Source: a virus
Taxonomy: Duplodnaviria; Caudoviricetes
IMG/VR virus record: IMGVR_UViG_3300049988_000286
Span: 320,001 to 384,000 of that record
DNA: 64,000 nt
Strand: one strand, 5' to 3'
Shown one piece after another: positions 1 through 64,000 of this stretch (the stretch's first letter is position 1; every line of letters begins with the position of its first letter). The notes below the pieces were generated by a model. That model made no database searches and was not told the DNA's origin. It saw only the letters and a list, made by a program, of their open reading frames with translations. A program made the translations under genes and the position numbers.

Positions 1-226
1 ACGACGGAATCCGGTAGGTGTCGTCCTCATCCACTGTGGGGAATAGTGGGGTATAGTAGATACCATACCCCTGTTCATTCTGGACAGGGTTGGCGACCAC
101 GGGCTTGGTGACGATCAGGTGAGTATCGCTACGGCCGATATACCGAGCAATAACAGTCTCACCAGTGATGATGCGGAATGATACCGGAGAATTGGCCGCG
201 ATGGGGGGTTTGATGATTGGAGTCAT
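1..226 (-). CDS. Small beta-rich protein, Sm/LSm-like (partial, runs off window start)
   Basis: Manual translation from ATG 226: MTPIIKPPIAANSPVSFRIITGETVIARYIGRSDTHLIVTKPV...; the 'ITGETVIA...LIVTKP' pattern is typical of phage Sm-like proteins. Confidence 0.5.
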   Translation of the reverse strand, partial: MTPIIKPPIAANSPVSFRIITGETVIARYIGRSDTHLIVTKPVVANPVQNEQGYGIYYTPLFPTVDEDDTYRIPS

Positions 227-329
227 GCATCGGTTATGTCACGCCTACTTTCCTTCCCGCAATATTTGCGAGCATGGCACGGCAATTCCTGTGTTGAACA
301 ACACAAGCCTTTACTGTAGATTGATCGAT

Positions 330-935
330 ATGTCGATTTATCAACGCTCCATTCGAGCCTTCGTGTGGCTCCTCCTTCGAGCCATGTACCGCGTCCGTGT
401 AATCGGGGGCTCCTCCATCCCAGAACAGGGTGGTGCGCTTCTCACGCCCAATCATGTCAGCTACATCGATGCAGTGCTGATCGCCGCGCACGTCAAGCGG
501 CCGATCCGCTACGCGATGTATCATCGGCTGTATAATCGTTTCCGTTGGATCGTGGAGCCGATGGGTGCTTTCCCGATCGCGGGTAAGTCCGAGAACGCGC
601 ACGTGTATGAGAGCGCGATGACGCTCATTGCACAAACCCTCCGTGATGGGGGGCTCGTCTGCCTGTTCCCGGAGGGCAAGATCACCACGACGGGACTGGT
701 CGATGACTTCCGACCCGGCGTGTTGCGGATTGTTGCCGATACTCCGGTGCCGGTCATCCCGGTCGGCCTCTGCAACCTCTGGGGTAGCTATTTCTCGAAG
801 AAGAAGCCCGGCATCTTCAAGCTACCCGAGCACTTCATGGCGCGGGTCACGATGAAGGTCGGTGAGCCAATCGCGCCCCGTGATCTCACACTCACTGCTC
901 TACGCGAGCGTATCCTTGCTCTAACTGTGGGCTAG
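330..935 (+). CDS. plsC: 1-acyl-sn-glycerol-3-phosphate acyltransferase (PlsC/LPLAT family)
   Basis: NHVSYID (HX4D) and FPEG motifs; start set at ATG 330 because the longer ORF overlaps the divergent gene. Confidence 0.85.
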   Translation: MSIYQRSIRAFVWLLLRAMYRVRVIGGSSIPEQGGALLTPNHVSYIDAVLIAAHVKRPIRYAMYHRLYNRFRWIVEPMGAFPIAGKSENAHVYESAMTLIAQTLRDGGLVCLFPEGKITTTGLVDDFRPGVLRIVADTPVPVIPVGLCNLWGSYFSKKKPGIFKLPEHFMARVTMKVGEPIAPRDLTLTALRERILALTVG

Positions 936-1136
936 ATAGAAGAGGAGGGCGTCGCCCTCACTGATGAACGACACCGCGTTGATCTTGCCCGCCGATGCGG
1001 ATGCAAGCGTGATGTGGAATCGGCCCGCGCAGTTATCGGCAAGCCACTTGCGCATCACCTCTGCGCGATCTGAATCGTCGCCCACCCAACTCAACCAACT
1101 GCTGTTGACCACAACGGTCCACGTGGCTTTGAACAT
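921..1136 (-). CDS. Small hypothetical protein, family B (C-terminal F..E.DALLF.L)
   Basis: MFKATWTV...WLADNC...SFISEGDALLFYLAHS; paralog of 27104 and 33275. Confidence 0.6.
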   Translation of the reverse strand: MFKATWTVVVNSSWLSWVGDDSDRAEVMRKWLADNCAGRFHITLASASAGKINAVSFISEGDALLFYLAHS

Positions 1137-1204
1137 ACAGCCGCCGCGCCGAGTGCGGACCGTCTGTGACCAATATTCCGAAGTGCGCAAAGGAGGATCG
1201 AAGG

Positions 1205-1480
1205 TCACATGAAATGTCCCAAGCTGCGTTCCATGTCGCGGAGAAAGGCATGCGCGTTGGTGAGATCGTCGGGTAGCACCGTCGCCCACGACACTTCTAC
1301 ACGTCCCCAACGACGATGACTATGAAGTGGACGAAAGGCGTATCCTCCAAGCACGCGCTGCTCATGCGGGGCGGGCTTTGTCCACTGATATGAGGTGAGT
1401 TGCGCACCAAGACCGGGGGAGAAATGGTACAGTTCTCCCGACAACCAGTAGAAGCGACCGTCACAGGTGGGCGTTGCCAT
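1205..1480 (-). CDS. Hypothetical protein
   Basis: Member of minus-strand operon; start probably MATPTCDG. Confidence 0.5.
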   Translation of the reverse strand: MATPTCDGRFYWLSGELYHFSPGLGAQLTSYQWTKPAPHEQRVLGGYAFRPLHSHRRWGRVEVSWATVLPDDLTNAHAFLRDMERSLGHFM

Positions 1481-1521
1481 CCCGTGACCGCTGCCGAAAA
1501 TCCAATGGTCAAGAGCGACGA

Positions 1522-1824
1522 TCACAGCCGCGCCTGATTGTGGAACCCATCGCCGCAAATGCACATCGTCAGCATGGTGTCGAAGTCCTGCTGGAAGCCC
1601 GGCTTCATTATTTCCATATCGGCAAAGCTGCTCTCGCGATAGTCGCGATCTGACTTCTTCTTCCGGATCAGCTTCTCGACATCCTCGCCCACTGCGTGCA
1701 GCTTGAACCGAAGACTATGTGCGCGCGGCCCCCAGAACGAGACCGCGCGGCCATGATAATCAGTTACGCCCCACACCTTGTCGCTGGTGCCTACGTGGTT
1801 CCAGAGGATGATGGTCTCGATCAC
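1522..1824 (-). CDS. WGR-domain-like protein
   Basis: SDKVWGV...SFWGPR pattern resembles WGR domain. Confidence 0.5.
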   Translation of the reverse strand: MIETIILWNHVGTSDKVWGVTDYHGRAVSFWGPRAHSLRFKLHAVGEDVEKLIRKKKSDRDYRESSFADMEIMKPGFQQDFDTMLTMCICGDGFHNQARL

Positions 1825-2090
1825 TGATACACCCGTGCGCGCAGATACGCGAAACGATCGTCCTGCGTCGCGAAGACGAGGTAGAAGCGCGAGCCATCAA
1901 AGTGGCGCAGATGCGGGCGATCGAAGCCTCGTTCCATCGCGATGTGATTGGCATCGAGAAGCGCATCAGCGACTTCGTGCTTGGTCGTGATGGCGGGGCC
2001 AAGATCGTGAACCCGACCGGCCCAAGACGGGCCGATAAGGCGCGCGCGCTTCATGGCGCGGATGAGCGCGTCGATGATCTGGTCCTTCAT
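1821..2090 (-). CDS. Hypothetical protein
   Basis: 4-nt overlaps with neighbours. Confidence 0.6.
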   Translation of the reverse strand: MKDQIIDALIRAMKRARLIGPSWAGRVHDLGPAITTKHEVADALLDANHIAMERGFDRPHLRHFDGSRFYLVFATQDDRFAYLRARVYQ

Positions 2091-2416
2091 GCCGCCAGCC
2101 TCCGCAGATGGGCGACGAGATACATGTATTCACCGTGGTGGCGGATCATCTCGCCATCCCGGACCATCGTCGTGGGATTGCTGACGCGCAGATGGCTCTC
2201 GGGATGATCGCCCACGATATCCTGCGCCTTCCGCGTAACCTGAAAGTCGAGCCCGTTATGGTTGCTGTCGAGACGCACCCAATCGTCCTCATAGGTGCGT
2301 CCACCGAAGCGGTTCGGCTCCCCACCGAGACGATCGAGCACCTGCTCCGCCAAGGCGACGAACTCGGGACCGCCCATGCGATCCTCCATCGTTGGCTGAC
2401 AATCGATCATCCGCAT
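2087..2416 (-). CDS. Hypothetical protein
   Basis: SD (GGAGA) upstream; first gene of operon. Confidence 0.65.
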   Translation of the reverse strand: MRMIDCQPTMEDRMGGPEFVALAEQVLDRLGGEPNRFGGRTYEDDWVRLDSNHNGLDFQVTRKAQDIVGDHPESHLRVSNPTTMVRDGEMIRHHGEYMYLVAHLRRLAA

Positions 2417-2505
2417 GGCTTTCTCCTTGTCGCGAACTATAGCACAACACGATCTTGATGCAAGATCAATAATGCCGCCGTGACGGTTGCGCGGTATAAC
2501 GCTGT

Positions 2506-2724
2506 ATGACTATCGAACCCGACACAATCACCCGCCTCTGGACCGCGCTTGCCCATGGCGATGATGATCACCGCGAATGGCTCCGGGAAGCCATTGAGGC
2601 TTTCTTCACCGATCAGCCCATCCCTGCCCCCTACGGATCAGGTAATAAAGAGCGGCTGATTCATGACTTGCAGGATGAGATCATCACCCTGCGCAAAGAG
2701 ATCATGTTGCTGACGGAGCGCTGA
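2506..2724 (+). CDS. Hypothetical protein (C-terminal coiled coil)
   Basis: ORF track; divergent from 2416. Confidence 0.55.
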   Translation: MTIEPDTITRLWTALAHGDDDHREWLREAIEAFFTDQPIPAPYGSGNKERLIHDLQDEIITLRKEIMLLTER

Positions 2725-2727
2725 ATA

Positions 2728-3156
2728 TTAACTTTGCCGTCGAAAGCTACGACGCCCCACGTCTGTTGTTAGATCGAATTTGGTATAAAGCGCCCACCTT
2801 GGTAGCCAGCGACAGAACCGCCACCAATGATCTTTACTCGTGAAGTAGGTGGCGCGTAAATGCAGTCTCAACCCGAATTTCATTTCGTGTTGGTTGAAGG
2901 TGTTGTCAAATATGCCCACCGTAATGATCGGCGAAACCGGTACGATCCAGAGGACCATAAGCCTTAAACGACATTCATAGATGAACGTCAAATTCTTATG
3001 CATGTCAATAAGGTCGATGTAAGGCGGCGATCCATTTTTGTTGAAGGTCAGCCCAAAGGGGCGAGGCGAACGGAGCGCTACTAATGTCGCGAGCAGCGTA
3101 GCAATAACAGCGGCAATCCGCACAGCAAGGTCGATGGTCATATAGCAAATATACAC
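2728..3156 (-). CDS. Hypothetical protein, N-terminal hydrophobic segment, lower GC
   Basis: ORF track; AT-richer than flanks. Confidence 0.45.
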   Translation of the reverse strand: MYICYMTIDLAVRIAAVIATLLATLVALRSPRPFGLTFNKNGSPPYIDLIDMHKNLTFIYECRLRLMVLWIVPVSPIITVGIFDNTFNQHEMKFGLRLHLRATYFTSKDHWWRFCRWLPRWALYTKFDLTTDVGRRSFRRQS

Positions 3157-3201
3157 CCATCGAGGAAGATGGACACCATCTATTTTTTTCCTAAATAGAA
3201 G

Positions 3202-4215
3202 ATGACGAACTGTCCTTTTTGTAAAGTCGAGTTGGTGTCAAATACCAGACACATCTATACATGTGTGGTCAATCCATACCAAGATGACCGTGGCAAAACG
3301 AAGAAAGCTTTCATCGATCATAACTATGGACCGATCACCTACGAGGCGTTTCGCGATCTCTACGTAGAACAAGGATGGTCGCTGCCCGACTTCCAGCGAG
3401 AACTTGGCTTTCCTTTCTCCACTACCCAGTGGCTTTGTGAACATTTTGCGATCCCGCGCCGTTCTATAAAACAGGCGGTCGGAGGGGCACGTAGGAAAGC
3501 AAAACAGACCAACCTTGAACGCTACGGTGTAGAGAACCCCTCACAGGCGGAAGAGATCAAAGAGAAGAAAGCTGCTACGTTTTTGCGCAATTACGGTGCA
3601 TCAAACATATTCGCTACAGCAGAGTTCAAAGAGAAACACGCAGAGACTATGCTTGCGCGTTACGGGAAGGGAAGCTTGTCAAATCGTTTCGGGGGGCTAA
3701 ACCGGTGGTGGGACGATCAAACAGAGGAATATCGATCCGCAACGGGAGCGCGGCTTGGTCATGCTACTAAACAGTTGTGGAGCAGACTATCCGAATGTGA
3801 AAAGCAAGAGATCGTACGTAAAAGGCTCGCGGCTCTCCGCGCAAATGGTAAACCTCGGGCGCACTATGCGTCCAAGCTAGAAGATAGCTTTGGCGAGCTT
3901 TTAGAAGCTGCTAGTATCGTCCACTCTCGGCAGTACTGGTTCAAGCAACGCTCGTTCGATTTCCGGATAGACGGAACGAACATCTTGATAGAAGTTCAAG
4001 GCGACTACTGGCACGCCAATCCAGAATTTTACGCGGAGGAAGACATCATCCCGAGCATGTCACTCACCGCTAGGGAGGTCTGGGACCGCGACGACGCTAA
4101 AAGAAAGCTTGCAGAAGAAGCTGGGTTTCAAGTGCACCATGTCTGGGAAACGGAGATCAAAAAACACCCAGTCGAAACACTGCTGCGGGTGATCAAGCTA
4201 ATTGATTTGGCGTGA
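3202..4215 (+). CDS. Putative homing endonuclease (ERYGVENPSQ repeats + Vsr/DUF559-like PD-(D/E)xK domain)
   Basis: KQTNLERYGVENPSQ repeats; C-terminal FDF...IEVQGDYWH...RD..K...GF..H.VWE; TAAATA-N4-ATG upstream. Confidence 0.8.
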   Translation: MTNCPFCKVELVSNTRHIYTCVVNPYQDDRGKTKKAFIDHNYGPITYEAFRDLYVEQGWSLPDFQRELGFPFSTTQWLCEHFAIPRRSIKQAVGGARRKAKQTNLERYGVENPSQAEEIKEKKAATFLRNYGASNIFATAEFKEKHAETMLARYGKGSLSNRFGGLNRWWDDQTEEYRSATGARLGHATKQLWSRLSECEKQEIVRKRLAALRANGKPRAHYASKLEDSFGELLEAASIVHSRQYWFKQRSFDFRIDGTNILIEVQGDYWHANPEFYAEEDIIPSMSLTAREVWDRDDAKRKLAEEAGFQVHHVWETEIKKHPVETLLRVIKLIDLA

Positions 4216-4756
4216 TCCTCTGCCCGAACATCCAATGCTGTGCAGCACCGACGTGGTTCCGCCTAACGAACTTGGCCAGCTTCGTCTGATATTCAAAGTA
4301 GCTGAATTCATCTGCAAGGCGCACGACATAGCCCTCTACAGTATCGTAGTCGGTCTTGTAATCGTACAGGTTCTGAATGGCCTTCTCATCCCAGATGCCA
4401 TCGTAGAGCACCGGCACCGGGGTAAGGCCAAGTAGGTCGAGCCATTCGATCGTATCATCCCATGACAGGCACATGTTCTTGTCGTTCCAGACGGAGAAAG
4501 CCATGAAGAACGATGGCAAGTCGTTATAGAAGATCGAATGCTTGGCATACATGTTTTCGCCGACCACGCGCCAAGCTGGCGGGATGTCACCACAGACGGA
4601 CGCCCAAATCGCCTTGGCTCGCCCCTGCGACGGGTGTGAGCGACCATCTACGCTGCGGGAATGGCACGTCTCGGGGGTGAAGGTGAAATTCTGGCCATCC
4701 ATCTTCTCCGTGGCGATAACACGCCTTCCCTTGAACGCGTCCAAGGACTTGATCAT
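4193..4756 (-). CDS. RNA ligase-family nucleotidyltransferase
   Basis: Motif I ATEKMDGQN, motif III GENMYA, motif IV EGYVVR, motif V AKFVR. Confidence 0.8.
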   Translation of the reverse strand: MIKSLDAFKGRRVIATEKMDGQNFTFTPETCHSRSVDGRSHPSQGRAKAIWASVCGDIPPAWRVVGENMYAKHSIFYNDLPSFFMAFSVWNDKNMCLSWDDTIEWLDLLGLTPVPVLYDGIWDEKAIQNLYDYKTDYDTVEGYVVRLADEFSYFEYQTKLAKFVRRNHVGAAQHWMFGQRITPNQLA

Positions 4757-5220
4757 CTTGTATAGAGCGGCAACACGCCACCCTTCTCCAAGATTTTCTG
4801 CACCGACTCATCGTAGAAGAGCGGTCCCTTCATTCGGGTGCCGTTCACCATAATGGGATCGCCCCACTTCGTATAGGCGACATCATCGTAGAAATACTCG
4901 GGAAGGATGATCTCCTTGATCCCCGCTGCCTCCCGCACCTCCTCGCACGACAGCACCGTGGACTCGCACTGGCGATGATGGTCCTCACAGACCGTCGCAC
5001 CGTTGTTGACGAAGTATCCACCAAACTCATGGTCGGCCGTAAAGAGGCGGCGCTCGATGATGTGATGAGCGTCCAGCTTCCCCTCCGGGGTCTGTTCGGC
5101 CGATCGTCCGCAGAAGACGCACTTCCCCGAGTCGCGGGCAAAGACTGCCTCGCGAAACTGATCCCGAGTTAAGAGAAGTTGCTTTTTCATGCAACGCATA
5201 TACCACGGATTTGTTCCCAA
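4753..5220 (-). CDS. HNH endonuclease
   Basis: VFARDSGKCVFCG...AHHII...NGATVCEDHH. Confidence 0.8.
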   Translation of the reverse strand: MGTNPWYMRCMKKQLLLTRDQFREAVFARDSGKCVFCGRSAEQTPEGKLDAHHIIERRLFTADHEFGGYFVNNGATVCEDHHRQCESTVLSCEEVREAAGIKEIILPEYFYDDVAYTKWGDPIMVNGTRMKGPLFYDESVQKILEKGGVLPLYTR

Positions 5221-5264
5221 TCAACTAAATAATTAGTGCAAAAAGTTGATGGTCTCGGACAGTA

Positions 5265-5915
5265 ATGGATTGGCTACTCCGCCTCGTAGTAGCCATCGGG
5301 CTCGCCTTCCAAGCCCCTTCCTCAACTATTGCTATCAGCCAGCCAAGTTCTCTGACGCATTTCAAGGCCGAACCCGAGGACCAATTCTTCATTAATCTCA
5401 CGGCTGTTCGCCATATCGTCTGCCCGGCTGTTGGCTCTGGCACCGGCGAGATCATCGACACCGATACGATCTTGACCGCGAATCATGTCACCAAGAATGC
5501 CGGAACGTGCATGGATGATGCAACCGGCGTAGCGGGCGAGGTCATCTACAGCAACGCTGATCTCGACATCTCGGTCATGCGGTTCCCGGCCGGAACCCTC
5601 CCGTCGAGCAAAATGAAGATCGATTGCTCCGGCTTCCGCAAGGGGCGGACCTATTACGCCATCGGGTGGCAGCGCGGCACCGACCTGATTGTCAACCGGG
5701 TGATCGGCACAGAGGAGTTCGGGATGCTGATCGACCGGAAGACCAATACGCTGTTCAACCGTGTCGCGCTCGTCAGGGGCAACATCATCCCCGGCATGTC
5801 GGGCGGACCGATCGTCGATGAACACGGCGTTCTCGTCGGCACCAATCAGGCGACGAACAAAGGCGGTATCGGGTGGTCGAGAGAACTCCGCGATACCTAC
5901 CTTTGCACCAAATAA
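5265..5915 (+). CDS. Trypsin-like serine protease with signal peptide
   Basis: TANHV (His), LDIS (Asp), PGMSGGP (Ser); hydrophobic N-terminus; TAAATA at 5226. Confidence 0.85.
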   Translation: MDWLLRLVVAIGLAFQAPSSTIAISQPSSLTHFKAEPEDQFFINLTAVRHIVCPAVGSGTGEIIDTDTILTANHVTKNAGTCMDDATGVAGEVIYSNADLDISVMRFPAGTLPSSKMKIDCSGFRKGRTYYAIGWQRGTDLIVNRVIGTEEFGMLIDRKTNTLFNRVALVRGNIIPGMSGGPIVDEHGVLVGTNQATNKGGIGWSRELRDTYLCTK

Positions 5916-6175
5916 TCGATCACACCACGGAAGCGTAACTCGAAGAAGGTGAAGTCCTCATCCGAGATGCGCGCCCAGCACCACGTACCGATAGTGTCGC
6001 GTGGCGGACCCGCCACGGCGGTTTCCTCAAGGGTCTGGTAGACCGATTGGATGGTTACGGGGTTATGACGTTCCTGAACTTTGGGAATAAAGAACCGCAG
6101 CGTGAGGTCAAGGCCACACGCCGCGCAGCCCTCAACAATAAGGGCGATCCGATCAAGGGGAAGGCTCAACTGCAC
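5897..6175 (-). CDS. Small hypothetical protein, family B-like
   Basis: Ends ISDEDFTFFELRF...; probable GTG start 6175. Confidence 0.5.
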   Translation of the reverse strand: MQLSLPLDRIALIVEGCAACGLDLTLRFFIPKVQERHNPVTIQSVYQTLEETAVAGPPRDTIGTWCWARISDEDFTFFELRFRGVIDYLVQR

Positions 6176-6507
6176 GCAAGAGTCACCATGGTGGCATCGT
6201 AAGCATCTAGGTCGGCATAGACACGGTACCGACATGGTTTGCCGTTACCTTCGTGATAGCGAAAGGTTGCTTGCTCCGTATCTGCCCAGCGGTAACGGAC
6301 ACCCCTATATCGATCGTCGTATTCATCGGGAGTGCCGTATATGGCTTCCACACGAAACGATACGGGTGAGGTGTTTTCGAGAACATAGCCAAAGCGTTCT
6401 TTGAAATTCTGCGGCTCCAGCGCCCATTGTTCATGCATCCAGCCGAGGATGGTTTCGTCATCGAGACGATCACCCTCGACAGTTACCTGATAGACCAACG
6501 CGCGCAT
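6166..6507 (-). CDS. Hypothetical protein, family B-like
   Basis: Ends DLDAYDATMVTLACS; in nrd operon. Confidence 0.55.
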   Translation of the reverse strand: MRALVYQVTVEGDRLDDETILGWMHEQWALEPQNFKERFGYVLENTSPVSFRVEAIYGTPDEYDDRYRGVRYRWADTEQATFRYHEGNGKPCRYRVYADLDAYDATMVTLACS

Positions 6508-6511
6508 CGAC

Positions 6512-6748
6512 TTATCGTGCCGCCATCCACTTTACGAGATCGTCGTAGCCGCCAATGTGGCGACCCTCGATGAAGATTTGAGGCACCGTGCGGGGAGGAG
6601 CGCCCGTCTCGTTTGTGACACGCTCGATCAGGGTCTCGCGCTCGTCAACAGCGCTGCGCTCCTCATAGGCCATGCCCTCCTTTGTCAGCAGCGCCTTTGC
6701 TCGATCGCAATACGGGCACGAGGGCTTCGAAAATACCTCAACTTTCAT
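6512..6748 (-). CDS. Glutaredoxin
   Basis: CPYC active site, TVPQIF, IGGYDDL; next to nrdAB. Confidence 0.95.
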   Translation of the reverse strand: MKVEVFSKPSCPYCDRAKALLTKEGMAYEERSAVDERETLIERVTNETGAPPRTVPQIFIEGRHIGGYDDLVKWMAAR

Positions 6749-6759
6749 AATTCATTCCT

Positions 6760-7875
6760 TTATAGATTGGGGAGTTCATCTAGTTCTACCTCGCTCGACA
6801 TAACGCCGATGACGTAATTACCCGATTCTGTTTCTTGCAAGGCCACCTGCTTCTTCGAGATATCGACATGCTTCTGGAACCACGGCAGCGGATTAGTCTT
6901 TGTCGGGTTCTCCAGATACTTGACCCCGATCGCTCCCAAGCGGGTCGTTGCCGTGTAATCGACGAAGTTCTTCAAAATCTCTGCATTGAGGCCGATCACG
7001 ACGCCGTGCTGGAAGAGGTAATCGGCCCACGCCTTCTCCTCTTCAATGACTTCGAGGTACATGCGATAGACTTCCGCCTCACACTCGACCTTGGCGCGAG
7101 CGAAGCGGGGATCATCCTTCACCACCTGCTTGATCAGGTAGGTGGTCCACTCCGTGTGGAGCAACTCGTCCTGCAAGATCAGCGAGATGATGTTGCCGTT
7201 GCCCATGAAGATGCCCTGCTCCATCCACGCAAGGCTGACTGCGAAGCTGGACAGGAAGCGGATGCACTCAAGAGCCAACGACGCATTGAGCGCCATCCAG
7301 ATCGCGTTGATGTGCTCCTGCTCATCTACCGGGATGTTCAACTCCTTGCGGATATTGAGGTTGTGCAGCCCATCGTAGTAGCGCCCCACCCCGGCTGCCA
7401 TCTCGACGATCGGTCCGATGTCGTGCATGGAGTCAAACTGCTCCTTGGGCATCTGGTAGACGTTGCGGATGATGTGGCTGTAGGAGTTGGAGTGGATGTT
7501 GGTCTCGAAGAACGACCAGTTACTCACAAGGGCTTCCAGTTCCGGAACGCTGCTCACAGGAGTGAAGATTTGCGAAGGCGCGCGCCCCTGTAGCGAATCA
7601 AGTGCCACCTGTCGCAAGATCGTCTGGGTGAAGATGAACTTGGTGGTGTCGTTGCTGTGCTTGAAGTCGATCTTGTCCTTGGTCAGGGTGATCTCCTCGG
7701 GCACCCAGAAGAAGCCACGAGCGATCTGCTCAAACTTCTGAATGCGCGGGTAGGCGACTTCCTCGAAGCGCTGGACCGTCACGGACCCGGCGGGATCGAG
7801 AAACATCTGCCGCTCGGTGTAGTTGGTAACCTTACTGTAATCGTATGCCATATGGTTCCTCAATAGTCCCACCAA
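6760..7875 (-). CDS. nrdB: Ribonucleotide reductase class Ia beta subunit
   Basis: Diiron ligands LDSLQG, ETNIHSNSY (Tyr radical), ECIRF, DELLH. Confidence 0.95.
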   Translation of the reverse strand: MVGLLRNHMAYDYSKVTNYTERQMFLDPAGSVTVQRFEEVAYPRIQKFEQIARGFFWVPEEITLTKDKIDFKHSNDTTKFIFTQTILRQVALDSLQGRAPSQIFTPVSSVPELEALVSNWSFFETNIHSNSYSHIIRNVYQMPKEQFDSMHDIGPIVEMAAGVGRYYDGLHNLNIRKELNIPVDEQEHINAIWMALNASLALECIRFLSSFAVSLAWMEQGIFMGNGNIISLILQDELLHTEWTTYLIKQVVKDDPRFARAKVECEAEVYRMYLEVIEEEKAWADYLFQHGVVIGLNAEILKNFVDYTATTRLGAIGVKYLENPTKTNPLPWFQKHVDISKKQVALQETESGNYVIGVMSSEVELDELPNL

Positions 7876-7949
7876 GATAACGGCGAGATGTTCCTTTCTG
7901 CAATATAGAGACGATGCCCCCGAAATTACTCGGGGGCATATTTAGTATT

Positions 7950-10271
7950 CTACAAAACGCAGGCTTCACATTCGCCATCATCACCCTCTGTGATACCGCT
8001 GGGAAGTTCGATCTCTTCCTCATTCTCGGTCTTCGAGCCGCGCTTCTCCACAAGGCTGTAGTAGACCGTCTTACCGCCCCAATAGTGAAACAGCATCAGG
8101 TTCTTGGCGATCAGCGTCGCGGGAATCTTACCCCCCTCGAAGTGGCGCGGCGAGTAGAAGGTGTTGGTCGAGATGCTCTGATCGCAGAAAGCATTGAGGA
8201 CCGCCGACGTCTTGAGGTAGTCGATACAATCGGTCTGATCCCACATCAACTGGTAGCGGTTCTTCAGCTTCGCATATTCGGGCACAACCTGCACGAACGA
8301 ACCCGACTTCGACTCCTTGATGGAAATGAGCGCCATCGGCATCTCGATCCCGTTCGTGGAGTTGATCACCACTGAACTCGACTCCACCGGCGCAATGGCC
8401 ATCAGCGTCGCATTCTTGATCCCGGTGGTGAGCAGCTTGGTGCGAAGACCTTCCCAATCCAAGGCGGGGTTGGGAGTGAAATCGGTGAGATCGTTCACGC
8501 CCTTGGCGCGACGCTCCCACGGGAACACACCCTTGCCATACCACGTCGTCGCCGACTTCGAGCAAGCACCACGCTCTGCCGCCAGATCGGCGCTCGCTTC
8601 GGTGAGGTAGAAGGCCTGAAACTCCATCCAACGCTTCGTCTCCGCGAGCGCCTCGTCGGTGCCGTAGTGGAAGTTGCGCTTGGCGTGCCAGTAAGCGAGG
8701 TTGGTGACACCGATGCCGAGCGGCTGGTACTCGTCGTTGGACAGCTTCGACTGGATCGAGAGGAAATCCTGATAGCCGAGCAGATTAGACAGCGCGCGCA
8801 CGAGGACGCGAACGGCGTTGCGCATATCCTCTGGCTTGCGGAAGCTTCCCCAATTGATCGAACCAAGGGTGCACAGCGCGATCCGGCCAGCGGGATCATC
8901 GAGACGCTCGAACGGCTTGGTGGGCAGAAGGATTTCCACGCACAGATTGGACTGCACGATGGGATCGACCCGCACGTCGAACGGGGTCTGGCCGATCACG
9001 TTGTCGATGTTGACGATGTAGATACGACCCGTGTCGGTGCGCTCCTTGAGGAACCACTCCTTGATCACGACGGAAGCCGGATAGACCTTCTTGCGCAGAT
9101 CGTCGCGCTTCTCGTTCTCCTCATAGAGGCGTTCGAACAGCGCGGAGTCCTTGTAGAAGGCTTCGCGCATCTCCGGCACTTCGGCTGGGTCGAACAAGGT
9201 GATCGACTTACCCTCACGAAAGCGACGCCAGAAAAATGCACTCATGACCACAGCGTAGTCGAGGTGCCGAACGCGAGTTTCTTCCGTCCCCTGATTGTTT
9301 TTGAGGACGATGAAGTCATCGAACTGATAGTGCCAGATCGGCATGTTCATCGTCGCCGATGCGTTGCGGATACCCCCCTGTGAGCAGCAGCGCAGATCAC
9401 CGAACCACTTCTTGTAGAAGGGGATAATGCCGGTATGCTTGATCTCGCCACCACGGATCGGCGCATCAACGCCGCGCATCCGCCCCGCCTCAAGCCCGAT
9501 ACCCGCGCGCTTGGCCGCATACTGGGCCATCATCTCGCCGGTGGCGAAGATGCTGTTCAGGGTATCGTTTGAGGAGATGAGGACGCAGGATGAGAACTGC
9601 TTGGTCGGGGTGCCAAGGCCCGCGAGCACGGGTGTTGCGAGCGTGAACGCACCATCGCTGCCCGCCTTGTAATAGTCGCGCACGTAGGTGAGACGATCCT
9701 CTCCCTCCATGTGGAACGCCGTGGCGGCAGCTACCGCGTAGCGGACTTGCGGCGTCTCATAGACTTGCTTGGTGACGCGATTCTGGACGAGATACTTCTC
9801 GATCAACTGCTCCAAGGCGGAGAACGAATAGCGCTCATCCTTGGTGTGATCGATCATCTCGTCGATGGCGTCCCAGTCCTCTTTCGAATACCAGTCGAGC
9901 AACTCGGCGGTATAGGCACCGGCGGCGACATTCGTCTTGACGATCTCATAGAGGGGCGGGGGCGTGTAGCCACCATAGACATCCTTGCGGAGCATACGGA
10001 GACGCTGCCTACCCGCGACGTGCTGATAGTTGACATGGCCGGTCTCTGGATTGGATTCCATATCGACGAGATCGACCATGGCGCGCAGGAGCAGCTTGTC
10101 GATGTTCTCGCTGGTCATCCCATCGACGAACTGGATACGAGCGGCGATCTCGATCATCGAGGGGGAGACATCGTTTATGTCCCCACAAGCGCGAGCGATC
10201 TGCGTCTGAATCTTCTCTAGGTTGAGTTCTTCCTTCTTACCGCTACGCTTGATGATTTGAATGGGCTTCAT
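7950..10271 (-). CDS. nrdA: Ribonucleotide reductase class Ia alpha subunit
   Basis: ATP cone; FSSCVL, SNLCVEI, LCTLGSINW, C-terminal CEAC. Confidence 0.97.
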   Translation of the reverse strand: MKPIQIIKRSGKKEELNLEKIQTQIARACGDINDVSPSMIEIAARIQFVDGMTSENIDKLLLRAMVDLVDMESNPETGHVNYQHVAGRQRLRMLRKDVYGGYTPPPLYEIVKTNVAAGAYTAELLDWYSKEDWDAIDEMIDHTKDERYSFSALEQLIEKYLVQNRVTKQVYETPQVRYAVAAATAFHMEGEDRLTYVRDYYKAGSDGAFTLATPVLAGLGTPTKQFSSCVLISSNDTLNSIFATGEMMAQYAAKRAGIGLEAGRMRGVDAPIRGGEIKHTGIIPFYKKWFGDLRCCSQGGIRNASATMNMPIWHYQFDDFIVLKNNQGTEETRVRHLDYAVVMSAFFWRRFREGKSITLFDPAEVPEMREAFYKDSALFERLYEENEKRDDLRKKVYPASVVIKEWFLKERTDTGRIYIVNIDNVIGQTPFDVRVDPIVQSNLCVEILLPTKPFERLDDPAGRIALCTLGSINWGSFRKPEDMRNAVRVLVRALSNLLGYQDFLSIQSKLSNDEYQPLGIGVTNLAYWHAKRNFHYGTDEALAETKRWMEFQAFYLTEASADLAAERGACSKSATTWYGKGVFPWERRAKGVNDLTDFTPNPALDWEGLRTKLLTTGIKNATLMAIAPVESSSVVINSTNGIEMPMALISIKESKSGSFVQVVPEYAKLKNRYQLMWDQTDCIDYLKTSAVLNAFCDQSISTNTFYSPRHFEGGKIPATLIAKNLMLFHYWGGKTVYYSLVEKRGSKTENEEEIELPSGITEGDDGECEACVL

Positions 10272-10308
10272 GTCTTGGTGGTCTCACTCTTGATTTTGGG
10301 ACTCCTAT

Positions 10309-10779
10309 TTAGTAGGAGGCTGCCTCGTATGATCGGCCGCAATACTGCCACACACCGGTGATTACTTGATCGGTGGACGGGTATTCGACGACTTCACCAA
10401 CAATATAGTTGAGCACATCTCTGTCGTCAATTTTAAGAACTAGCAACTCTTCGCTAATCCCATAATCGCGCAAATAGATGAGCTTGAGCCGTGAGGCATC
10501 CCAGCCAGCAAGCCGAAGAGTCATCTCCATCGCGAGCGCGACCATCTTGCGGCACCAATCCCCTTTGGCGATGCCCTCCCAAGGTGTGGGCCATTCCTTT
10601 GGCGTCTCGGGATTGTAGGAATGGGCGCTCAACGGCGCATTGCCCCAATAGGCGGCTACTGCCGCAAGGGCGTCCCGGTCGGGGAGGGTGGCGATCTGCT
10701 TGCGCAGTTCTTTCCACGATGCAAGGCGATCGTCGGCTGAATTCAACGCGACAAAAGGATTGGCGGCATGTGCTTTCAT
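10309..10779 (-). CDS. Hypothetical protein
   Basis: ORF track; WPTPWE motif. Confidence 0.65.
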   Translation of the reverse strand: MKAHAANPFVALNSADDRLASWKELRKQIATLPDRDALAAVAAYWGNAPLSAHSYNPETPKEWPTPWEGIAKGDWCRKMVALAMEMTLRLAGWDASRLKLIYLRDYGISEELLVLKIDDRDVLNYIVGEVVEYPSTDQVITGVWQYCGRSYEAASY

Positions 10780-10823
10780 GCCACCAAGTGTACCGACTGG
10801 GTTGTTTTATTTCAGTATGATTC

Positions 10824-11363
10824 TCAAATACCGGATGCGTTGGGCCAATTGCCCTCGATATCGATCGCCGCAATCTCTGCGGTCGAGATGGCGGCATCGA
10901 GGCGTGCTTTCAAATCCCAGCTATACTGATAAACACGATCGACAAAATCACCGGAAGCAACACCGATCGCGATCATCTCTCCTGCGTCCACGACTTTAAC
11001 GGAATTGTCGGCGAAGCGGAAACTCTTTGAGAAGTCCTGTCCCAAGGACAGAGCCGTGGTTGCCATGACGACGAGACCCAAGATATTTCGAATAGAGCGG
11101 TCATCACTGTCCACCACGCCACTCGGTGTGGGAGCGCCACCCGCGATGACGGCATCGCGACGATCCTCAACCTTCGACTTGCTGATCAACTTCGCGTTGA
11201 TGAGGGCATCATCATCCGAGGACTGGCTGACGATCGTCTCCGGCAGGTTCTCGCTGGTGCCGTCGTCGTAGTGGACCGTGATCAGGCTGTAGACGGTGGT
11301 GGTGCCACTAACCTCGTCGAGGGTGGTGCGCTGGGTTTCGACGCGGACAAATTCCGTAGCCAT
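10824..11363 (-). CDS. DUF4376-like tail fibre-associated/chaperone protein
   Basis: DSDDRSIRNI...ADNS...YQYSWDLKARLDAA pattern; directly downstream of tailspike. Confidence 0.7.
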   Translation of the reverse strand: MATEFVRVETQRTTLDEVSGTTTVYSLITVHYDDGTSENLPETIVSQSSDDDALINAKLISKSKVEDRRDAVIAGGAPTPSGVVDSDDRSIRNILGLVVMATTALSLGQDFSKSFRFADNSVKVVDAGEMIAIGVASGDFVDRVYQYSWDLKARLDAAISTAEIAAIDIEGNWPNASGI

Positions 11364-13255
11364 TAGATGTCCTCCAAGACGTTGATAGTAGTCCCAGCAG
11401 GAGCATTCCACTGCTGACCAGTATTACGCACGATAACGCGCACGACGTTGTACTGCTGCGGGATAGCGGTGATGGTGATCACCGATGTCTGGGAGACGTA
11501 GCTCGTGAAGTTTGCCTTCCAATAGCGGACCGTGACCGCACCCGGAATGGTGAGATCGAAGATTGTCGTAGTATTGGCACCGAAGGTAGCACCGCCGGTG
11601 AGCACATAGTCGTACGAGATACCAAGCTTGGGTGCCGGGGGATTGAAATTGTCCGCCACGTTCATCGGCGTATCGAACAACTCGTTACCGATCTTCTGGC
11701 TCGACGGTCCGGTTGTGACACCATCGCCGGTCTGCGCGAATGCCTTGATGCGACCAAGGCGGTTACGCATAAGGTTGTAGTTCAGACGCAGACCCACGCT
11801 GCCGTAGCGGGCGAGCATGACCCAACCACCGAGATTATCGGTTCGCCCGCACTCGTAGATGCGGTTCCACGAAAATGAACAGTCGCGGCACGAGTCATCT
11901 ACGAGAAGAACCGCGCCGAGGGTGCGACCCGAATAGGAGAAATAGTTATGGTCGATGCGGGTCTCGTTCGCCGTGATGCCGGTGTTGTCGAGGCCGAGGT
12001 AAATCGTTCCTACGTTGTCGTGCTGATTGTAGATGTAATCGACGCCGAATGCGCCGCGCAGACGAGCCGGAGCCTCCACATCTCGCATCTGATTGAAGGC
12101 GATGATGATCTGCTGACGCACACCCACGGTCTCACTAACCGGAGCCGAGCCCGAAATCTCGATACCACGGAAGCAGCGCGTCATGTTGTTACCAATAATT
12201 CGAAACGAACGCGTCTTCAGATTGTAATAATCGGGTGAGTTGATATACAGCGAAACTGCTGAACGACCACAATCCTCGAAGGTGCAATCCGACACGGTGC
12301 CACCACCGTTCTGGTACGTGACGCGATCACGCGGCTCGATATCAATCGCGGCAACACCAACGTTATCGTCTGGCGCTGTAATGTTGCGGAAAAGGCACCG
12401 ATGGATGGTCCAATTGAGGCAATCCTCAATCGAAATAGCATTGCGGTTGCGGCCGTCAATACCGTCATAGACATCTTCGACAAAGTGGAAGTTATAGTTG
12501 TGGCGAACGGTGTCGGGGCGCGAACCCATCCATGCGATAACGGCATCCGAGTTAAACGCAATGTAGTGCACGCGATGCGATGAGAATCCAGTCACACCAG
12601 CGAGTGCTACCAAGTGCTGGCCGTTGGCTGCGCCAGAGTTGTCGCCCTTGAGCGTCAAATCAGAGAGGTAGAAACCTTTGAGGTTATCAACCGGATTCTC
12701 GGACAAGGAGTTGTGCATGAAAAGATAGTTGTTGCGACCTTGGAAGATTACAGTCAACTCTGGACCGTCACCGAACAGGTGCAAGCCGTGCGCGGGGACG
12801 CCCGCCGTGGTCGAAAGGTTACCGCGATTCTCGATATAGTCGAGGGCGCTGGTGGAATTGGCGGGGCGACCCGGAATAACACCCGTCCACGGTCCGCAAC
12901 CGATCAGATACATACCACCCGGCCCGAGGCCCTTGCCGCCACGGAGATGGATGCTGCGATAACCCTGATCGATCAAACGCTGCAAGGCGGCGTCGTCGGT
13001 GACATCGCTGGGTAGGCGACCATCGTCGAGCGCGATCGACTCATTCAGCTTCTGATTGATCGTCTTGGTTGCGCTGTAGGGCGGCGTGGTGCCGAGATCG
13101 ACATCTGCAAGAATGTCTGCCTTCATGTCAGCGAAGGACATGCGGTTCGTCAGCGAGGCATTCTCACCCGTGCCGGAAATGAGCATGTACGCGTTATCGA
13201 TATCGAGGTCCGCTGGGAGGACGCGGGTAAGTTCGTTGATCTTCTTGTTCGCCAT
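11363..13255 (-). CDS. Tailspike/tail fibre with right-handed beta-helix (possible depolymerase)
   Basis: MANKKINEL N-terminus; repeated parallel beta-helix signatures (IHRCLFRNI, VSDCTFEDC, IIGNNM, IDHNYF); TAAATA-N5-ATG. Confidence 0.8.
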   Translation of the reverse strand: MANKKINELTRVLPADLDIDNAYMLISGTGENASLTNRMSFADMKADILADVDLGTTPPYSATKTINQKLNESIALDDGRLPSDVTDDAALQRLIDQGYRSIHLRGGKGLGPGGMYLIGCGPWTGVIPGRPANSTSALDYIENRGNLSTTAGVPAHGLHLFGDGPELTVIFQGRNNYLFMHNSLSENPVDNLKGFYLSDLTLKGDNSGAANGQHLVALAGVTGFSSHRVHYIAFNSDAVIAWMGSRPDTVRHNYNFHFVEDVYDGIDGRNRNAISIEDCLNWTIHRCLFRNITAPDDNVGVAAIDIEPRDRVTYQNGGGTVSDCTFEDCGRSAVSLYINSPDYYNLKTRSFRIIGNNMTRCFRGIEISGSAPVSETVGVRQQIIIAFNQMRDVEAPARLRGAFGVDYIYNQHDNVGTIYLGLDNTGITANETRIDHNYFSYSGRTLGAVLLVDDSCRDCSFSWNRIYECGRTDNLGGWVMLARYGSVGLRLNYNLMRNRLGRIKAFAQTGDGVTTGPSSQKIGNELFDTPMNVADNFNPPAPKLGISYDYVLTGGATFGANTTTIFDLTIPGAVTVRYWKANFTSYVSQTSVITITAIPQQYNVVRVIVRNTGQQWNAPAGTTINVLEDI

Positions 13256-13283
13256 ACGACTATTTAGTCATGCATGAACACGA

Positions 13284-14060
13284 TCAGACGGTCTCGTGCA
13301 ACTCATCCCAGTTGAAGATATCGCCAGTTCCAAGATCGAGGAACTCACCCGTGCCGAGATCGAAGTAGAATGTCTCGGGCGTGATGTCGAAGCCGGGCAG
13401 GTAGTCGGGGCGCGATACTCGGAAGCGGAAGTCAAACACTTCCGTTGAATAATTCCTATACTGCATTTGCAGGTAGGGGGAAGTTACCGATCCAGCCACG
13501 ACGAAGCGGAACATGACTTGACCGAAGACAATCGAAGGGTCATAGTTCTGCGGTGCCGATTGGGTGAGGTCGCGCGCGGAGGAACCGTTATCATGCAGGA
13601 CCGCATCCTGATTGTCCGCGTGGGCGTATTGCAGCACCATCTGGCCAGCACGAGCGGGACGATCGCTGCTACCGATGAGGGTGTAGTCGATGAAGGCGCT
13701 CAACGCCGTGAGGTTGCGGATGCGGTAAGGGGCAAGAACACCATCACGGGTGACCGTGACATTCTGCCAATCATCACCGGTGTAGCAGTAGGTGGCGTAA
13801 TAGTCGCTACCTCCGCCTTCGCGCATACGATCACCGTGCATCTTGGCGAAGAGGTCGGTGGCGTTCTCGGTCAGGACTTCGATGTTCTGATAGGGGAAGG
13901 CGGTGCGCTGATACTGGGGCTGTCCCACCACGGGGTTGCTGCCGAGGAAGAGGCGTCCCTGATCCTTCGCGAACCCGAACTCACCGCTATCGAGCGCAAC
14001 CGGGAGCGCACTCGCCGGGCCATTCAGCACTATGATCTTGGTGATATCGATGTCCGCCAT
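13284..14060 (-). CDS. Virion structural protein
   Basis: LDSGEFGFAKDQGRLFLG N-terminal motif of tail/baseplate-associated proteins; TAAATA-N5-ATG. Confidence 0.65.
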   Translation of the reverse strand: MADIDITKIIVLNGPASALPVALDSGEFGFAKDQGRLFLGSNPVVGQPQYQRTAFPYQNIEVLTENATDLFAKMHGDRMREGGGSDYYATYCYTGDDWQNVTVTRDGVLAPYRIRNLTALSAFIDYTLIGSSDRPARAGQMVLQYAHADNQDAVLHDNGSSARDLTQSAPQNYDPSIVFGQVMFRFVVAGSVTSPYLQMQYRNYSTEVFDFRFRVSRPDYLPGFDITPETFYFDLGTGEFLDLGTGDIFNWDELHETV

Positions 14061-14107
14061 AGGGGTATTTAGCCGAAAGGAAGAAACCTTGAACGACTAA
14101 ATACCTC

Positions 14108-15640
14108 ATGCGTTGGAATCAGATCATCACCGAAGCCGTATCGACATACCGCCCCATGTTCGCGTCCTTCTACCCAGAAGGAATCCCGCCATCCATCGTT
14201 CAGATGATCAAGAAGGTTGAGGCGCTGATGAAGCGCAAGGACCGTATTGTCTGGATGCTGCGTTGGGAGCGTTTCGCCGAATTGGGGTTCACACTTGACA
14301 TCTCTGCTCCGCCGGAGGAACTCGCGGTGGCGAAGAAAATCCAGCAGAAGCTGATGCGCGACCTTGCGGATCATCCCATCAATGTTTCGCTTGCCCGCAA
14401 CGAGAGCGACCGTGCCGCTAACATGTGGGACGACTTTGAGCATTGGTTCTCTCTACCGATCGCTGGTATTCAAAACTACGTCTTCCACAAGCAACTCCCC
14501 AGCGAGATCAATGCCGAGTTCATGGAGTTGGAGGACGAGTGGAAGGAGACGCGCAAGCGCGCGATCGAGCACAAATCAGGCGATAATTGGTACAAGGCAC
14601 CCACGAAGATCATCGACTTTGGTAACGGTTGGGCGTGGTTCGATCTGGAAAAATCATCATGCAGCGAAGAAGGCGACGCGATGGGGCACTGCGGTAACGG
14701 TGCGGGCTCTTACAACGAGACTGTCTTGAGCCTCCGCCAGAACGTGGGTGGCAACTTCTGGGAGCCCCACGTAACCTTCATCCTCGACAGCGATGGCTAC
14801 ATCGGAGAGATGAAGGGTCGGAACAACGAGAAACCCATCGAAAAATATCACGGGATGATCATCGCGTTGCTGAAGGACGATCGCGTAGAGGGTATTAAGG
14901 GCGGTGGCTACATGCCGGAGAACAACTTCTCACTCGACGACCTCACAGCAGAAGAACAGAAAGAGTTGAAGGCGTTGAAGCCCGGCCTCCGTTCCATCTC
15001 TGAACTCGCCAATGAGGGTTTGATCGAGGACGCCACCAAGGTGGCCAAGCGGTTGATCAGCGCCAAGGGTCTACCCGACTGCGATGCCTTCGATAAGGAC
15101 GGAGCGGTAGTGAGCGAATATCATAGCGTGGCGACTTTCGCAAACACTGAAATAGACGGCTATACAGAGATTTTCAACAATGTTGAGAGAGCCCTCGACC
15201 GAGAGGAAAACGGTGACTTCATGGCATCATCGTTCAGAGAGGAGTACTTCCTTGAATCATTGAAGCACCACATCTATGACCTGTTGGCGTTCCGAGCCGA
15301 ATGCCACGTGAAGTTTGGCAATAGCGTGAACGATCCGGTCAAGGTCTGCCTTAATTGGGCGGACTTGGACGATGCCCTGTATGACGGCGAGGATAGTTAC
15401 CACTCTGTCAGGGAAGCGCTGGACGAAACGGAGGACGGCCATGACCGTGAGACCCGCGATTACCTCGATGACATCGACGAGAGTATCATGACCGTTCTCG
15501 CTGACCGCAAAGGTAGCGGGGTCGCGTTCGAGCGACTCCTTGATGAAATCCGCGCCGAATATGGTGGTCTTGGAGGCTCGGGATGGGGATCACCAACGAG
15601 TCGCGATCCCGACCAGCTAGGCTTCGACTTCGGCGATTAA
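14108..15640 (+). CDS. Putative internal virion protein with PcfJ-like domain
   Basis: MRWNQIITEA N-terminus; EGDAMGHC...VLSLR...PHVTF...EMKGRNNEKP; ends QLGFDFGD. Confidence 0.65.
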   Translation: MRWNQIITEAVSTYRPMFASFYPEGIPPSIVQMIKKVEALMKRKDRIVWMLRWERFAELGFTLDISAPPEELAVAKKIQQKLMRDLADHPINVSLARNESDRAANMWDDFEHWFSLPIAGIQNYVFHKQLPSEINAEFMELEDEWKETRKRAIEHKSGDNWYKAPTKIIDFGNGWAWFDLEKSSCSEEGDAMGHCGNGAGSYNETVLSLRQNVGGNFWEPHVTFILDSDGYIGEMKGRNNEKPIEKYHGMIIALLKDDRVEGIKGGGYMPENNFSLDDLTAEEQKELKALKPGLRSISELANEGLIEDATKVAKRLISAKGLPDCDAFDKDGAVVSEYHSVATFANTEIDGYTEIFNNVERALDREENGDFMASSFREEYFLESLKHHIYDLLAFRAECHVKFGNSVNDPVKVCLNWADLDDALYDGEDSYHSVREALDETEDGHDRETRDYLDDIDESIMTVLADRKGSGVAFERLLDEIRAEYGGLGGSGWGSPTSRDPDQLGFDFGD

Positions 15641-16326
15641 GACGCGAGGTAGCGTTCGAGGCGATCCAAGAACGCTACCTTCCCCGCCGCGATCTCCAAG
15701 GCGTCATAGACAAAGGTCTGGCACTGTAGATCACGATCTACCATGAAGATCACACCCTGTTCGATGTCGGTGCCATAGCGATCATTATGGGCGATCACAT
15801 ACGCGGACATCTGCAAGAGATAATCTTGAATCTTCTCACGCGTCCGCATCTTCTTGGCGTTCTTGTGATCGACGATTGAGGCCTTGCCCTGATACACGCC
15901 AACGAGATCACAAGTTCCGGCATAGCAACCGGGGACGTAGAGGTGCTTCTCGATGCCCCAAATCTCGTCCAAGTGCGGCAAGCATTCATCGATGATGCGC
16001 TGCGACATCTTGCGTGCCAGAACACGCAACGGCGCATTGCCGGAGGGACGCTCGATGCCCATGATGTGGTTCTCGATGTTCTCGTGGACGAGCGTTCCGA
16101 GGCTCTTGCCGTAGTTGGACTGGCGGTCCGCCTCTTTGTCCCCGATACGATTGCGCCACTCGGTCAGGAAACTCTTGTCGGCTCCGTGGTCGAGGATGGT
16201 GGTGACACTGGTCAAAGGTGCACCAGTTTCAGGACAGACATAGTAGCGGAAGCCGCTCTCTTCGGTGACGCGATTGAGGATGGGATAGTCGAAGCGTTCG
16301 GTGATCATCACCCGTGATATCACCAC
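15637..16326 (-). CDS. PD-(D/E)xK exonuclease (Cas4/MGME1-like)
   Basis: SVTTIL, GTLVHENIE, IE...YAGTCD, IVDHKN. Confidence 0.8.
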   Translation of the reverse strand: MVISRVMITERFDYPILNRVTEESGFRYYVCPETGAPLTSVTTILDHGADKSFLTEWRNRIGDKEADRQSNYGKSLGTLVHENIENHIMGIERPSGNAPLRVLARKMSQRIIDECLPHLDEIWGIEKHLYVPGCYAGTCDLVGVYQGKASIVDHKNAKKMRTREKIQDYLLQMSAYVIAHNDRYGTDIEQGVIFMVDRDLQCQTFVYDALEIAAGKVAFLDRLERYLAS

Positions 16327-16357
16327 GGGTATTGACCCCGCATTATTGATCAGCTAG

Positions 16358-17692
16358 ATGCGAACTGTGGAGAGCGTCATGTCAGTCACTAATGTAGCGG
16401 TCAGTGATATCAAGCAGGACACCTTCCGGGTCAAGGGCATCAATGTGCCCGATCCGGAGAAGGCACGGATGTCGCTCACGGACAGGGCGCGGCTCGTCAC
16501 GATTGAGCGGCGCATCCTCGCTGGCGCGCGCAAAGTCGATGAGGTGCTCGCCTCCGGTGATCGCGAGTTTCTAGAATCCTTCGATGCGTCGGTGGAAGCC
16601 GAGTTCGAGACCAAGCGTCCCGTTCGTCCCACCCCTACGCTCGCCGATGATCTCCTCTTTGGCAAGACGCGAGGCCTCCTCAATCCGCGAGCCGAGGACC
16701 GCGCCAAGACGCTTCTGCGCTCCGCGAGGCGTTTCGTCCTCACCGACAGCGCGGCGCGTCGAATCGCGGAGGCAATCCGCCAATATCCCGACATGCTGGT
16801 TGAGCAAGGATGGTTCGCGCGAACCCCTTTCGAGACGTGTTGGATCGAGCTTCCCGCACGACCCTTCCACAGCACGATCGCGCCGGGCAGCGACACCCCC
16901 GACAGCGACGATCGCATCGGTTATCTCTTCCACGGCAGCCGCGTTTATGTCGGCGCTTCGAATGAGTCCGATCGTGATCCCGTGTTCTCCCCGCTCATCT
17001 ATCACCTCCATCACCCCAATAGTCTCGCGGACCAACTTTCGCTAGCGGAAGACCTGTCGGTGTCGCGGGGTCAGTTGGACAATTTCTATTGGGGCCAAAC
17101 AATGGCGCAAGGGTTGTCGATGCCGACCCTTCGCGGTCTGCGAGGGCAGCATGGTTTCGAAGTGGCTGTTGAAGAGGCAAATCGTTCCAAGCTGCGCGGC
17201 ATGAACCTCTTGGGTCTATCCGCTGGCGAAATCCGGAACATCGTCGGTCTCCTCCTCATGATCAACCAGCCCTCCGGGGTGGTGCGGATCGAGGACATCG
17301 AGCATCGCCGCACGCTGACCTCACGGGGTAACCGGCTCTTGATGGGGCACAGCGTCGTGACCCTCAACCTCGATCGCCGCTCCAAGGTGTCGCGCCTTTT
17401 GCGCAAGCCGGTTGGTTCGCACGCGTCGCCGCGCTGGCACGCCGTCATGGATCACTGGTGCCATGATCGAGTAGCGCGCACATCCGGCGACCATACCCAT
17501 GACTGGGATACCGACGATGCCGAAGGGCGCTTGGTGGCACGCTGCCGTGTTTGTGGTGGCCGTCGCTGGAGGCGGCGGATGAAGAATGGTCGTGGCGATC
17601 GTGCGCGTGGTATCGTATCACAGGATCGCATCGTGGCCACCGACAATGACCGCACGATGATCAATGAAGCGAGAAGGGATACTCATGATTGA
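16358..17692 (+). CDS. Hypothetical protein (C-terminal PRWH.V.DHW motif, Cys pairs)
   Basis: Long ORF; start uncertain. Confidence 0.65.
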   Translation: MRTVESVMSVTNVAVSDIKQDTFRVKGINVPDPEKARMSLTDRARLVTIERRILAGARKVDEVLASGDREFLESFDASVEAEFETKRPVRPTPTLADDLLFGKTRGLLNPRAEDRAKTLLRSARRFVLTDSAARRIAEAIRQYPDMLVEQGWFARTPFETCWIELPARPFHSTIAPGSDTPDSDDRIGYLFHGSRVYVGASNESDRDPVFSPLIYHLHHPNSLADQLSLAEDLSVSRGQLDNFYWGQTMAQGLSMPTLRGLRGQHGFEVAVEEANRSKLRGMNLLGLSAGEIRNIVGLLLMINQPSGVVRIEDIEHRRTLTSRGNRLLMGHSVVTLNLDRRSKVSRLLRKPVGSHASPRWHAVMDHWCHDRVARTSGDHTHDWDTDDAEGRLVARCRVCGGRRWRRRMKNGRGDRARGIVSQDRIVATDNDRTMINEARRDTHD

Positions 17693-18005
17693 ACTTTGGT
17701 CGGATGCCCAAATTGCGCAACTCCTCACCCCGGAGCGCCTCGATGCCATCTGGGCACAATCGCACCGCCGCCACCCCTACCCCGTTGACCATGAAGGTGC
17801 GGAAATCAAGTTCATCGCCTATGGCGAGGTCACCGACGATCTCACACAGATGATCGTTGAGGCGCGCGGTCCCGATCTTCGCGCCACCCTCTTCGCCGCC
17901 ATCGACTTCGACAGTAGCGGTAACGTCGGCGCGATTAGGCAGGTTCGCCGTGTCACCGAGATGAAGCCGGTGACCTCGTGGATGCCCGTGCGGGTGACGC
18001 GATGA
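17685..18005 (+). CDS. Hypothetical protein
   Basis: SD AAGGGA; overlapping neighbours. Confidence 0.6.
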   Translation: MIELWSDAQIAQLLTPERLDAIWAQSHRRHPYPVDHEGAEIKFIAYGEVTDDLTQMIVEARGPDLRATLFAAIDFDSSGNVGAIRQVRRVTEMKPVTSWMPVRVTR

Positions 18006-18211
18006 TCCGCCATATTCGCTGGACGCCGCTGCGCAAGAGCGAGGCGATCGAGGAGATCAAATCCGGGAAGATGAACCGCACCGCCTTCATGACCGCGAAT
18101 AACATCTCCGAGGATGAGATGCGTGAGTGGGAGCGAGATGCCGAGAAGGGGCCAAAGGCCCATAGCAGGAAGGCGCGGTATCAACGGGCTCGACGCGAGG
18201 GATTACTTTAA
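18002..18211 (+). CDS. SciP/DUF1153-like small HTH protein
   Basis: RWTPLRKSEAIEEIKSG...ISEDEMREWER aligns with the SciP pattern RW..RRKAEVV.AV.GG...L..EEF..W. Confidence 0.65.
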   Translation: MIRHIRWTPLRKSEAIEEIKSGKMNRTAFMTANNISEDEMREWERDAEKGPKAHSRKARYQRARREGLL

Positions 18212-18239
18212 TAATATTGACCCGACTCGAAATGCGATT

Positions 18240-18640
18240 CTAATCTAAGGAACATTATCCGAGGGCTTCGGCCTGACTAGATACGCGTTCGATGGACTTT
18301 GCAGGTGGCTCTTGTCGCCGTGTTCCGGGCTGATGCTTGGCTGGGTAGCCGACCGGGAAGCTGTTGCCGGTTCCACCTCGGGTGGGCACAAGAGACAGCA
18401 ATAGAGGAGGGCGATGTCGTGCTGACAACCCTCCGTATGCGGTTGGTCAAGTATTGGCGGCTGATCGTATAAGCTTCTTCGGATAACCGTTGCAGACCTC
18501 GTGTCTGGGAGAGCGCACCAGTGCCGGGTCTCGGGCGACCACCGGCCAGCTATAAACGCGAATGGTGCGAGCCAGTCCTTTCGATCTCAAAGGAAAGATT
18601 TCTCCCCCTCCATCTCATCACTGGGGTGGAGGGGGATAGA
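18240..18640 (+). ncRNA. Candidate structured non-coding RNA
   Basis: ~550-nt region without a convincing ORF; promoter TTGACC-N18-TAATCT; nested complementary segments 18255-62/18479-86, 18309-15/18388-94, 18406-11/18429-34; hairpin 18604-35. Confidence 0.35.
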
Positions 18641-18821
18641 GTTCTATCTCAACTCAAGGAAAGTGTAGAAGGGGAATCAAAAATCGATTACCGCCCGTTC
18701 AAGCAAGGCTTGATAAGGGCAGGGAATCTCGTGGATGAGCGCAGCGAGTCCACGACTATGCTTTCAATAGATGCTTGACGCATTGCACGAACTATGCGAC
18801 ATGGGCCGGGAGGAGAACACC

Positions 18822-19316
18822 ATGTCGCTCAAGTCGATCAACGATAAGCTGCGCAGTCGCGGCTACCGTGAGGTGGAACTCGTTCGTGGACAGGGCTACC
18901 TGTATTTCATCTTCGATGATCGCGGTGACAATTATGACACCGAGTCGGTTATGGTCCCCTATATCAAGCATCACAGCGTCACGGAATGGGTGTCGATGGG
19001 CTGCGATTATGCGGAGCGCAAGCGCGCGGAGATCGCCAATAAGGCGGAAGCGCTATCCTACAACGGCGGTCCGTTCGGTGCATTTGGCTGCCGCATCGAG
19101 AAGGTCTCCTATCACGTCGTCCTTGATGGGAAGCGCTCCTACGGCAATCCCCAGACCACGCGCGATGCTGCGATCAGGCTTGCCTCGCAGACCGGCAGCG
19201 ATCGCTACGATGTGGTGCGGAAGTCGGGCGACCGTCAGGAGACGGTCTACTCGTTCGATCGTAGCTGTAAATTCGCAGGACCGACCTCGCAGCCCTTCAC
19301 CGCCCTCAATCTTTAA
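18822..19316 (+). CDS. Hypothetical protein
   Basis: AGGAG SD before ATG 18822. Confidence 0.7.
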   Translation: MSLKSINDKLRSRGYREVELVRGQGYLYFIFDDRGDNYDTESVMVPYIKHHSVTEWVSMGCDYAERKRAEIANKAEALSYNGGPFGAFGCRIEKVSYHVVLDGKRSYGNPQTTRDAAIRLASQTGSDRYDVVRKSGDRQETVYSFDRSCKFAGPTSQPFTALNL

Positions 19317-19328
19317 GGAACAACCGCG

Positions 19329-19514
19329 ATGGCCATTACCACACAGAACATCAGGCTCGAACTTTGGGGTGGTGGCCCCAACCCCGAGCAAGACCTCGCT
19401 CATCATGTGTTCTTCAATGGCGAGAACATCGGCTACTATCTGAAGCCCGCAGAGGTCGGAGCAGCCATCGCCGCGAAGCTGATCGCGGATTTCAACGCGG
19501 GGAAGATCAAGTGA
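19329..19514 (+). CDS. Hypothetical protein
   Basis: AAGGA SD; overlaps next gene by 4 nt. Confidence 0.65.
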   Translation: MAITTQNIRLELWGGGPNPEQDLAHHVFFNGENIGYYLKPAEVGAAIAAKLIADFNAGKIK

Positions 19515-20197
19515 TCGATCAGGCTACCATCGCCTTGTTCGAGCGTATGGCGCAGAACGAACCCCTGCATGACGATCTGCGCCAGCACGTCATCGAGTCC
19601 TTCATGGGGCCGATGGTCCATCATCCCTTGGTCATCTCCACCCTGACCTTCGGTATCGATCGAGCCCATACTATCAATGGCCTCTACGAGCAGAAGCGTG
19701 ACACGCTCGCGCGTGCTCGTGAAGTCGGATCGTTCCACCGCATCATCTTCCTGCACGAACGCCCATACCGCCTCAACGCGCTCATGGACCTCATTACCAA
19801 CGATCCCCGATTCACCGCTCACGAGGACTTCTGGGAGATCATCTCGCAGGTATGGACCGACAGCGAGAATATCTGGGAGAATGACGAGGACTGGCGCGAT
19901 ATCCTGACCCGCGACATTCCGAATCGTCACCGGATGATGACGCGTGAGGAACAGGGGCGGCTCGACTTGCTCGGCGACACCATCCGGGTGTTCCGGGGCT
20001 ATTCCGGCGAAGGCACGCCCGATGGTCTGTCGTGGACGGCCAACCGCGAGAAGGCGGAATGGTTTGCCGACCGCTTCGGTGACGGGGAGCCGATCGTCGT
20101 GGAGGGTGAAGTCGATCGCCGCGATGTCATCGCCTACCTGATGGGTCGCAATGAATACGAGGTGATCGCTTTGCCCGAGCATGTCCGACGTGCATAA
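19511..20197 (+). CDS. ADP-ribosyltransferase-like fold protein
   Basis: VFRG...LSWT...A..FA...NEYEVI (R-S-E-like arrangement). Confidence 0.55.
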   Translation: MIDQATIALFERMAQNEPLHDDLRQHVIESFMGPMVHHPLVISTLTFGIDRAHTINGLYEQKRDTLARAREVGSFHRIIFLHERPYRLNALMDLITNDPRFTAHEDFWEIISQVWTDSENIWENDEDWRDILTRDIPNRHRMMTREEQGRLDLLGDTIRVFRGYSGEGTPDGLSWTANREKAEWFADRFGDGEPIVVEGEVDRRDVIAYLMGRNEYEVIALPEHVRRA

Positions 20198-20471
20198 CGC
20201 AGGGGAGCTAGCGGGCTTGGCTCTGCGCCTGTTGCAGACGGCGGATAGGACCATCCCATCGAGGGGGATGGTGTCCCGTTGGTCCCATGACCTTCTTGGT
20301 GCCACGGTGGAGTACCGGGCGCGTAATGGCGGGCGTGAGTATTGCGTTCGCGACCATGGCCGTAAATTCTCCTTCTCCGTCGTGATGGAGAACGGCCACT
20401 GGCGAACGATGAAGATGAAGGACGAGCATGACCAGATCAGTCAATTGATCTTGATGTCCCAATGTCTGTAA
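20181..20471 (+). CDS. Hypothetical protein (paralog of 20462)
   Basis: EY.V.D..K.FSF.V shared with next ORF. Confidence 0.55.
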   Translation: MSDVHNAGELAGLALRLLQTADRTIPSRGMVSRWSHDLLGATVEYRARNGGREYCVRDHGRKFSFSVVMENGHWRTMKMKDEHDQISQLILMSQCL

Positions 20472-20743
20472 CGGCGGATGACCTGATCAGTTGTGCCGTT
20501 CACCTCCAGAGCGGCGCAGTTGAGGTCGGAACGGTGTACCGAGGGGATGTCGTTCTTCTCTGGAATGAGCAGTTCGGAGTCTTCGTCCGGACGCGCATAC
20601 GCAGACGCCATCACGAGTATCATGTCTATGACCGCGAAAAGACATTCAGCTTTCGAGTTCAATGGGGGGCGGGACGCAAACACATCATCTCGCAATGGGG
20701 TGATATCGAATGGCTACTAACCCTTTCGGAGTGCAGGAAATGA
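20462..20743 (+). CDS. Hypothetical protein (paralog of 20181)
   Basis: HEYHVYDREKTFSFRV. Confidence 0.55.
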   Translation: MSVTADDLISCAVHLQSGAVEVGTVYRGDVVLLWNEQFGVFVRTRIRRRHHEYHVYDREKTFSFRVQWGAGRKHIISQWGDIEWLLTLSECRK

Positions 20744-20997
20744 CCCCTACCCCAGAGTGTGACAAGATCACGGCGGCACGGTCGGAGAGCCAGCAAATCG
20801 GCAACTTCCTCGAATGGCTGGCCGAACAGAATATGGAGATTTGCACGCGTCGCGAGACCGGCTGGGGCCATGTCATGATGATCCCCCAGATGGAATCGAG
20901 AGAGCAACTCCTCGCCCGCTATTTCGAAGTCGATCTGCAAGAGGTTGAGCGCGAGCGCCGCGCCCTCCTCGCGGAATTTTCGATGAAGGTAGAGTGA
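20740..20997 (+). CDS. Hypothetical phage protein
   Basis: SQQIGNFLEWL...LLARYFEVD. Confidence 0.7.
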   Translation: MTPTPECDKITAARSESQQIGNFLEWLAEQNMEICTRRETGWGHVMMIPQMESREQLLARYFEVDLQEVERERRALLAEFSMKVE

Positions 20998-21437
20998 TGT
21001 CGCGCCGCATCCGTAACGACACCCCGCTGCTCCAAGACGCTGAACCGATCACACCCGCGTTGCTCGCAGCCGGGTTGACCGACGAACAGGCGCGGCTGGC
21101 TCTGAAAACAATTATCGGAGCCGGTTACTTCGTCGCACCACGGGAGCCGACCAACTCCATGCTGCTCGCCTACCTGCACTCCTATGGGCAAGTGGCGACC
21201 AACCCCGCGACAACGGTGACTTCGCTAGCCAAGGCGCGGCAGCGCTGGAAGGCAATGGGGGAGGCTGGTACCCATGTTGCGATGTCGGTGAAGAGGATGA
21301 AAGCCCCCATGAGCGTCGTCGCGGCGGGAAGTCGTGGCGGTAAAGTAGGGGGACTGGCGCGCGCTGCTGCATTGTCGCCGGAACGCCGCAGTGAGATCGC
21401 TCGCGCGGCGGCGCGCAAACGATGGAACAAAGACTGA
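20994..21437 (+). CDS. Protein with C-terminal KGG-like basic motif
   Basis: GSRGGKVGGLARAAALSPERRSEIARAAARKRW. Confidence 0.65.
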   Translation: MMSRRIRNDTPLLQDAEPITPALLAAGLTDEQARLALKTIIGAGYFVAPREPTNSMLLAYLHSYGQVATNPATTVTSLAKARQRWKAMGEAGTHVAMSVKRMKAPMSVVAAGSRGGKVGGLARAAALSPERRSEIARAAARKRWNKD

Positions 21438-21694
21438 TGCAAGACGAATACCAGATCGAGAGCGATGGCCGAACAGTGTGGATCAACCATTCCTCGGGAT
21501 ACAATATGGCACGCTTCGGTGTCATGGGTATCGATATCCACAATTCCCCTGACGAACAGGAGCGAACGGGGCAGCAGTGCCTGTCCTGCACCCATGGACC
21601 TACCACGGCGGCGGATTGGGATCGTTTCGTTGAAGCGATCGAAGGATTCTTCGGCATCGAGGTAGGGGATCAGTATCGGCCGTCGAGGTTTTGA
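21437..21694 (+). CDS. Hypothetical protein
   Basis: Start overlaps previous stop. Confidence 0.65.
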   Translation: MQDEYQIESDGRTVWINHSSGYNMARFGVMGIDIHNSPDEQERTGQQCLSCTHGPTTAADWDRFVEAIEGFFGIEVGDQYRPSRF

Positions 21695-21954
21695 TGCCGC
21701 CGATCATCCGCATAGAGGGGACGGATCGACAAGTCTACGAGACGATGCTCGAACTTCGACGCCAGCGCATCCCGTCCTGTCTGCCTCGTCGCATGTTTAG
21801 CGGCGTGTGCAACTCGCGCGCATTGATCGCTGCATGGGAGAAATACGATAGAGACGATGGCGACACGAACGTAAACCTGATGGTGCGGGAACGCGACATA
21901 GTTTTGGTGCGACTGATAAGCGAGTGCGTGGTGAGGGAGACGACGGCGCGATGA
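21691..21954 (+). CDS. Family A paralog (GIP...VRERD)
   Basis: LRRQRIPS...VRERDIVLVRL. Confidence 0.7.
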   Translation: MMPPIIRIEGTDRQVYETMLELRRQRIPSCLPRRMFSGVCNSRALIAAWEKYDRDDGDTNVNLMVRERDIVLVRLISECVVRETTAR

Positions 21955-22235
21955 TCTATCTCAAGGTAGTGGGGAAGCGGCACGCCCTTGTGACGGGAGT
22001 AAGGATTGCGCACGAACAGAGAATAGCAATCTTGATGCCGACCGATCGAGGTTCATACTTTCGTTCAACCAAACAGTGCTTTAACGATCTTTGGTATAGC
22101 GCGCCATTTGCCTCGGTATCGGATTATATTCTCTTCTGTGCCGTGCGTGAGCGTGACCTTGAGTTGTTCTGCCTGTGTCAAAGCGGGCGAGTACTGATCC
22201 TAGATCGAAACGAATGGGTTCGACAACAGCGATGA
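21951..22235 (+). CDS. Family A paralog
   Basis: EQRIAI...VRERDLELFCL. Confidence 0.65.
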   Translation: MIYLKVVGKRHALVTGVRIAHEQRIAILMPTDRGSYFRSTKQCFNDLWYSAPFASVSDYILFCAVRERDLELFCLCQSGRVLILDRNEWVRQQR

Positions 22236-22666
22236 AGCGCAGATGTATCAGACTCGGCTATGTCCCCGAATGGAAGCCCTTCTTCGAAAGCCTTCGGCGT
22301 AATGGCATCCCGGTGCTGCGCCATCCGCGCAACCATGCCCCGTGGGGTTCTCGACTGATGATCAACTCTCTCGTGGTTGACGCCATTCCTTTATATTGTC
22401 TCGTTCGTGAACAAGACCTCGAAATGATCAAGCTGATCTCTCCCGTGTTGGTCGAGATCATTCCCCCTGTCCTCATCCCGCGAGGCTGCCCCTTCGATGG
22501 TGGACCCGGAATCTCCGGCGAGACCGATCACAGCACAGCCGAATCGCGAAGCTACTACGCGGGGTGCACATACTCCGATTGTATCGCATTCAAGGTTGCG
22601 TACGATTTCTCCTCGGAGCAGAGCGCCGTCTTGGCGTGGAATATGCGTTCTAGCTTTTCTTCTTGA
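22232..22666 (+). CDS. Family A paralog with C-terminal extension
   Basis: LRRNGIPV...VREQDLEMIKL. Confidence 0.7.
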   Translation: MKRRCIRLGYVPEWKPFFESLRRNGIPVLRHPRNHAPWGSRLMINSLVVDAIPLYCLVREQDLEMIKLISPVLVEIIPPVLIPRGCPFDGGPGISGETDHSTAESRSYYAGCTYSDCIAFKVAYDFSSEQSAVLAWNMRSSFSS

Positions 22667-22689
22667 TCGAACTGTGTAATAGAAAGTTG

Positions 22690-22950
22690 ATGAACCATCG
22701 GCTGAAATTCACGGGCCTGTTCCCCGCCGTCCGCGCCACCGTGGTGGCTTTGCGCGCGCAGGGCATTCCGTTCGTGATGCCTCGCAGCAATATCACGAAT
22801 GAAGTCTGGTCATCTCGGTTCATTGAGCGTAGCTGGATGGAGGCTCGCTGGATCGACACGCGAACCGCGTGCTTCGAAGCATTCTTCCGCGAGCGCGATA
22901 TCGACATCATTCGTCTTATCGCCTCGTGCAAGATCGAGGTTGTGGCATGA
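22690..22950 (+). CDS. Family A paralog
   Basis: LRAQGIPF...FRERDIDIIRL. Confidence 0.7.
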   Translation: MNHRLKFTGLFPAVRATVVALRAQGIPFVMPRSNITNEVWSSRFIERSWMEARWIDTRTACFEAFFRERDIDIIRLIASCKIEVVA

Positions 22951-23234
22951 ACCGAACACTCTACCTTGAAGGCGACGAGCGCGACATCATTGCCACGCTC
23001 GTGAGTGCCCGCCAGCAAGGCATTCCTTTCATCGTCATGTCGGTGGAGTTCGTGCAAGCAACCGGTGACCTCGAAACCTTCTGCATCTCATCCCGAGATA
23101 CTATCGATGGTTGGGAGAGGGCTGCGAAGAGTTGGCCCACGATCGCCGCATTCTCCGATGCGGAGATCATCGTCCGAGATCGCGACGTAGAGATGTTCAA
23201 GCTGTTGAGCCAAGTCCCGGTGATGATCAAGTGA
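22947..23234 (+). CDS. Family A paralog
   Basis: ARQQGIPF...VRDRDVEMFKL. Confidence 0.7.
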   Translation: MNRTLYLEGDERDIIATLVSARQQGIPFIVMSVEFVQATGDLETFCISSRDTIDGWERAAKSWPTIAAFSDAEIIVRDRDVEMFKLLSQVPVMIK

Positions 23235-23485
23235 GGAGTTATTCTCGCTTGACCCTGTTCGGCACGATGACCGATCTCAAACACACCGTCGAGGCAGCAC
23301 GGGCAGCGGGGATACCGCTCATACATGGCTGGTCACACTTTTCATCACGCCGTTTCCTCGGCGAAATCAAATTACGCGACATGCATACCTATGAGGCTAT
23401 GATCAGGGTCAAACTCCGGACCACGGACCGCGCTCTCTTCGTCCTGCTGTGCACAGCAAGGATTATATCGCCGAACAACGCTTGA
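23231..23485 (+). CDS. Family A paralog
   Basis: ARAAGIPL...LRTTDRALFVL. Confidence 0.65.
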   Translation: MRSYSRLTLFGTMTDLKHTVEAARAAGIPLIHGWSHFSSRRFLGEIKLRDMHTYEAMIRVKLRTTDRALFVLLCTARIISPNNA

Positions 23486-23528
23486 CCCACAATCACGAAC
23501 TGTGTAATGGGGAGATCAGGAGATCACC

Positions 23529-24464
23529 ATGACCGCACCCCACGTCGAAGCCACCCTCGTCCAGATGCTCAAGGCGTGGCCGACGCTACGGGGCACCCGT
23601 CTCGACTGTCTGGAAGACCTCGCCACCGCATCCGAGTATGACGCCAAGTGGCTCCCGGATGGCAGTCTGTGGGTGAACAGCGACAAGATCACGGCGGGAA
23701 GTTACCCCGACAAGCCCGAGGAAGAGGACGAGGATGTTGTCCGGTACCGCGACCGGAAAGCCACGCGCTACAACGCGGAAGCGCTCGCGTCGCGCCTTCT
23801 CCAGATTCGTCGCGACCGGATCACCGAAGCGTTCAATCGCGACAATGCCGAAGAGATCATCGCAGCGGGGAACCGCTACAGCAATCCGTTCCGTGACTAC
23901 GATAACGCGCCGGGCTGGGACAACACGCTCCCGCGTGGCGGTTATTCGCTGCTCGCGAATGTCCCACAGAACGCCGATCAGGAATGGGTCAAGGCGTTTA
24001 TCGAACTCATGGAGGAGACGCTCGCGTTCGAGTATCCCTTGGGTAAGTTCGCAAGCATGAGCCCCGCCTATAAGCAGCAGTACCTCGATGATCTCGCCCG
24101 TGCGAAGAAGGAAGCACGGGAAGTCTTGGTGCGCCTCAAGGGGACGGATGAGGAGAAGGTCCAGCAGACGCGCGACCGCGTTCAGGCGCAGATCGATGCA
24201 CTGGTCAAGTCTGCGTCGGCGCTGGGTGTCAAGGTGGAAGCAACGGTAGTTGTGGAAGCCCCTGTGGACAACGCAATCGTCGCTGTCAATTCACCGGTGC
24301 GGATAGTCCTCGGCATCCATAAGGGCAAGTCGGGTCGGGTTATCGAGATCGACGAGCGGCAGCAATTCCCTTACCTCATTGAGTTCGATAACCGCGCGGC
24401 GGATGCAAAGCCGAACGAGGGTCGTTATCGGTGCATTCGAGATGAGATAAAGGTGGTGGCATGA
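23529..24464 (+). CDS. Hypothetical protein with C-terminal KOW/SH3-like motif
   Basis: VRIVLGIHKGKSGRVIEID; own promoter and SD. Confidence 0.7.
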   Translation: MTAPHVEATLVQMLKAWPTLRGTRLDCLEDLATASEYDAKWLPDGSLWVNSDKITAGSYPDKPEEEDEDVVRYRDRKATRYNAEALASRLLQIRRDRITEAFNRDNAEEIIAAGNRYSNPFRDYDNAPGWDNTLPRGGYSLLANVPQNADQEWVKAFIELMEETLAFEYPLGKFASMSPAYKQQYLDDLARAKKEAREVLVRLKGTDEEKVQQTRDRVQAQIDALVKSASALGVKVEATVVVEAPVDNAIVAVNSPVRIVLGIHKGKSGRVIEIDERQQFPYLIEFDNRAADAKPNEGRYRCIRDEIKVVA

Positions 24465-24507
24465 GTGACGCGCGATGCCGGGCCAAGGCTGGTGTAAGAG
24501 TCAGCGG

Positions 24508-24678
24508 GTGAACGCCGTTGTCTTGCTCGAAGACGATGTGGCGTCGCGTATCCGGGACACGATCGCGGAGTTGCGGCGACAGGGCGTGCCCTTCATCGAC
24601 TACAACCCGTTGGTCACAGAGGGCGTCTACATCACGACTGGGCGGGAACTCCTGAATCGCAGTGTCCTCTATGGCTAA
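24508..24678 (+). CDS. Truncated family A paralog
   Basis: LRRQGVPF present, VRERD half missing. Confidence 0.5.
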   Translation: MNAVVLLEDDVASRIRDTIAELRRQGVPFIDYNPLVTEGVYITTGRELLNRSVLYG

Positions 24679-24937
24679 TCAGGTAGTCTTCCTCGCGAGC
24701 CGTCGCCCGATTGGACCGGTGTTGAGCCAACTCCGTGCTACGGGTATTCCCTTCATCTATTTCGAGTACGCGTGGAGTACGGTCATTTCATCGAATGTTT
24801 TGACCAAATACGCGGAAAACGATCAGCGGCATCACCAGTTCATAACAGTCCGAGATCGTGACATCGAGATGATCAAGTTGATAGCCCCCGTGATGATCAT
24901 GTCGGATCGAACCATGACCGTCGATTATTACGATTGA
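24671..24937 (+). CDS. Family A paralog
   Basis: LRATGIPF...VRDRDIEMIKL. Confidence 0.7.
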   Translation: MANQVVFLASRRPIGPVLSQLRATGIPFIYFEYAWSTVISSNVLTKYAENDQRHHQFITVRDRDIEMIKLIAPVMIMSDRTMTVDYYD

Positions 24938-24966
24938 ACGAACTCTCTAATTTGCTATGACGCCTC

Positions 24967-25242
24967 ATGGCTAACCTGATGATCATACTTCAAGCCGGAG
25001 GACCGATTTGGCCGACGCTCAAGGTGTTGCGCGAGCAAGGTGTTGCGTTCATCGACTTTTGGAGAAGCGTTGGGGACACGCCGTCGAAGGTAGTATCATC
25101 ACGCTCGTTAATCGCGCAGAGCTTCGCCAATCGGGAGTCTATGGGAGTGATCTACCTCCGCGAGCGCGATGAAGCGTTGATGCGCCTTCTGCTAACCGGA
25201 GTCCAGATCGAAGTCATCCCTCGTCGAGTGAAGAAGCGATGA
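24967..25242 (+). CDS. Family A paralog
   Basis: LREQGVAF...LRERDEALMRL. Confidence 0.7.
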   Translation: MANLMIILQAGGPIWPTLKVLREQGVAFIDFWRSVGDTPSKVVSSRSLIAQSFANRESMGVIYLRERDEALMRLLLTGVQIEVIPRRVKKR

Positions 25243-25484
25243 CGAATAGGGTAGTGATCATCGATAAGCAGGGGAGGGTTGGTGACTTTCTCGGAGAGAT
25301 GCGCGCGCAAGGTATCGCTTTCCTCTTCTCGGATCGTCGGCATAAGGTGCGGGCAACATCAAGGCTTATGGTTCAACTCCACTCCTCGAAGCTTTTGTTT
25401 GAGATCAGTCTCTTGATCCGCAGCCGGGATGTCTCGTTGGTGCGGTTGATGCAGCACGGGGCAATCTCGGTGCGCGTCAAGTGA
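25239..25484 (+). CDS. Family A paralog
   Basis: MRAQGIAF...IRSRDVSLVRL. Confidence 0.7.
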   Translation: MTNRVVIIDKQGRVGDFLGEMRAQGIAFLFSDRRHKVRATSRLMVQLHSSKLLFEISLLIRSRDVSLVRLMQHGAISVRVK

Positions 25485-25783
25485 GGCGACGACGCACGCT
25501 GACCCTCTACGGCGACGATGACGCCGTGGAAGCCAACCTTGTGATGTTCGCCTCGCAGGGTATTCCCGTGGTGGCGAGAAGTCGTGACACCTACTCGGTG
25601 ATCTCGGCGCGTCGAGCGGTCCAAGCACTGGATAATCGTCAATGGTTTGACCAAAATCAATTGATCATCCGTGTCCGAGAAACAGACGTGGAACTCGTCT
25701 GTCTGCTCTGCACGTTGCGATGTAGCGTGTGGAAGACCGCCGCAGAATACGATGCCGAGAACCCGGCGCGGAGGCAAGGATGA
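25481..25783 (+). CDS. Family A paralog
   Basis: ASQGIPV...VRETDVELVCL. Confidence 0.7.
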   Translation: MRRRRTLTLYGDDDAVEANLVMFASQGIPVVARSRDTYSVISARRAVQALDNRQWFDQNQLIIRVRETDVELVCLLCTLRCSVWKTAAEYDAENPARRQG

Positions 25784-26046
25784 ACCGTCTCATTTACCTC
25801 GCCGACGCTCGTGGCGGCGTGCGGCTCTTCCTCGAACAAATACGGGGGCAAGGCATACCCTTCATTTGGATGGGCACTAGGGTGTCTTCATCTCGCGCAA
25901 TCACGCGACTAGCGACCGATCGTAGAATGTACGGCACCAGCGTCATGATCCGCGATCGTGATCTCGCCCTCATCCTATTGATGCGCGATGGAACTATGGT
26001 TATAGAGGTCAGGGATGAACCATCGCTTCTCAATCCTGACCCCTGA
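25780..26046 (+). CDS. Family A paralog
   Basis: IRGQGIPF...IRDRDLALILL. Confidence 0.7.
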   Translation: MNRLIYLADARGGVRLFLEQIRGQGIPFIWMGTRVSSSRAITRLATDRRMYGTSVMIRDRDLALILLMRDGTMVIEVRDEPSLLNPDP

Positions 26047-26296
26047 TCTCTCGACCATGATCGAGGTGTTTGATCGTCTGGAGAGCGCTGGCATCCCGTT
26101 CGTGCGCTTCTACTGGCAGGACCGCAGCGGGAGGCCGACTCGATCCTCTGGCTCGCGAATGACCCGCCGTGCTTTGGAGAAAGTTGCTGGTATTCATGTG
26201 AATCGTTACCTTATGATCTGCGTTCGCGACCGCGATTTCGATCTCGCGCGTCTCTCCATCGGGGGATACTTCGTGCCGGGGTGGACACTTCTATGA
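26015..26296 (+). CDS. Family A paralog
   Basis: LESAGIPF...VRDRDFDLARL. Confidence 0.7.
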   Translation: MNHRFSILTPDLSTMIEVFDRLESAGIPFVRFYWQDRSGRPTRSSGSRMTRRALEKVAGIHVNRYLMICVRDRDFDLARLSIGGYFVPGWTLL

Positions 26297-26553
26297 ACCG
26301 CTACGTGGAGATCACCGGCGAGGATGTCGCGCGCGTCGGGCTTTTACGCCAGCATGGCATCCCCTTTATCCGACGATTTAAGCCCAGATACGCGCGAAAT
26401 GCCGGAACGGTGAAGGTTATTTCATCCCGCACGCTATGTCGTAAACTCGTGCCCAATACCCTCTTCGGTGATAGAATCATCTCAACGGTGATCGTTGTCC
26501 GCGATCGTGACCTCGATCTCCTACTCCTAATCATGCGAGCCCGAGTGCTGTGA
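26293..26553 (+). CDS. Family A paralog
   Basis: LRQHGIPF...VRDRDLDLLLL. Confidence 0.7.
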   Translation: MNRYVEITGEDVARVGLLRQHGIPFIRRFKPRYARNAGTVKVISSRTLCRKLVPNTLFGDRIISTVIVVRDRDLDLLLLIMRARVL

Positions 26554-26801
26554 ACCGTCGCCTTTCCCTCTATGATCAATCCGGTCATAAGATCGCACCC
26601 TTTGTCCAAGGTTTGCGCAGTCAAGGCATCCCATCTCTGTGGTCTTTCTGGATCGGCAAGCGTGGCCATGCCGCTGGACTTTCGCGTGATATTCATCACA
26701 TCAGTCTTCCATGGGCGGTAGACATTCTTGTCCGCGACTGTGATCTGGCACTCGTTATCCTCGCCATCGACTTCGATTACACCGTCTGGCCAGACGCTTG
26801 A
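26550..26801 (+). CDS. Family A paralog
   Basis: LRSQGIPS...VRDCDLALVIL. Confidence 0.7.
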   Translation: MNRRLSLYDQSGHKIAPFVQGLRSQGIPSLWSFWIGKRGHAAGLSRDIHHISLPWAVDILVRDCDLALVILAIDFDYTVWPDA

Positions 26802-26837
26802 ACGGTTGACTCTCTGCAACAGTTCGTCTACAGGGAT

Positions 26838-27107
26838 GTGATGGTCACCATGATGAACATCAGCGGCCCGTCCGTGAAAGAACTGGATACCGCCCTGCAC
26901 GCGCTCCGCGATCAAGGCATCCCCTTCTTCGACCGCTGCCCGTTCTGGACTACGATTCTATCGTCGAAGCAGATGCTGACACGCCTCACGGTTTCAGGCA
27001 CGCAGCAGATCATCGTCCGCGAACGCGATGTCGCAATGGTGCGCCTCATCGTTCCCAATTCAACAGTCCTGTGGGAGGACGCCCGCGATGGTAGGCTCGT
27101 GGCGTGA
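26838..27107 (+). CDS. Family A paralog
   Basis: LRDQGIPF...VRERDVAMVRL. Confidence 0.7.
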   Translation: MMVTMMNISGPSVKELDTALHALRDQGIPFFDRCPFWTTILSSKQMLTRLTVSGTQQIIVRERDVAMVRLIVPNSTVLWEDARDGRLVA

Positions 27108-27349
27108 AGATGACCGCACCGGAGTTGTTCCACGGGTGGTGGATCGTGCGCTGCCAAGCCGGAGTGGTATCTCACCGCGATGTCATGGAATGGGCTCGAA
27201 CAAACACGGGGAGGATTCGGGTGTTCTCGCATCACTGGGGTGGCAACACACCAGAGGGATGGTTTCGCAAAGGCGATGATCGCTGGGTCCATGATCTCGT
27301 CCTTGACACCGAGGACGATGCGCTGCTCTTCATGCTGGCCTTCCTGTGA
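27104..27349 (+). CDS. Small hypothetical protein, family B
   Basis: WARTNT...LDTEDDALLFMLAFL. Confidence 0.65.
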   Translation: MKMTAPELFHGWWIVRCQAGVVSHRDVMEWARTNTGRIRVFSHHWGGNTPEGWFRKGDDRWVHDLVLDTEDDALLFMLAFL

Positions 27350-27633
27350 AACGCGCCACCCTAGACCTCACCGGCTGGTGGCCGCACATCTGCGCGCTCG
27401 TCGTTGATCTGCGCCAGCAGGGTATGCCCTTCCTCGAACGGTTCGCTTGGGGGGGCAATGACGCGCAACCGGAATACATCGGCTCAAAGCGGTGTCTCCC
27501 GCAGATCGATAGTCTTGCACACTATTGGGACACCGATGTGGTGACGATCATTGTTCGAGCCAGCGACCTTACTCTCCTGCGCCTGATGGCACCGGCGGGG
27601 CTGAAGATCGCTGAACGTCCGGTGCAGCGATGA
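27346..27633 (+). CDS. Family A paralog
   Basis: LRQQGMPF...VRASDLTLLRL. Confidence 0.7.
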   Translation: MKRATLDLTGWWPHICALVVDLRQQGMPFLERFAWGGNDAQPEYIGSKRCLPQIDSLAHYWDTDVVTIIVRASDLTLLRLMAPAGLKIAERPVQR

Positions 27634-27914
27634 AACGCGCTACCCTCGTGATCGAATTCGAATCCACACCTCTGCTCAACTTCTTGCGAGAGTTGCGACA
27701 ACAAGGCGTGCCGTTTTTGGAGCATTACTGCGAACTCCCCAATGCCCCGATTAAGTTTATTGGCTCAAAGCTTGCCATCAAGGAGATCGATGACTACTGC
27801 GCAGGTGGACCGGGTATCTTGGAGACGATCCTGATCATCCGGGATCGCGATCTCCCGATGGTGCGCTTGATGGCACCATCGGAAATGGCTCTTGATTATT
27901 TGATCTATGGCTAA
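27630..27914 (+). CDS. Family A paralog
   Basis: LRQQGVPF...IRDRDLPMVRL. Confidence 0.7.
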   Translation: MKRATLVIEFESTPLLNFLRELRQQGVPFLEHYCELPNAPIKFIGSKLAIKEIDDYCAGGPGILETILIIRDRDLPMVRLMAPSEMALDYLIYG

Positions 27915-28161
27915 TTGTCGGCTTCTCCTCGGGGGACAACAACCCGCCCCTCTCCTCTCTACCATGCGGGCGATGCGTCAAAACGGCATCCCGTTCTTCT
28001 TCAAAATGGAAAACGTCACGCAGGTGAATTCACGCAGCCTGATCGGTTATGCGTCGAAGGATCAACGCACATACCAGTACGTAATCGTCCGCGAGCGTGA
28101 CCTCGACATGATCCACTTGCTCGCGACGGTGACGGTTCAGCCCTCAAGCGTTGTTAGATGA
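27907..28161 (+). CDS. Family A paralog
   Basis: MRQNGIPF...VRERDLDMIHL. Confidence 0.7.
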   Translation: MANCRLLLGGQQPAPLLSTMRAMRQNGIPFFFKMENVTQVNSRSLIGYASKDQRTYQYVIVRERDLDMIHLLATVTVQPSSVVR

Positions 28162-28176
28162 CCGAATAAATACTGG

Positions 28177-28662
28177 ATGAGAACCCTCATCGACCTCGTG
28201 GAAGCCGCCGCTGCAAGTAACACCCTCTTCCATTCCACCGACTTCGGTGCCGAGATTTTCCGCGACGGTCGCATCCACGCTAACTCGACCATCGACCTCT
28301 CCGCTCGTGCGGGACGTGCCTCTGACCTTCGCCACGACGCCGAGCACCACACCACTCACGGCGTCTGTGCGACACGATCCCTCTACTTCGCGAAACAATT
28401 CTCACCCACCATCTTCGCCCTTGATGTCGCAAAACTCCGGCAGCAATACCGCATCGTGCAACGCGCCGAAGCCGGGGCGTATGATCTCGCCGACGATCAC
28501 GGCGACTTCCGCATCGAAGCCGAGGAGTTCATCATCTGCCCCGGCATCGATCTCGCCCGCTTCTGCCAAGGCATCTGGATCAACGATTCACTCCGCGACG
28601 ATCCCGACCACGCTCCCCTCGCCGCCTCGCCGATGTTCCGTGGATGGTTTGCACCAGTGTAA
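28177..28662 (+). CDS. Putative internal virion protein, ART-like fold
   Basis: MRTLIDLVEA; LFHST...VCATRS...EAEEFI; TAAATA-N4-ATG. Confidence 0.6.
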   Translation: MRTLIDLVEAAAASNTLFHSTDFGAEIFRDGRIHANSTIDLSARAGRASDLRHDAEHHTTHGVCATRSLYFAKQFSPTIFALDVAKLRQQYRIVQRAEAGAYDLADDHGDFRIEAEEFIICPGIDLARFCQGIWINDSLRDDPDHAPLAASPMFRGWFAPV

Positions 28663-28669
28663 ATACCCG

Positions 28670-29110
28670 ATGAGAAATTGGATCAACCTCGTGGAAACCG
28701 CAGCGGCGAACCTCATCGTTACAGAGGGTCGCCGTTACACCTACAGTATGGGCGGCGAAGACGTAGAAACCATCGATCGTCCGTCCCGCCTTGATTTTGA
28801 AGCGATGCTGGCACGTTCCCAGTATAAGGTCTTGCGGGCTATGCTTACGGTGACTGATCTCATTATCTGGGATGCCGCTAAAGCAACTCACGATCATCCA
28901 GAATTTGGAGGTGGGGAACGTATCGTGCTCACCGCCGACATGGTGTTATACTACCCCGATGCCGACGAAAGCGACCCCGATTACGAGGAGGAACTGGACC
29001 GGCAGGAAAAATGGATCGATGAACACCCCATGTTGAAGCGTATCTACGGCGGATCGGTTCGCTCGTTCTCCTATTACGAGTTCCCAAACCTCCACATCGA
29101 AGCATATTGA
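28670..29110 (+). CDS. Putative internal virion protein (RPS/NP...LR...W...H family)
   Basis: MRNWINLVETA; paralog of 29830 and 36106; TAAATA-N4-ATG. Confidence 0.65.
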   Translation: MRNWINLVETAAANLIVTEGRRYTYSMGGEDVETIDRPSRLDFEAMLARSQYKVLRAMLTVTDLIIWDAAKATHDHPEFGGGERIVLTADMVLYYPDADESDPDYEEELDRQEKWIDEHPMLKRIYGGSVRSFSYYEFPNLHIEAY

Positions 29111-29166
29111 ACACCGACGCCGAGCACCACCCTGATCTTCGCACCGGTTTTCCACCTAAATACCGG

Positions 29167-29811
29167 ATGAGAAATTGGATCAACCTCGTTGAGGGGCTCG
29201 GTAGCGAAAAGGGGTTGGCAAAGACTCCCCAAGTCCTTGAAGCTATCTTTGCGCACATCCAACAACAAGTCGATCCCGACATCTCACGTGAGGAATTTGA
29301 CAAAGCCTATGGTGAGTTCGAACAGCGCTTGAAATTCCCTATGCGGGTCTATCGCGCCCTCTCCTTCGAAGACGCGGGATCGTTTTTCAACGCTCACACC
29401 GACGATCTCACCAACGTGTCCGACGACGAGCAGACCCGCCTCCACGCCGCAATCGAGACGATCGACTTCTCCCGCATCGGCATCTGCTGGACCGACAATC
29501 GAGCCGTCGCCCTAGCCGGGGGCGCACTCGGTGGTGGAGCCGGTAATCACGACGGCGCACACATCATCCTCGAAGCCACGATCAACCCCGATCAGTGCGA
29601 CCTCCTGACGACGATGTTTCACAACCTCACGGTCTACCAAGAAGAACACGAAATCACCCTCTATGCCAACACGCCGGTGACGATAACCGGCGTGACACCC
29701 CACTACGGGATGTCGCTGCCCATTAAGGCCAACACCGGCCCGGATCGATATGACCACCGTGCCAGCGTGGTGGATGCCCTTCGAGACGCGATGCGGGCGA
29801 TAAGGGGTTGA
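29167..29811 (+). CDS. Putative internal virion protein, ART-like fold
   Basis: MRNWINLVEG; VYRAL...GICWT...EEHEITL; TAAATA-N4-ATG. Confidence 0.6.
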   Translation: MRNWINLVEGLGSEKGLAKTPQVLEAIFAHIQQQVDPDISREEFDKAYGEFEQRLKFPMRVYRALSFEDAGSFFNAHTDDLTNVSDDEQTRLHAAIETIDFSRIGICWTDNRAVALAGGALGGGAGNHDGAHIILEATINPDQCDLLTTMFHNLTVYQEEHEITLYANTPVTITGVTPHYGMSLPIKANTGPDRYDHRASVVDALRDAMRAIRG

Positions 29812-29829
29812 CGCCCGCATAAATACTCG

Positions 29830-30243
29830 ATGCGAAATTGGATAAATCTCATCACCGAAGCCATCGAACGCGTCAACGTTCGAGGCATCGATGTTCCCGT
29901 GCTGACCAACCCCACCCGGTCAGTGCTCCGTCAATTTCTCGAAACCCAAGGAGAGTTGCGAGCGTGCGTCCACGATAATGGCGACCTGACCGTCTTCCCG
30001 TCTCGGCTCGCCACTCACGGAGATATCGACGACGATCACACCCACTATCCGATGATGATCCCCGATGCCACCACCGCGCTCTACCGTTTCGACAGCGGTT
30101 TCCCCCTTGATGATGTGGAAGCCTTCCAAGAGACGCTCAAAAGCCAGCTTCCCTCCCACCGTGGTCTGGTTCGCGCACTCGGATCGGGGTTCAAGATCGA
30201 GTTCGATACCGGCTCGATCGATTGGGAAGCAGAGGGATATTGA
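29830..30243 (+). CDS. Putative internal virion protein
   Basis: MRNWINLITEA; NPTRS..LRA...LATH; TAAATA-N4-ATG. Confidence 0.65.
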   Translation: MRNWINLITEAIERVNVRGIDVPVLTNPTRSVLRQFLETQGELRACVHDNGDLTVFPSRLATHGDIDDDHTHYPMMIPDATTALYRFDSGFPLDDVEAFQETLKSQLPSHRGLVRALGSGFKIEFDTGSIDWEAEGY

Positions 30244-30270
30244 CACGCGATCCGCGCTTCCGTATAAATA
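30240..30270 (+). promoter_or_regulatory. Sigma70 promoter overlapping a T4-type late promoter, upstream of leader/tRNA operon
   Basis: TTGACA (30240-45) - 17 nt - TATAAA (30263-68); TATAAATA 30263-70. Confidence 0.85.
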
Positions 30271-30310
30271 AAAGCATCAGGGACATGGTGTCCCCGACAG
30301 AGGTAACGAC

Positions 30311-30454
30311 ATGTTCGATCAGATCGACATTGCTGTGAACGATGAGGGCGGTTTCGCCGTCGTGTCGTCGCGCGCGTTGCCACTACTGCCGCTTCTCCCC
30401 TTGCCGCTTCTCGCGGCCGAGGGCGTTTGTGGTGATGGAGGAACGACTTTCTAA
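30311..30454 (+). CDS. Attenuator leader peptide, 47 aa, with Leu/Pro control run
   Basis: Manual translation MFDQIDIAVNDEGGFAVVSSRALPLLPLLPLPLLAAEGVCGDGGTTF*; SD GAGGT; control codons 30377-30412 TTG CCA CTA CTG CCG CTT CTC CCC TTG CCG CTT CTC. Confidence 0.8.
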   Translation: MFDQIDIAVNDEGGFAVVSSRALPLLPLLPLPLLAAEGVCGDGGTTF

Positions 30455-30496
30455 CGAGAAGGTCCAAACTTCCAGAGGTTACCCAAACCCGCCCTT
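30419..30496 (+). promoter_or_regulatory. Putative antiterminator helix (segments 2:3)
   Basis: GAGGGCGTTTGTGGT (30419-33) pairs with ACCCAAACCCGCCCTT (30481-96), which includes the terminator 5' arm. Confidence 0.6.
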
Positions 30497-30526
30497 GGCC
30501 CTGATACGGCCGATGGCGGGTTTTTT
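30488..30526 (+). terminator. Rho-independent (attenuator) terminator
   Basis: CCCGCC-C-TTGGCC loop CTGATAC GGCCGA-T-GGCGGG followed by TTTTTT. Confidence 0.85.
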
Positions 30527-30696
30527 GTTGTCTGCGGTTCCGAAGACCTCCCGAGACGATCCCATGGGATCAAAAGCGGAGTGATCGAACCGAAGGCTTG
30601 ATTACGAGTGTTGCGTGTCTCTTCGGAGATGGTCTTTGAAATTGTTGGAGAGAGAATGAAACGAGGCTCTTCGTGAGCCTCCGTTCATGGGCCAGT

Positions 30697-30772
30697 CACG
30701 CATTGGAGGAGTCAGGTCATCCTCGCGTGTCTGGGAGACACGAGAACACAGGTTCGAATCCTGTATGCGTGA
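30697..30772 (+). tRNA. tRNA-Pro(GGG), no encoded CCA
   Basis: CACGCAT/ATGCGTG acceptor, anticodon arm CGTGT-CTGGGAG-ACACG, T-loop TTCGAAT, C1:G72 and A73. Confidence 0.85.
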
Positions 30773-30796
30773 CTGGCCCATGAGCAAAAACATCGT

Positions 30797-30874
30797 CGCG
30801 CGGTAGTCCAGTCAGGTTAGGGCGTCCGGTTTGGGACCGGAAGATCAAAGGTTCGAATCCTTTTCGCGCGACCA
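30797..30874 (+). tRNA. tRNA-Pro(TGG)
   Basis: TCCGG-TTTGGGA-CCGGA; TTCGAAT; ACCA end. Confidence 0.95.
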
Positions 30875-30957
30875 TTTACATAGTTGACAAAGTAGAAACA
30901 GCGATTGACCATAATGGGGAAAGGAGTTGAGAAGAAGAGTTGAAGTAAATCGATAAT

Positions 30958-31042
30958 GCGCTCGTGGCGAAACTGGTAGCCGCGCCAGATTTAGGTTCTG
31001 GTATCTTTGGGTGTGGGGGTTCGAATCCCTCCGGGCGCACCA
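30958..31042 (+). tRNA. tRNA-Leu(TAG)
   Basis: CCAGA-TTTAGGT-TCTGG; long variable arm; ACCA. Confidence 0.95.
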
Positions 31043-31055
31043 TCGATCTTGGTAT

Positions 31056-31145
31056 GCGATCGTGGCGAAATTGGTAGCACGCGCAACGTTGAGGGCGTTG
31101 TGGAACGGAAGTTCCGTGGAGGTTCGAGGCCTCTCGATCGCACCA
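31056..31145 (+). tRNA. tRNA-Leu(GAG)
   Basis: CAACG-TTGAGGG-CGTTG; long variable arm; ACCA. Confidence 0.95.
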
Positions 31146-31156
31146 GAATACAAGAT

Positions 31157-31242
31157 GGGGACGTGGCGAAATTGGTAGCACGCGCAGGTTTCAGAAACCT
31201 GTGCCGCAAGGCGTGAGGGTTCGACCCCCTCCGTCCCCACCA
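31157..31242 (+). tRNA. tRNA-Leu(CAG)
   Basis: CAGGT-TTCAGAA-ACCTG; long variable arm; ACCA. Confidence 0.95.
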
Positions 31243-31259
31243 TCGACTGTAGTGATGAT

Positions 31260-31346
31260 GCCGGTGTGGCGAAATTGGTTATACGCGCAGCATTCAAACC
31301 GCTGTGTCCTCCGGGCGTAAGAGTTCGAGTCTCTTCACCGGCACCA
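31260..31346 (+). tRNA. tRNA-Leu(CAA)
   Basis: CAGCA-TTCAAAC-CGCTG (31:39 mismatch); long variable arm; ACCA. Confidence 0.9.
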
Positions 31347-31358
31347 TCAACACAGTTA

Positions 31359-31435
31359 CGGGGATTAGGGAAGTAGGTCATCCCGTCTCATTCGGTATGA
31401 GAAGATCGTCGATTCGAATTCGGCATCCCCGACCA
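31359..31435 (+). tRNA. tRNA-Pro(CGG)
   Basis: TCTCA-TTCGGTA-TGAGA; C1:G72; ACCA. Confidence 0.9.
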
Positions 31436-31463
31436 TTATTGGTGCTTCCGTGATAAATACTTC

Positions 31464-32021
31464 ATGGAAAACGAACGCACCACAAAAGTCTGCTCCCGCT
31501 GTAAAGAGGAGAAGCCTCTCGACAACTTCGGTCTGCGTTGGGGAAGCTCTAGAGATGTCCGCTATCCTACTGCGCAGTGTAAAAGCTGCCGAGCAGTCGT
31601 CCGTGCTGAAAAGGGTTGGAACCCTTCAAAAGAAGCGCGTGATCGAGAGAAGGTTAGAGCGCGGGAAATCAGGAAGCGGAAACGCCGTGATCCTGCCTTT
31701 GTCGGTAAACACATCCTTGAAGACTCTAGGCGCTACGACCGCAAGAAAGGCTTTTCGAACGACCTCGATCTCGCTTTCATCGAAGATCAGATTAAGGATG
31801 GCTGCTCATACTGCGGCGACACAGAGATGCGTCCCTCTCTCGACCGTATCGACAACGATCGCGGTCATCTAAAGGACAACGTGGTGGCCGCGTGTGTGCG
31901 CTGCAATCTGGTTCGAGGGAACATGCCCCACGCGGCGTGGTTGGAATTGTGCGAAGGGATGCGCCGCGCCCGTCTCAAGGGGTTGTTCGGCGATTGGCAG
32001 GGTAAATTCATCAGAAAATAA
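31464..32021 (+). CDS. HNH-type homing endonuclease within tRNA locus
   Basis: N-terminal C..C zinc finger; CSYCG...LDRIDNDRGH..DNVVAAC..CN; TAAATA-N4-ATG. Confidence 0.8.
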   Translation: MENERTTKVCSRCKEEKPLDNFGLRWGSSRDVRYPTAQCKSCRAVVRAEKGWNPSKEARDREKVRAREIRKRKRRDPAFVGKHILEDSRRYDRKKGFSNDLDLAFIEDQIKDGCSYCGDTEMRPSLDRIDNDRGHLKDNVVAACVRCNLVRGNMPHAAWLELCEGMRRARLKGLFGDWQGKFIRK

Positions 32022-32049
32022 TATTGGCGGCGGTGCTTATATCTTCTAC

Positions 32050-32376
32050 ATGACGGTCATGAGCGATCCTATAGCATTGGAAATGTCTGAAGGCTTTGTC
32101 CTTGAGGTATTGTACATAGCATTGATAGAGTGGAAGGTTCCACTACCCTCGATTTCGAGGAGCCTTCCTGTGCATTCATCGTCAAAGTTCGACGGCGAGC
32201 AGGAAGCACTTTGGCAGCAAATTATAATGGACCCTCGATTTAGCCAGTTGCTTTTCGCGAACGAACCAGTGGTTTCAATCAGCGCACGCAACATTGTAAT
32301 GAGCAATGCGCAAATCGGTATAGAGCCGTTTATTAAGGCTTATGCTGATTATCTAGTAGTGGTCGGTTCTTCGTAG
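32050..32376 (+). CDS. Hypothetical protein, lower GC
   Basis: Fills the gap between HNH and tRNA-Leu(TAA). Confidence 0.45.
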   Translation: MTVMSDPIALEMSEGFVLEVLYIALIEWKVPLPSISRSLPVHSSSKFDGEQEALWQQIIMDPRFSQLLFANEPVVSISARNIVMSNAQIGIEPFIKAYADYLVVVGSS

Positions 32377-32379
32377 AGC

Positions 32380-32465
32380 GCGGGCATGATGAAAAGGTAG
32401 CCGTGGGGGACTTAAAATCCTCCGCTCGAAAGAGCGTCCCGGTTCGATTCCGGGTGCCCGCACCA
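32380..32465 (+). tRNA. tRNA-Leu(TAA)
   Basis: GGGGA-CTTAAAA-TCCTC; variable arm GCTCGAAAGAGC; ACCA. Confidence 0.9.
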
Positions 32466-33017
32466 CTAAATCGCTTTGACGAACGATCCATCTGGCACCA
32501 CGGCGGAGACGCTCCCCGCATCCTCGCCTTCATTGTCGTAGTAGCATCCCCGATCAGCCGTTCCCATGGCTTTCTGTTTGATCATCCAGCGATTGGCGTG
32601 ATCGTCAGTAAGGGGATTATTGGGTTTGTTCTTCATCGCGCCGACGATGTGGTAACCTTGGATCGACGGTCGAGCAGTCAGGGCGACTTGTTCCCGGTTA
32701 CTAAAGACGGCGCGCTCAAGGCCGTTCTCGGGCAGGAAATCTTCTACTGGGAGCCGCGCGTTGAACCCAGTGGCCCATCTTCCCAAGCGTTTGAGGGTCT
32801 GGCTACCGGCGAGCATGGTCTTGCCATACTCGGAACCACCGTCCCAATCGTGACCATCGGCCCTTACGCCGATGCGTGCTTCGAGGGCTTCCCGTGCCGC
32901 GTCCCGTGATCCGAGATGGAGGCCGTAATGGGAGCCGCGAAGATCACCCGATGGTGAGCCATGCCAGAACACGATCGGGACGGAGGCTTCGCAGATGAGG
33001 TCGATGAGGTAGCGCAT
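32466..33017 (-). CDS. Putative internal virion protein, ART-like (HGS motif)
   Basis: MRYLIDLICEA; FWHGS...GLHLG...EGED..S...V; TAAATA-N4-ATG. Confidence 0.55.
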   Translation of the reverse strand: MRYLIDLICEASVPIVFWHGSPSGDLRGSHYGLHLGSRDAAREALEARIGVRADGHDWDGGSEYGKTMLAGSQTLKRLGRWATGFNARLPVEDFLPENGLERAVFSNREQVALTARPSIQGYHIVGAMKNKPNNPLTDDHANRWMIKQKAMGTADRGCYYDNEGEDAGSVSAVVPDGSFVKAI

Positions 33018-33083
33018 CGGATATTTAGCGCTTGACCGAACTCTGCTAATCAATTATAGCGGTGGTCGAAACGGAGACACCCC

Positions 33084-33278
33084 ATGCTCGCAGTCAACGA
33101 TCTCGTCCACGCCACCATTATCGAGAACGGCTACTGGAAGGATTCCTGCAAGGGGAAGATCGTCGGCGAGACCGCCAACTTCTGGATTGTCGAGAGCCAT
33201 CACTGGCGCTTCAACAACAAGACCAAGCGTTTCGCCAAGGAGGGCGGCAACCTCTCCAAGCGCGAGCCGAAGGTTTAA
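33084..33278 (+). CDS. Hypothetical protein
   Basis: GGAG SD; promoter at 33032. Confidence 0.65.
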   Translation: MLAVNDLVHATIIENGYWKDSCKGKIVGETANFWIVESHHWRFNNKTKRFAKEGGNLSKREPKV

Positions 33279-33490
33279 CCCCTCCACGCCAGCCAATACA
33301 TCAGTGCGTCGGCTTCATCGCGAAACACTATTCTCCCCTCCGACACATGGACGAGCGACGAAGTATTGTCCGCGCACCATGCTATCGCCGCCCGCGCCTC
33401 TTGCGACCATCTACCGAAGGGGTGATCGACCTCGATCACCCACTCCTTGACGAGGGTCCGATACATCCGGGCAGCGCGAGGCGGGGTCAT
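33275..33490 (-). CDS. Small hypothetical protein, family B
   Basis: WCADNT...VFRDEADALMYWLAW. Confidence 0.65.
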   Translation of the reverse strand: MTPPRAARMYRTLVKEWVIEVDHPFGRWSQEARAAIAWCADNTSSLVHVSEGRIVFRDEADALMYWLAWRG

Positions 33491-33530
33491 GCGGGTTCGT
33501 TAGATCACGCGAGGTCGAGAAAGCAAATAG

Positions 33531-34721
33531 CTATTTCTTGATGCGCGTGAGGAACAGTTCCTCCCTCCATCCCTCGCGGGGCTCTCCTTGCTTCAAGGTC
33601 ACCTGATCGACAGGAACAAGAACCCACGAATCCGGTAGGTCCATCTTGCGCGCAGTCGAGACGCCTTCGATGCCCTTGTCCTCGAAGAAACCGGTCCACG
33701 AGAGGATTGACGATCGTGCGTTACCCTCGTTGGCGTATTTCTTCGCGGACTTGAACGTATCGACCATGCGGACATGATCCTTCCGATCCGTGTAGTCATA
33801 GTCGAACCCGGCGAAATACTTCCCGTCCTCGCCGTCGCGAAGGACATAGACGATCGACTCCGGTATCGAGATTGCCTCAACGGCATCCTCGATCTGTCGA
33901 TAAGAAAGAGTGAAGCCGTTCTGCCACCAAGGATTTTCGCCCCAATACTCCCACGAGGGAACACCCCTGCCACCCGATGAACCATCCGGACGCGTGTGCT
34001 TGATGTGATACTCGATCTGGCTCTCATCGAGATCGACGCGGATGGCGCGGCCGGAGTCCTTTTGCCGGTCCGCGCTGGTCTTCTTGTCCGACGATACAGT
34101 GAATTCGAGACCCGCCGGTACCGTGAAGATCGGCATCTCATGCGCGTGCTCATACGGGTTGTCGTAATTGTATGGCTTTCCCGCCGCGCGCCAAGCATCC
34201 GCCTCCGCGACGAGGCGATGATCACGCTCTGGATAGACCCACGCAGTAATGGTCACCGGCCGGGTAAAGCGCCAGCGCGAGCCCTTGACCATCTCCTTCA
34301 GCTTGGAAACCTTGGCCTCCTTTGCTACTGGCGGGTCGATCTTGGTTACGGCCCCGATGTGGGCAACCGATGATCCCCAGACGACGAACCGCAAGTCGCC
34401 GCCGAAGCGATCGATGACCCGCTGTTCAGCCGCCGCCGCTTCTGGGAACCGTTTTTTGATCGCACTCCATTGCCCATCGAACAGGCGGTAGCTCTCACCC
34501 CATGTCTTCCAAAGGTCATGCCCGGCGAGTTCTCGCAGCACCACATGCTCTTCTTCCGGGATGAGGTCTTCAAGCGAATGCGGTCTCGTGATCTGCGTGA
34601 CGCGCCCCTTTGTGGCGCGCTTCGAAGGCTGGCAGAACCGTTCCGAGAGCACAAACCCCGCCGAATAGATGGGGGTGCCCTTGGGTGCGCTCACGTAGTC
34701 GCCAATTTTGATATCGCTCAT
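33531..34721 (-). CDS. Hypothetical protein
   Basis: Long ORF; start MSDIKIG. Confidence 0.75.
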   Translation of the reverse strand: MSDIKIGDYVSAPKGTPIYSAGFVLSERFCQPSKRATKGRVTQITRPHSLEDLIPEEEHVVLRELAGHDLWKTWGESYRLFDGQWSAIKKRFPEAAAAEQRVIDRFGGDLRFVVWGSSVAHIGAVTKIDPPVAKEAKVSKLKEMVKGSRWRFTRPVTITAWVYPERDHRLVAEADAWRAAGKPYNYDNPYEHAHEMPIFTVPAGLEFTVSSDKKTSADRQKDSGRAIRVDLDESQIEYHIKHTRPDGSSGGRGVPSWEYWGENPWWQNGFTLSYRQIEDAVEAISIPESIVYVLRDGEDGKYFAGFDYDYTDRKDHVRMVDTFKSAKKYANEGNARSSILSWTGFFEDKGIEGVSTARKMDLPDSWVLVPVDQVTLKQGEPREGWREELFLTRIKK

Positions 34722-34820
34722 GCCTAGATGGTAGCCTTCAACTCGCAAGCGGTCAACGGTTTATAGTTCGTGCTTGACTCACCCGTGATAATCGATTACC
34801 GACGCGGCGAGGAGATCACT

Positions 34821-35534
34821 ATGCCCCTGCCTGAAATCGAGCATTCGCCCCATGGCTACTGGATCGATCTCGACCGATCGATCCACCCGCTCGCAGAGCC
34901 GCAGTCTCACGCCCGGCATCCGATCCTCGATCGTTTCTCCGGCGAGGGCCTTGCCCGAATGCAAGCCGGGCTGGACGAGGGTCTCGTCGCGGTATCGATC
35001 TTCGACAACAGCTTCTCGGTTCGATCGCGCGCAGGGGCGGTTCCCGCACCCGTCATCGCTTCTCTTGCCAGAGTCGTCGCGCTTCACACGCCCGAGGCGA
35101 TCACTACGGATCATCACGGCGCTGGTCCCACCAAGACGATCATGCGCGGTCTTCGGTTGACGACTACTCGCACGGTTCCATCGTTCCCCGACAGTGAGCC
35201 GCAGTTCGCATCGCCGTGGGAGGAGATCGCGCATCTCAAGCTCGCTCTCTCCGTGGTGGAAGGTGAACGTGACGCCTATTCCGCCATGGCGTCACAGAGT
35301 GAGGCCCAGACGGCGCTCAAGCATTTCTTCAAGCGCTTCGACGACATCAGAGCGCAGCTTGACCTTGTTCGCCGTTACTACAAGAAGGGCGAGGATATCT
35401 CAATCGACTCATCGCTCGACGATAAGGCGAAGCTGGACAAGCTTGGCTTCTACATCTTCCATGAGATGAACCGTAGCCTGTGGTACGTGGGTGTGCTCGT
35501 CAAGGAGTTGTTCGCGACCAAGGCCGACGACTGA
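34821..35534 (+). CDS. Hypothetical protein
   Basis: GAGGAG SD before ATG 34821. Confidence 0.7.
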   Translation: MPLPEIEHSPHGYWIDLDRSIHPLAEPQSHARHPILDRFSGEGLARMQAGLDEGLVAVSIFDNSFSVRSRAGAVPAPVIASLARVVALHTPEAITTDHHGAGPTKTIMRGLRLTTTRTVPSFPDSEPQFASPWEEIAHLKLALSVVEGERDAYSAMASQSEAQTALKHFFKRFDDIRAQLDLVRRYYKKGEDISIDSSLDDKAKLDKLGFYIFHEMNRSLWYVGVLVKELFATKADD

Positions 35535-36113
35535 TCACTCCCCTCCCGTTTCAACAACCCTCGCCTGTGCCGCCATCGTTTTGGACACGATCACCTCGTC
35601 GTCGTTACCACCGTCGAGGTAGAGGAGGATGTCGCGGAGCGGCAGGGTGAGTTCAACGATCCACCACGCTCCCTTGCGTTTCGGGAGGACATAACCGCGT
35701 GTCGCATGGGTGCCATCGTAGGTGGTGAAGGTCGCGCAACGATCCCGCCGGGCGGTGAACGATACCCAGTCGCGGTTCTGGCGGTCGATGTGCTGGGGGT
35801 CGTACACGCCTCCGCCGCCGCGCCAAAGCTTGATCGGTGTATCGAGGGCAGCTTCGAACATCTCCGGAGTGGCGAAGGGTGTGGCCCAATTCTGGACTTT
35901 CATGATTTCGTTTGCGAAGAAGACGATCCGGGATGAGGTCTGGAACTTGCGGTTCCTCGATGCCCGGTTGATGCACGTCACGGCGTTGCGGTTGATCCAT
36001 GGCAGCACGGCGTCGTGGAAGCGTAAGCGGGCTTCTTCCGCCTTGTAGTGATTGAGCAAATCCCAGATCGAGAGAAGGTCTTGGTCTTCGCAGAGGTTGA
36101 TCCACTCACGCAT
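35535..36113 (-). CDS. Putative internal virion protein, ART-like fold
   Basis: MREWINLCED; LWRGG...WVSFT...DDEVIV. Confidence 0.6.
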   Translation of the reverse strand: MREWINLCEDQDLLSIWDLLNHYKAEEARLRFHDAVLPWINRNAVTCINRASRNRKFQTSSRIVFFANEIMKVQNWATPFATPEMFEAALDTPIKLWRGGGGVYDPQHIDRQNRDWVSFTARRDRCATFTTYDGTHATRGYVLPKRKGAWWIVELTLPLRDILLYLDGGNDDEVIVSKTMAAQARVVETGGE

Positions 36114-36543
36114 GTTCGTCCCTCACGAAAATCCTCGATCTGTCTGCCTTAATCGCCAACATGCCGATGCGCTTCAATCCCGCGAAACGATCGGCGAGAC
36201 TTTCGAGGTGATCCCCGATCCCCATCACGAAGCATCCGCACCCTGCTGCATAGATGGTAGCGGCGCAAGTCCAGTCGGTTTCTTGTTCGATACCGGAGAT
36301 CGACGTGCCGATGATCATCGGGTAGCCGAGGTTGCCGAGATCACGGTGCGGGGCATCATCGGCGTTCCAGACTAGCAGATCATCAGAGTAGCCGCCCCGG
36401 AGCGTCTGATGCGGTGCTGCCTTGAGGGCGCGCATGATCTCTCTCGCAGAGGGGTTGCGGTAGAGCATGATTTCGCGACCCTTACTGATGGGGAAGACTT
36501 CCCGCTTCTCCATGAGGGCGATGGTATCGATGAGGTCTCGCAT
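36106..36543 (-). CDS. Putative internal virion protein
   Basis: MRDLIDTIALME; RNPS...LRGG..DLLVW...PH. Confidence 0.65.
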   Translation of the reverse strand: MRDLIDTIALMEKREVFPISKGREIMLYRNPSAREIMRALKAAPHQTLRGGYSDDLLVWNADDAPHRDLGNLGYPMIIGTSISGIEQETDWTCAATIYAAGCGCFVMGIGDHLESLADRFAGLKRIGMLAIKADRSRIFVRDEHA

Positions 36544-36544
36544 A

Positions 36545-36982
36545 TTAGGCAAATTTCACGCGAAATTGTGTTGTATCATCGTCTTCGAAGTCGCCGAATG
36601 TGACTTGCCCATTATATTGTGCCGCGAGCTTCTTTGCTAGTTTCTCGTAGACGGACGCTCTGGCGGTATTGTCATGCCTCGGTGTGGTGAAATATATCTC
36701 CTTCGGAGAGAACTTATCGTGTAAGTCTTTGACGATGGTGATCACCGTAGCGAACACCGCAAACGGAGTTGCTTCATTAGTCGGTTTGAGGGAGAACTTG
36801 GTGCCCCCTACCATATTTCCAAATTGGATATCCCATACTTTGTTATGCGCGCGAGCGACGAAGGCGTATGGTTTATTCTTGATCTCGAATTTGGCCAAAG
36901 CGTATTCGTGATCGATGTCCTCCCAACGCCATACCTGCTGTGAATCAAAGGCTTCTCTGATGATGTTGATTAGGTCTCGCAT
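36545..36982 (-). CDS. Putative internal virion protein (paralog of 46203)
   Basis: MRDLINIIREAF; VFATV...R..VYEKL; TAAATA-N4-ATG. Confidence 0.65.
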   Translation of the reverse strand: MRDLINIIREAFDSQQVWRWEDIDHEYALAKFEIKNKPYAFVARAHNKVWDIQFGNMVGGTKFSLKPTNEATPFAVFATVITIVKDLHDKFSPKEIYFTTPRHDNTARASVYEKLAKKLAAQYNGQVTFGDFEDDDTTQFRVKFA

Positions 36983-37030
36983 TGCGTATTTAGGCTTGCG
37001 AACCAGACTTGGACGAACTATAGCAGAGCG

Positions 37031-37255
37031 ATGGACCGCCGCAAATCTGCCCGCCTCTACTCCGCCTCCGCCCACGCTATCATGCGCGAGCGCGCCGAAG
37101 TGGCTCGAAAACGTGCAGAAATTTGGGGCGATCATCTCCCGCAGCACCTCGCCGTTGAGCGTCGTGAGACTTTCCTTCGCTGGCTTTGGATCGCTGTGTT
37201 GGTCGGGTGTCTGGTGCTCGGTGTGGGCTTCCTCGTTACCCAGACGGTGCAGTGA
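37031..37255 (+). CDS. Small membrane protein
   Basis: C-terminal TM helix. Confidence 0.55.
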   Translation: MDRRKSARLYSASAHAIMRERAEVARKRAEIWGDHLPQHLAVERRETFLRWLWIAVLVGCLVLGVGFLVTQTVQ

Positions 37256-37470
37256 TGGGCAAGCTTTCGCGCCATGATCTTCTCCGCCGCGAGTTGGAGA
37301 GTCGGCATTTCACCAAGGCGTCGCACCCCGATCGTGAGACCCTTGATGCAATGTGGAGTCATGCCGTCGATCACAACGGCGAAGCGTGGGACTGGAATAC
37401 GCAGGAGAAGCCGGGGATCACCACCGCATACGCTTTCCTCGTCTCGCTGCTCAAGCATCCGGTGCCATGA
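37255..37470 (+). CDS. Hypothetical protein
   Basis: MGKLSRHD...; starts at previous stop. Confidence 0.55.
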   Translation: MGKLSRHDLLRRELESRHFTKASHPDRETLDAMWSHAVDHNGEAWDWNTQEKPGITTAYAFLVSLLKHPVP

Positions 37471-37521
37471 GGTGTTGACAGTTCGGTAAATCAAACCCAT
37501 GGAGCGGAAAGGAGAACAATC

Positions 37522-37848
37522 ATGGACCTTTTTCGTATCGCGGCCCAGCGCGGCATCACGCTCCCGACCGCGAAGGTCGTCCCGCAGAAAAGAGCGACGA
37601 GTCAGCCAATCACCCGCAATCAGCCTGTAGAGGTTCGACTGCTGGTTCGCGGCGATCTACCGGTCCAATACACGCGAGCCGGCAAAGTGGCCAAGCGACA
37701 GCCAGCGCCGATGCTACCCGGTGAAACGGCTTGGGCGAAGCTGCGCTATACCGGTGAGGTGAACCTGTATCCATTCGAGATGGCGGGCGAGGGCTATGAA
37801 CTTGTCTCCGACGCCGAAGAGGGCGTGCATTACGAGTTCGTCGAATGA
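37522..37848 (+). CDS. Hypothetical protein
   Basis: AAGGAG SD. Confidence 0.7.
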   Translation: MDLFRIAAQRGITLPTAKVVPQKRATSQPITRNQPVEVRLLVRGDLPVQYTRAGKVAKRQPAPMLPGETAWAKLRYTGEVNLYPFEMAGEGYELVSDAEEGVHYEFVE

Positions 37849-38063
37849 AGACGCGTATCCTCTGTATCCTCACTATCACGGGCTTCTTCTGCTTCGCTTC
37901 AGCGCTCCTGATGACCCTCGTGCTCGACATGAGGAACTTCTTCGACGCCCTTCCTGCCGCGCGCCTCTATGTCTTAATGGTGGAGGGTGCGCTATTCTCC
38001 GCCACAATGACCAGTGCCTTCGCGGCTCGCTGGTATGTCTTGCGCTGGCGGTGCGATCTGTGA
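37845..38063 (+). CDS. Small 2-TM membrane protein
   Basis: Two hydrophobic segments. Confidence 0.6.
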   Translation: MKTRILCILTITGFFCFASALLMTLVLDMRNFFDALPAARLYVLMVEGALFSATMTSAFAARWYVLRWRCDL

Positions 38064-38377
38064 AGAAAACCGTTTTGCGCATACAAGCGAAAGGCGGTCG
38101 AGCGCCCGTGGTGGCGATGATGGAGGCGATGATCCGGGCGGGCATCCCCTTCGTCATGGCGAACAGCGTCTCGCATCCCGGATCACGCGCTACCTTGCGC
38201 GATTGGGGCGAGAACTCCGACCTCCTCTTCGCTCTTGTTCGTGACAGTGATGTGGCGATGATCAGATTGATCAACACGGAATGCACGATCAGAGATAATA
38301 ATCACGTGTGGTGGAGCTACGCGTCGCGGCCGAAGACCGAATCGGACCGGCCCGCCATACGCTTGCGGCCTTGGTGA
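38060..38377 (+). CDS. Family A paralog (dispersed)
   Basis: IRAGIPF...VRDSDVAMIRL. Confidence 0.7.
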   Translation: MKKTVLRIQAKGGRAPVVAMMEAMIRAGIPFVMANSVSHPGSRATLRDWGENSDLLFALVRDSDVAMIRLINTECTIRDNNHVWWSYASRPKTESDRPAIRLRPW

Positions 38378-38408
38378 CGACTAAATAGGGGAAAGGAGAC
38401 CTCCCCTC

Positions 38409-38903
38409 ATGCGCACCTACATCGACATCATCAACGAAGCACAGGAGCAACTCAACGAGTTGTTCGGCCTCTCCTCGAAGGAGAAGGCTGCGAAAAGCTT
38501 GGCTGCGACGGGTGACGAGATCAAGGCAGCTATGCAGATCAGACACACGATCGAGAGCGCGAAAGCCGTTGATGCTCTCGCAGTCAAGGCGCTGGGTCAA
38601 GGCGCTGATGCTGCGTTCTTCCAGAAGCTGGGTTTCGAATCGCGGATCAATCCACAGGAAGCACAGGGCACCTTCTATGTCCCCGATGTGTGGACCGATA
38701 TGAAGTCGGTGCATGAGTTCCAGACCGTCTACGGCGTTGAGCGCCTCGCTGGTCCGGTGAGTCAGCAGAACAAGATCGACGAATTCTCGATCGAGCGTCG
38801 CTACCCGGATCGCACCAACAAATGGGTGCCTCGTCGTGCATTTCAGGCGTGGATCAGCCGAGCGGACGGCAATCACGAGAAGCTGATCTTCCGCCTCAAA
38901 TAA
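38409..38903 (+). CDS. Putative internal virion protein
   Basis: MRTYIDIINEAQEQLNE; TAAATA at 38382. Confidence 0.7.
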   Translation: MRTYIDIINEAQEQLNELFGLSSKEKAAKSLAATGDEIKAAMQIRHTIESAKAVDALAVKALGQGADAAFFQKLGFESRINPQEAQGTFYVPDVWTDMKSVHEFQTVYGVERLAGPVSQQNKIDEFSIERRYPDRTNKWVPRRAFQAWISRADGNHEKLIFRLK

Positions 38904-38961
38904 AGAGTTCGTGCTTGACCCCTGCCGCTAATCGTTTATACACGCGGTTCAGGAGACGATC

Positions 38962-39492
38962 ATGACCCGCACTTACATCGGCCATTACAAGCGCTTCGGT
39001 CAGCCCAACCACCACATGGCGGTCTATCGTCTCGAAGATGGCCGCACGGTCAATGATCAGAATGTTGAGATCAGCCTCGACAAGCGCGTTCTGGTCAGCG
39101 GTCCCGAAGATGGCGGTGAGGTTTGCGGTTGCGCGTTGTGTCAGCGTAAGGCTCGCCTCGCTCCGCCCAAGGGTTTCGACGGTTGCACGTGCACCGAGTT
39201 CACCCTCCATTTCCATCTCTGCCAGTGCGGCGTGCGCCAGCGTGTCCTCGAAGCCGAGGCGGAAGCCATCGTCCCGATGCTATCGGACGAGCAAGTCTCC
39301 GCGATGGTTGAGGTCACTGGCGCGATCGAGCAGCGCAAGGCAGACAATCTCGGCTACGGCTTGAAGAAACTTCAGTTAAGCACGGGATGGTCGCGTAGCG
39401 GAGACAATGCGGTTATCTTGACCGATCTGGGTAAAATTGTTCAGGACCGGTTGCGCAAACATCTCGAAGTAGTCAAAGTCCTCTCGACGTAA
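38962..39492 (+). CDS. Hypothetical protein with Cys/His clusters
   Basis: AGGAG SD; CGCALC, CTC, CQC. Confidence 0.7.
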   Translation: MTRTYIGHYKRFGQPNHHMAVYRLEDGRTVNDQNVEISLDKRVLVSGPEDGGEVCGCALCQRKARLAPPKGFDGCTCTEFTLHFHLCQCGVRQRVLEAEAEAIVPMLSDEQVSAMVEVTGAIEQRKADNLGYGLKKLQLSTGWSRSGDNAVILTDLGKIVQDRLRKHLEVVKVLST

Positions 39493-39609
39493 TCTTATAA
39501 TCTTTATTGTCCCTTGGTTGGAATGTTGCTATAGTTCGGCAACATTCCTGTCATGATTGACAGCGCGGATGATCGCGCTACCATCGTGGCACTATATAGG
39601 GAGTCAATC

Positions 39610-39738
39610 ATGAGCGACCTTCTCGCAGCCCTCCTCTTCCTCATGGGCCTTGGTCCCAATCCCGATCTTCCGCCCGATCCTGCGGTTCACACGTTGGGTG
39701 GTGGTATCCCGACGACGCCCCCGACGCGCGTGGACTAA
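39610..39738 (+). CDS. 42-aa peptide with hydrophobic N-terminus
   Basis: MSDLLAALLFLMGLGPNPDLPPDPAVHTLGGGIPTTPPTRVD; GGAG SD. Confidence 0.55.
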   Translation: MSDLLAALLFLMGLGPNPDLPPDPAVHTLGGGIPTTPPTRVD

Positions 39739-39740
39739 AG

Positions 39741-40232
39741 ATGCCGGTTGAGATACTCCTCTACGGAGTCTTGTGCTCGATCTCGGCACTGTGTGGCATC
39801 CCGGCTTTGATGAACCGTGATGATGGCGTCTACGCTCTTGTTGGCGGGATGATCATGTCGCTGTTCTGGTGCGCGAATGCCATGTTGTGGATGAGCAATG
39901 GCGTAGAGTTGTTCGCATTCGTCGATGGTGGTTTCTTTGTCGCTACGGTGATCCTGTGGTGGTTCACGCGACTACGTTGGGTGGGTTTACTCGCGCTGCT
40001 CTTCTTGGGCAACCTTGGCCTTGATGCTCTTTTCCTCAAGGCGTTCGGTATCAATGTCGGTATGACCTATCCGTGGTTCTCGCGAGCCTCCAACCTGTTG
40101 TTCATCAGTGAACTCGCCACGGTGGCTTGGGTAGGGTGGTCGCAGATGCAAGCAAGGATGAAGATCGCTACAGCGACGCTCGGTGGCACGATCACGGTCG
40201 CGCTGGGGTTGATCTCTTTCGGTATCTTCTAA
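39741..40232 (+). CDS. Multi-pass membrane protein
   Basis: About 5-6 hydrophobic segments. Confidence 0.7.
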   Translation: MPVEILLYGVLCSISALCGIPALMNRDDGVYALVGGMIMSLFWCANAMLWMSNGVELFAFVDGGFFVATVILWWFTRLRWVGLLALLFLGNLGLDALFLKAFGINVGMTYPWFSRASNLLFISELATVAWVGWSQMQARMKIATATLGGTITVALGLISFGIF

Positions 40233-40288
40233 AGAGGTGTTGACAGTTCGCTGATAATCGATTAGAGGTCGGTCCAAGGAGAAAACTG

Positions 40289-41215
40289 ATGCCCAAGGCC
40301 ACCTTCACGATCGACAACCCCCTCAACGCGAACCCGCCCGAGAGCAAGGTATGGTTCCACGTCACCGTGACGGACGGTCGGGTGACGGCGGTCGAGGAGC
40401 ACACCGGCTACGCGGGTGGCCCGATCACTGGAACGCTGGAGACGTTGAGCGAGCGTGTCGCTGCTCGCGGCGGCAGTCAGGATGCCCTTGCCGCGTTCCT
40501 GATGTCGCTCGGTGTCATGGGCACGGTGGATCGTTCGGGCTCGATGAGCAAGGAGATGCTGCGGGCGATCTCCGATGAGGTCAAAGGCATCATGGCCAAC
40601 ACCGACGCGCTCGATATGCTCGACTTCCAGATCGATGGCGTGCTCGTCCGCGAGACGAACCTCGACCAGTTCCTGACCGAAGTCGCGCTGCGGGACTGGC
40701 GTCGGCGAGTGGTTCAGGTTTGGGCCACGATCTCGGGCAAGCAGAACGAGTTCGATGACGATCGCCTCGACATGCTCGATCAACTCGACGATCTCATCGG
40801 CGAACGTATCACGGCTATGCGCCAAGCGGCGGAGGCCCGCATGATGTCGATCGCCCCGCGCCGTCTCGACATGGTGGTGGTGCAGCAGAACGATGACCGC
40901 GACGCGGTGATGAACTGGTCGATGGGCGGCATGAAGGTTTCGGAGATCGAGGGTTGCCTCGATGCATTCGAGCGCGCGGAGCAGATGACCTCGTTCGAAT
41001 TCGACGCCTACGAGACGTTTGGTCAGGCGGCGTGCAACGCGGAGGGCATCGAGACCCTGCACGATCTGTTCGGCACGCGCTTCGCCGAGGCGTTCTTCCT
41101 GCGCAAGAAGTTCCTCATCCTCGACGCAGATCGTCGTGATGCTGTCGTGGAAGTCGCGTTGGCGCAATTGCGCCTCGACCGCATCGAGGCAAAGATCACG
41201 GAGTTGATGGCATGA
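40289..41215 (+). CDS. Hypothetical protein
   Basis: AAGGAG SD; promoter at 40240. Confidence 0.75.
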   Translation: MPKATFTIDNPLNANPPESKVWFHVTVTDGRVTAVEEHTGYAGGPITGTLETLSERVAARGGSQDALAAFLMSLGVMGTVDRSGSMSKEMLRAISDEVKGIMANTDALDMLDFQIDGVLVRETNLDQFLTEVALRDWRRRVVQVWATISGKQNEFDDDRLDMLDQLDDLIGERITAMRQAAEARMMSIAPRRLDMVVVQQNDDRDAVMNWSMGGMKVSEIEGCLDAFERAEQMTSFEFDAYETFGQAACNAEGIETLHDLFGTRFAEAFFLRKKFLILDADRRDAVVEVALAQLRLDRIEAKITELMA

Positions 41216-41394
41216 TCGCCATCGGGCTCGTCATCCTGTTCATCATCCTGACGGTGGTCTGCTTCTTCGCGTGGGTGGCTGCCATTCCCGGCACCACCGC
41301 CCCCACCCCCGAACTCACCGTCATTCGGATCGCCATCACCGCAGTCTGGATAGCGGGCACGGCGGGCCTGATCTTCGTCGAGACCTTGATCTAG
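41212..41394 (+). CDS. Small 2-TM membrane protein
   Basis: Hydrophobic. Confidence 0.6.
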   Translation: MIAIGLVILFIILTVVCFFAWVAAIPGTTAPTPELTVIRIAITAVWIAGTAGLIFVETLI

Positions 41395-41697
41395 GTGGCT
41401 CGCGGCATCACGCGCGTGCACATCTGCTTTCCCTGCCGGAAGGTGGGTAAGGGGCAGATGCGGCGGGGGCGACGGATCAAGCCCCGTTGTTCCGCGTGTC
41501 GCGCAGAGATGGTCCGCAATCCACAGAGCAGTAACACGCCGTCGCCGAACGATGACCGGGCATGGAAGGCGTTCGAACAGGATTGCGTGCGCCTCGTTAG
41601 AGACCTCGTAGAGCTATACAACGACTCTACCCTTCATCGTCACTGGCACGATTGGGCGAGAAGCCCTTGCGCTCCGGTGGCGCTACGCGATATCTGA
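41395..41697 (+). CDS. Zn-ribbon protein
   Basis: CFPC...CSAC. Confidence 0.55.
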   Translation: MARGITRVHICFPCRKVGKGQMRRGRRIKPRCSACRAEMVRNPQSSNTPSPNDDRAWKAFEQDCVRLVRDLVELYNDSTLHRHWHDWARSPCAPVALRDI

Positions 41698-42359
41698 TGT
41701 CACGACGACAGGGGGAATTGTTGAAGAGCAGTCCGGTGGCGTGGGTCAATCATCTGTATGATCTTCCCGGCGACGCGCCTGTGCGCCTCTACAGCTATCA
41801 GGGCGAGGATGCATGGGCGCTCGCGGAGGAGCGCGGCTACTGGACCGGCAGTCCCCACATCTGGGACGAGGACGGCGACTACGGCTTTGGTCCCGCCTAT
41901 GATTGGATGCGCGATCAGATGCGCGCGAGGATCACTCATTTCTCCGGTGACTATCCGATGTGGGGCTGGATCAAGCGCCCCTCGACGAAGCCGAAGCCGC
42001 GCCGTTATCGCGGTCTTAGTGAACGGATCAGGCTCACCGTTGAGGTGCCGAGATCGCGCATCCTCTTCTCCGACTATGAGACGTGGCACTCGGTGCTCAA
42101 TCGTTCTCTCCTTGCACGCACAGAGGAAGAATGGGAGCAACACTGCGTGGCCTATCCCGAGCATTGGTCGATGCTCGATGCCGATTATACGGCACGCTAC
42201 CTCGCGTCGATCGAGCCAAGCTGGCACCGCTGTCTCGGATTCATCCATGACCCCGATCCCCTTGTGAGATACTGGCAGGGGCGGACTGACCGGTTCATCG
42301 TTCAAGCATGTGTGGACCGTTTTGAGTGGAGCGAGGTTAAGGCAGTGCGGCGGTTCTAG
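41652..42359 (+). CDS. DUF3841-like protein
   Basis: AYDWM..QM...YPMW.W...ILFSDY..WH.VLN...QA. Confidence 0.7.
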   Translation: MGEKPLRSGGATRYLMSRRQGELLKSSPVAWVNHLYDLPGDAPVRLYSYQGEDAWALAEERGYWTGSPHIWDEDGDYGFGPAYDWMRDQMRARITHFSGDYPMWGWIKRPSTKPKPRRYRGLSERIRLTVEVPRSRILFSDYETWHSVLNRSLLARTEEEWEQHCVAYPEHWSMLDADYTARYLASIEPSWHRCLGFIHDPDPLVRYWQGRTDRFIVQACVDRFEWSEVKAVRRF

Positions 42360-42883
42360 TCGAACAGGTCCATGATTGATTTCATCGAAGTGGACTGTGC
42401 CTTCGTCACACTGGCGGAGCGTTCCGGCTTACGCAACGCCTCGATGGTGTGCTGTCTAACTATCTCGATCAATTCACCGCTAAGGTTGAAGTGATCATCA
42501 GTCAGGCGGGTGATCAGTTGATTGGGGATCATGACCTTCCTGTTGAGCAAGACGGCGTTGAAGGCCTCTGTGGCGCTGCTACCGTGCTGGATCAGCACCG
42601 CGATCATCAATGCGGCACTTCTACTCTGCCCCGCAAAACAATGGATAACAAGGCGATCATCATCGGTCATATCGCGGGTGTGATCAAACATACGGTGGAG
42701 ATCATCCATTGTCGCTGCCCCGTCTTGCTCGACATGGACATCAGCGATCGGAAGGATAAGATGATGAGACCCGCGCGCCTTGAGACCGATCTCCGGTGAA
42801 ACTGCGGAAACAATCTTTGTCGGCCAGTTGCGATCAAACTCCAATTCAGCCTCCGAGAGACCAAGAACCTTAAATCCAAACAT
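42356..42883 (-). CDS. Tyrosine/dual-specificity phosphatase
   Basis: HCFAGQSRS (CX5R), PNQL. Confidence 0.85.
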   Translation of the reverse strand: MFGFKVLGLSEAELEFDRNWPTKIVSAVSPEIGLKARGSHHLILPIADVHVEQDGAATMDDLHRMFDHTRDMTDDDRLVIHCFAGQSRSAALMIAVLIQHGSSATEAFNAVLLNRKVMIPNQLITRLTDDHFNLSGELIEIVRQHTIEALRKPERSASVTKAQSTSMKSIMDLFD

Positions 42884-42927
42884 GCTTCTTTATAGCACAA
42901 TAGCGACCTTGTTGTTATAAACTACAA

Positions 42928-43377
42928 GTGATCTATTATATTGATACGGAGTTCAACTCTTTTGAGGGTGACCTCATCTCCATCGCGCTCATCCCGGAGA
43001 ACCATGACCATCCCTATTTCTATGGGGCGGTTCCGTGCAACGATCCCCATCCTTGGGTAGCCGAGCACGTCATGCCGGTGCTCCACATCACGCCCGAACC
43101 TCTGGCGCAGCTTCGTCAACGCCTAACCGCCTATCTGATCGCTGATTCCGATATCACGATCGTTGCGGATTGGCCCGAAGACATCCAGCATTTTACTCGC
43201 CTCCTCATTGTGGGACCGGGGCGCATGATCCCGATTGCGAGTATGAAGTTCGAGTATCGCAACTATCCGGAATTTAATAGTGCGAGGGTGAGCGCCATTC
43301 CCCATAATGCGGTCGCGGATGCTCGGGCGCTTCGCGATTACGCGATGCTGCACGAATTGCGAAAGGATGCGCGATGA
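42928..43377 (+). CDS. DEDDh 3'-5' exonuclease (Rv2179c-like)
   Basis: IDTEF...LISIAL...HNAVADA. Confidence 0.8.
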   Translation: MIYYIDTEFNSFEGDLISIALIPENHDHPYFYGAVPCNDPHPWVAEHVMPVLHITPEPLAQLRQRLTAYLIADSDITIVADWPEDIQHFTRLLIVGPGRMIPIASMKFEYRNYPEFNSARVSAIPHNAVADARALRDYAMLHELRKDAR

Positions 43378-43772
43378 CTCTCAATATTGGACTGGCGGCG
43401 GAGATGCGGTGCCTCAACGTCGCGGCAGAGAAGAGACTAGAGCAAGAGGCGGAGGAAAGGCTCGTGCTCGCAAAGCAGAAAGCAGTTGAGGAACGAGAAC
43501 TCGCGACTGTATGGGCACTGTCCCAACTAAAGACGCTGGAAAGGGAGCTTCGTGCCAAAGCAGAGAAGGGTGCGAAGTATATGTTGTTCCCGATCGCGAC
43601 CTTCGAGAGCGAGCGAAGCCATACGACTGATCTGCGCGTCAACGCCTTGACGATCCTCTTGGAAGCAGAGGGCTTCGAGGTATTGGCCGAATATGATCGC
43701 GAGGAGCCTTGTGGTAGCGACTCTATGTTCCACCATACAGTTCACTCGACATCCGTGCGTATCTCGTGGTAG
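43374..43772 (+). CDS. Hypothetical protein
   Basis: Overlapping operon member. Confidence 0.65.
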   Translation: MTLNIGLAAEMRCLNVAAEKRLEQEAEERLVLAKQKAVEERELATVWALSQLKTLERELRAKAEKGAKYMLFPIATFESERSHTTDLRVNALTILLEAEGFEVLAEYDREEPCGSDSMFHHTVHSTSVRISW

Positions 43773-43781
43773 CGCTCGATC

Positions 43782-44039
43782 ATGCATCGGATTGACCCCC
43801 TGACCCACGCAGACCCTGCGTGCGAGAAAAGCATCCAGCAGTGTCGTCTGCTTGCTTCCATGGATGTGGACGGCGAGGATTTGGAATGGTTTATAGGCAA
43901 AGTCCTTCAATACCAAAACCATGGTGTGCGGCGTAGTCGAGAAGCGTTCCAGCGAGATCACGACTTCGCGGAATGGGACGAGACATGGACGCAGATGTGG
44001 CGCATCCATTCCGGATACCTCGTTGCTGCGGTGGATTGA
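43782..44039 (+). CDS. Hypothetical protein
   Basis: ORF track. Confidence 0.6.
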   Translation: MHRIDPLTHADPACEKSIQQCRLLASMDVDGEDLEWFIGKVLQYQNHGVRRSREAFQRDHDFAEWDETWTQMWRIHSGYLVAAVD

Positions 44040-44226
44040 CATAGTTCGGTCAATGCTCTAATAGAGCAACATGACCAAAGACGATCGCCGCTTCCTCGCT
44101 GACCAGTCCCGTATCTTGCGGGGTTGGGAGCAGTATGGCGACAAGTTTCCGCTCGATATCACCGTAGAGGATTTGCGACGCTTGATCTCGCTTGCCCAAG
44201 CGCGTGATGCCGCGTAGACGACGGGG

Positions 44227-44772
44227 ATGCGTAACATATCCGCTATGCGACTGCCCAACAGCGGCACCCGTACCCTCTCCGAATCTGTCATGTCTCCGGA
44301 GGTCAATCTCGCCATTAGGGATTGGGTTCGATCAGCAAATCCGAGCGGCGTTCTGATCGGTGGTCTTGCGTTGAGCTTCTACGCTCGACCTCGTTACACT
44401 CAAGATGTTGATATCCTCTACTTGACTGTAGAGGAAGTTCCCGAAACGGTGGAGGGGTTCAGGCGTCATCGCCAGCACGCCTTCGAGCATCGCCAGACCG
44501 GCGTCGAGATCGAGATCGTTACACCCGAGCATGTCGGCGTCCCCGTAGAGACGATTCAGACGATCATCTCTACGGCTGTCGAACGAGATGGCGTCAGGAT
44601 CGCCTCTCCTGTTGGACTGGTTGTGTCGAAGCTGTTCCGCTTCAATATGCGAGATCGAGCCGACATCATCGATCTGATGAAAAGCAGCGACATCGACGTG
44701 GGTGCTTTCCATCTTCCACCCCCGCAGCTTGAGCGCTACATCGTTGCGCTAGCCGATGCGGAGAACGAATGA
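44227..44772 (+). CDS. Pol-beta-superfamily nucleotidyltransferase (AbiEii/MenT-like motif)
   Basis: LIGGLA...YARPRYTQDVDI...SKL...DRADI; start may be 44290. Confidence 0.75.
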   Translation: MRNISAMRLPNSGTRTLSESVMSPEVNLAIRDWVRSANPSGVLIGGLALSFYARPRYTQDVDILYLTVEEVPETVEGFRRHRQHAFEHRQTGVEIEIVTPEHVGVPVETIQTIISTAVERDGVRIASPVGLVVSKLFRFNMRDRADIIDLMKSSDIDVGAFHLPPPQLERYIVALADAENE

Positions 44773-45089
44773 TGCGTAACTTGTCTCGATATCCGGTAAC
44801 CAAGCAGGAGATGCTCGACGCGATCGACGCTGCTGCACCCTCGCTCGATAGCGATCGGGTTGGCGACATCGCGCCTGTGGCGCTACAGCGGGTTAGGGAG
44901 ATCATCGAGGCCCGGCACGAGGGTACGCGTGAGACAATGACTCGTAATGAGCGCATTATTGAACTCCTTGAGCGACAGTCGGAGAAACTACTGGCGCAGG
45001 GGCCGGAAGCGTGTCGCGACTACCTGATCAGTCTCGGCATTTACGACGACAATGGTGACCTCACCCCTGAATATGGCGGCAAGTCATGA
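44769..45089 (+). CDS. Hypothetical protein
   Basis: Overlapping operon member. Confidence 0.6.
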   Translation: MMRNLSRYPVTKQEMLDAIDAAAPSLDSDRVGDIAPVALQRVREIIEARHEGTRETMTRNERIIELLERQSEKLLAQGPEACRDYLISLGIYDDNGDLTPEYGGKS

Positions 45090-45268
45090 TCGAAATCCTC
45101 GACCACCGCTTCGTCAATCATAAGTCCGTGGAAATGATTTGCTGGCAGTGCGGCTACGTGATTTGGCGCTGCAAGGACAGTGAAGAAGTCGATGAAGCAA
45201 TTCAGACATTGGCTGGCACAAGGCTGCGCTGCGGCAAGGCGTGGCACGTCACGATCCCTGTGCCTTGA
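45086..45268 (+). CDS. Small Cys-containing protein
   Basis: CWQC. Confidence 0.55.
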   Translation: MIEILDHRFVNHKSVEMICWQCGYVIWRCKDSEEVDEAIQTLAGTRLRCGKAWHVTIPVP

Positions 45269-45534
45269 ACCATGTCATTCCCTTGGGTGAGCGGCCCAAC
45301 TCCTTCTGGCAGGAAGTGATTGAATGGTCGCGCGACAATGGCATTGCGGTGCTTTTCGTGCGCCGCTGTATGAGGATGTCAAGGCGGGCATTTTCCACTG
45401 CGACCCGTGATCTCACCGTGTTGCGGTTTGGTGGAATGACCCTTGGGAAGATCGTCGCCGCGAGTGTCATCATTCGTCAGCGCGACGTTGCGCTATTCCA
45501 TATCCGGTTCGGTATAGCCAACAGTAAGGGTTGA
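45265..45534 (+). CDS. Family A paralog (dispersed)
   Basis: SRDNGIAV...IRQRDVALF. Confidence 0.6.
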   Translation: MNHVIPLGERPNSFWQEVIEWSRDNGIAVLFVRRCMRMSRRAFSTATRDLTVLRFGGMTLGKIVAASVIIRQRDVALFHIRFGIANSKG

Positions 45535-46170
45535 GGTCAATTCGCCATTGTCGAAGTGATCGTGGTAAAACTCTAGCTGGTAGTCGTAGCCTTGACGGTT
45601 CTCGGGATCAGGCACACCGAGATGGCAGATCGGAACCGCCTCGCCGATGCGATCGTCCATGCGGGGGCTGCTCGGATGGATGATCGGCACCGCACCGCTG
45701 ATGTCTAGGATGAGCGTCCAGCGACCATTGATGATGTCAACTCGCATCACCTTGTCGTGAATGCTGAACACGCGGCCATATAGATCACCATTGCCGAGAA
45801 TGAGGTGATCTCCCACACTGACTTCACCCACAGCGGTGGCGAAGATGGGTTGCTGGACTTCTACTGCTTTGTGCTTCACGGTAAAGGCGCGCACAGTTTT
45901 GCGCTCGACGATCTCCCGCTCTGTGATCTCTTCGTAGATGCGGATATCGCGGATGCCCTGATACTTGATCATGTCGCGGAGATAGCCGTGGCTGATTGCT
46001 TCTCTCGCCTGTTCGAAAGTCTTGTACGTGTCGGTGATCGTAGGCTTCCATTCGGTCCACGACCAACCCTCGTGTGGATACATTGGGCAATGCTGCTGAT
46101 CGCTATAGCCCTCGACGATCCAGACGGTCTTCGTCGTCGGGTAGCTGCGCTGGAATGATCCGGTCTTCAT
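45493..46170 (-). CDS. Hypothetical protein
   Basis: GAGGG SD. Confidence 0.7.
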   Translation of the reverse strand: MKTGSFQRSYPTTKTVWIVEGYSDQQHCPMYPHEGWSWTEWKPTITDTYKTFEQAREAISHGYLRDMIKYQGIRDIRIYEEITEREIVERKTVRAFTVKHKAVEVQQPIFATAVGEVSVGDHLILGNGDLYGRVFSIHDKVMRVDIINGRWTLILDISGAVPIIHPSSPRMDDRIGEAVPICHLGVPDPENRQGYDYQLEFYHDHFDNGELTSTLTVGYTEPDME

Positions 46171-46202
46171 CCCTCATCGTTAGCGAGCCGTGCTCCCGAG
46201 CG

Positions 46203-46748
46203 TCAATTTCTTTTCAGGTCAGCGAGCATCGCCTCGATGTCGTTCCACTCCTCGTCGGTCATCGGTGTAACGGGTTCGTTCGAGGAAGGGGCAGGGGTGG
46301 GCGCGACATAGGCCTTGGCGGGCCGTTCGAGGTCGTAGGTCGTGTAGGTGCGTGACTTCTTCGGCTCTCCCGCCATGTATTGAGGGAATTCCTGCATGAG
46401 GCGCATCATGAGCTTCGGGTATAGACGATTACGCGATCCCTCGTCGTTCTTGGCCGCGTAGGTGATCCAACGCGGCTCCTGCGCAGCGATGAACTCGCGA
46501 GTGATCTGCATCACAGTGGCGAGCACGGTGGCGGCGGAACCGGTGCCGGTGAGATCAAGCGTGCCGTTGCGATAGAAGGAGAGTTCCCACCGCTGGCGCT
46601 CGTAATACTTCTCCTTGAACAAGACTTTGAACAGACCGTCGCCGATCTGGAACTCTGCCATGATCTCTTGGGCAGTCTCATCCTCCCAATGTGTCCAGTG
46701 GAAGGGTTGAACTTGATTGAAGGCCTCCGTGATCTCGTGATATCTCAT
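46203..46748 (-). CDS. Putative internal virion protein (paralog of 36545)
   Basis: MRYHEITEAF; LTGTG...VLATV...SRNRLY. Confidence 0.7.
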   Translation of the reverse strand: MRYHEITEAFNQVQPFHWTHWEDETAQEIMAEFQIGDGLFKVLFKEKYYERQRWELSFYRNGTLDLTGTGSAATVLATVMQITREFIAAQEPRWITYAAKNDEGSRNRLYPKLMMRLMQEFPQYMAGEPKKSRTYTTYDLERPAKAYVAPTPAPSSNEPVTPMTDEEWNDIEAMLADLKRN

Positions 46749-47551
46749 GTTGTCACCATAGGAGCGGAGGATTTGAAAGGATGTCCGGATGGCAGCGAGG
46801 CAGTAGTCCCCCAACGATGCGCGAGATAGCCCTCCAGCTTTTGCCTATCAGTCGTGCCGAGCAGATAGTCGAACAGTAATAGCTCTTGAAGCCCCTGAAC
46901 GGGCGGGTTCGGGGTGTAGTAGGGCATCTGCCCGATGGTGACTCGCGCTCCCGTTGGCGAGGATCGGAAGTTGTCCCCGCCATTGACACCATTGGCCCAC
47001 ACGCTTGTGACCTGCGCGCCGTCTTGCTGCACGGTGAAGCCAACGATCTGGGGGACTGCGACGGACGCTCCAGTGCCCTGAAAGCGTGATCCTCCAGCGA
47101 AGTCGATAGCGGCAGTACCGTTACGGATGACCAACGTGCGGACATCCTGTGTGGCATCGGTGGCGCGCCCAGTCGCGGCGACGATCGCTTCGCCGCCCGT
47201 GTTGTCGCGAGCGACTGCGAACATCGAACTAGAAAACGCTCCCTGATTGGTGGCGAGATCAATCGTTAGTGGGTTCGAACCCAACAGAATAGCGGGTTTG
47301 TTGTTGTCACTAGCACTGGTGCTTGATCTCGTTGGCTGCCCGGAATCCGTGGTAGTCTGTGCCTGACCGCCTTTGTAACCCTTGTTGGTCCATACGGCGT
47401 ATGAACTACGAAAGCCGCCCACCGTTGTGAATGACGATGCGTCCATTGCATCGAACCATCCTGCCGGGGGTTGAGCGAGGTTGGCTGGAGTCCAGAGGGT
47501 TTGAACCAGCGCCACAAGGGTTTGCGCCGCAACACTACCAAGGAGCATCAT
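46745..47551 (-). CDS. Concanavalin A/LamG-like structural protein
   Basis: WFDAMD...ELLLFD...RQKLEGYLAHRWG. Confidence 0.65.
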   Translation of the reverse strand: MMLLGSVAAQTLVALVQTLWTPANLAQPPAGWFDAMDASSFTTVGGFRSSYAVWTNKGYKGGQAQTTTDSGQPTRSSTSASDNNKPAILLGSNPLTIDLATNQGAFSSSMFAVARDNTGGEAIVAATGRATDATQDVRTLVIRNGTAAIDFAGGSRFQGTGASVAVPQIVGFTVQQDGAQVTSVWANGVNGGDNFRSSPTGARVTIGQMPYYTPNPPVQGLQELLLFDYLLGTTDRQKLEGYLAHRWGTTASLPSGHPFKSSAPMVTT

Positions 47552-47955
47552 GCGACCAAAGCTCCCACGAGCGCCCACGTGTCAGTCGCGACCTTGACCA
47601 GCGTTGCCGCCGCATATTGCCCCTTCATCTTGACGTAAGCGGTATCGCTTTGAAGCGTCACGCCCGCAGCGGCGACGAAACTGGTTTGCCCCGCCCCAAC
47701 CTGCTGCACATCGATGCGTGTGCCGATCGCCAGCGCAACAGAGGCATTGGTGGGAACGGTGTAGGTGTTGGGAGTGGCGACATCCATGCGCACGAAGGCT
47801 TCCGCATCCCCGGCCGCGATTGTGGTCGATGCCGTGTAGGTGTTGACGACGGTCTTGCGCGGCAGCAGGGTGAGGACATTCGACAGAAGGGCATTGAGGG
47901 TATCGCGAACATCTTTGCCGGTCGAACCGTTGAGAATGCTGGTCAGGATGGTCAT
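47548..47955 (-). CDS. Small virion structural/fibre protein
   Basis: TVPTNASVA...GTRI...QVGAGQ...VKVATDTWALVG; TAAATA-N4-ATG. Confidence 0.7.
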   Translation of the reverse strand: MTILTSILNGSTGKDVRDTLNALLSNVLTLLPRKTVVNTYTASTTIAAGDAEAFVRMDVATPNTYTVPTNASVALAIGTRIDVQQVGAGQTSFVAAAGVTLQSDTAYVKMKGQYAAATLVKVATDTWALVGALVA

Positions 47956-48003
47956 GCCGTATTTAGCGTTGCGGAAAGGGCAGTTCCCCGCTACCTCACT
48001 GGT

Positions 48004-48291
48004 ATGAACGTGCGACACGAGGTCACTTTGACCTTCCCCCAACTAAAAGCGCTGATGGCGAGTGCTCGACGGAACAACATCCCCATTACGCAGACATTCG
48101 GAATATGTTGTTCGGATGGCGAAGGGGTTTACAGCGAATGGAAGGAGTATCGGGGTTCGCGTGTCTACACCAAGGCTCGCAATTGTGTTGATCCCCATAT
48201 CTATCCCTTCTACGAGGATGCGCGTGATCCTTGTCCCGCCACACTGCTCGTTCGTGACCGCGACTATGAACTCTTTCGATTGATGATCTGA
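48004..48291 (+). CDS. Family A paralog (dispersed)
   Basis: ARRNNIPI...VRDRDYELFRL. Confidence 0.65.
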   Translation: MNVRHEVTLTFPQLKALMASARRNNIPITQTFGICCSDGEGVYSEWKEYRGSRVYTKARNCVDPHIYPFYEDARDPCPATLLVRDRDYELFRLMI

Positions 48292-48818
48292 TGCCATTGA
48301 CTGTCGATAACGTGATTGAAATGCGGGCGCGTGCCCGCGAAACAAAGCGCCTTGATCTGCGTGGCAATGCTGCGCGATACGGGGTCAGCCATCCCACGAT
48401 CTATCTCGCTATGACGGGGCGGACCTTCAAACTCGTTCCCGGTCCGTTGTCGAAGGATGAGTATGAGGTCACCAACGGGCGTACCCACAAGATGACCGCC
48501 GAGGACATCGCCGCAATCGTGGAGTTGCGCGAGAGCAACCCCGGTCTATGGACCTATGCGACGCTTGCCCAGCGGTGCAATCGGATGCATGGAATGCACT
48601 ACGGGCCGAGTAACGTTCAGCGATTGATCGAGAAGGCTGCGGGCAAGAGGATCAAGCGACCGATGAGCGACACGGCAACACCGCGTAAGAAACGCGAGAA
48701 GAAGCCCACGGTGGCCAAGCCGATCGCCGCCCCGGCGGGAATGAAGACGATTGATACCTCGTCGGCGGAGGCCCGTCGCGCTCTGGCGGCGAGGTTGATT
48801 GCGGGTCGTGGGAAATGA
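48291..48818 (+). CDS. Tandem HTH DNA-binding protein
   Basis: NAARYGVSHPTIY; YATLAQR...SNVQRLI; basic tail. Confidence 0.65.
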   Translation: MPLTVDNVIEMRARARETKRLDLRGNAARYGVSHPTIYLAMTGRTFKLVPGPLSKDEYEVTNGRTHKMTAEDIAAIVELRESNPGLWTYATLAQRCNRMHGMHYGPSNVQRLIEKAAGKRIKRPMSDTATPRKKREKKPTVAKPIAAPAGMKTIDTSSAEARRALAARLIAGRGK

Positions 48819-49030
48819 TCGAGGAACTGCTCCTCGATCAGCCCATTGGTGGTGAACCGCTCAACCTTGCCGATGACACCATCACGGAGGAGACGCTTCG
48901 CGCCGCGATGCGTCATGCCTTCAAGGAATCGCTCAACACCTTCATCTCGCCCGCTGCGGCGGGGCTGTTAGCTGATCGAGCCCGTGTCTACCAGAAGATG
49001 CTGCTCGACTTTGCGCAGAGCGGCGGTTGA
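48815..49030 (+). CDS. Hypothetical protein
   Basis: Overlapping operon member. Confidence 0.55.
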   Translation: MIEELLLDQPIGGEPLNLADDTITEETLRAAMRHAFKESLNTFISPAAAGLLADRARVYQKMLLDFAQSGG

Positions 49031-49287
49031 TGACGCGCTGTCGCATCAAGATGCCCGATGGAGAAACGCTACTCGCGAGCGTCATCTTGCTGCAATCTCA
49101 CCACCGCGTGCTGGCGCTCACCGATGTCGATGAAGAGAATTGGGCATGTGTGGTAATGGGAATACGCGAGGAGGGCGACCCCGCTGATCTATTCAGGGTT
49201 CGGACGAGGAGTGCCCTCTTCCCGATCGAGAGCCTCAAATTCGACGCCGATCACTTCCTCGACATGTGGGCGCTCGGAAAGAAATGA
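49027..49287 (+). CDS. Hypothetical protein
   Basis: Overlapping operon member. Confidence 0.55.
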   Translation: MMTRCRIKMPDGETLLASVILLQSHHRVLALTDVDEENWACVVMGIREEGDPADLFRVRTRSALFPIESLKFDADHFLDMWALGKK

Positions 49288-49730
49288 CTGACACCAGTGA
49301 TATCGTTTATCGTCTCCGCAAACGCGCGGAGATCAGGCGCAGCATTGTGACGCGGAAATCAGTTCAAGAAGGGCAGCCCGATCGGATAGCCCTTCTCCTC
49401 GACGAAGCCGCCGACGAGATCACCCGCCTTCGTGCCACGGTGGTGGAGAGTTGGCACATCCTCATCGATGACTGGGACGATGATCTCGTCTATGCGCGTG
49501 CTAAGTCGTTGAAGAACGAGGATAAAGCCGAATATGAGGCAGAGATTGCCCGCGATAAGTTTGACGGCATAGAGTTACTACGCGGCCTCATCCTGTGCAT
49601 GACACTTTGGAGTGATGAGCGCGTGACCTTCGAGACTATCCCACGTCGCGCCGAGGACATCCAGCGTAGTGAGTCACAGGCCGAGCAACTCTGCGCTCTG
49701 CTGGATCAGATACGCGATGACGAGGAATAG
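49284..49730 (+). CDS. Hypothetical protein
   Basis: DIVYRLRKRAEIRR...PDRIA.LL.EAADEI. Confidence 0.65.
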   Translation: MTDTSDIVYRLRKRAEIRRSIVTRKSVQEGQPDRIALLLDEAADEITRLRATVVESWHILIDDWDDDLVYARAKSLKNEDKAEYEAEIARDKFDGIELLRGLILCMTLWSDERVTFETIPRRAEDIQRSESQAEQLCALLDQIRDDEE

Positions 49731-50470
49731 AGGGCAACGATCTCGGGTTTGCTGATGCTCGGATTACCCGCCGTGTCGTGCTTGACGCCCTCGTAGTCGA
49801 GCGTCTCGAAGCGCTTCCTTACATCCTCGCCACCTCGAATGAAGTAGTGGCTCGCGTCCGCGATCTTGTCGCTGATTGTTTTTACCGCCCCGGCCCGAGC
49901 GCCCACGCGTTGCACAGCGAAGTCCCCTTCTCCGCGCTTCACGAACGCAAAATCGTCATGCTGGCTTGGTGCTGTGATCCGCAGTCGCTGGTAGTCGCGG
50001 CGTTCCCAAATCTGAAAGCAGCACGGCACATCGTAGGGCTGTCCCTCGAACACGAAGGAGAATGGCGCGAGCGTCTCGTCGCTGACAAGATGGTAGGCGG
50101 GGTCGAGACGATTGATCACGCTGGGCTTGCGAAAGGTTCGAGGCACGATCATGGCGATGATGCGCGCGCCCGCGCAGTGGTTGAAGAAACGGACTGCGAG
50201 ACTGGCATTCTTTCCGAAGGGAGGGTTTCCGACGACGACAAGATCACCCGCTGGGATAGATTGTTCAAGAAAGTTACCTTCAATGACCCCATGATGACGG
50301 GGGTCGAGATCAAAGCCTAGACGGCGGTCAGCGGGCATGAGGGAGAAGAACGCCCCCGTGCCAGCACTAGGTTCCAACCATGTCGTCATCTTGGTGTCGT
50401 AGCGAAGACAATACTGGAATAAGCGGGTAGCTACAGCATCGTGGGTGTAAAACTGATCTAGACTCTTCAC
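49706..50470 (-). CDS. Orphan N6-adenine/N4-cytosine DNA methyltransferase
   Basis: DQFYT, LEPSAGTGAF, GNPPF. Confidence 0.85.
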   Translation of the reverse strand: MKSLDQFYTHDAVATRLFQYCLRYDTKMTTWLEPSAGTGAFFSLMPADRRLGFDLDPRHHGVIEGNFLEQSIPAGDLVVVGNPPFGKNASLAVRFFNHCAGARIIAMIVPRTFRKPSVINRLDPAYHLVSDETLAPFSFVFEGQPYDVPCCFQIWERRDYQRLRITAPSQHDDFAFVKRGEGDFAVQRVGARAGAVKTISDKIADASHYFIRGGEDVRKRFETLDYEGVKHDTAGNPSISKPEIVALYSSSSRI

Positions 50471-50554
50471 TCCCCGAGTATATCTTTACGATCAGCTTCG
50501 TGCCTTATTGATCGTTTTTGTTCTTGCGTGACCGACGAACTATGCTAGAACGGT

Positions 50555-50761
50555 GTGATGAAATTCTTTCTCGCCACCTTCCAGCTTGAGACGGTTCGTC
50601 GCGATGACGGTACCACGCACGAGCGGGTAACACGGCTCATCATCGTCGATGACGATCAGGATCAGGGCGACGCGAGGGACAAGCTCTATGCCACCTATCC
50701 GGAAGACTATTACTCCTACCACGACATCACCGAACTGGTGATCACGGAGGCGATCCAGTGA
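50555..50761 (+). CDS. Hypothetical protein
   Basis: ORF track. Confidence 0.6.
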   Translation: MMKFFLATFQLETVRRDDGTTHERVTRLIIVDDDQDQGDARDKLYATYPEDYYSYHDITELVITEAIQ

Positions 50762-51429
50762 AGATCATTCGTGGCCACGACTATTACGACTCGGCTGCCC
50801 AATACGGCATCGACGAGACGGTCAAGTTCGTGCGGGAAGCGCGAGACATGAAGGAGCGGTTCTTCCCGCCGCAGATTCGCGTTCCCAGCGAAGGTCGTAA
50901 CTGGCGTGCCCCCGAATATTCAATCATCTGGGTGGCGGTGGGACCGAGGCTCTATCGCGGCGTCAAATACCAGCCGGATGCGTGGACGGAAACGGAAAGC
51001 TATTGCTGGTCGGAAACCGCCTATCGTGCACTGCGCGCCAAGAACGGTAACCCGGTAGGCGAAGAAACGCGACGACGCTATTACGCTAAACGCGACGTGG
51101 CGGTCGAAACCGTGGAGGGATATTTCAAGGTCATCGACACCCCGAAGGACATGCTCGACTGCATGGTTCGGGAGGGCATGGCGATCCTCCGCTGGGAGCG
51201 CATCGGCGAGCGTGATTTCCTGACCGGTAATCCTGAAAATCTGCGCCGAAACGAGTTCTTCAAGGCACTCGATGCCTTCACGATCCATCAGGAGATCGAG
51301 ATGTTCGTCTCTGGAGTGTTGGCGGGTCAGAGTCCCGCCACGGTGGAAATCACAGACAACCGTGTCAAGATCGAGAAGCATGGCTTCGACTTCAAGACTT
51401 CTTTTAGAAAATCAAAGCAAGGGGAATAA
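50758..51429 (+). CDS. Hypothetical phage protein
   Basis: MKIIRGHDYYD...QEIEMFVSG...KIEKHGFD. Confidence 0.75.
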   Translation: MKIIRGHDYYDSAAQYGIDETVKFVREARDMKERFFPPQIRVPSEGRNWRAPEYSIIWVAVGPRLYRGVKYQPDAWTETESYCWSETAYRALRAKNGNPVGEETRRRYYAKRDVAVETVEGYFKVIDTPKDMLDCMVREGMAILRWERIGERDFLTGNPENLRRNEFFKALDAFTIHQEIEMFVSGVLAGQSPATVEITDNRVKIEKHGFDFKTSFRKSKQGE

Positions 51430-52007
51430 TGATGGGCTACGCAATTGGAATTCTCATCGGTTTCGGCGTCCTCGCCGCCGCCGTGGTGTGGCTGATCTTG
51501 TCGGCAACGACGGCATCGCGAACGGTGCGCGCGACGGTCTCGCTCGCCGCGTTCCTGATCGTCGGTGCGCTGTCCTTCTGGATCGCGCGCCCGTGGGCGT
51601 TCATCGACAACTACGAACTCGGCTACGTGTATAATCGGGTCGATGGTAGGATCACTGTCGCGCCGCACACCGGCTACATCGCGCGCGTACCGTTCTTCGA
51701 GAACGTCCACATGATCGATCTGCGTCCGCGACAGGTCTGCATCAACGTCGGTGGCAACTCCAACGGCTCGTTCTCGATCAATCAGCGCGTCCTCAACTGC
51801 AAGCTGGTGTCCTTCAACCCGGCGGGTCTCAACACCTTCGTCGCGTGGCATGGTCGCAACGACTACGAAGGCGAGACGCTCAATGATCTGCTCAAGATTT
51901 ACGCCTATGATCCCGGCGGTCGCACCTTCCCGTTCCTCACCGTGAGCGACGAGACGCGAGCGGTAGCGACGGGTTCGACGCCGATCGGCGCGCCGGTGAC
52001 CCAGTGA
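51429..52007 (+). CDS. Membrane protein, truncated SPFH/band-7-like
   Basis: 2 TM, then ELGY...G...GY...VPFF..V..ID.RP. Confidence 0.55.
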   Translation: MMGYAIGILIGFGVLAAAVVWLILSATTASRTVRATVSLAAFLIVGALSFWIARPWAFIDNYELGYVYNRVDGRITVAPHTGYIARVPFFENVHMIDLRPRQVCINVGGNSNGSFSINQRVLNCKLVSFNPAGLNTFVAWHGRNDYEGETLNDLLKIYAYDPGGRTFPFLTVSDETRAVATGSTPIGAPVTQ

Positions 52008-52432
52008 GGGCGTGGATCGCAGGACTGGTCGTGGGAGGGTTGGCAATTCTCGCCCTCCTGCTGACCGTCAATCATGTCGAGCCCGGTGAGGCCGGGCTGG
52101 CGTGGAACCCGTTTCGTGGAACGGTCGTGGTGCAGACGCCGGGATATTACGTCACCCCGCCATGGGAGCGGGTGGCTTCGATCGACATCCGCCCACAGCG
52201 ACTGTGCCTCACCTCCTCCGCGCACGCGGCACCCAATTGCCGACTCGCGCAGTTCAGGATCGAGCGCGTCAACGACTTCATCGCGGTAGAGGGCTGGCGT
52301 TACTACTGGCTCGCCAATCGGCTATCGTTCAACTCCGGACACGCAGAAACGTATCGGGGCTGGCGTGATGTGATGCGCGGTTACGCGTTCGCGCACAAGC
52401 CGGTGTCATTCATCGACGTTCAGGAACAGTAA
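52004..52432 (+). CDS. Membrane protein, truncated SPFH/band-7-like (paralog)
   Basis: VEPGEAGL...PGYY..PPWE.V..IDIRP. Confidence 0.55.
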   Translation: MRAWIAGLVVGGLAILALLLTVNHVEPGEAGLAWNPFRGTVVVQTPGYYVTPPWERVASIDIRPQRLCLTSSAHAAPNCRLAQFRIERVNDFIAVEGWRYYWLANRLSFNSGHAETYRGWRDVMRGYAFAHKPVSFIDVQEQ

Positions 52433-52966
52433 TTACTCTCCCGCCTCGCGAGCGACGATCATGACGTTCTCGGGGCGGAAGACCACGATCTGACCTCTGA
52501 TCTGGCTCGACGCGTCATAACCCCCTACGAAGTCCGTGTAGGCAAGGAAGCGATTGAAGTCGGTCATACGCTTCGCCATGTCGAGGAAGTCGTCATAGTC
52601 ATAGCGGCTGTTTGTGTCAGGACCGAAGGTGTCATCCATGAACAGGCAATGGCCCTCATAGGCGGCGCGCATCTTTGCTTCGCGGTCACCGAGATCGAGT
52701 AGCGGACCCTTCTTGATGTAGCAGGAAAGGACGAAGCCTTTGGACCTCGCCCATGTGTTGGCGAGCCATTTCACATCGGTGACATAGACGCCCTGACCGA
52801 GTTCATCATAGCCTCGTGTCTTCGGCAGCCGAAAACCAGTGAAGCGGCGGTTGGTGCCGTGGTAGAGGATACGGGTGGTATCGAAGCCTTGTGCCTCTGC
52901 TTCGGCTTGCATTTTGGGAGAGATCGTCTTCATGATCCGCTCGCAGAGAATTTCATCGAAACGCAT
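52433..52966 (-). CDS. Putative internal virion protein, ART-like fold
   Basis: MRFDEILCE; LYHGT...GQGVYVT...A..WA...QIVVFRPE; TAAATA-N4-ATG. Confidence 0.65.
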   Translation of the reverse strand: MRFDEILCERIMKTISPKMQAEAEAQGFDTTRILYHGTNRRFTGFRLPKTRGYDELGQGVYVTDVKWLANTWARSKGFVLSCYIKKGPLLDLGDREAKMRAAYEGHCLFMDDTFGPDTNSRYDYDDFLDMAKRMTDFNRFLAYTDFVGGYDASSQIRGQIVVFRPENVMIVAREAGE

Positions 52967-53037
52967 CCGCTATTTAATCAAATAGTCCTTGACCGTTTGG
53001 CGAACTATGGTGTAGATGGTCGCCAAGGAGCAATGCT

Positions 53038-53259
53038 ATGCAGATCAAGACCCCCGTCGCCTACGCGGATCGTCGCGATGTCGTCCTCTCGAACGTCAAG
53101 GCGGGCTCCGTCGCGCGCGGACGCGAGAACATCCTCTACGCGCAGGTGCATGACCTCGATGGTGAACTCATCATGTCGGCGACGCTGGGGGATATCCTCG
53201 CCGCCGCTGCGGAGCGGGGCTACAACTTCGTCTCCCCGCGCTCGGATAACGCACGGTGA
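53038..53259 (+). CDS. Hypothetical protein
   Basis: AAGGAG SD; promoter 52989. Confidence 0.65.
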   Translation: MQIKTPVAYADRRDVVLSNVKAGSVARGRENILYAQVHDLDGELIMSATLGDILAAAAERGYNFVSPRSDNAR

Positions 53260-53900
53260 CCCTCGTTGCCAAAGCGGAAAACCGCGTGGAGACTCTGACT
53301 GCCGAGGTCGCCGATCTCAAGGACGATATCTCTTGGGGGATGTACTCCAAGGACAATGAGGGCCAGCGCAAGCTGCGCGACAAACAGGAGGAGTTGCGTT
53401 CTGCCGAGCGTGCCCTCACCGCCGCGAAGTATGATAGCGCCGTCGCGCCCGGTATCTCGGTTGATCGTCTCGATCGTCTCGCCGCCGAGCGTCGGCACAT
53501 CTATGGCACGATCGAGGCGATGGCTCGCCGTATCGCCGTAATGCGGAACAAGTGCGTGCGGGGGTTCAACTTCAAGTCGGTCGAACGCCACGAGATCAAC
53601 GACTTCGATCGCGACGAGTGGGAATATCGGACCGACAAGGACTCGACCGAGGAATTCCTCCACGTCACCTTCATGCGCTACTACATGTGCGACGGCGAGT
53701 CGGCGGAGATCAGCTTCCCGCTCACCTACCTCGACGATCCCGACTGGGAGAAGACGGAGGCGGATGTGCTGCGCGCCAAGGAAGAGGCACGCCTCGAAGC
53801 CTTGACGGCTAGCTGTCGGTTGGGCGAGGAACAGCGCATCCTCGATGAGCGCGCCCAATACGAGCGCTTGTCCAAGATTTACGGACCGAAGCCGGACTGA
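53256..53900 (+). CDS. Hypothetical coiled-coil protein
   Basis: ORF track. Confidence 0.7.
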   Translation: MTLVAKAENRVETLTAEVADLKDDISWGMYSKDNEGQRKLRDKQEELRSAERALTAAKYDSAVAPGISVDRLDRLAAERRHIYGTIEAMARRIAVMRNKCVRGFNFKSVERHEINDFDRDEWEYRTDKDSTEEFLHVTFMRYYMCDGESAEISFPLTYLDDPDWEKTEADVLRAKEEARLEALTASCRLGEEQRILDERAQYERLSKIYGPKPD

Positions 53901-54157
53901 TGCTAGTCGAGATTGAGTTTTACGGCACGGAAGCGCAGATCGCCGCCGATCTGAACGCACTGCGCCGCAATGGCGTCCCGTTCATCGGTGTTTCGCGGGA
54001 TCGTTCCGATCGGCTATATCATAGCTCTCGCACCATAATTGTGAATTTCAAGAACGACGGGTCTTTGCCGTACCATTGGGCCACGCATGTGCGTTCTCGT
54101 GACATCGATCTCGTGAAATTGATTACTCAACACGTCGTAGGTGTCTTGACAAGATAG
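53900..54157 (+). CDS. Family A paralog (dispersed)
   Basis: LRRNGVPF...VRSRDIDLVKL. Confidence 0.7.
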   Translation: MLVEIEFYGTEAQIAADLNALRRNGVPFIGVSRDRSDRLYHSSRTIIVNFKNDGSLPYHWATHVRSRDIDLVKLITQHVVGVLTR

Positions 54158-54197
54158 TTCGGTGTGCTATTAGGGCGGCTCGAAAGGACACCTGAAG

Positions 54198-54638
54198 ATG
54201 AAGATCGAAACCATCCGTTCGCAGATCGAAAACAGCGTGATTGAGACCATCGTGGTCGATGAGGCGATTGTTCGAGATTTTAACGGCATGATGCCGCTTC
54301 AATACAGTCGCTTGGATTTTCTCAAACTGATGCGCGGCAATGGCGAATCTGGAGTTTATCTCGAAAGGTGGGACACCTATCCCACGGGAGCAGCTATCCG
54401 ACCAACCATCGTCGGCGTCGGCGTTTACGGTTACAAGATTACGTTGAACAAGCACACCTTCGGTCTGACGCTGAACGAATTCACGGCTGGGGTTGGTCAC
54501 ACGGTTCAGCCCACAGCGTTGCTTGATGAGCTTGCACCGGGTGGTTGGACGACGTGGGGTGGCATCTTGTTCTTTACGGAATCCGTTGATGCCCAGCGTG
54601 TTCGAAATCACTTCAACACCGCTTCAAACGCGTTCTGA
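54198..54638 (+). CDS. Hypothetical protein
   Basis: AAGGA SD; promoter 54146. Confidence 0.65.
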   Translation: MKIETIRSQIENSVIETIVVDEAIVRDFNGMMPLQYSRLDFLKLMRGNGESGVYLERWDTYPTGAAIRPTIVGVGVYGYKITLNKHTFGLTLNEFTAGVGHTVQPTALLDELAPGGWTTWGGILFFTESVDAQRVRNHFNTASNAF

Positions 54639-54719
54639 TACTTCAGATTCCGTTCGCTTCATGTAAAAAGCACTTGACGACATAGTTCGGTGTGCTATTA
54701 GGGCGGGGAGGAGAACACA

Positions 54720-55172
54720 ATGACTTACCCCGCTCTTACCGCTCACACGGACAATTTCACCTCGGTGCAGGTTTCGGTCCTGAACGTGAATGCGTCGGGG
54801 GTCGTCCTCATGGTCCACCAGTTGAGCGACGATACCGTCGTGGGCACCGCGATGCTGCCCGAGGAAGTGCTGGCGCGGACCGACTGGATCGTTCAGTCGT
54901 GCGTCCACCCGCTCGGTAGCGAAATTCCCGCAACGTCGTTCAACGATTCGCGCAAGCCCTTCAATGACTTGAAGGCCATCTCGGATGAGTTGGCGAGGCT
55001 TCGCGACGAGTATTGGATGAGCAACGGCGAGCGCTTCCGGGAACTCGACGGCCCGCATGGCTTGGTGCAACTCACCTCGCACCGCGTCACCTTGCTGCGA
55101 TTCATCGCGCTGGTGTCGTTCGTGGCAATGACGGGCATGTGGCCCAAAGATTTCGACCGTCTCGGACTTTGA
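54720..55172 (+). CDS. Hypothetical protein
   Basis: GAGGAG SD; promoter 54674. Confidence 0.7.
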   Translation: MTYPALTAHTDNFTSVQVSVLNVNASGVVLMVHQLSDDTVVGTAMLPEEVLARTDWIVQSCVHPLGSEIPATSFNDSRKPFNDLKAISDELARLRDEYWMSNGERFRELDGPHGLVQLTSHRVTLLRFIALVSFVAMTGMWPKDFDRLGL

Positions 55173-55180
55173 GGATAGAC

Positions 55181-55438
55181 ATGGCACAGCGTGATCGCAA
55201 GGACTACCAGATCATGGTAGAGGGCAAGGCCGTGAAACTCGTTGATGCAACGCGCGAGCAGATCGAACTTGCCCTCATGACGGCGCTCGATGTCGTGCAT
55301 GCCGTTGAGACCGATCTGCGTCGGCGACCATCGCTCTCCCTCTTGGACGCGTTCATCACGGGACGTGATACGGAAACGGAGAAGCTTTTGGAGAAGATCG
55401 ATGGTGAAGATGGTGAAGGGTGTGACGTTCGACTTTAA
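55181..55438 (+). CDS. Hypothetical protein
   Basis: GAGGA SD. Confidence 0.6.
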   Translation: MAQRDRKDYQIMVEGKAVKLVDATREQIELALMTALDVVHAVETDLRRRPSLSLLDAFITGRDTETEKLLEKIDGEDGEGCDVRL

Positions 55439-55919
55439 GTGTCGGGAGTGCGACCGCGAATTTGGTAGCAGAGAGGCCCTTGGTCAGCACGTGCGCGACA
55501 AGCACACGGAAGCAGCCGTGGAGGATGGGTTCGTCTCTGCCGAGCAGCGCGAGGTCTTTGAGGTAGATCGTAGCTACCTCCGCACCTCTCATGGCGTTCA
55601 GCGCCTTTCCGTGCTGATGACCTTCGACGCTGATACGGAAAAACTCTACCACCGCGATCTTCGCGTTGCCGCCGCCTATCTCCTCGACATTGCGACGCGG
55701 TATGAGGGTGCGTTTTTGGAGGAGCACTGGACCGGCTACGAGACGATGGAGATGCGCTTCGGTCTCTACCGTGAGGAAACCGACGAGGAATATCGTGATC
55801 GGCTCGAAACGGAAGCAGCACGCGAGGCAGAGCAGCGGTCCAAGATCGCGCGGGAGAGGGAGCGTGCGAACATCGACAAGGCTATCGCGGGTCTTCAGCA
55901 GAAGCGCGCTCGCCTCTAA
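55401..55919 (+). CDS. C2H2 zinc-finger protein
   Basis: FKCRECDREFGSREALGQHVRDKH. Confidence 0.7.
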   Translation: MVKMVKGVTFDFKCRECDREFGSREALGQHVRDKHTEAAVEDGFVSAEQREVFEVDRSYLRTSHGVQRLSVLMTFDADTEKLYHRDLRVAAAYLLDIATRYEGAFLEEHWTGYETMEMRFGLYREETDEEYRDRLETEAAREAEQRSKIARERERANIDKAIAGLQQKRARL

Positions 55920-55926
55920 ATAGATG

Positions 55927-56361
55927 ATGGATATCAAGCGGCTAATAGATGAGGCGGGGTTCGACGAATACGATCACGACACGGGGACTTCCGGCTTATG
56001 CGCGATGTTCGCACTTGCCCTATACCGCGTCGCGATCAAGGACCGTCCCCGCCTCATTCTATTAGGCTCAATCCGAGACGGTAAGCCCGCAATGGATCGC
56101 CGGGGCGGTATCTACTGGTCCCACGCTGCCGTAGAGATTGCGGGGCGCTTCTACGACATCGAAGGTGAGCAGCAGCGCGAGTGGATGATCGGCAATTACC
56201 TGTGGGGACTGCCACGAAATGCTACACCCGCCTTGCACGAATTGGCCCCGCCGGAATTCATTTCACAGATCAGGGGGACGCCCGCTGCGGTCGATTGGCC
56301 CTTCTACATTTCTTGCCGTGATCGTTTGATTAAAGCTGCGGGGACGATCTCCCAGCATTAA
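55927..56361 (+). CDS. Putative virion protein with papain/transglutaminase-like Cys-His-Asp triad
   Basis: MDIKRLIDEA; GLCAMFALAL...SHAAV...YDIEG; TAAATA-N4-ATG. Confidence 0.55.
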   Translation: MDIKRLIDEAGFDEYDHDTGTSGLCAMFALALYRVAIKDRPRLILLGSIRDGKPAMDRRGGIYWSHAAVEIAGRFYDIEGEQQREWMIGNYLWGLPRNATPALHELAPPEFISQIRGTPAAVDWPFYISCRDRLIKAAGTISQH

Positions 56362-56369
56362 ATACAGGT

Positions 56370-56609
56370 ATGACACAGCCTGTATCCATGGAAGAAATCA
56401 CCGCCCTCTACCGTGAACTCGAAGCGTGGTCCTACCTCCGCGACGGCATCTACGCCTTCGTCGATTTCGGTCTGATATCACAGCGTGCCGGGTTCGACTG
56501 TCTCGCCGATATGCAAACGATGATCACTCAAGGTTGGTCGGAACTGATCGATGAGCATCGTACCGCCGTTGAGGCGCTGCTAGCCCAGCATGGTCACCGA
56601 TTCTCCTGA
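56370..56609 (+). CDS. Late hypothetical protein
   Basis: TAAATA-N5-ATG. Confidence 0.6.
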   Translation: MTQPVSMEEITALYRELEAWSYLRDGIYAFVDFGLISQRAGFDCLADMQTMITQGWSELIDEHRTAVEALLAQHGHRFS

Positions 56610-56797
56610 CGATCGTCGATCTCTGGTCTCTCGACGTTGAGTTTGATCAGGAAGAACAGCAGGATGGGCCAAAGCAGGATGCCGAACGCGAAGATGATCC
56701 CGAGATCAGCCTTTGCCTTGGTATCAACGGGGAGCCACCGGATCGTGTAAAGGGCTGCCATCACGGTGACGAGCGCACCAATGTCGTAATAGGTCAT
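56594..56797 (-). CDS. Small 2-TM membrane protein
   Basis: Hydrophobic; LLWP motif. Confidence 0.55.
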   Translation of the reverse strand: MTYYDIGALVTVMAALYTIRWLPVDTKAKADLGIIFAFGILLWPILLFFLIKLNVERPEIDDRQENR

Positions 56798-56835
56798 TCA
56801 ACGATGATGCGCCCGGCGTTGCCCTCGGTGCAATA

Positions 56836-57363
56836 TTACAGATACATCGCTGACCGGTCGAAGCCCTTCTCTGCGGCGAGTTCGACCATCTCCTCCGCTG
56901 TCATCTTCTGACGCCCGACGACATATTCATTGGCGAGGCTTTTGTGCTCAATGACGCGACTGTAGACCGGTCGATAGCCGCGTTCACGCAGAAAGCGAGC
57001 AGCGGCGGGAGCAACGCCGGGAGCGGCCGAAACGGTGATGGTCCGGTTGTAGGGCACGTTGCCACCCAAGCGTCCGCGCGCCGTTTGTGGCCGCACGCCC
57101 GTCAGGCGAGCCCAGCGCAGGATCGTGGTCTCCCCCATGCCGTATTTCTTCGCCAGTTCGGTAGTGGTGGAGGTGCGCGCGGACTGAACAAAATCCTCCG
57201 GAGGGGGGAGGCTCTCGCGCTTCGGTTTGATCACCAGCCCGGCATTTTTCCGCATACGCTGCACCACTTTGCGCGAAAGCCCATAGCGATTTGCCAGTTG
57301 GTTATCGCTCTCGATCGGCGCGTATTGGGCAAAATCCTCTGGGATATCATCCGACTTCGACAT
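56836..57363 (-). CDS. Tandem HTH protein (P.DF...L...Y repeats)
   Basis: PEDF...QLANRYGLSRKVV; PEDF...ELAKKYGMGETTILRW. Confidence 0.65.
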   Translation of the reverse strand: MSKSDDIPEDFAQYAPIESDNQLANRYGLSRKVVQRMRKNAGLVIKPKRESLPPPEDFVQSARTSTTTELAKKYGMGETTILRWARLTGVRPQTARGRLGGNVPYNRTITVSAAPGVAPAAARFLRERGYRPVYSRVIEHKSLANEYVVGRQKMTAEEMVELAAEKGFDRSAMYL

Positions 57364-57520
57364 GCTGTTTCCTTCCTGCCCGCCGTGTGGCGGATTCCTT
57401 CCTTGATTGCAAGTTCGTGCTTGCGAATTCTTCGCCATTGAGGTAAACCATCATCTCTTCGTGACGAAGATGACTGCTCGGGGGCGGGGTCGAATTCACC
57501 CACAAGCAGGAGTTAGAGTT

Positions 57521-58051
57521 ATGAAGAAGATCAAGACTGTGTTCGCCATTGATCGTGCCACGCATCGCGCTACCGACGAGGTGATCGCGCAGTGGGTCAT
57601 GGATGGCGAGGGGGTGGCGACTATCAAGGTCGATGGCACATCCTGCGCAATCCGGGGTGGAAAGCTGTTTCGTCGCTACGATGCGAAGAACGGCAAGACG
57701 CCGCCGGAGGGCTGGGAGCCCTGTGAAGCCGCTCCCGATCCCCATACCGGCCATTGGCCGGGATGGCTGCCTGTCGAGGGTGACCCGGCGGGCAAGTACC
57801 ACCGGGAGGCGTTTGACGCCCTACTCCCCGATGGCACTTACGAGCTTGTCGGCCCCAAGGTTCAAGGAAACCGATACGGGCTCGACCGTCACGAACTTCG
57901 CCCGCATGGCGCGCAGATCGTAGAGGTTGCGAGGACTCGTGAGGCTCTCCTTGATTGGCTCACGAGCCATGAAGAGGAGGGACTGGTCTTTCACCGCGCA
58001 AATGGTGACATGGCCAAGCTTCGGCGCAAGGACTTCGGTCTGCGCTGGTGA
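57521..58051 (+). CDS. RNA ligase-like protein (DUF5565/RLIG1-like)
   Basis: ATIKVDGTS (motif I), TYELVGPKVQGN, EGLVF, AKLR. Confidence 0.7.
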   Translation: MKKIKTVFAIDRATHRATDEVIAQWVMDGEGVATIKVDGTSCAIRGGKLFRRYDAKNGKTPPEGWEPCEAAPDPHTGHWPGWLPVEGDPAGKYHREAFDALLPDGTYELVGPKVQGNRYGLDRHELRPHGAQIVEVARTREALLDWLTSHEEEGLVFHRANGDMAKLRRKDFGLRW

Positions 58052-58055
58052 CAGA

Positions 58056-58080
58056 GGAGAGGGGCGACCCTCTCCTTTTT
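58056..58080 (+). terminator. Rho-independent terminator
   Basis: GGAGAGGG-GCGA-CCCTCTCC-TTTTT. Confidence 0.8.
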
Positions 58081-58129
58081 CATTTCCTCCTTCGAACTAT
58101 CGTGCTACGCCACGCAGGAGGAGACTGGG

Positions 58130-58525
58130 ATGACAATTTTCTATATCGACGAAGCCGCCGAGCAGGAACTCCGCGCCTTGGCGGAACGCGCTGCGGCAAA
58201 GGTCATCCCGCTGACCTCGCTCATACATGCCGTTGAGATGATGAAGGCGGGAACGCCGATCCGTCTCGTTCCCGCCGATCAAACCATCATGCTCCCCACC
58301 GGCTTCCTCGTCACCTATTCGGTTGAGGAGCAACCGGGCGGCAAGATGCGCCACCTCTCGATGTCCTCGCCCGCTAGCGGCAGGGCACCGATCGAGGCCG
58401 CGTGCGAGATGGTGATGGAGCATCTTGGGTTCCGGACGCGAATGCGATCCTGTCAGGTTTGGCTCGAAGACCTCCCTGACGGCGAGAAGGCCATCAACAT
58501 CCTTGGGCCGTGGCTGGTTCATTGA
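58130..58525 (+). CDS. Hypothetical protein
   Basis: RHLSMS motif; AGGAG SD. Confidence 0.7.
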   Translation: MTIFYIDEAAEQELRALAERAAAKVIPLTSLIHAVEMMKAGTPIRLVPADQTIMLPTGFLVTYSVEEQPGGKMRHLSMSSPASGRAPIEAACEMVMEHLGFRTRMRSCQVWLEDLPDGEKAINILGPWLVH

Positions 58526-58872
58526 GCCGCCGTTACGCACTGTCGATACGCTTCTACGACATGGATGAATACGTGGATTGGATGAGGGATCAAGGGATGC
58601 CCTTCCTCTTGAAGCTCTCGCAACAGAATGCTTGGACGGTCTCCCGGCGCGTGAGCGTATTCAAGAAACCCTCACGCGTAGTCATAACAGCAGCGATTAA
58701 TCCAGAGGTGGTTGTTGATATCCGGATGCGCGAGAGCGATCACACGCTCTTGCGCCTTCGCCTTCAGCACGGCAGGTTCGTCTCGTCGCGTGTCAAGAAA
58801 CGCCCCTATCCGATCGGCAAGAGCCATGCTGCTGTTCACAAGTGGCTGTCCAAGAAAATAGTGCAGCCATGA
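58510..58872 (+). CDS. Family A paralog (dispersed)
   Basis: MRDQGMPF...MRESDHTLLRL. Confidence 0.6.
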   Translation: MAGSLSRRYALSIRFYDMDEYVDWMRDQGMPFLLKLSQQNAWTVSRRVSVFKKPSRVVITAAINPEVVVDIRMRESDHTLLRLRLQHGRFVSSRVKKRPYPIGKSHAAVHKWLSKKIVQP

Positions 58873-58894
58873 TCCCGACGAGGTAAACACCCCC

Positions 58895-59191
58895 ATGCTC
58901 ACTCTTCCTCTCCTCTTTTATTGGTGGACCATCGCCCTCATTGGCGCGGGCCTCGGTATCTGGAACGCAATCCGCATCCCGAAGCGCCGCTGGGCTTGGT
59001 TGCTGTTCGGCTATCTCATCGTTGGCCTGTTCTCGCTCGCTTTGCCGATGAAAGCCGCACTACCTGCGACTAGCCTTGTCGGTGTCGTATTCCTGACACT
59101 CATCTGGCCATTCTGGTTCCTGCAATCACTCGGCTATAGCATTCCCGAACTATTGCCGCTATGGTTTCAGGCAATGCTCTTCAACGTATAA
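58895..59191 (+). CDS. Membrane protein
   Basis: 3 hydrophobic segments. Confidence 0.65.
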   Translation: MLTLPLLFYWWTIALIGAGLGIWNAIRIPKRRWAWLLFGYLIVGLFSLALPMKAALPATSLVGVVFLTLIWPFWFLQSLGYSIPELLPLWFQAMLFNV

Positions 59192-59199
59192 GAGGTCAC

Positions 59200-59511
59200 A
59201 TGTCCGCTTTCGATCAAGCCAAGCGTGTTGTCATTGTCGCGGCAATCCTTGTTCTCGCGCTCACCTTCGCGGCGTGCCTCTTCATGGCGGGGATCAACCT
59301 CATCGCCATGGTGTTCTCCGCCGTCTGGCTGTTCGTCAAGGCCACCCTTTGGTTGATCGCGGGCGCGGCGGCGATCGGGCTTGCGGCATGGCTGAACAAT
59401 TTGCTCCCACGCAAGCGGTATGAAGCACCGCCAAGCGTCGAGGTATTCGCCCCAGATGCCCCGCTACCGGTCCGCCGCCCTGCCTTCACGGTGGTGAGCA
59501 ACGATGAGTGA
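59200..59511 (+). CDS. Membrane protein
   Basis: Long hydrophobic N-terminus. Confidence 0.6.
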   Translation: MSAFDQAKRVVIVAAILVLALTFAACLFMAGINLIAMVFSAVWLFVKATLWLIAGAAAIGLAAWLNNLLPRKRYEAPPSVEVFAPDAPLPVRRPAFTVVSNDE

Positions 59512-59710
59512 ACCGAAGAAGGGCGAGCGCGACGGTCTGTGTAATCGTCGCGCCTGTCAGGCACCGCTTGCGGGCCAAGAGCAGTGGGTCATGGGACCGC
59601 CGTTCACCTCTGGGGAGAAACTCCATTATTGCGCGAAATGCGCCCAACAGTTTATCGAGGACGATCGCAAATTCGGTGACCCCATTCGGGTAACTTTGGT
59701 CGAAGACTGA
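59504..59710 (+). CDS. Small Zn-finger protein
   Basis: CNRRAC...YCAKC. Confidence 0.6.
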   Translation: MSEPKKGERDGLCNRRACQAPLAGQEQWVMGPPFTSGEKLHYCAKCAQQFIEDDRKFGDPIRVTLVED

Positions 59711-59964
59711 TGTCGGTCCTAGTTCACGTTAACCGATCCCACATAGCGATGAACGCCAAGGATGGCGGCAATCGACCCGTCTATACTGTGAAGATGAAGG
59801 GGCGCACGCGTTACGCGCGTGAGGTGATCATCCATGGTCCTTCTCGGATGGTCTACGATGGCACGCAATTGAGTTGCGGGGCACGGGCTTGGTTGATCAG
59901 TGATGCAGAGGTCACGCTCGTGGATGAAATGTCTTTCCAAGAGGCCAGACTTGCCGTAGAGTAG
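59710..59964 (+). CDS. Hypothetical phage protein
   Basis: VHVNRSHI...VIIHGPS.MVY...LSCGARAW. Confidence 0.65.
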   Translation: MSVLVHVNRSHIAMNAKDGGNRPVYTVKMKGRTRYAREVIIHGPSRMVYDGTQLSCGARAWLISDAEVTLVDEMSFQEARLAVE

Positions 59965-59981
59965 TGGGGAAAGGTTCTCTG

Positions 59982-62717
59982 ATGGTTGATTATCGCCCCA
60001 CCGTGACTGTTCCGAAGACGCCGCTGCCCACGAAGGCGCGGATCGCCGATGAGCCTCGTCAGGTCGAGGCGTGGGCGGGTCTCCATGATCGCCTCGCTGC
60101 GAAGAACGAGGGTCGCCCAACTTACCTCCTCCACGACGGCCCCCCGTACGCGAACGGCAACATCCACATGGGGCACGCGCTCAACAAGGTGCTCAAGGAC
60201 GTGATCTGCCGGGGGCAGCGCGCTCTCGGCTTCGATGCTCGTCTGCACGCGGGGTGGGACTGTCGTGGTCTTCCAATCGAGTGGAAGGTCGAAGAGGATT
60301 GGCGCAAGCAGAAGCGTGACAAGAATGCCGAGCCGGAAGCATTTCGGCAGGATTGCCGCGACTATGCGGCACGGTGGGTGGATGTCCAGAAGGAGCAGTT
60401 CAAGCGGCTGGGGATCGTCGCCGACTGGGAGTCCGCGCCCTACGGTCATGGTTACCGCACGATGTCGCCCGAGATGTCGAGCCTGATCGTTTACCGCTTT
60501 CACCGCATGGTGGAGCGCGGCGATGTGTATTCGGCCAAGAAGCCGGTGTTGTGGAGTCATGTCGAGCGCACCGCTATGGCGGAGGCGGAGACCGTGGATC
60601 GCGAGCATCAGGTCGAACAGGCGTGGGTGACCTTCCGGATGTTCGCAGGGCCGCTCAAGGGCGACGATCTCCTTGTCTGGACCACCACGCCTTGGAGCCT
60701 TCCGAGCAATGTCGCGGTCGCGTACAACCCTGACATCGCCTACGGGCTTTACGAACAGCGCGGACGCCGGTTCGTGGTTGCCGACAGTTGTGTGGAACGC
60801 GCGCTGCAAAATGATTATCAGCGCCTCCGCGACATCGATCCGAAGACGGACTTCCCGCGCCATGCAGAGCATCCCCTGAACGATCTCGGCTACCCGGTTG
60901 GTGAGGACTGCGTGTCGCGGATCATGCCGGCATCCTTCGTCCGCGACAGTGCGGGAACGGGTCTTGTCCATGTCGCCCCCAGTCATTCCCGTGATGACTG
61001 GGAGGCTTGGAAGGCGCTCGATCACACGTTGACCTTCCCGACGACGATCAACGAGGATGGGCGCTACCACGACAGCCTTCCGCTGTTCGGCGGCACGGCG
61101 GTGGTCAAGGGCAAACGCCTCGGTCCCGCGAACGAGATGGTGCTCGATGCCATGGCGGAGCGTGGTACGCTCTACCGGCGCGAGACTGCTCCCCTGACCT
61201 TGCAGCACTCTTGGCGCAGCGACGCGGTTCTCCTCACGCTCGCCACTGATCAGTGGTTCATCCGCGTCACCGGGGAGGGCGGCGTGGTTGAACGTGTGCT
61301 TGCGGGATTGGCGGAGGTTGAGTTCTCCCCATCCAGCGGCGGCACGCGCATGGCCTCGATGCTGCGCGATCGTCCCGATTGGCTGGTGTCTCGTCAGCGC
61401 CTGTGGGGCACCCCCATGGCCATCTTGGCGCATCGTCGCACCGGCGAGCCCTGCCGTGATCCGGCCGTCTTGGGAGCGATCCATCAAGAGTTGATGGATC
61501 GTGGGGCGGATGCGTGGTGGAGCGAGTTCTCGGTTGAGGACATGTTCGCAGCGATCGGTCGCCCCGACGAGGCCAAGGACTGGCGGCGCGTCGATGACGT
61601 GCTCGATGTCTGGTTCGATTCTGCGTGTGTGCACGCCATCACTGGTGAGCGTGCCGATCTTGTCGTCGAGGGGAGTGATCAGAGCCGTGGCTGGTTCCAG
61701 AGCAGCGCTCTCGAAGGCATGGCCAACGATGGCGTGCTCCCGTACCGGGAAGTGCTCACCCACGGTTTCGTCCTTGACGGATCGGGGCGCAAGATGTCGA
61801 AGTCGGAGGGGAACGTCATTGATCCCATGACGGTGGTAGATCGTCTTGGCGCGGATGCGGTTCGTGTCTGGGTAGCTGCCACCGACGTTCGCGAAGACCT
61901 TCGTGTCAGTGATGCGGTGTTAGCCACCCATGCCGAGACGGTTCGCAAGGTCCGTATCACGCTTCGCTACCTCGTCGCGGCGCTGGCGGGTGTTACCGTT
62001 ACGCACGATCGGGTGATCGTCGATCCCCTCAACCGCTATGTGCTCAATCGTGTCGCGCATACCAGTGACGCGTTGTTCGCCATGCTGGCGGAGAAGGACT
62101 TCACCCGCTACGTGGCGACGATCGCGAATTTCTGCGCCAATGATCTCTCCGCCCTGCTGTTCGATGCCCGCAAGGACATCCTCTACTGCGACGGGCCGAG
62201 TGCGCGACGGGATGATTATCTCGCAACGCTCTCGGAGGTGTTTGAGCATCTGGTTCGCTGGGCGGCTCCCGTGATGGTTTTCGCGGCGGAGGAGATGTGG
62301 CAAGCCCTCCATCCAGAATCGAGCGTGCACGAGCAAGACTGGCTCCATCCCCACTGGTTGTGGAACGACGAGCGGTTGATGGAACGGTGGGCGAAGGTGC
62401 TCGATTATCGCTCGGAGATGTTGGGCAAGATTGAGGAAGTGCGTGCGGCGGGTGCGGTGAAGTCTAGCCTTGAATGCCATCTCACTGTCTTCGCCGATCC
62501 AGCGGCACGCCAGCACATGCTTGGGATCGATATGGCGGAACTCACCCTCACGGCTGGGGTGGATATCCGCTCCTTGGAGGGGCGCTTTACCGCACCGACC
62601 AACACTGTGGTGGAGCGTGTCACCACGCCGCGCTGTGACCGGTGCTGGCGGCACGTCGAGGTCGAGGCTGTCGAGGACTCGCATCTCTGTGATCGGTGCG
62701 CGGAGGTTGTGGCGTGA
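59982..62717 (+). CDS. ileS: Isoleucyl-tRNA synthetase, bacterial type 1
   Basis: DGPPYANG, HMGH, WTTTPW, GTGLVH.AP, DW.VSRQR.WG, EGSDQ.RGWF, KMSKS, C-terminal CDRCW...CDRC zinc finger. Confidence 0.95.
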   Translation: MVDYRPTVTVPKTPLPTKARIADEPRQVEAWAGLHDRLAAKNEGRPTYLLHDGPPYANGNIHMGHALNKVLKDVICRGQRALGFDARLHAGWDCRGLPIEWKVEEDWRKQKRDKNAEPEAFRQDCRDYAARWVDVQKEQFKRLGIVADWESAPYGHGYRTMSPEMSSLIVYRFHRMVERGDVYSAKKPVLWSHVERTAMAEAETVDREHQVEQAWVTFRMFAGPLKGDDLLVWTTTPWSLPSNVAVAYNPDIAYGLYEQRGRRFVVADSCVERALQNDYQRLRDIDPKTDFPRHAEHPLNDLGYPVGEDCVSRIMPASFVRDSAGTGLVHVAPSHSRDDWEAWKALDHTLTFPTTINEDGRYHDSLPLFGGTAVVKGKRLGPANEMVLDAMAERGTLYRRETAPLTLQHSWRSDAVLLTLATDQWFIRVTGEGGVVERVLAGLAEVEFSPSSGGTRMASMLRDRPDWLVSRQRLWGTPMAILAHRRTGEPCRDPAVLGAIHQELMDRGADAWWSEFSVEDMFAAIGRPDEAKDWRRVDDVLDVWFDSACVHAITGERADLVVEGSDQSRGWFQSSALEGMANDGVLPYREVLTHGFVLDGSGRKMSKSEGNVIDPMTVVDRLGADAVRVWVAATDVREDLRVSDAVLATHAETVRKVRITLRYLVAALAGVTVTHDRVIVDPLNRYVLNRVAHTSDALFAMLAEKDFTRYVATIANFCANDLSALLFDARKDILYCDGPSARRDDYLATLSEVFEHLVRWAAPVMVFAAEEMWQALHPESSVHEQDWLHPHWLWNDERLMERWAKVLDYRSEMLGKIEEVRAAGAVKSSLECHLTVFADPAARQHMLGIDMAELTLTAGVDIRSLEGRFTAPTNTVVERVTTPRCDRCWRHVEVEAVEDSHLCDRCAEVVA

Positions 62718-62905
62718 GCCGCATCCTCCCCGAACCCACAGCGGAAGAGGTCCGCGCAATGCGAGATCAGAATGGGTGGGGGCTTGCCGAGTGTAAATCG
62801 ATTTTACTCAAGCTGCGAGCCAAGTCTCATGTCGCCATCCTGCGTGAGCACGACGATCGCGAGGTGCTCGCTGATGTGCTCGACTATCTAATCTCTCGCC
62901 GATAA
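62714..62905 (+). CDS. Small protein with EF-Ts N-terminal (UBA-like) motif
   Basis: TAEEVRAMRDQNGWGLAECKSIL vs EF-Ts pattern (T/S)A..VK.LRE.TG.GM..CK.AL. Confidence 0.55.
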   Translation: MSRILPEPTAEEVRAMRDQNGWGLAECKSILLKLRAKSHVAILREHDDREVLADVLDYLISRR

Positions 62906-63159
62906 GGATACGCCATGCTCGGTGAAGCGCGGGGCGAGGACGCCCGCCGGGTGTTGGTCGGGCTCTATCCCCCGCATCGGTGATGTGGTAAAATCGGGTG
63001 TGCGACGGATCGTCGATCAGGACGCTGATCACGGATTATCCGAAGTGCGACGGGGCCTTGTCGATGGGCCTTCTCGCTTGCGAGGAAACGATCGAACGGC
63101 GGCAGGGCGTCGGAGTTGGGTCGGTCGAGAGGCCGAAACAGCCCGGTCCCAGCACAGGA

Positions 63160-63195
63160 AGAGCCGGTGACTCGTGTCACCGGCTCTCTTTGTTT
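63160..63195. terminator. Long hairpin between convergent operons
   Basis: AGAGCCGGTGAC-TCGT-GTCACCGGCTCT then CTTTGTTT. Confidence 0.75.
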
Positions 63196-63425
63196 CACGC
63201 GTAGGTGAACGACGTGTTCGCGAGTGCGTCAAGGATGGCCTGACGCTTTTTGTTGGGACGAGAGTGACCCCGACGATATGTCTGGATCATGTCAGGGGAG
63301 ACCCCGAGCGACCGCGCGATACGGCTGGTGGTCATCGCGGACCGATCGCAGAAGAGATCGAACTCCCGGCCGAAAGCGGGATAGCGGGGCGGTCGTGCAC
63401 CACCGGGGACGAAATGAATGCTCAT
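63195..63425 (-). CDS. XRE/Cro-like HTH protein
   Basis: TSRIARSLGVSPDMIQTYRRGHSRP. Confidence 0.75.
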   Translation of the reverse strand: MSIHFVPGGARPPRYPAFGREFDLFCDRSAMTTSRIARSLGVSPDMIQTYRRGHSRPNKKRQAILDALANTSFTYA

Positions 63426-63754
63426 CGAGCGTTCCTCCGAAGGATGGTGACATAGCCCAGCTTGCGCAACGCGGCGACGTGCTCGCGAGCGGCAGCGGAG
63501 ACTTCCTTGTCGTTCTTCGGCTCGTCGAGCGTGAACTGCACCTTGAGCAAACGCTCCAGCGCGATAGCATTCGTGGTGGTGGGACGCGCAAAGCCGCGTC
63601 GGTAACCGCGAACAACTTCGTGGCTGACCTTCATCTCGCGCGCGATGTCGGAGATGGTGAGCGGGCTTGCGTCGAACGCTTCCGCGCACTCGCGACCAAA
63701 GGTCGGCCAAACGCAGCGGTGATGGAGAGGGTCGAATGGTTCCAACGGTCTCAT
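63422..63754 (-). CDS. XRE/Cro-like HTH protein (paralog)
   Basis: ISDIAREMKVSHEVVRGYRRGFARP. Confidence 0.75.
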   Translation of the reverse strand: MRPLEPFDPLHHRCVWPTFGRECAEAFDASPLTISDIAREMKVSHEVVRGYRRGFARPTTTNAIALERLLKVQFTLDEPKNDKEVSAAAREHVAALRKLGYVTILRRNAR

Positions 63755-63805
63755 CGAGTTTCCTTTCAGGAAAGCGCCTTGGGATGATCCCCGTGGCGTG
63801 GCTCC

Positions 63806-63853
63806 TATCTAGAAACTCATGAAACTCTTGTCAAACAGGAAACTCATGAAACT
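63806..63853. promoter_or_regulatory. Divergent promoter region with 15-bp direct repeat
   Basis: Minus strand TTGACA(63834-29)-N17-TAGATA; GAAACTCATGAAACT at 63812-26 and 63839-53. Confidence 0.6.
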
Positions 63854-64000
63854 AGCAGATTGCGAACTGCGGGACGTGCAGAGCGATCATCGCCTCGATC
63901 GCGCAAGGGCGGCAATATGGGGACCGCTTGGCCCCCACGTCCTCTTTGCGGCAATTCCTACACTGGAACAGATACCAGCCGGGTGCCCACCCGAACGGAG
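63846..64000 (+). CDS. Hypothetical protein (partial)
   Basis: AGGA SD, open to window end. Confidence 0.4.
   Translation, partial: MKLADCELRDVQSDHRLDRARAAIWGPLGPHVLFAAIPTLEQIPAGCPPER

Follow-up and report, generated by a model that had tools for sequence, protein, structure and literature searches.

Classical leader-peptide attenuators, among them trpL, hisL, leuL, pheL and pheST (pheM) as well as the multivalent thrL (Thr/Ile) and ilvL (Ile/Val/Leu), combine a promoter, a short translated open reading frame (ORF) with clustered regulatory codons, and three mutually exclusive RNA helices, the choice among which is set by ribosome position. T-box riboswitches tune translation-related genes to tRNA charging, also via terminator/antiterminator choice, by binding the uncharged tRNA directly and without the need for translation. 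tRNA genes themselves are textbook examples of control at the promoter level (growth rate, stringent response) rather than by attenuation and, to our knowledge, the regulation that phages exert over their own tRNAs is essentially unstudied.

Leader-peptide attenuation has been the subject of modelling work (PMC1183508), and two further bacterial systems come close to the element described here. In mycobacteria, leaderless polycysteine short ORFs act as Cys-responsive attenuators (bioRxiv 10.1101/834739), and in Salmonella mgtCBR the Pro-codon leader ORF mgtP couples ribosome progress to alternative stem-loops, as stated in the accessible sections of the source (PMC3641672). Phage tRNAs have in turn been described as replacements for host tRNAs cleaved or degraded during infection (eLife 2023, PMC10264068; PARIS AriB, PMC12409363), and the available portions of both articles concern phage-tRNA function, not the control of phage-tRNA expression. 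Our literature search found no published attenuator or leader-peptide control of tRNA genes, in keeping with an earlier note on this DNA, which had claimed no known precedent for an attenuator-controlled tRNA operon in a phage.

Here we analyse a Leu/Pro-rich leader in the genome (499,572 bp) of an uncultured, leaf-associated (phyllosphere) phage of ~500 kb, and argue that it is likely to attenuate transcription of the tRNA operon behind it in a ribosome-mediated manner. All coordinates refer to the window, the whole 64,000-nucleotide stretch of DNA that was analysed, and the features listed lie on its plus strand.

Results

The locus opens with a sigma70-type promoter (30240..30268) read directly from the sequence, with TTGACA at 30240-45, a 17-nt spacer and TATAAA at 30263-68, and transcription is predicted to start at ~30276. 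The 35-nt 5' UTR contains a GGGACA-TGG-TGTCCC hairpin (30280..30294, -8.4 kcal/mol by folding) and a GAGG Shine-Dalgarno motif (30300-03) located 7 nt 5' of the ATG of a leader ORF of 47 codons plus TAA (30311..30454). Leu and Pro residues are confined to a single run of 12 consecutive control codons (30377..30412; TTG CCA CTA CTG CCG CTT CTC CCC TTG CCG CTT CTC), with neither amino acid among the other 35 residues. An intrinsic terminator follows (30485..30526), consisting of a 9+6 bp stem at 30485-30523 and a U6 tail (T6 at 30521-26), and a 170-nt spacer (30527..30696) leads to an array of seven tRNA genes (30697..31435). Direct reading of the DNA confirmed the promoter with its N17 spacer, the Shine-Dalgarno-preceded 47-aa ORF with its single Leu/Pro tract and the GC-rich terminator with its U6 tail, all as the earlier note had placed them. 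Two alternative ORFs, one antisense (128 aa, 30081-30467) and one in frame +3 (80 aa, 30342-30584), were rejected as coding because of overlap with the upstream gene or passage through the terminator, and neither is preceded by a Shine-Dalgarno sequence. An Rfam cmscan of positions 29000-33500 at E <= 1 returned tRNA-clan matches and two chance-level ones, with no leader, T-box or cis-regulator, and no match in the spacer is significant (best E = 0.3).

The array comprises, in the ARAGORN annotation, Pro-GGG, Pro-TGG, Leu-TAG, Leu-GAG, Leu-CAG, Leu-CAA and Pro-CGG, and the control codons cover all seven of these anticodon classes, which upholds the proposal that each array tRNA has a cognate codon in the leader. 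The count of seven Pro/Leu tRNAs stands for ARAGORN (7/7) and, for six of them, for the Rfam tRNA model as well; tRNA-Pro(CGG) (31359-31435) is called by ARAGORN alone and finds no Rfam tRNA-model match even at E <= 10, with a clean cloverleaf that nevertheless features U37 and an A53-U61 pair. Downstream, an ORF at 31464..32021 separates the array from tRNA-Leu(TAA) (32380..32465, ARAGORN). It had been described as an HNH gene, an assignment that holds at the level of PHROG endonuclease VII and HNH families (phrog_1035, E = 1.6e-24) and finds no counterpart among Pfam families; the ORF is probably a mobile insertion, and tRNA-Leu(TAA) may be driven by its own promoter-like site at 31994-32022. 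The earlier note had further made an argument of the absence from the run of TTA, the codon read by this outlying tRNA. Such an absence is uninformative because TTA accounts for only 2% of the phage's Leu codons; the probability of finding none among eight Leu codons is ~0.85, and the argument therefore carries no statistical weight.

To what extent the promoter, ORF and terminator could represent a self-contained small gene, encoding for example a hydrophobic Leu/Pro-rich peptide next to an independently transcribed array, depends on features both of the ORF and of its surroundings. The good Shine-Dalgarno sequence and the strong terminator of its own would suit such a gene, the gene caller had indeed predicted the ORF as a protein, and the codon match to the array would then be incidental or a product of shared codon bias. 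We nevertheless consider this reading improbable. The 47-aa peptide matches no Pfam family and has no homologue among 5.8 billion proteins searched, the ORF carries Leu and Pro codons nowhere outside the run, and the promoter scan reports no promoter-like site between 30526 and 30697 from which the array could be transcribed. Inside the array, a candidate promoter near 30884 (TTGACA, 20-nt spacer to CATAAT) was not flagged by that scan, and an internal start there is conceivable. A small gene would also leave unexplained the RNA complementarities and the run-specific switch described below, as well as six sister leaders in the same genome that encode unrelated peptides and each match their own tRNAs.

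Codon statistics point to the same association between leader and array. Across all six frames of the genome, only two runs of at least eight Leu/Pro codons occur, and the 12-codon run is the single instance in ~one million codon positions, 320 nt 5' of the genome's only Pro/Leu tRNA array. From the phage's combined Leu and Pro codon frequency of 0.132, simple arithmetic predicts ~3e-5 such 12-codon runs per genome and a probability of ~0.007 (0.868^35) for the lack of either residue in the remaining 35 positions. At phage codon usage, 12 random Leu/Pro codons would cover the seven anticodon classes with P = 0.05, and the first eight codons of the run would all differ with P = 0.004. The arrangement of codon run and tRNA array is far beyond chance. 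That a pyrimidine-rich tract should merely happen to lie beside a terminator is very unlikely, even if pyrimidine-rich sequence in the right frame yields Leu/Pro codons and the protector pairing considered below exceeds synonymous recodings only modestly (5%); the run is unique, adjoins the one matching array and shares its frame with an ATG preceded by a Shine-Dalgarno sequence, and permutation tests, strain conservation and antiterminator complementarity (see below) all speak against coincidence.

We then considered the folding potential of the leader RNA, where three helices of comparable energies prove mutually exclusive. The protector (1:2) hairpin (30398..30423) pairs 30398-30407 with 30413-30423, with an outer helix of 30388-92 with 30429-33. 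Its folding energy is -16.5 kcal/mol, while the extended protector duplex reaches -25.3, a value attained by 107 of 2000 synonymous recodings (-19.8 +/- 3.3). The hairpin is followed by the U-rich CGTTTGTGGT, together with which it may constitute a pause signal, and the region was picked out as terminator-like in the terminator/promoter scan. The antiterminator (2:3; 30415..30500) joins 30415-30433 to 30481-30500 through an 11-bp core (30415-25 with 30490-30500), so that it overlaps the terminator 5' arm with 11 perfect pairs, and it encloses a hairpin at 30436-30474 that contains the stop codon. Its duplex energy is -31.9 kcal/mol, and a broader antiterminator segment at -29.5 compares with -16.7 +/- 2.9 for shuffled sequences, none of which (0/2000) reaches it. 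The terminator (3:4) itself has 15 bp and an energy of -26.4 kcal/mol.

Overall, the terminator state is favoured over the antiterminator state (-68.1 vs -62.2 kcal/mol), and a scan with a modelled ribosome footprint, of the kind that had been suggested, localizes the conditions under which this preference is reversed. With the ribosomal A site anywhere else in the leader, the terminator forms with a probability of 0.96; the antiterminator is favoured, with a probability of up to 0.93, solely when the A site lies inside the Leu/Pro run. The modelled stall-sensitive A-site window extends from about 30383/30386 to 30404, and the run-specific switch persists when temperature, 5' end or footprint size is varied. 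An equilibrium scan of the nascent RNA, lacking the terminator 3' arm, was insensitive to ribosome position. The idea that loss of any isoacceptor would be sensed survives in part: in the model, the terminator state persists when the ribosome stalls at the first TTG, CCA or the last CTT/CTC. TTG, CTT and CTC are found again within the sensitive window, whereas CCA is not and CTA is marginal. Since CCA precedes the modelled window, as CTA marginally does, not every isoacceptor is demonstrably sensed.

Strain comparison and database searches frame the conservation of the element. The leader is better conserved than both the neighbouring gene and the tRNA region (p = 0.014 and 0.003) in two related strains, which come from two other samples, and their terminator changes lie in the loop, among them 30502 T>G and 30503 G>A in run X3. 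We found no homologous Leu/Pro leader outside near-identical strains. Among sequencing runs recorded as RNA, none proved to contain this DNA. Searches for related loci by the upstream protein and by the endonuclease gave no matches, a first AT-rich promoter/start pattern search retrieved chance matches only, and a degenerate DNA pattern for L-P-L-L-P-L-L-P-L-P-L-L likewise gave chance matches, with none beside Leu/Pro tRNAs among the matches listed.

Within the phage's own genome, the overall design recurs. A strict promoter motif, TTGAC[AG]-N16-18-NATAAA[TC], occurs eight times in the 499,572 bp, and six of the eight occurrences head tRNA clusters. Six other tRNA clusters have this rare promoter as well, each with a short leader whose codons match the tRNAs of that cluster, including MNTNTTFVAGRGVVANRANRG ahead of Gly/Val/Arg/Asn/Ala tRNAs, MNTTTSSTTISWSITFG ahead of Ile/Trp/Thr/Ser tRNAs and MNTQSHHTYYHYHA ahead of Tyr/His tRNAs, and the true leader-to-tRNA pairing is the best of 5040 permutations within the genome. 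We refer to the family, which is unpublished and defined in this analysis, as the 'MNT' cassette (promoter -35 TTGAC, -10 (T/G/C)ATAAAT), after whose pattern MNT-type sister leaders start with ATG AAC AC(N) (Met-Asn-Thr), the ATG lying 7 nt after the -10 hexamer; most other family leaders look leaderless. The Leu/Pro locus shares two features with the cassette, namely the conserved promoter and leader codons matching the downstream tRNAs, and GTATAAATAAAAGCAT is common to its promoter and that of the Ile/Trp/Thr/Ser leader. In place of the leaderless ATG AAC AC(N) start, it has ATC where the Ile/Trp/Thr/Ser leader has ATG, followed by the UTR hairpin, the Shine-Dalgarno sequence and a longer ORF, and it is a derived variant of the MNT cassette.

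Contigs from IMG/VR and from metagenomes, with 30-60% GC, contain the same cassette, often with canonical terminators. For 15 leader-array pairs across phages, none of 200,000 permutations reaches the observed codon match, and for the wider cassette family the co-variation between control codons and tRNA identities, which the earlier note had advised looking for in related phages, is strong. Codon-matched leaders are also present in cultured Caulobacter phages: in gp149 of phage CcrBL9, 33 of 38 residues, including Pro and three Leu, correspond to the amino acids of its 12 downstream tRNAs. The Leu/Pro element belongs to a family of codon-matched leaders that extends across this genome and other phages. 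As to the host, the phage's tRNAs show weak similarity to those of Caulobacter and Rhodobacter phages and its leader design is common to CcrBL9; the alphaproteobacterial host named in the earlier note is a guess.

Family members differ in how they could act on transcription. In an equilibrium scan of MNT-type leaders, L016 and L046 switch clearly, L076 switches in part, and L014, L020 and L026 do not switch; given this mixed outcome we do not claim a shared thermodynamic switch for all members. A leader could instead regulate its tRNAs by a route other than intrinsic terminator/antiterminator choice, with ribosome position setting Rho access, RNase processing or precursor stability, or with the transcript or peptide acting in trans. 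Several sister leaders (Ile/Trp/Thr/Ser, His/Tyr, Lys, Gln) indeed have no canonical U-tract terminator, the three MNT-type leaders that show no equilibrium switch do bear terminators, and trans-acting attenuator RNAs and leader peptides are known in Sinorhizobium, according to the accessible text of two articles (PMC6614838, PMC7298713). At the Leu/Pro locus such a route is nonetheless unlikely, though less so than a small gene, considering that the terminator is canonical and strong, that the antiterminator overlaps its 5' arm and that only the control codons operate the switch.

Discussion

Taken together, the locus presents a promoter and translatable short ORF, a cluster of cognate codons, a terminator before the genes, mutually exclusive helices with a protector that overlaps the control codons, and an in silico switch that responds to the run only. 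Every in silico test run agrees with the classical attenuator layout that had been proposed in front of the tRNA array, and leader-peptide transcription attenuation is the likely reading. The phage would thus probably make its Pro/Leu tRNAs only when ribosomes decode the corresponding codons slowly.

We infer leader translation, stalling, read-through and their physiological trigger as follows. Host sigma70 RNA polymerase would start at ~30276, and a ribosome would load at the Shine-Dalgarno sequence and ATG (30311) to translate the 47-codon leader. With fast Leu/Pro decoding it would reach the TAA, the protector (30398-30423) would form behind it and sequester segment 2, and the terminator (30485-30523 plus U6) would end transcription 5' of the tRNAs. 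With cognate charged tRNA scarce, the ribosome would stall with its A site at ~30386-30404, melt the protector and leave 30415-33 free to pair with the terminator 5' arm (30481-30500), allowing read-through into the seven tRNA genes, whose products would relieve the stall in a negative feedback. The trigger could be codon-usage mismatch, decay of host tRNAs during infection or tRNA-cleaving defences; for anticodon-nuclease defence in particular we infer a possible link, and the leader would sense charged-tRNA supply whatever the cause.

In its architecture and in the dependence of helix choice on ribosome position, the element resembles the classical attenuators and, in mixing regulatory codons of several amino acids, the multivalent thrL and ilvL. 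It differs from them in that its cargo consists of tRNAs and not of biosynthetic enzymes or synthetases, in that its codons are diversified per cargo isoacceptor instead of one codon being repeated, and in that it resides in a phage and has no sequence match to an Rfam leader family. Unlike the T-box, it would require translation. With the mycobacterial polycysteine ORFs it shares the principle of a 5'-end sensing ORF in which the pace of ribosomes over cognate codons sets the expression of the genes that follow; these ORFs govern protein genes of Cys metabolism in a bacterium, whereas the phage leader precedes tRNAs, and they resemble the MNT-type sister leaders (ATG 7 nt after the -10) rather than the Leu/Pro leader, which is not leaderless given its 35-nt 5' UTR and Shine-Dalgarno sequence. 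As for mgtP, the available part of its description likewise presents a Pro-codon leader ORF that controls downstream transcription via alternative stem-loops; in contrast to the phage leader, mgtP as portrayed there senses proline supply for a virulence and Mg2+ transport operon, with neither the tRNA cargo nor the per-isoacceptor codon set that the phage leader has. Within leader-peptide attenuation, the Leu/Pro element would be new in its tRNA cargo, its isoacceptor-matched codons and its phage setting.

A broader proposal, which we advance tentatively and with more doubt than confidence, is that large phages carry a modular, reusable decoding-capacity sensor and launch each replacement set only upon depletion of the matching host tRNAs, be it by anticodon nucleases, other tRNA-cleaving defences or infection-induced tRNA decay. 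Such a sensor would consist of one promoter/start module, a swappable leader and a terminator switch, and a leader that offers every cargo isoacceptor one codon or more would operate as an OR gate over isoacceptors. If this depletion-sensor reading is true, the Leu/Pro unit would be an example of such a sensor, allowing the phage to counter host defences directly and inducibly and naturally reporting which host tRNAs are under attack. The short, modular build of the cassettes could lend itself to synthetic sensors of specific tRNA pools.

Codon-by-codon readout of decoding speed, answered by the matching tRNAs, would, if true, represent a new homeostatic logic for translation capacity and would explain the amino-acid-specific tRNA blocks of giant phages. 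It would also bear on the long-debated question of why phages carry tRNAs at all, be it for codon compensation or to make up for host tRNAs that are degraded or cleaved, as the signal that controls their expression could be measured.

Architecture of the Leu/Pro locus

The Leu/Pro locus lies on a 499,572-bp IMG/VR virus record that is estimated to be complete (CheckV) and whose DNA is present in a leaf metagenome and, in part, in three further runs, one of them also from the phyllosphere; the window (bases 320,001-384,000 of the record) has a G+C content of ~57%, and its gene products include phage-type functions, for example a class Ia ribonucleotide reductase. On the plus strand, a promoter read in the sequence (TTGACA, 30240-45; 17-nt spacer; TATAAA, 30263-68) is followed by a 5' hairpin (30280-94), a GAGG motif (30300-03) with the ATG (30311) 7 nt further on, a 47-codon leader ORF ending in TAA (30452-54) and with 12 Leu/Pro codons in one uninterrupted run (30377-30412), and a strong terminator (30485-30523) with a T6 tract (30521-26). 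Seven tRNA genes come next (30697-31435; Pro-GGG, Pro-TGG, Leu-TAG, Leu-GAG, Leu-CAG, Leu-CAA and Pro-CGG), and beyond them, on the same strand, lie an ORF (31464-32021) and tRNA-Leu(TAA) (32380-32465). Promoter, leader, run, terminator and tRNAs had all been proposed in an earlier note on this DNA, and each was found where that note had placed it. Six of the array tRNAs are backed by the Rfam tRNA model, but Pro-CGG remains unmatched even at E <= 10; the intervening "HNH gene" matches an endonuclease VII/HNH-type family in PHROG (phrog_1035, E = 1.6e-24) but none in Pfam. As read from the sequence, the classical attenuator layout is complete at this locus, and the in silico evidence makes it likely that we are dealing with a ribosome-mediated attenuator ahead of the tRNA array.

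Several features of the neighborhood deserve mention in their own right. ARAGORN folds the unmatched tRNA-Pro(CGG) (31359-31435) into a complete cloverleaf with an encoded ACCA, with U at position 37 and with A53 paired to U61; the tRNA may be atypical or in decay, or its anticodon loop may be altered. tRNA-Pro(GGG) does not encode its CCA and sits within an extended inverted repeat (30688-30782; GGGCCAGTCACGCA ... TGCGTGACTGGCCC), so that its acceptor helix could gain ~8 bp in the precursor, which may be an unusual processing substrate. A promoter-like site (TTGGCA-17-AATAAT, 10/12 matches, 31994-32022) lies where the endonuclease ORF ends, and transcription from it could supply the short ORF region and tRNA-Leu(TAA) independently of the attenuated array. 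Finally, at least five tandem paralogous ORFs flank the array (28177-30243 on the plus strand, 32466-33053 on the minus strand), with products that start with or contain (KY)PMRNWINLVE, MRTLIDLVE or MRYLIDLICE; they have no Pfam or PHROG match, and a search for related loci gave no relative.

The Leu/Pro run exceeds chance and its leader is conserved in close strains

A search of the genome in all six frames finds just two runs of at least eight consecutive Leu/Pro codons, and the 12-codon run is unique. Given that 491 long ORFs of the phage devote 13.2% of their codons to Leu and Pro, we calculate that such a run is expected ~3e-5 times per genome. When 12 Leu/Pro codons are drawn at phage usage, all seven anticodon classes are covered in 5% of trials and the first eight codons all differ in 0.4%, while the absence of Leu and Pro from the peptide's other 35 residues has, by our arithmetic, a chance of ~0.7%. 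The lack of TTA in the run, to which the earlier note had attached meaning, carries no weight because TTA represents only 2% of Leu codons.

Contigs from two independent samples (X2 and X3) span the leader in near-identical strains, which are too close for a co-variation test. In X2 the leader shows 1 difference in 169 nt, where the neighboring gene and the tRNA region differ at 3.8% (p = 0.014), and in X3 it shows 6 in 384, where the corresponding figure is 4.8% (p = 0.003); the two X3 substitutions in the terminator (30502 and 30503) both fall in the loop.

Ribosome position is predicted to select between competing helices

RNA folding reveals three mutually exclusive helices: a protector (30398-30407 paired to 30413-30423; hairpin energy -16.5 kcal/mol; flanked by an outer helix of 30388-92 and 30429-33), an antiterminator (30415-30433 with 30481-30500, duplex -31.9 kcal/mol, with a core of 11 contiguous pairs between 30415-25 and 30490-30500) and the terminator (-26.4 kcal/mol). 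Over 30375-30527, the protector-plus-terminator state has an energy of -68.1 versus -62.2 kcal/mol for the forced antiterminator state, a gap as close as in classical attenuators. Pairing of the terminator 5' arm with 30413-30480 (-29.5) is equaled by 0/2000 dinucleotide shuffles (-16.7 +/- 2.9), and the protector's own pairing is only modestly stronger than after synonymous recoding of the run (5%). Just past the upper protector hairpin lies CGTTTGTGGT; a scan marked this hairpin as terminator-like, and it could serve as a pause site synchronizing polymerase and ribosome.

We then blocked a ribosome footprint at each leader codon in turn and computed base-pair probabilities, in an equilibrium model of what is in reality a kinetic decision. 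The terminator has a probability of 0.96 without a ribosome, as well as with the A site before the run, after it or at the stop codon; the antiterminator appears only with the A site at ~30386-30404, peaking at 0.93 at CCC 30398 and TTG 30401. Footprint size, temperature and 5' end shift this sensitive window by one or two codons, always within the run. Stalling at the first TTG, CCA, the last CTT or the last CTC never flips the switch, and TTG, CTT and CTC are present again inside the sensitive window. The fold predicted in the earlier note to depend on the ribosome therefore does so in this model, with the switch confined to A sites in the run, but its proposal that loss of any Leu or Pro isoacceptor is sensed stands only in part: sensing would be clear for five of the seven classes, marginal for Leu-TAG and without a sensitive position for Pro-TGG.

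Sister leaders mirror their tRNA cargo

The phage encodes 41 tRNAs by ARAGORN, with several more detected solely by Infernal or relaxed ARAGORN, and they are grouped in amino-acid-specific blocks. In 500 kb there are eight copies of the strict promoter motif, six of them at the head of tRNA blocks. The motif is followed by short ORFs that mostly start with ATG AAC ACG 7 nt past the -10 hexamer, a spacing that makes them probably leaderless. Their codons mirror the cargo behind them: MNTNTTFVAGRGVVANRANRG precedes Met, Gly, Val, Gly, Arg, Arg, Val, Asn, Ala, Asn and Ala tRNAs; MNTTTSSTTISWSITFG precedes Ile, Ile, Trp, Thr, Thr, Ser, Ser and Ser; MNTQSHHTYYHYHA precedes Tyr, His and His; MNTTYTLMERERSIG precedes Glu and Glu; MSTMTLSTRKRKRL precedes three Lys tRNAs; and a leader with a C-terminal ...EAQRQQR precedes two Gln tRNAs. 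When leaders and cargoes are set against each other in a matrix, the actual pairing ranks best of 5040 permutations. The Leu/Pro promoter and the Ile/Trp/Thr/Ser unit have GTATAAATAAAAGCAT in common, with ATC in the former where the latter has ATG. With its UTR, its Shine-Dalgarno sequence and its longer ORF, the Leu/Pro unit appears to be a derived variant.

In Lys, Glu, Gln and Asp/Glu leaders (genome 267650, c453674 and c68422; L014, L020, L026 and L076 in other contigs), Arg CGN codons interleave the sensing codons (RKRKR, ERER, QRQQR, DEREED, KRK) with no Arg tRNA behind them, and could be slow-decoding spacers, a structural constraint or a second sensed tRNA. A ~240-nt structured RNA lies between Ile/Thr/Ser/Trp leaders and the first tRNA (genome c403227-403480; L010, L028), and its CUCUUUGACAUGG box is conserved in phages of 41-57% G+C. 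Directly 5' of tRNA-Ile(UAU), a minigene (ATG CAC CAG TTG ATA TGA, MHQLI; genome c393144-393200) with the rare ATA as its last codon is reminiscent of the lambda bar minigenes. The genome also carries a tmRNA gene (15556-15913) and two CUA-anticodon tRNAs, or amber suppressors (102238-102314, plus strand; 106351-106425, minus strand), as does a 266-kb relative (G001; L013) for the latter; part of the genome may use TAG as a sense codon.

The cassette recurs in other phages

A promoter/start pattern search over IMG/VR and metagenome contigs recovered the cassette in contigs of 30-60% G+C. Leader MNTNTTSITTIWSSTFG (L010) precedes Ile, Ser, Trp, Trp, Ile, Thr, Thr and Thr tRNAs; MNTNFTSIRLDEREEDTFQR (L014), with a terminator, precedes Asp, Glu and Glu and is resembled by two further Asp/Glu units (L026, L076); MNTKRKFLRTTSEGFEG (L020), also with a terminator, precedes Lys; and Phe/Trp/Tyr (L016), Val/Ile/Ala (L025) and Phe/Ser/Gly/Tyr (L046) leaders precede Trp, Phe and Tyr; Val and Ile; and Tyr, Phe, Ser and Gly, respectively. 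The leader-cargo match over 15 pairs, which are not independent because some are homologous to each other, is reached by 0/200,000 permutations. In the cultured Caulobacter phage CcrBL9, gp149 (annotated as hypothetical, 39 aa) precedes 12 tRNAs (Pro, Thr, Lys, three Leu, His, Ala, three Ser and Trp); 33 of 38 residues are among the eight cargo amino acids, and a codon is present for 12/12 anticodons. The matching of codons and tRNAs that the earlier note suggested seeking in related phages is found across the cassette family; for the Leu/Pro leader itself, neighbor-protein locus searches, a peptide search and a degenerate run pattern gave, among the matches listed, no homologue beyond X2/X3-type strains.

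Many cassette units have a canonical intrinsic terminator right before the tRNAs, and a U-tract terminator is absent from several sister leaders in the genome that carries the Leu/Pro locus. Among leaders starting with Met-Asn-Thr, the equilibrium scan yields a switch that depends on codon position for L016 and L046; that of L076 is partial, and L014, L020 and L026 show no switch. Together, these results suggest that the family may lack one uniform mechanism or that equilibrium folding may miss it.

Relation to known attenuators

Rfam models of leaders and of T-boxes give no match at the locus. The Leu/Pro element would work like the multivalent leader-peptide attenuators of thr and ilv, and resembles both the Pro-codon leader of mgtP, as outlined in PMC3641672, and the mycobacterial leaderless Cys-codon attenuators (10.1101/834739); it differs from all of these in its tRNA cargo, its codons diversified per isoacceptor and its phage carrier. 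The earlier note knew of no precedent, and in full-text literature, with most subscription journals outside coverage, we likewise found no description of leader-peptide control of tRNA genes, whether phage or cellular. Although the physiological trigger can only be inferred, phage tRNAs have been presented as replacements for cleaved host tRNAs in two reports whose abstracts do not address phage tRNA regulation (PMC10264068, PMC12409363), and host tRNA cleavage of this kind is a plausible trigger for the attenuator.
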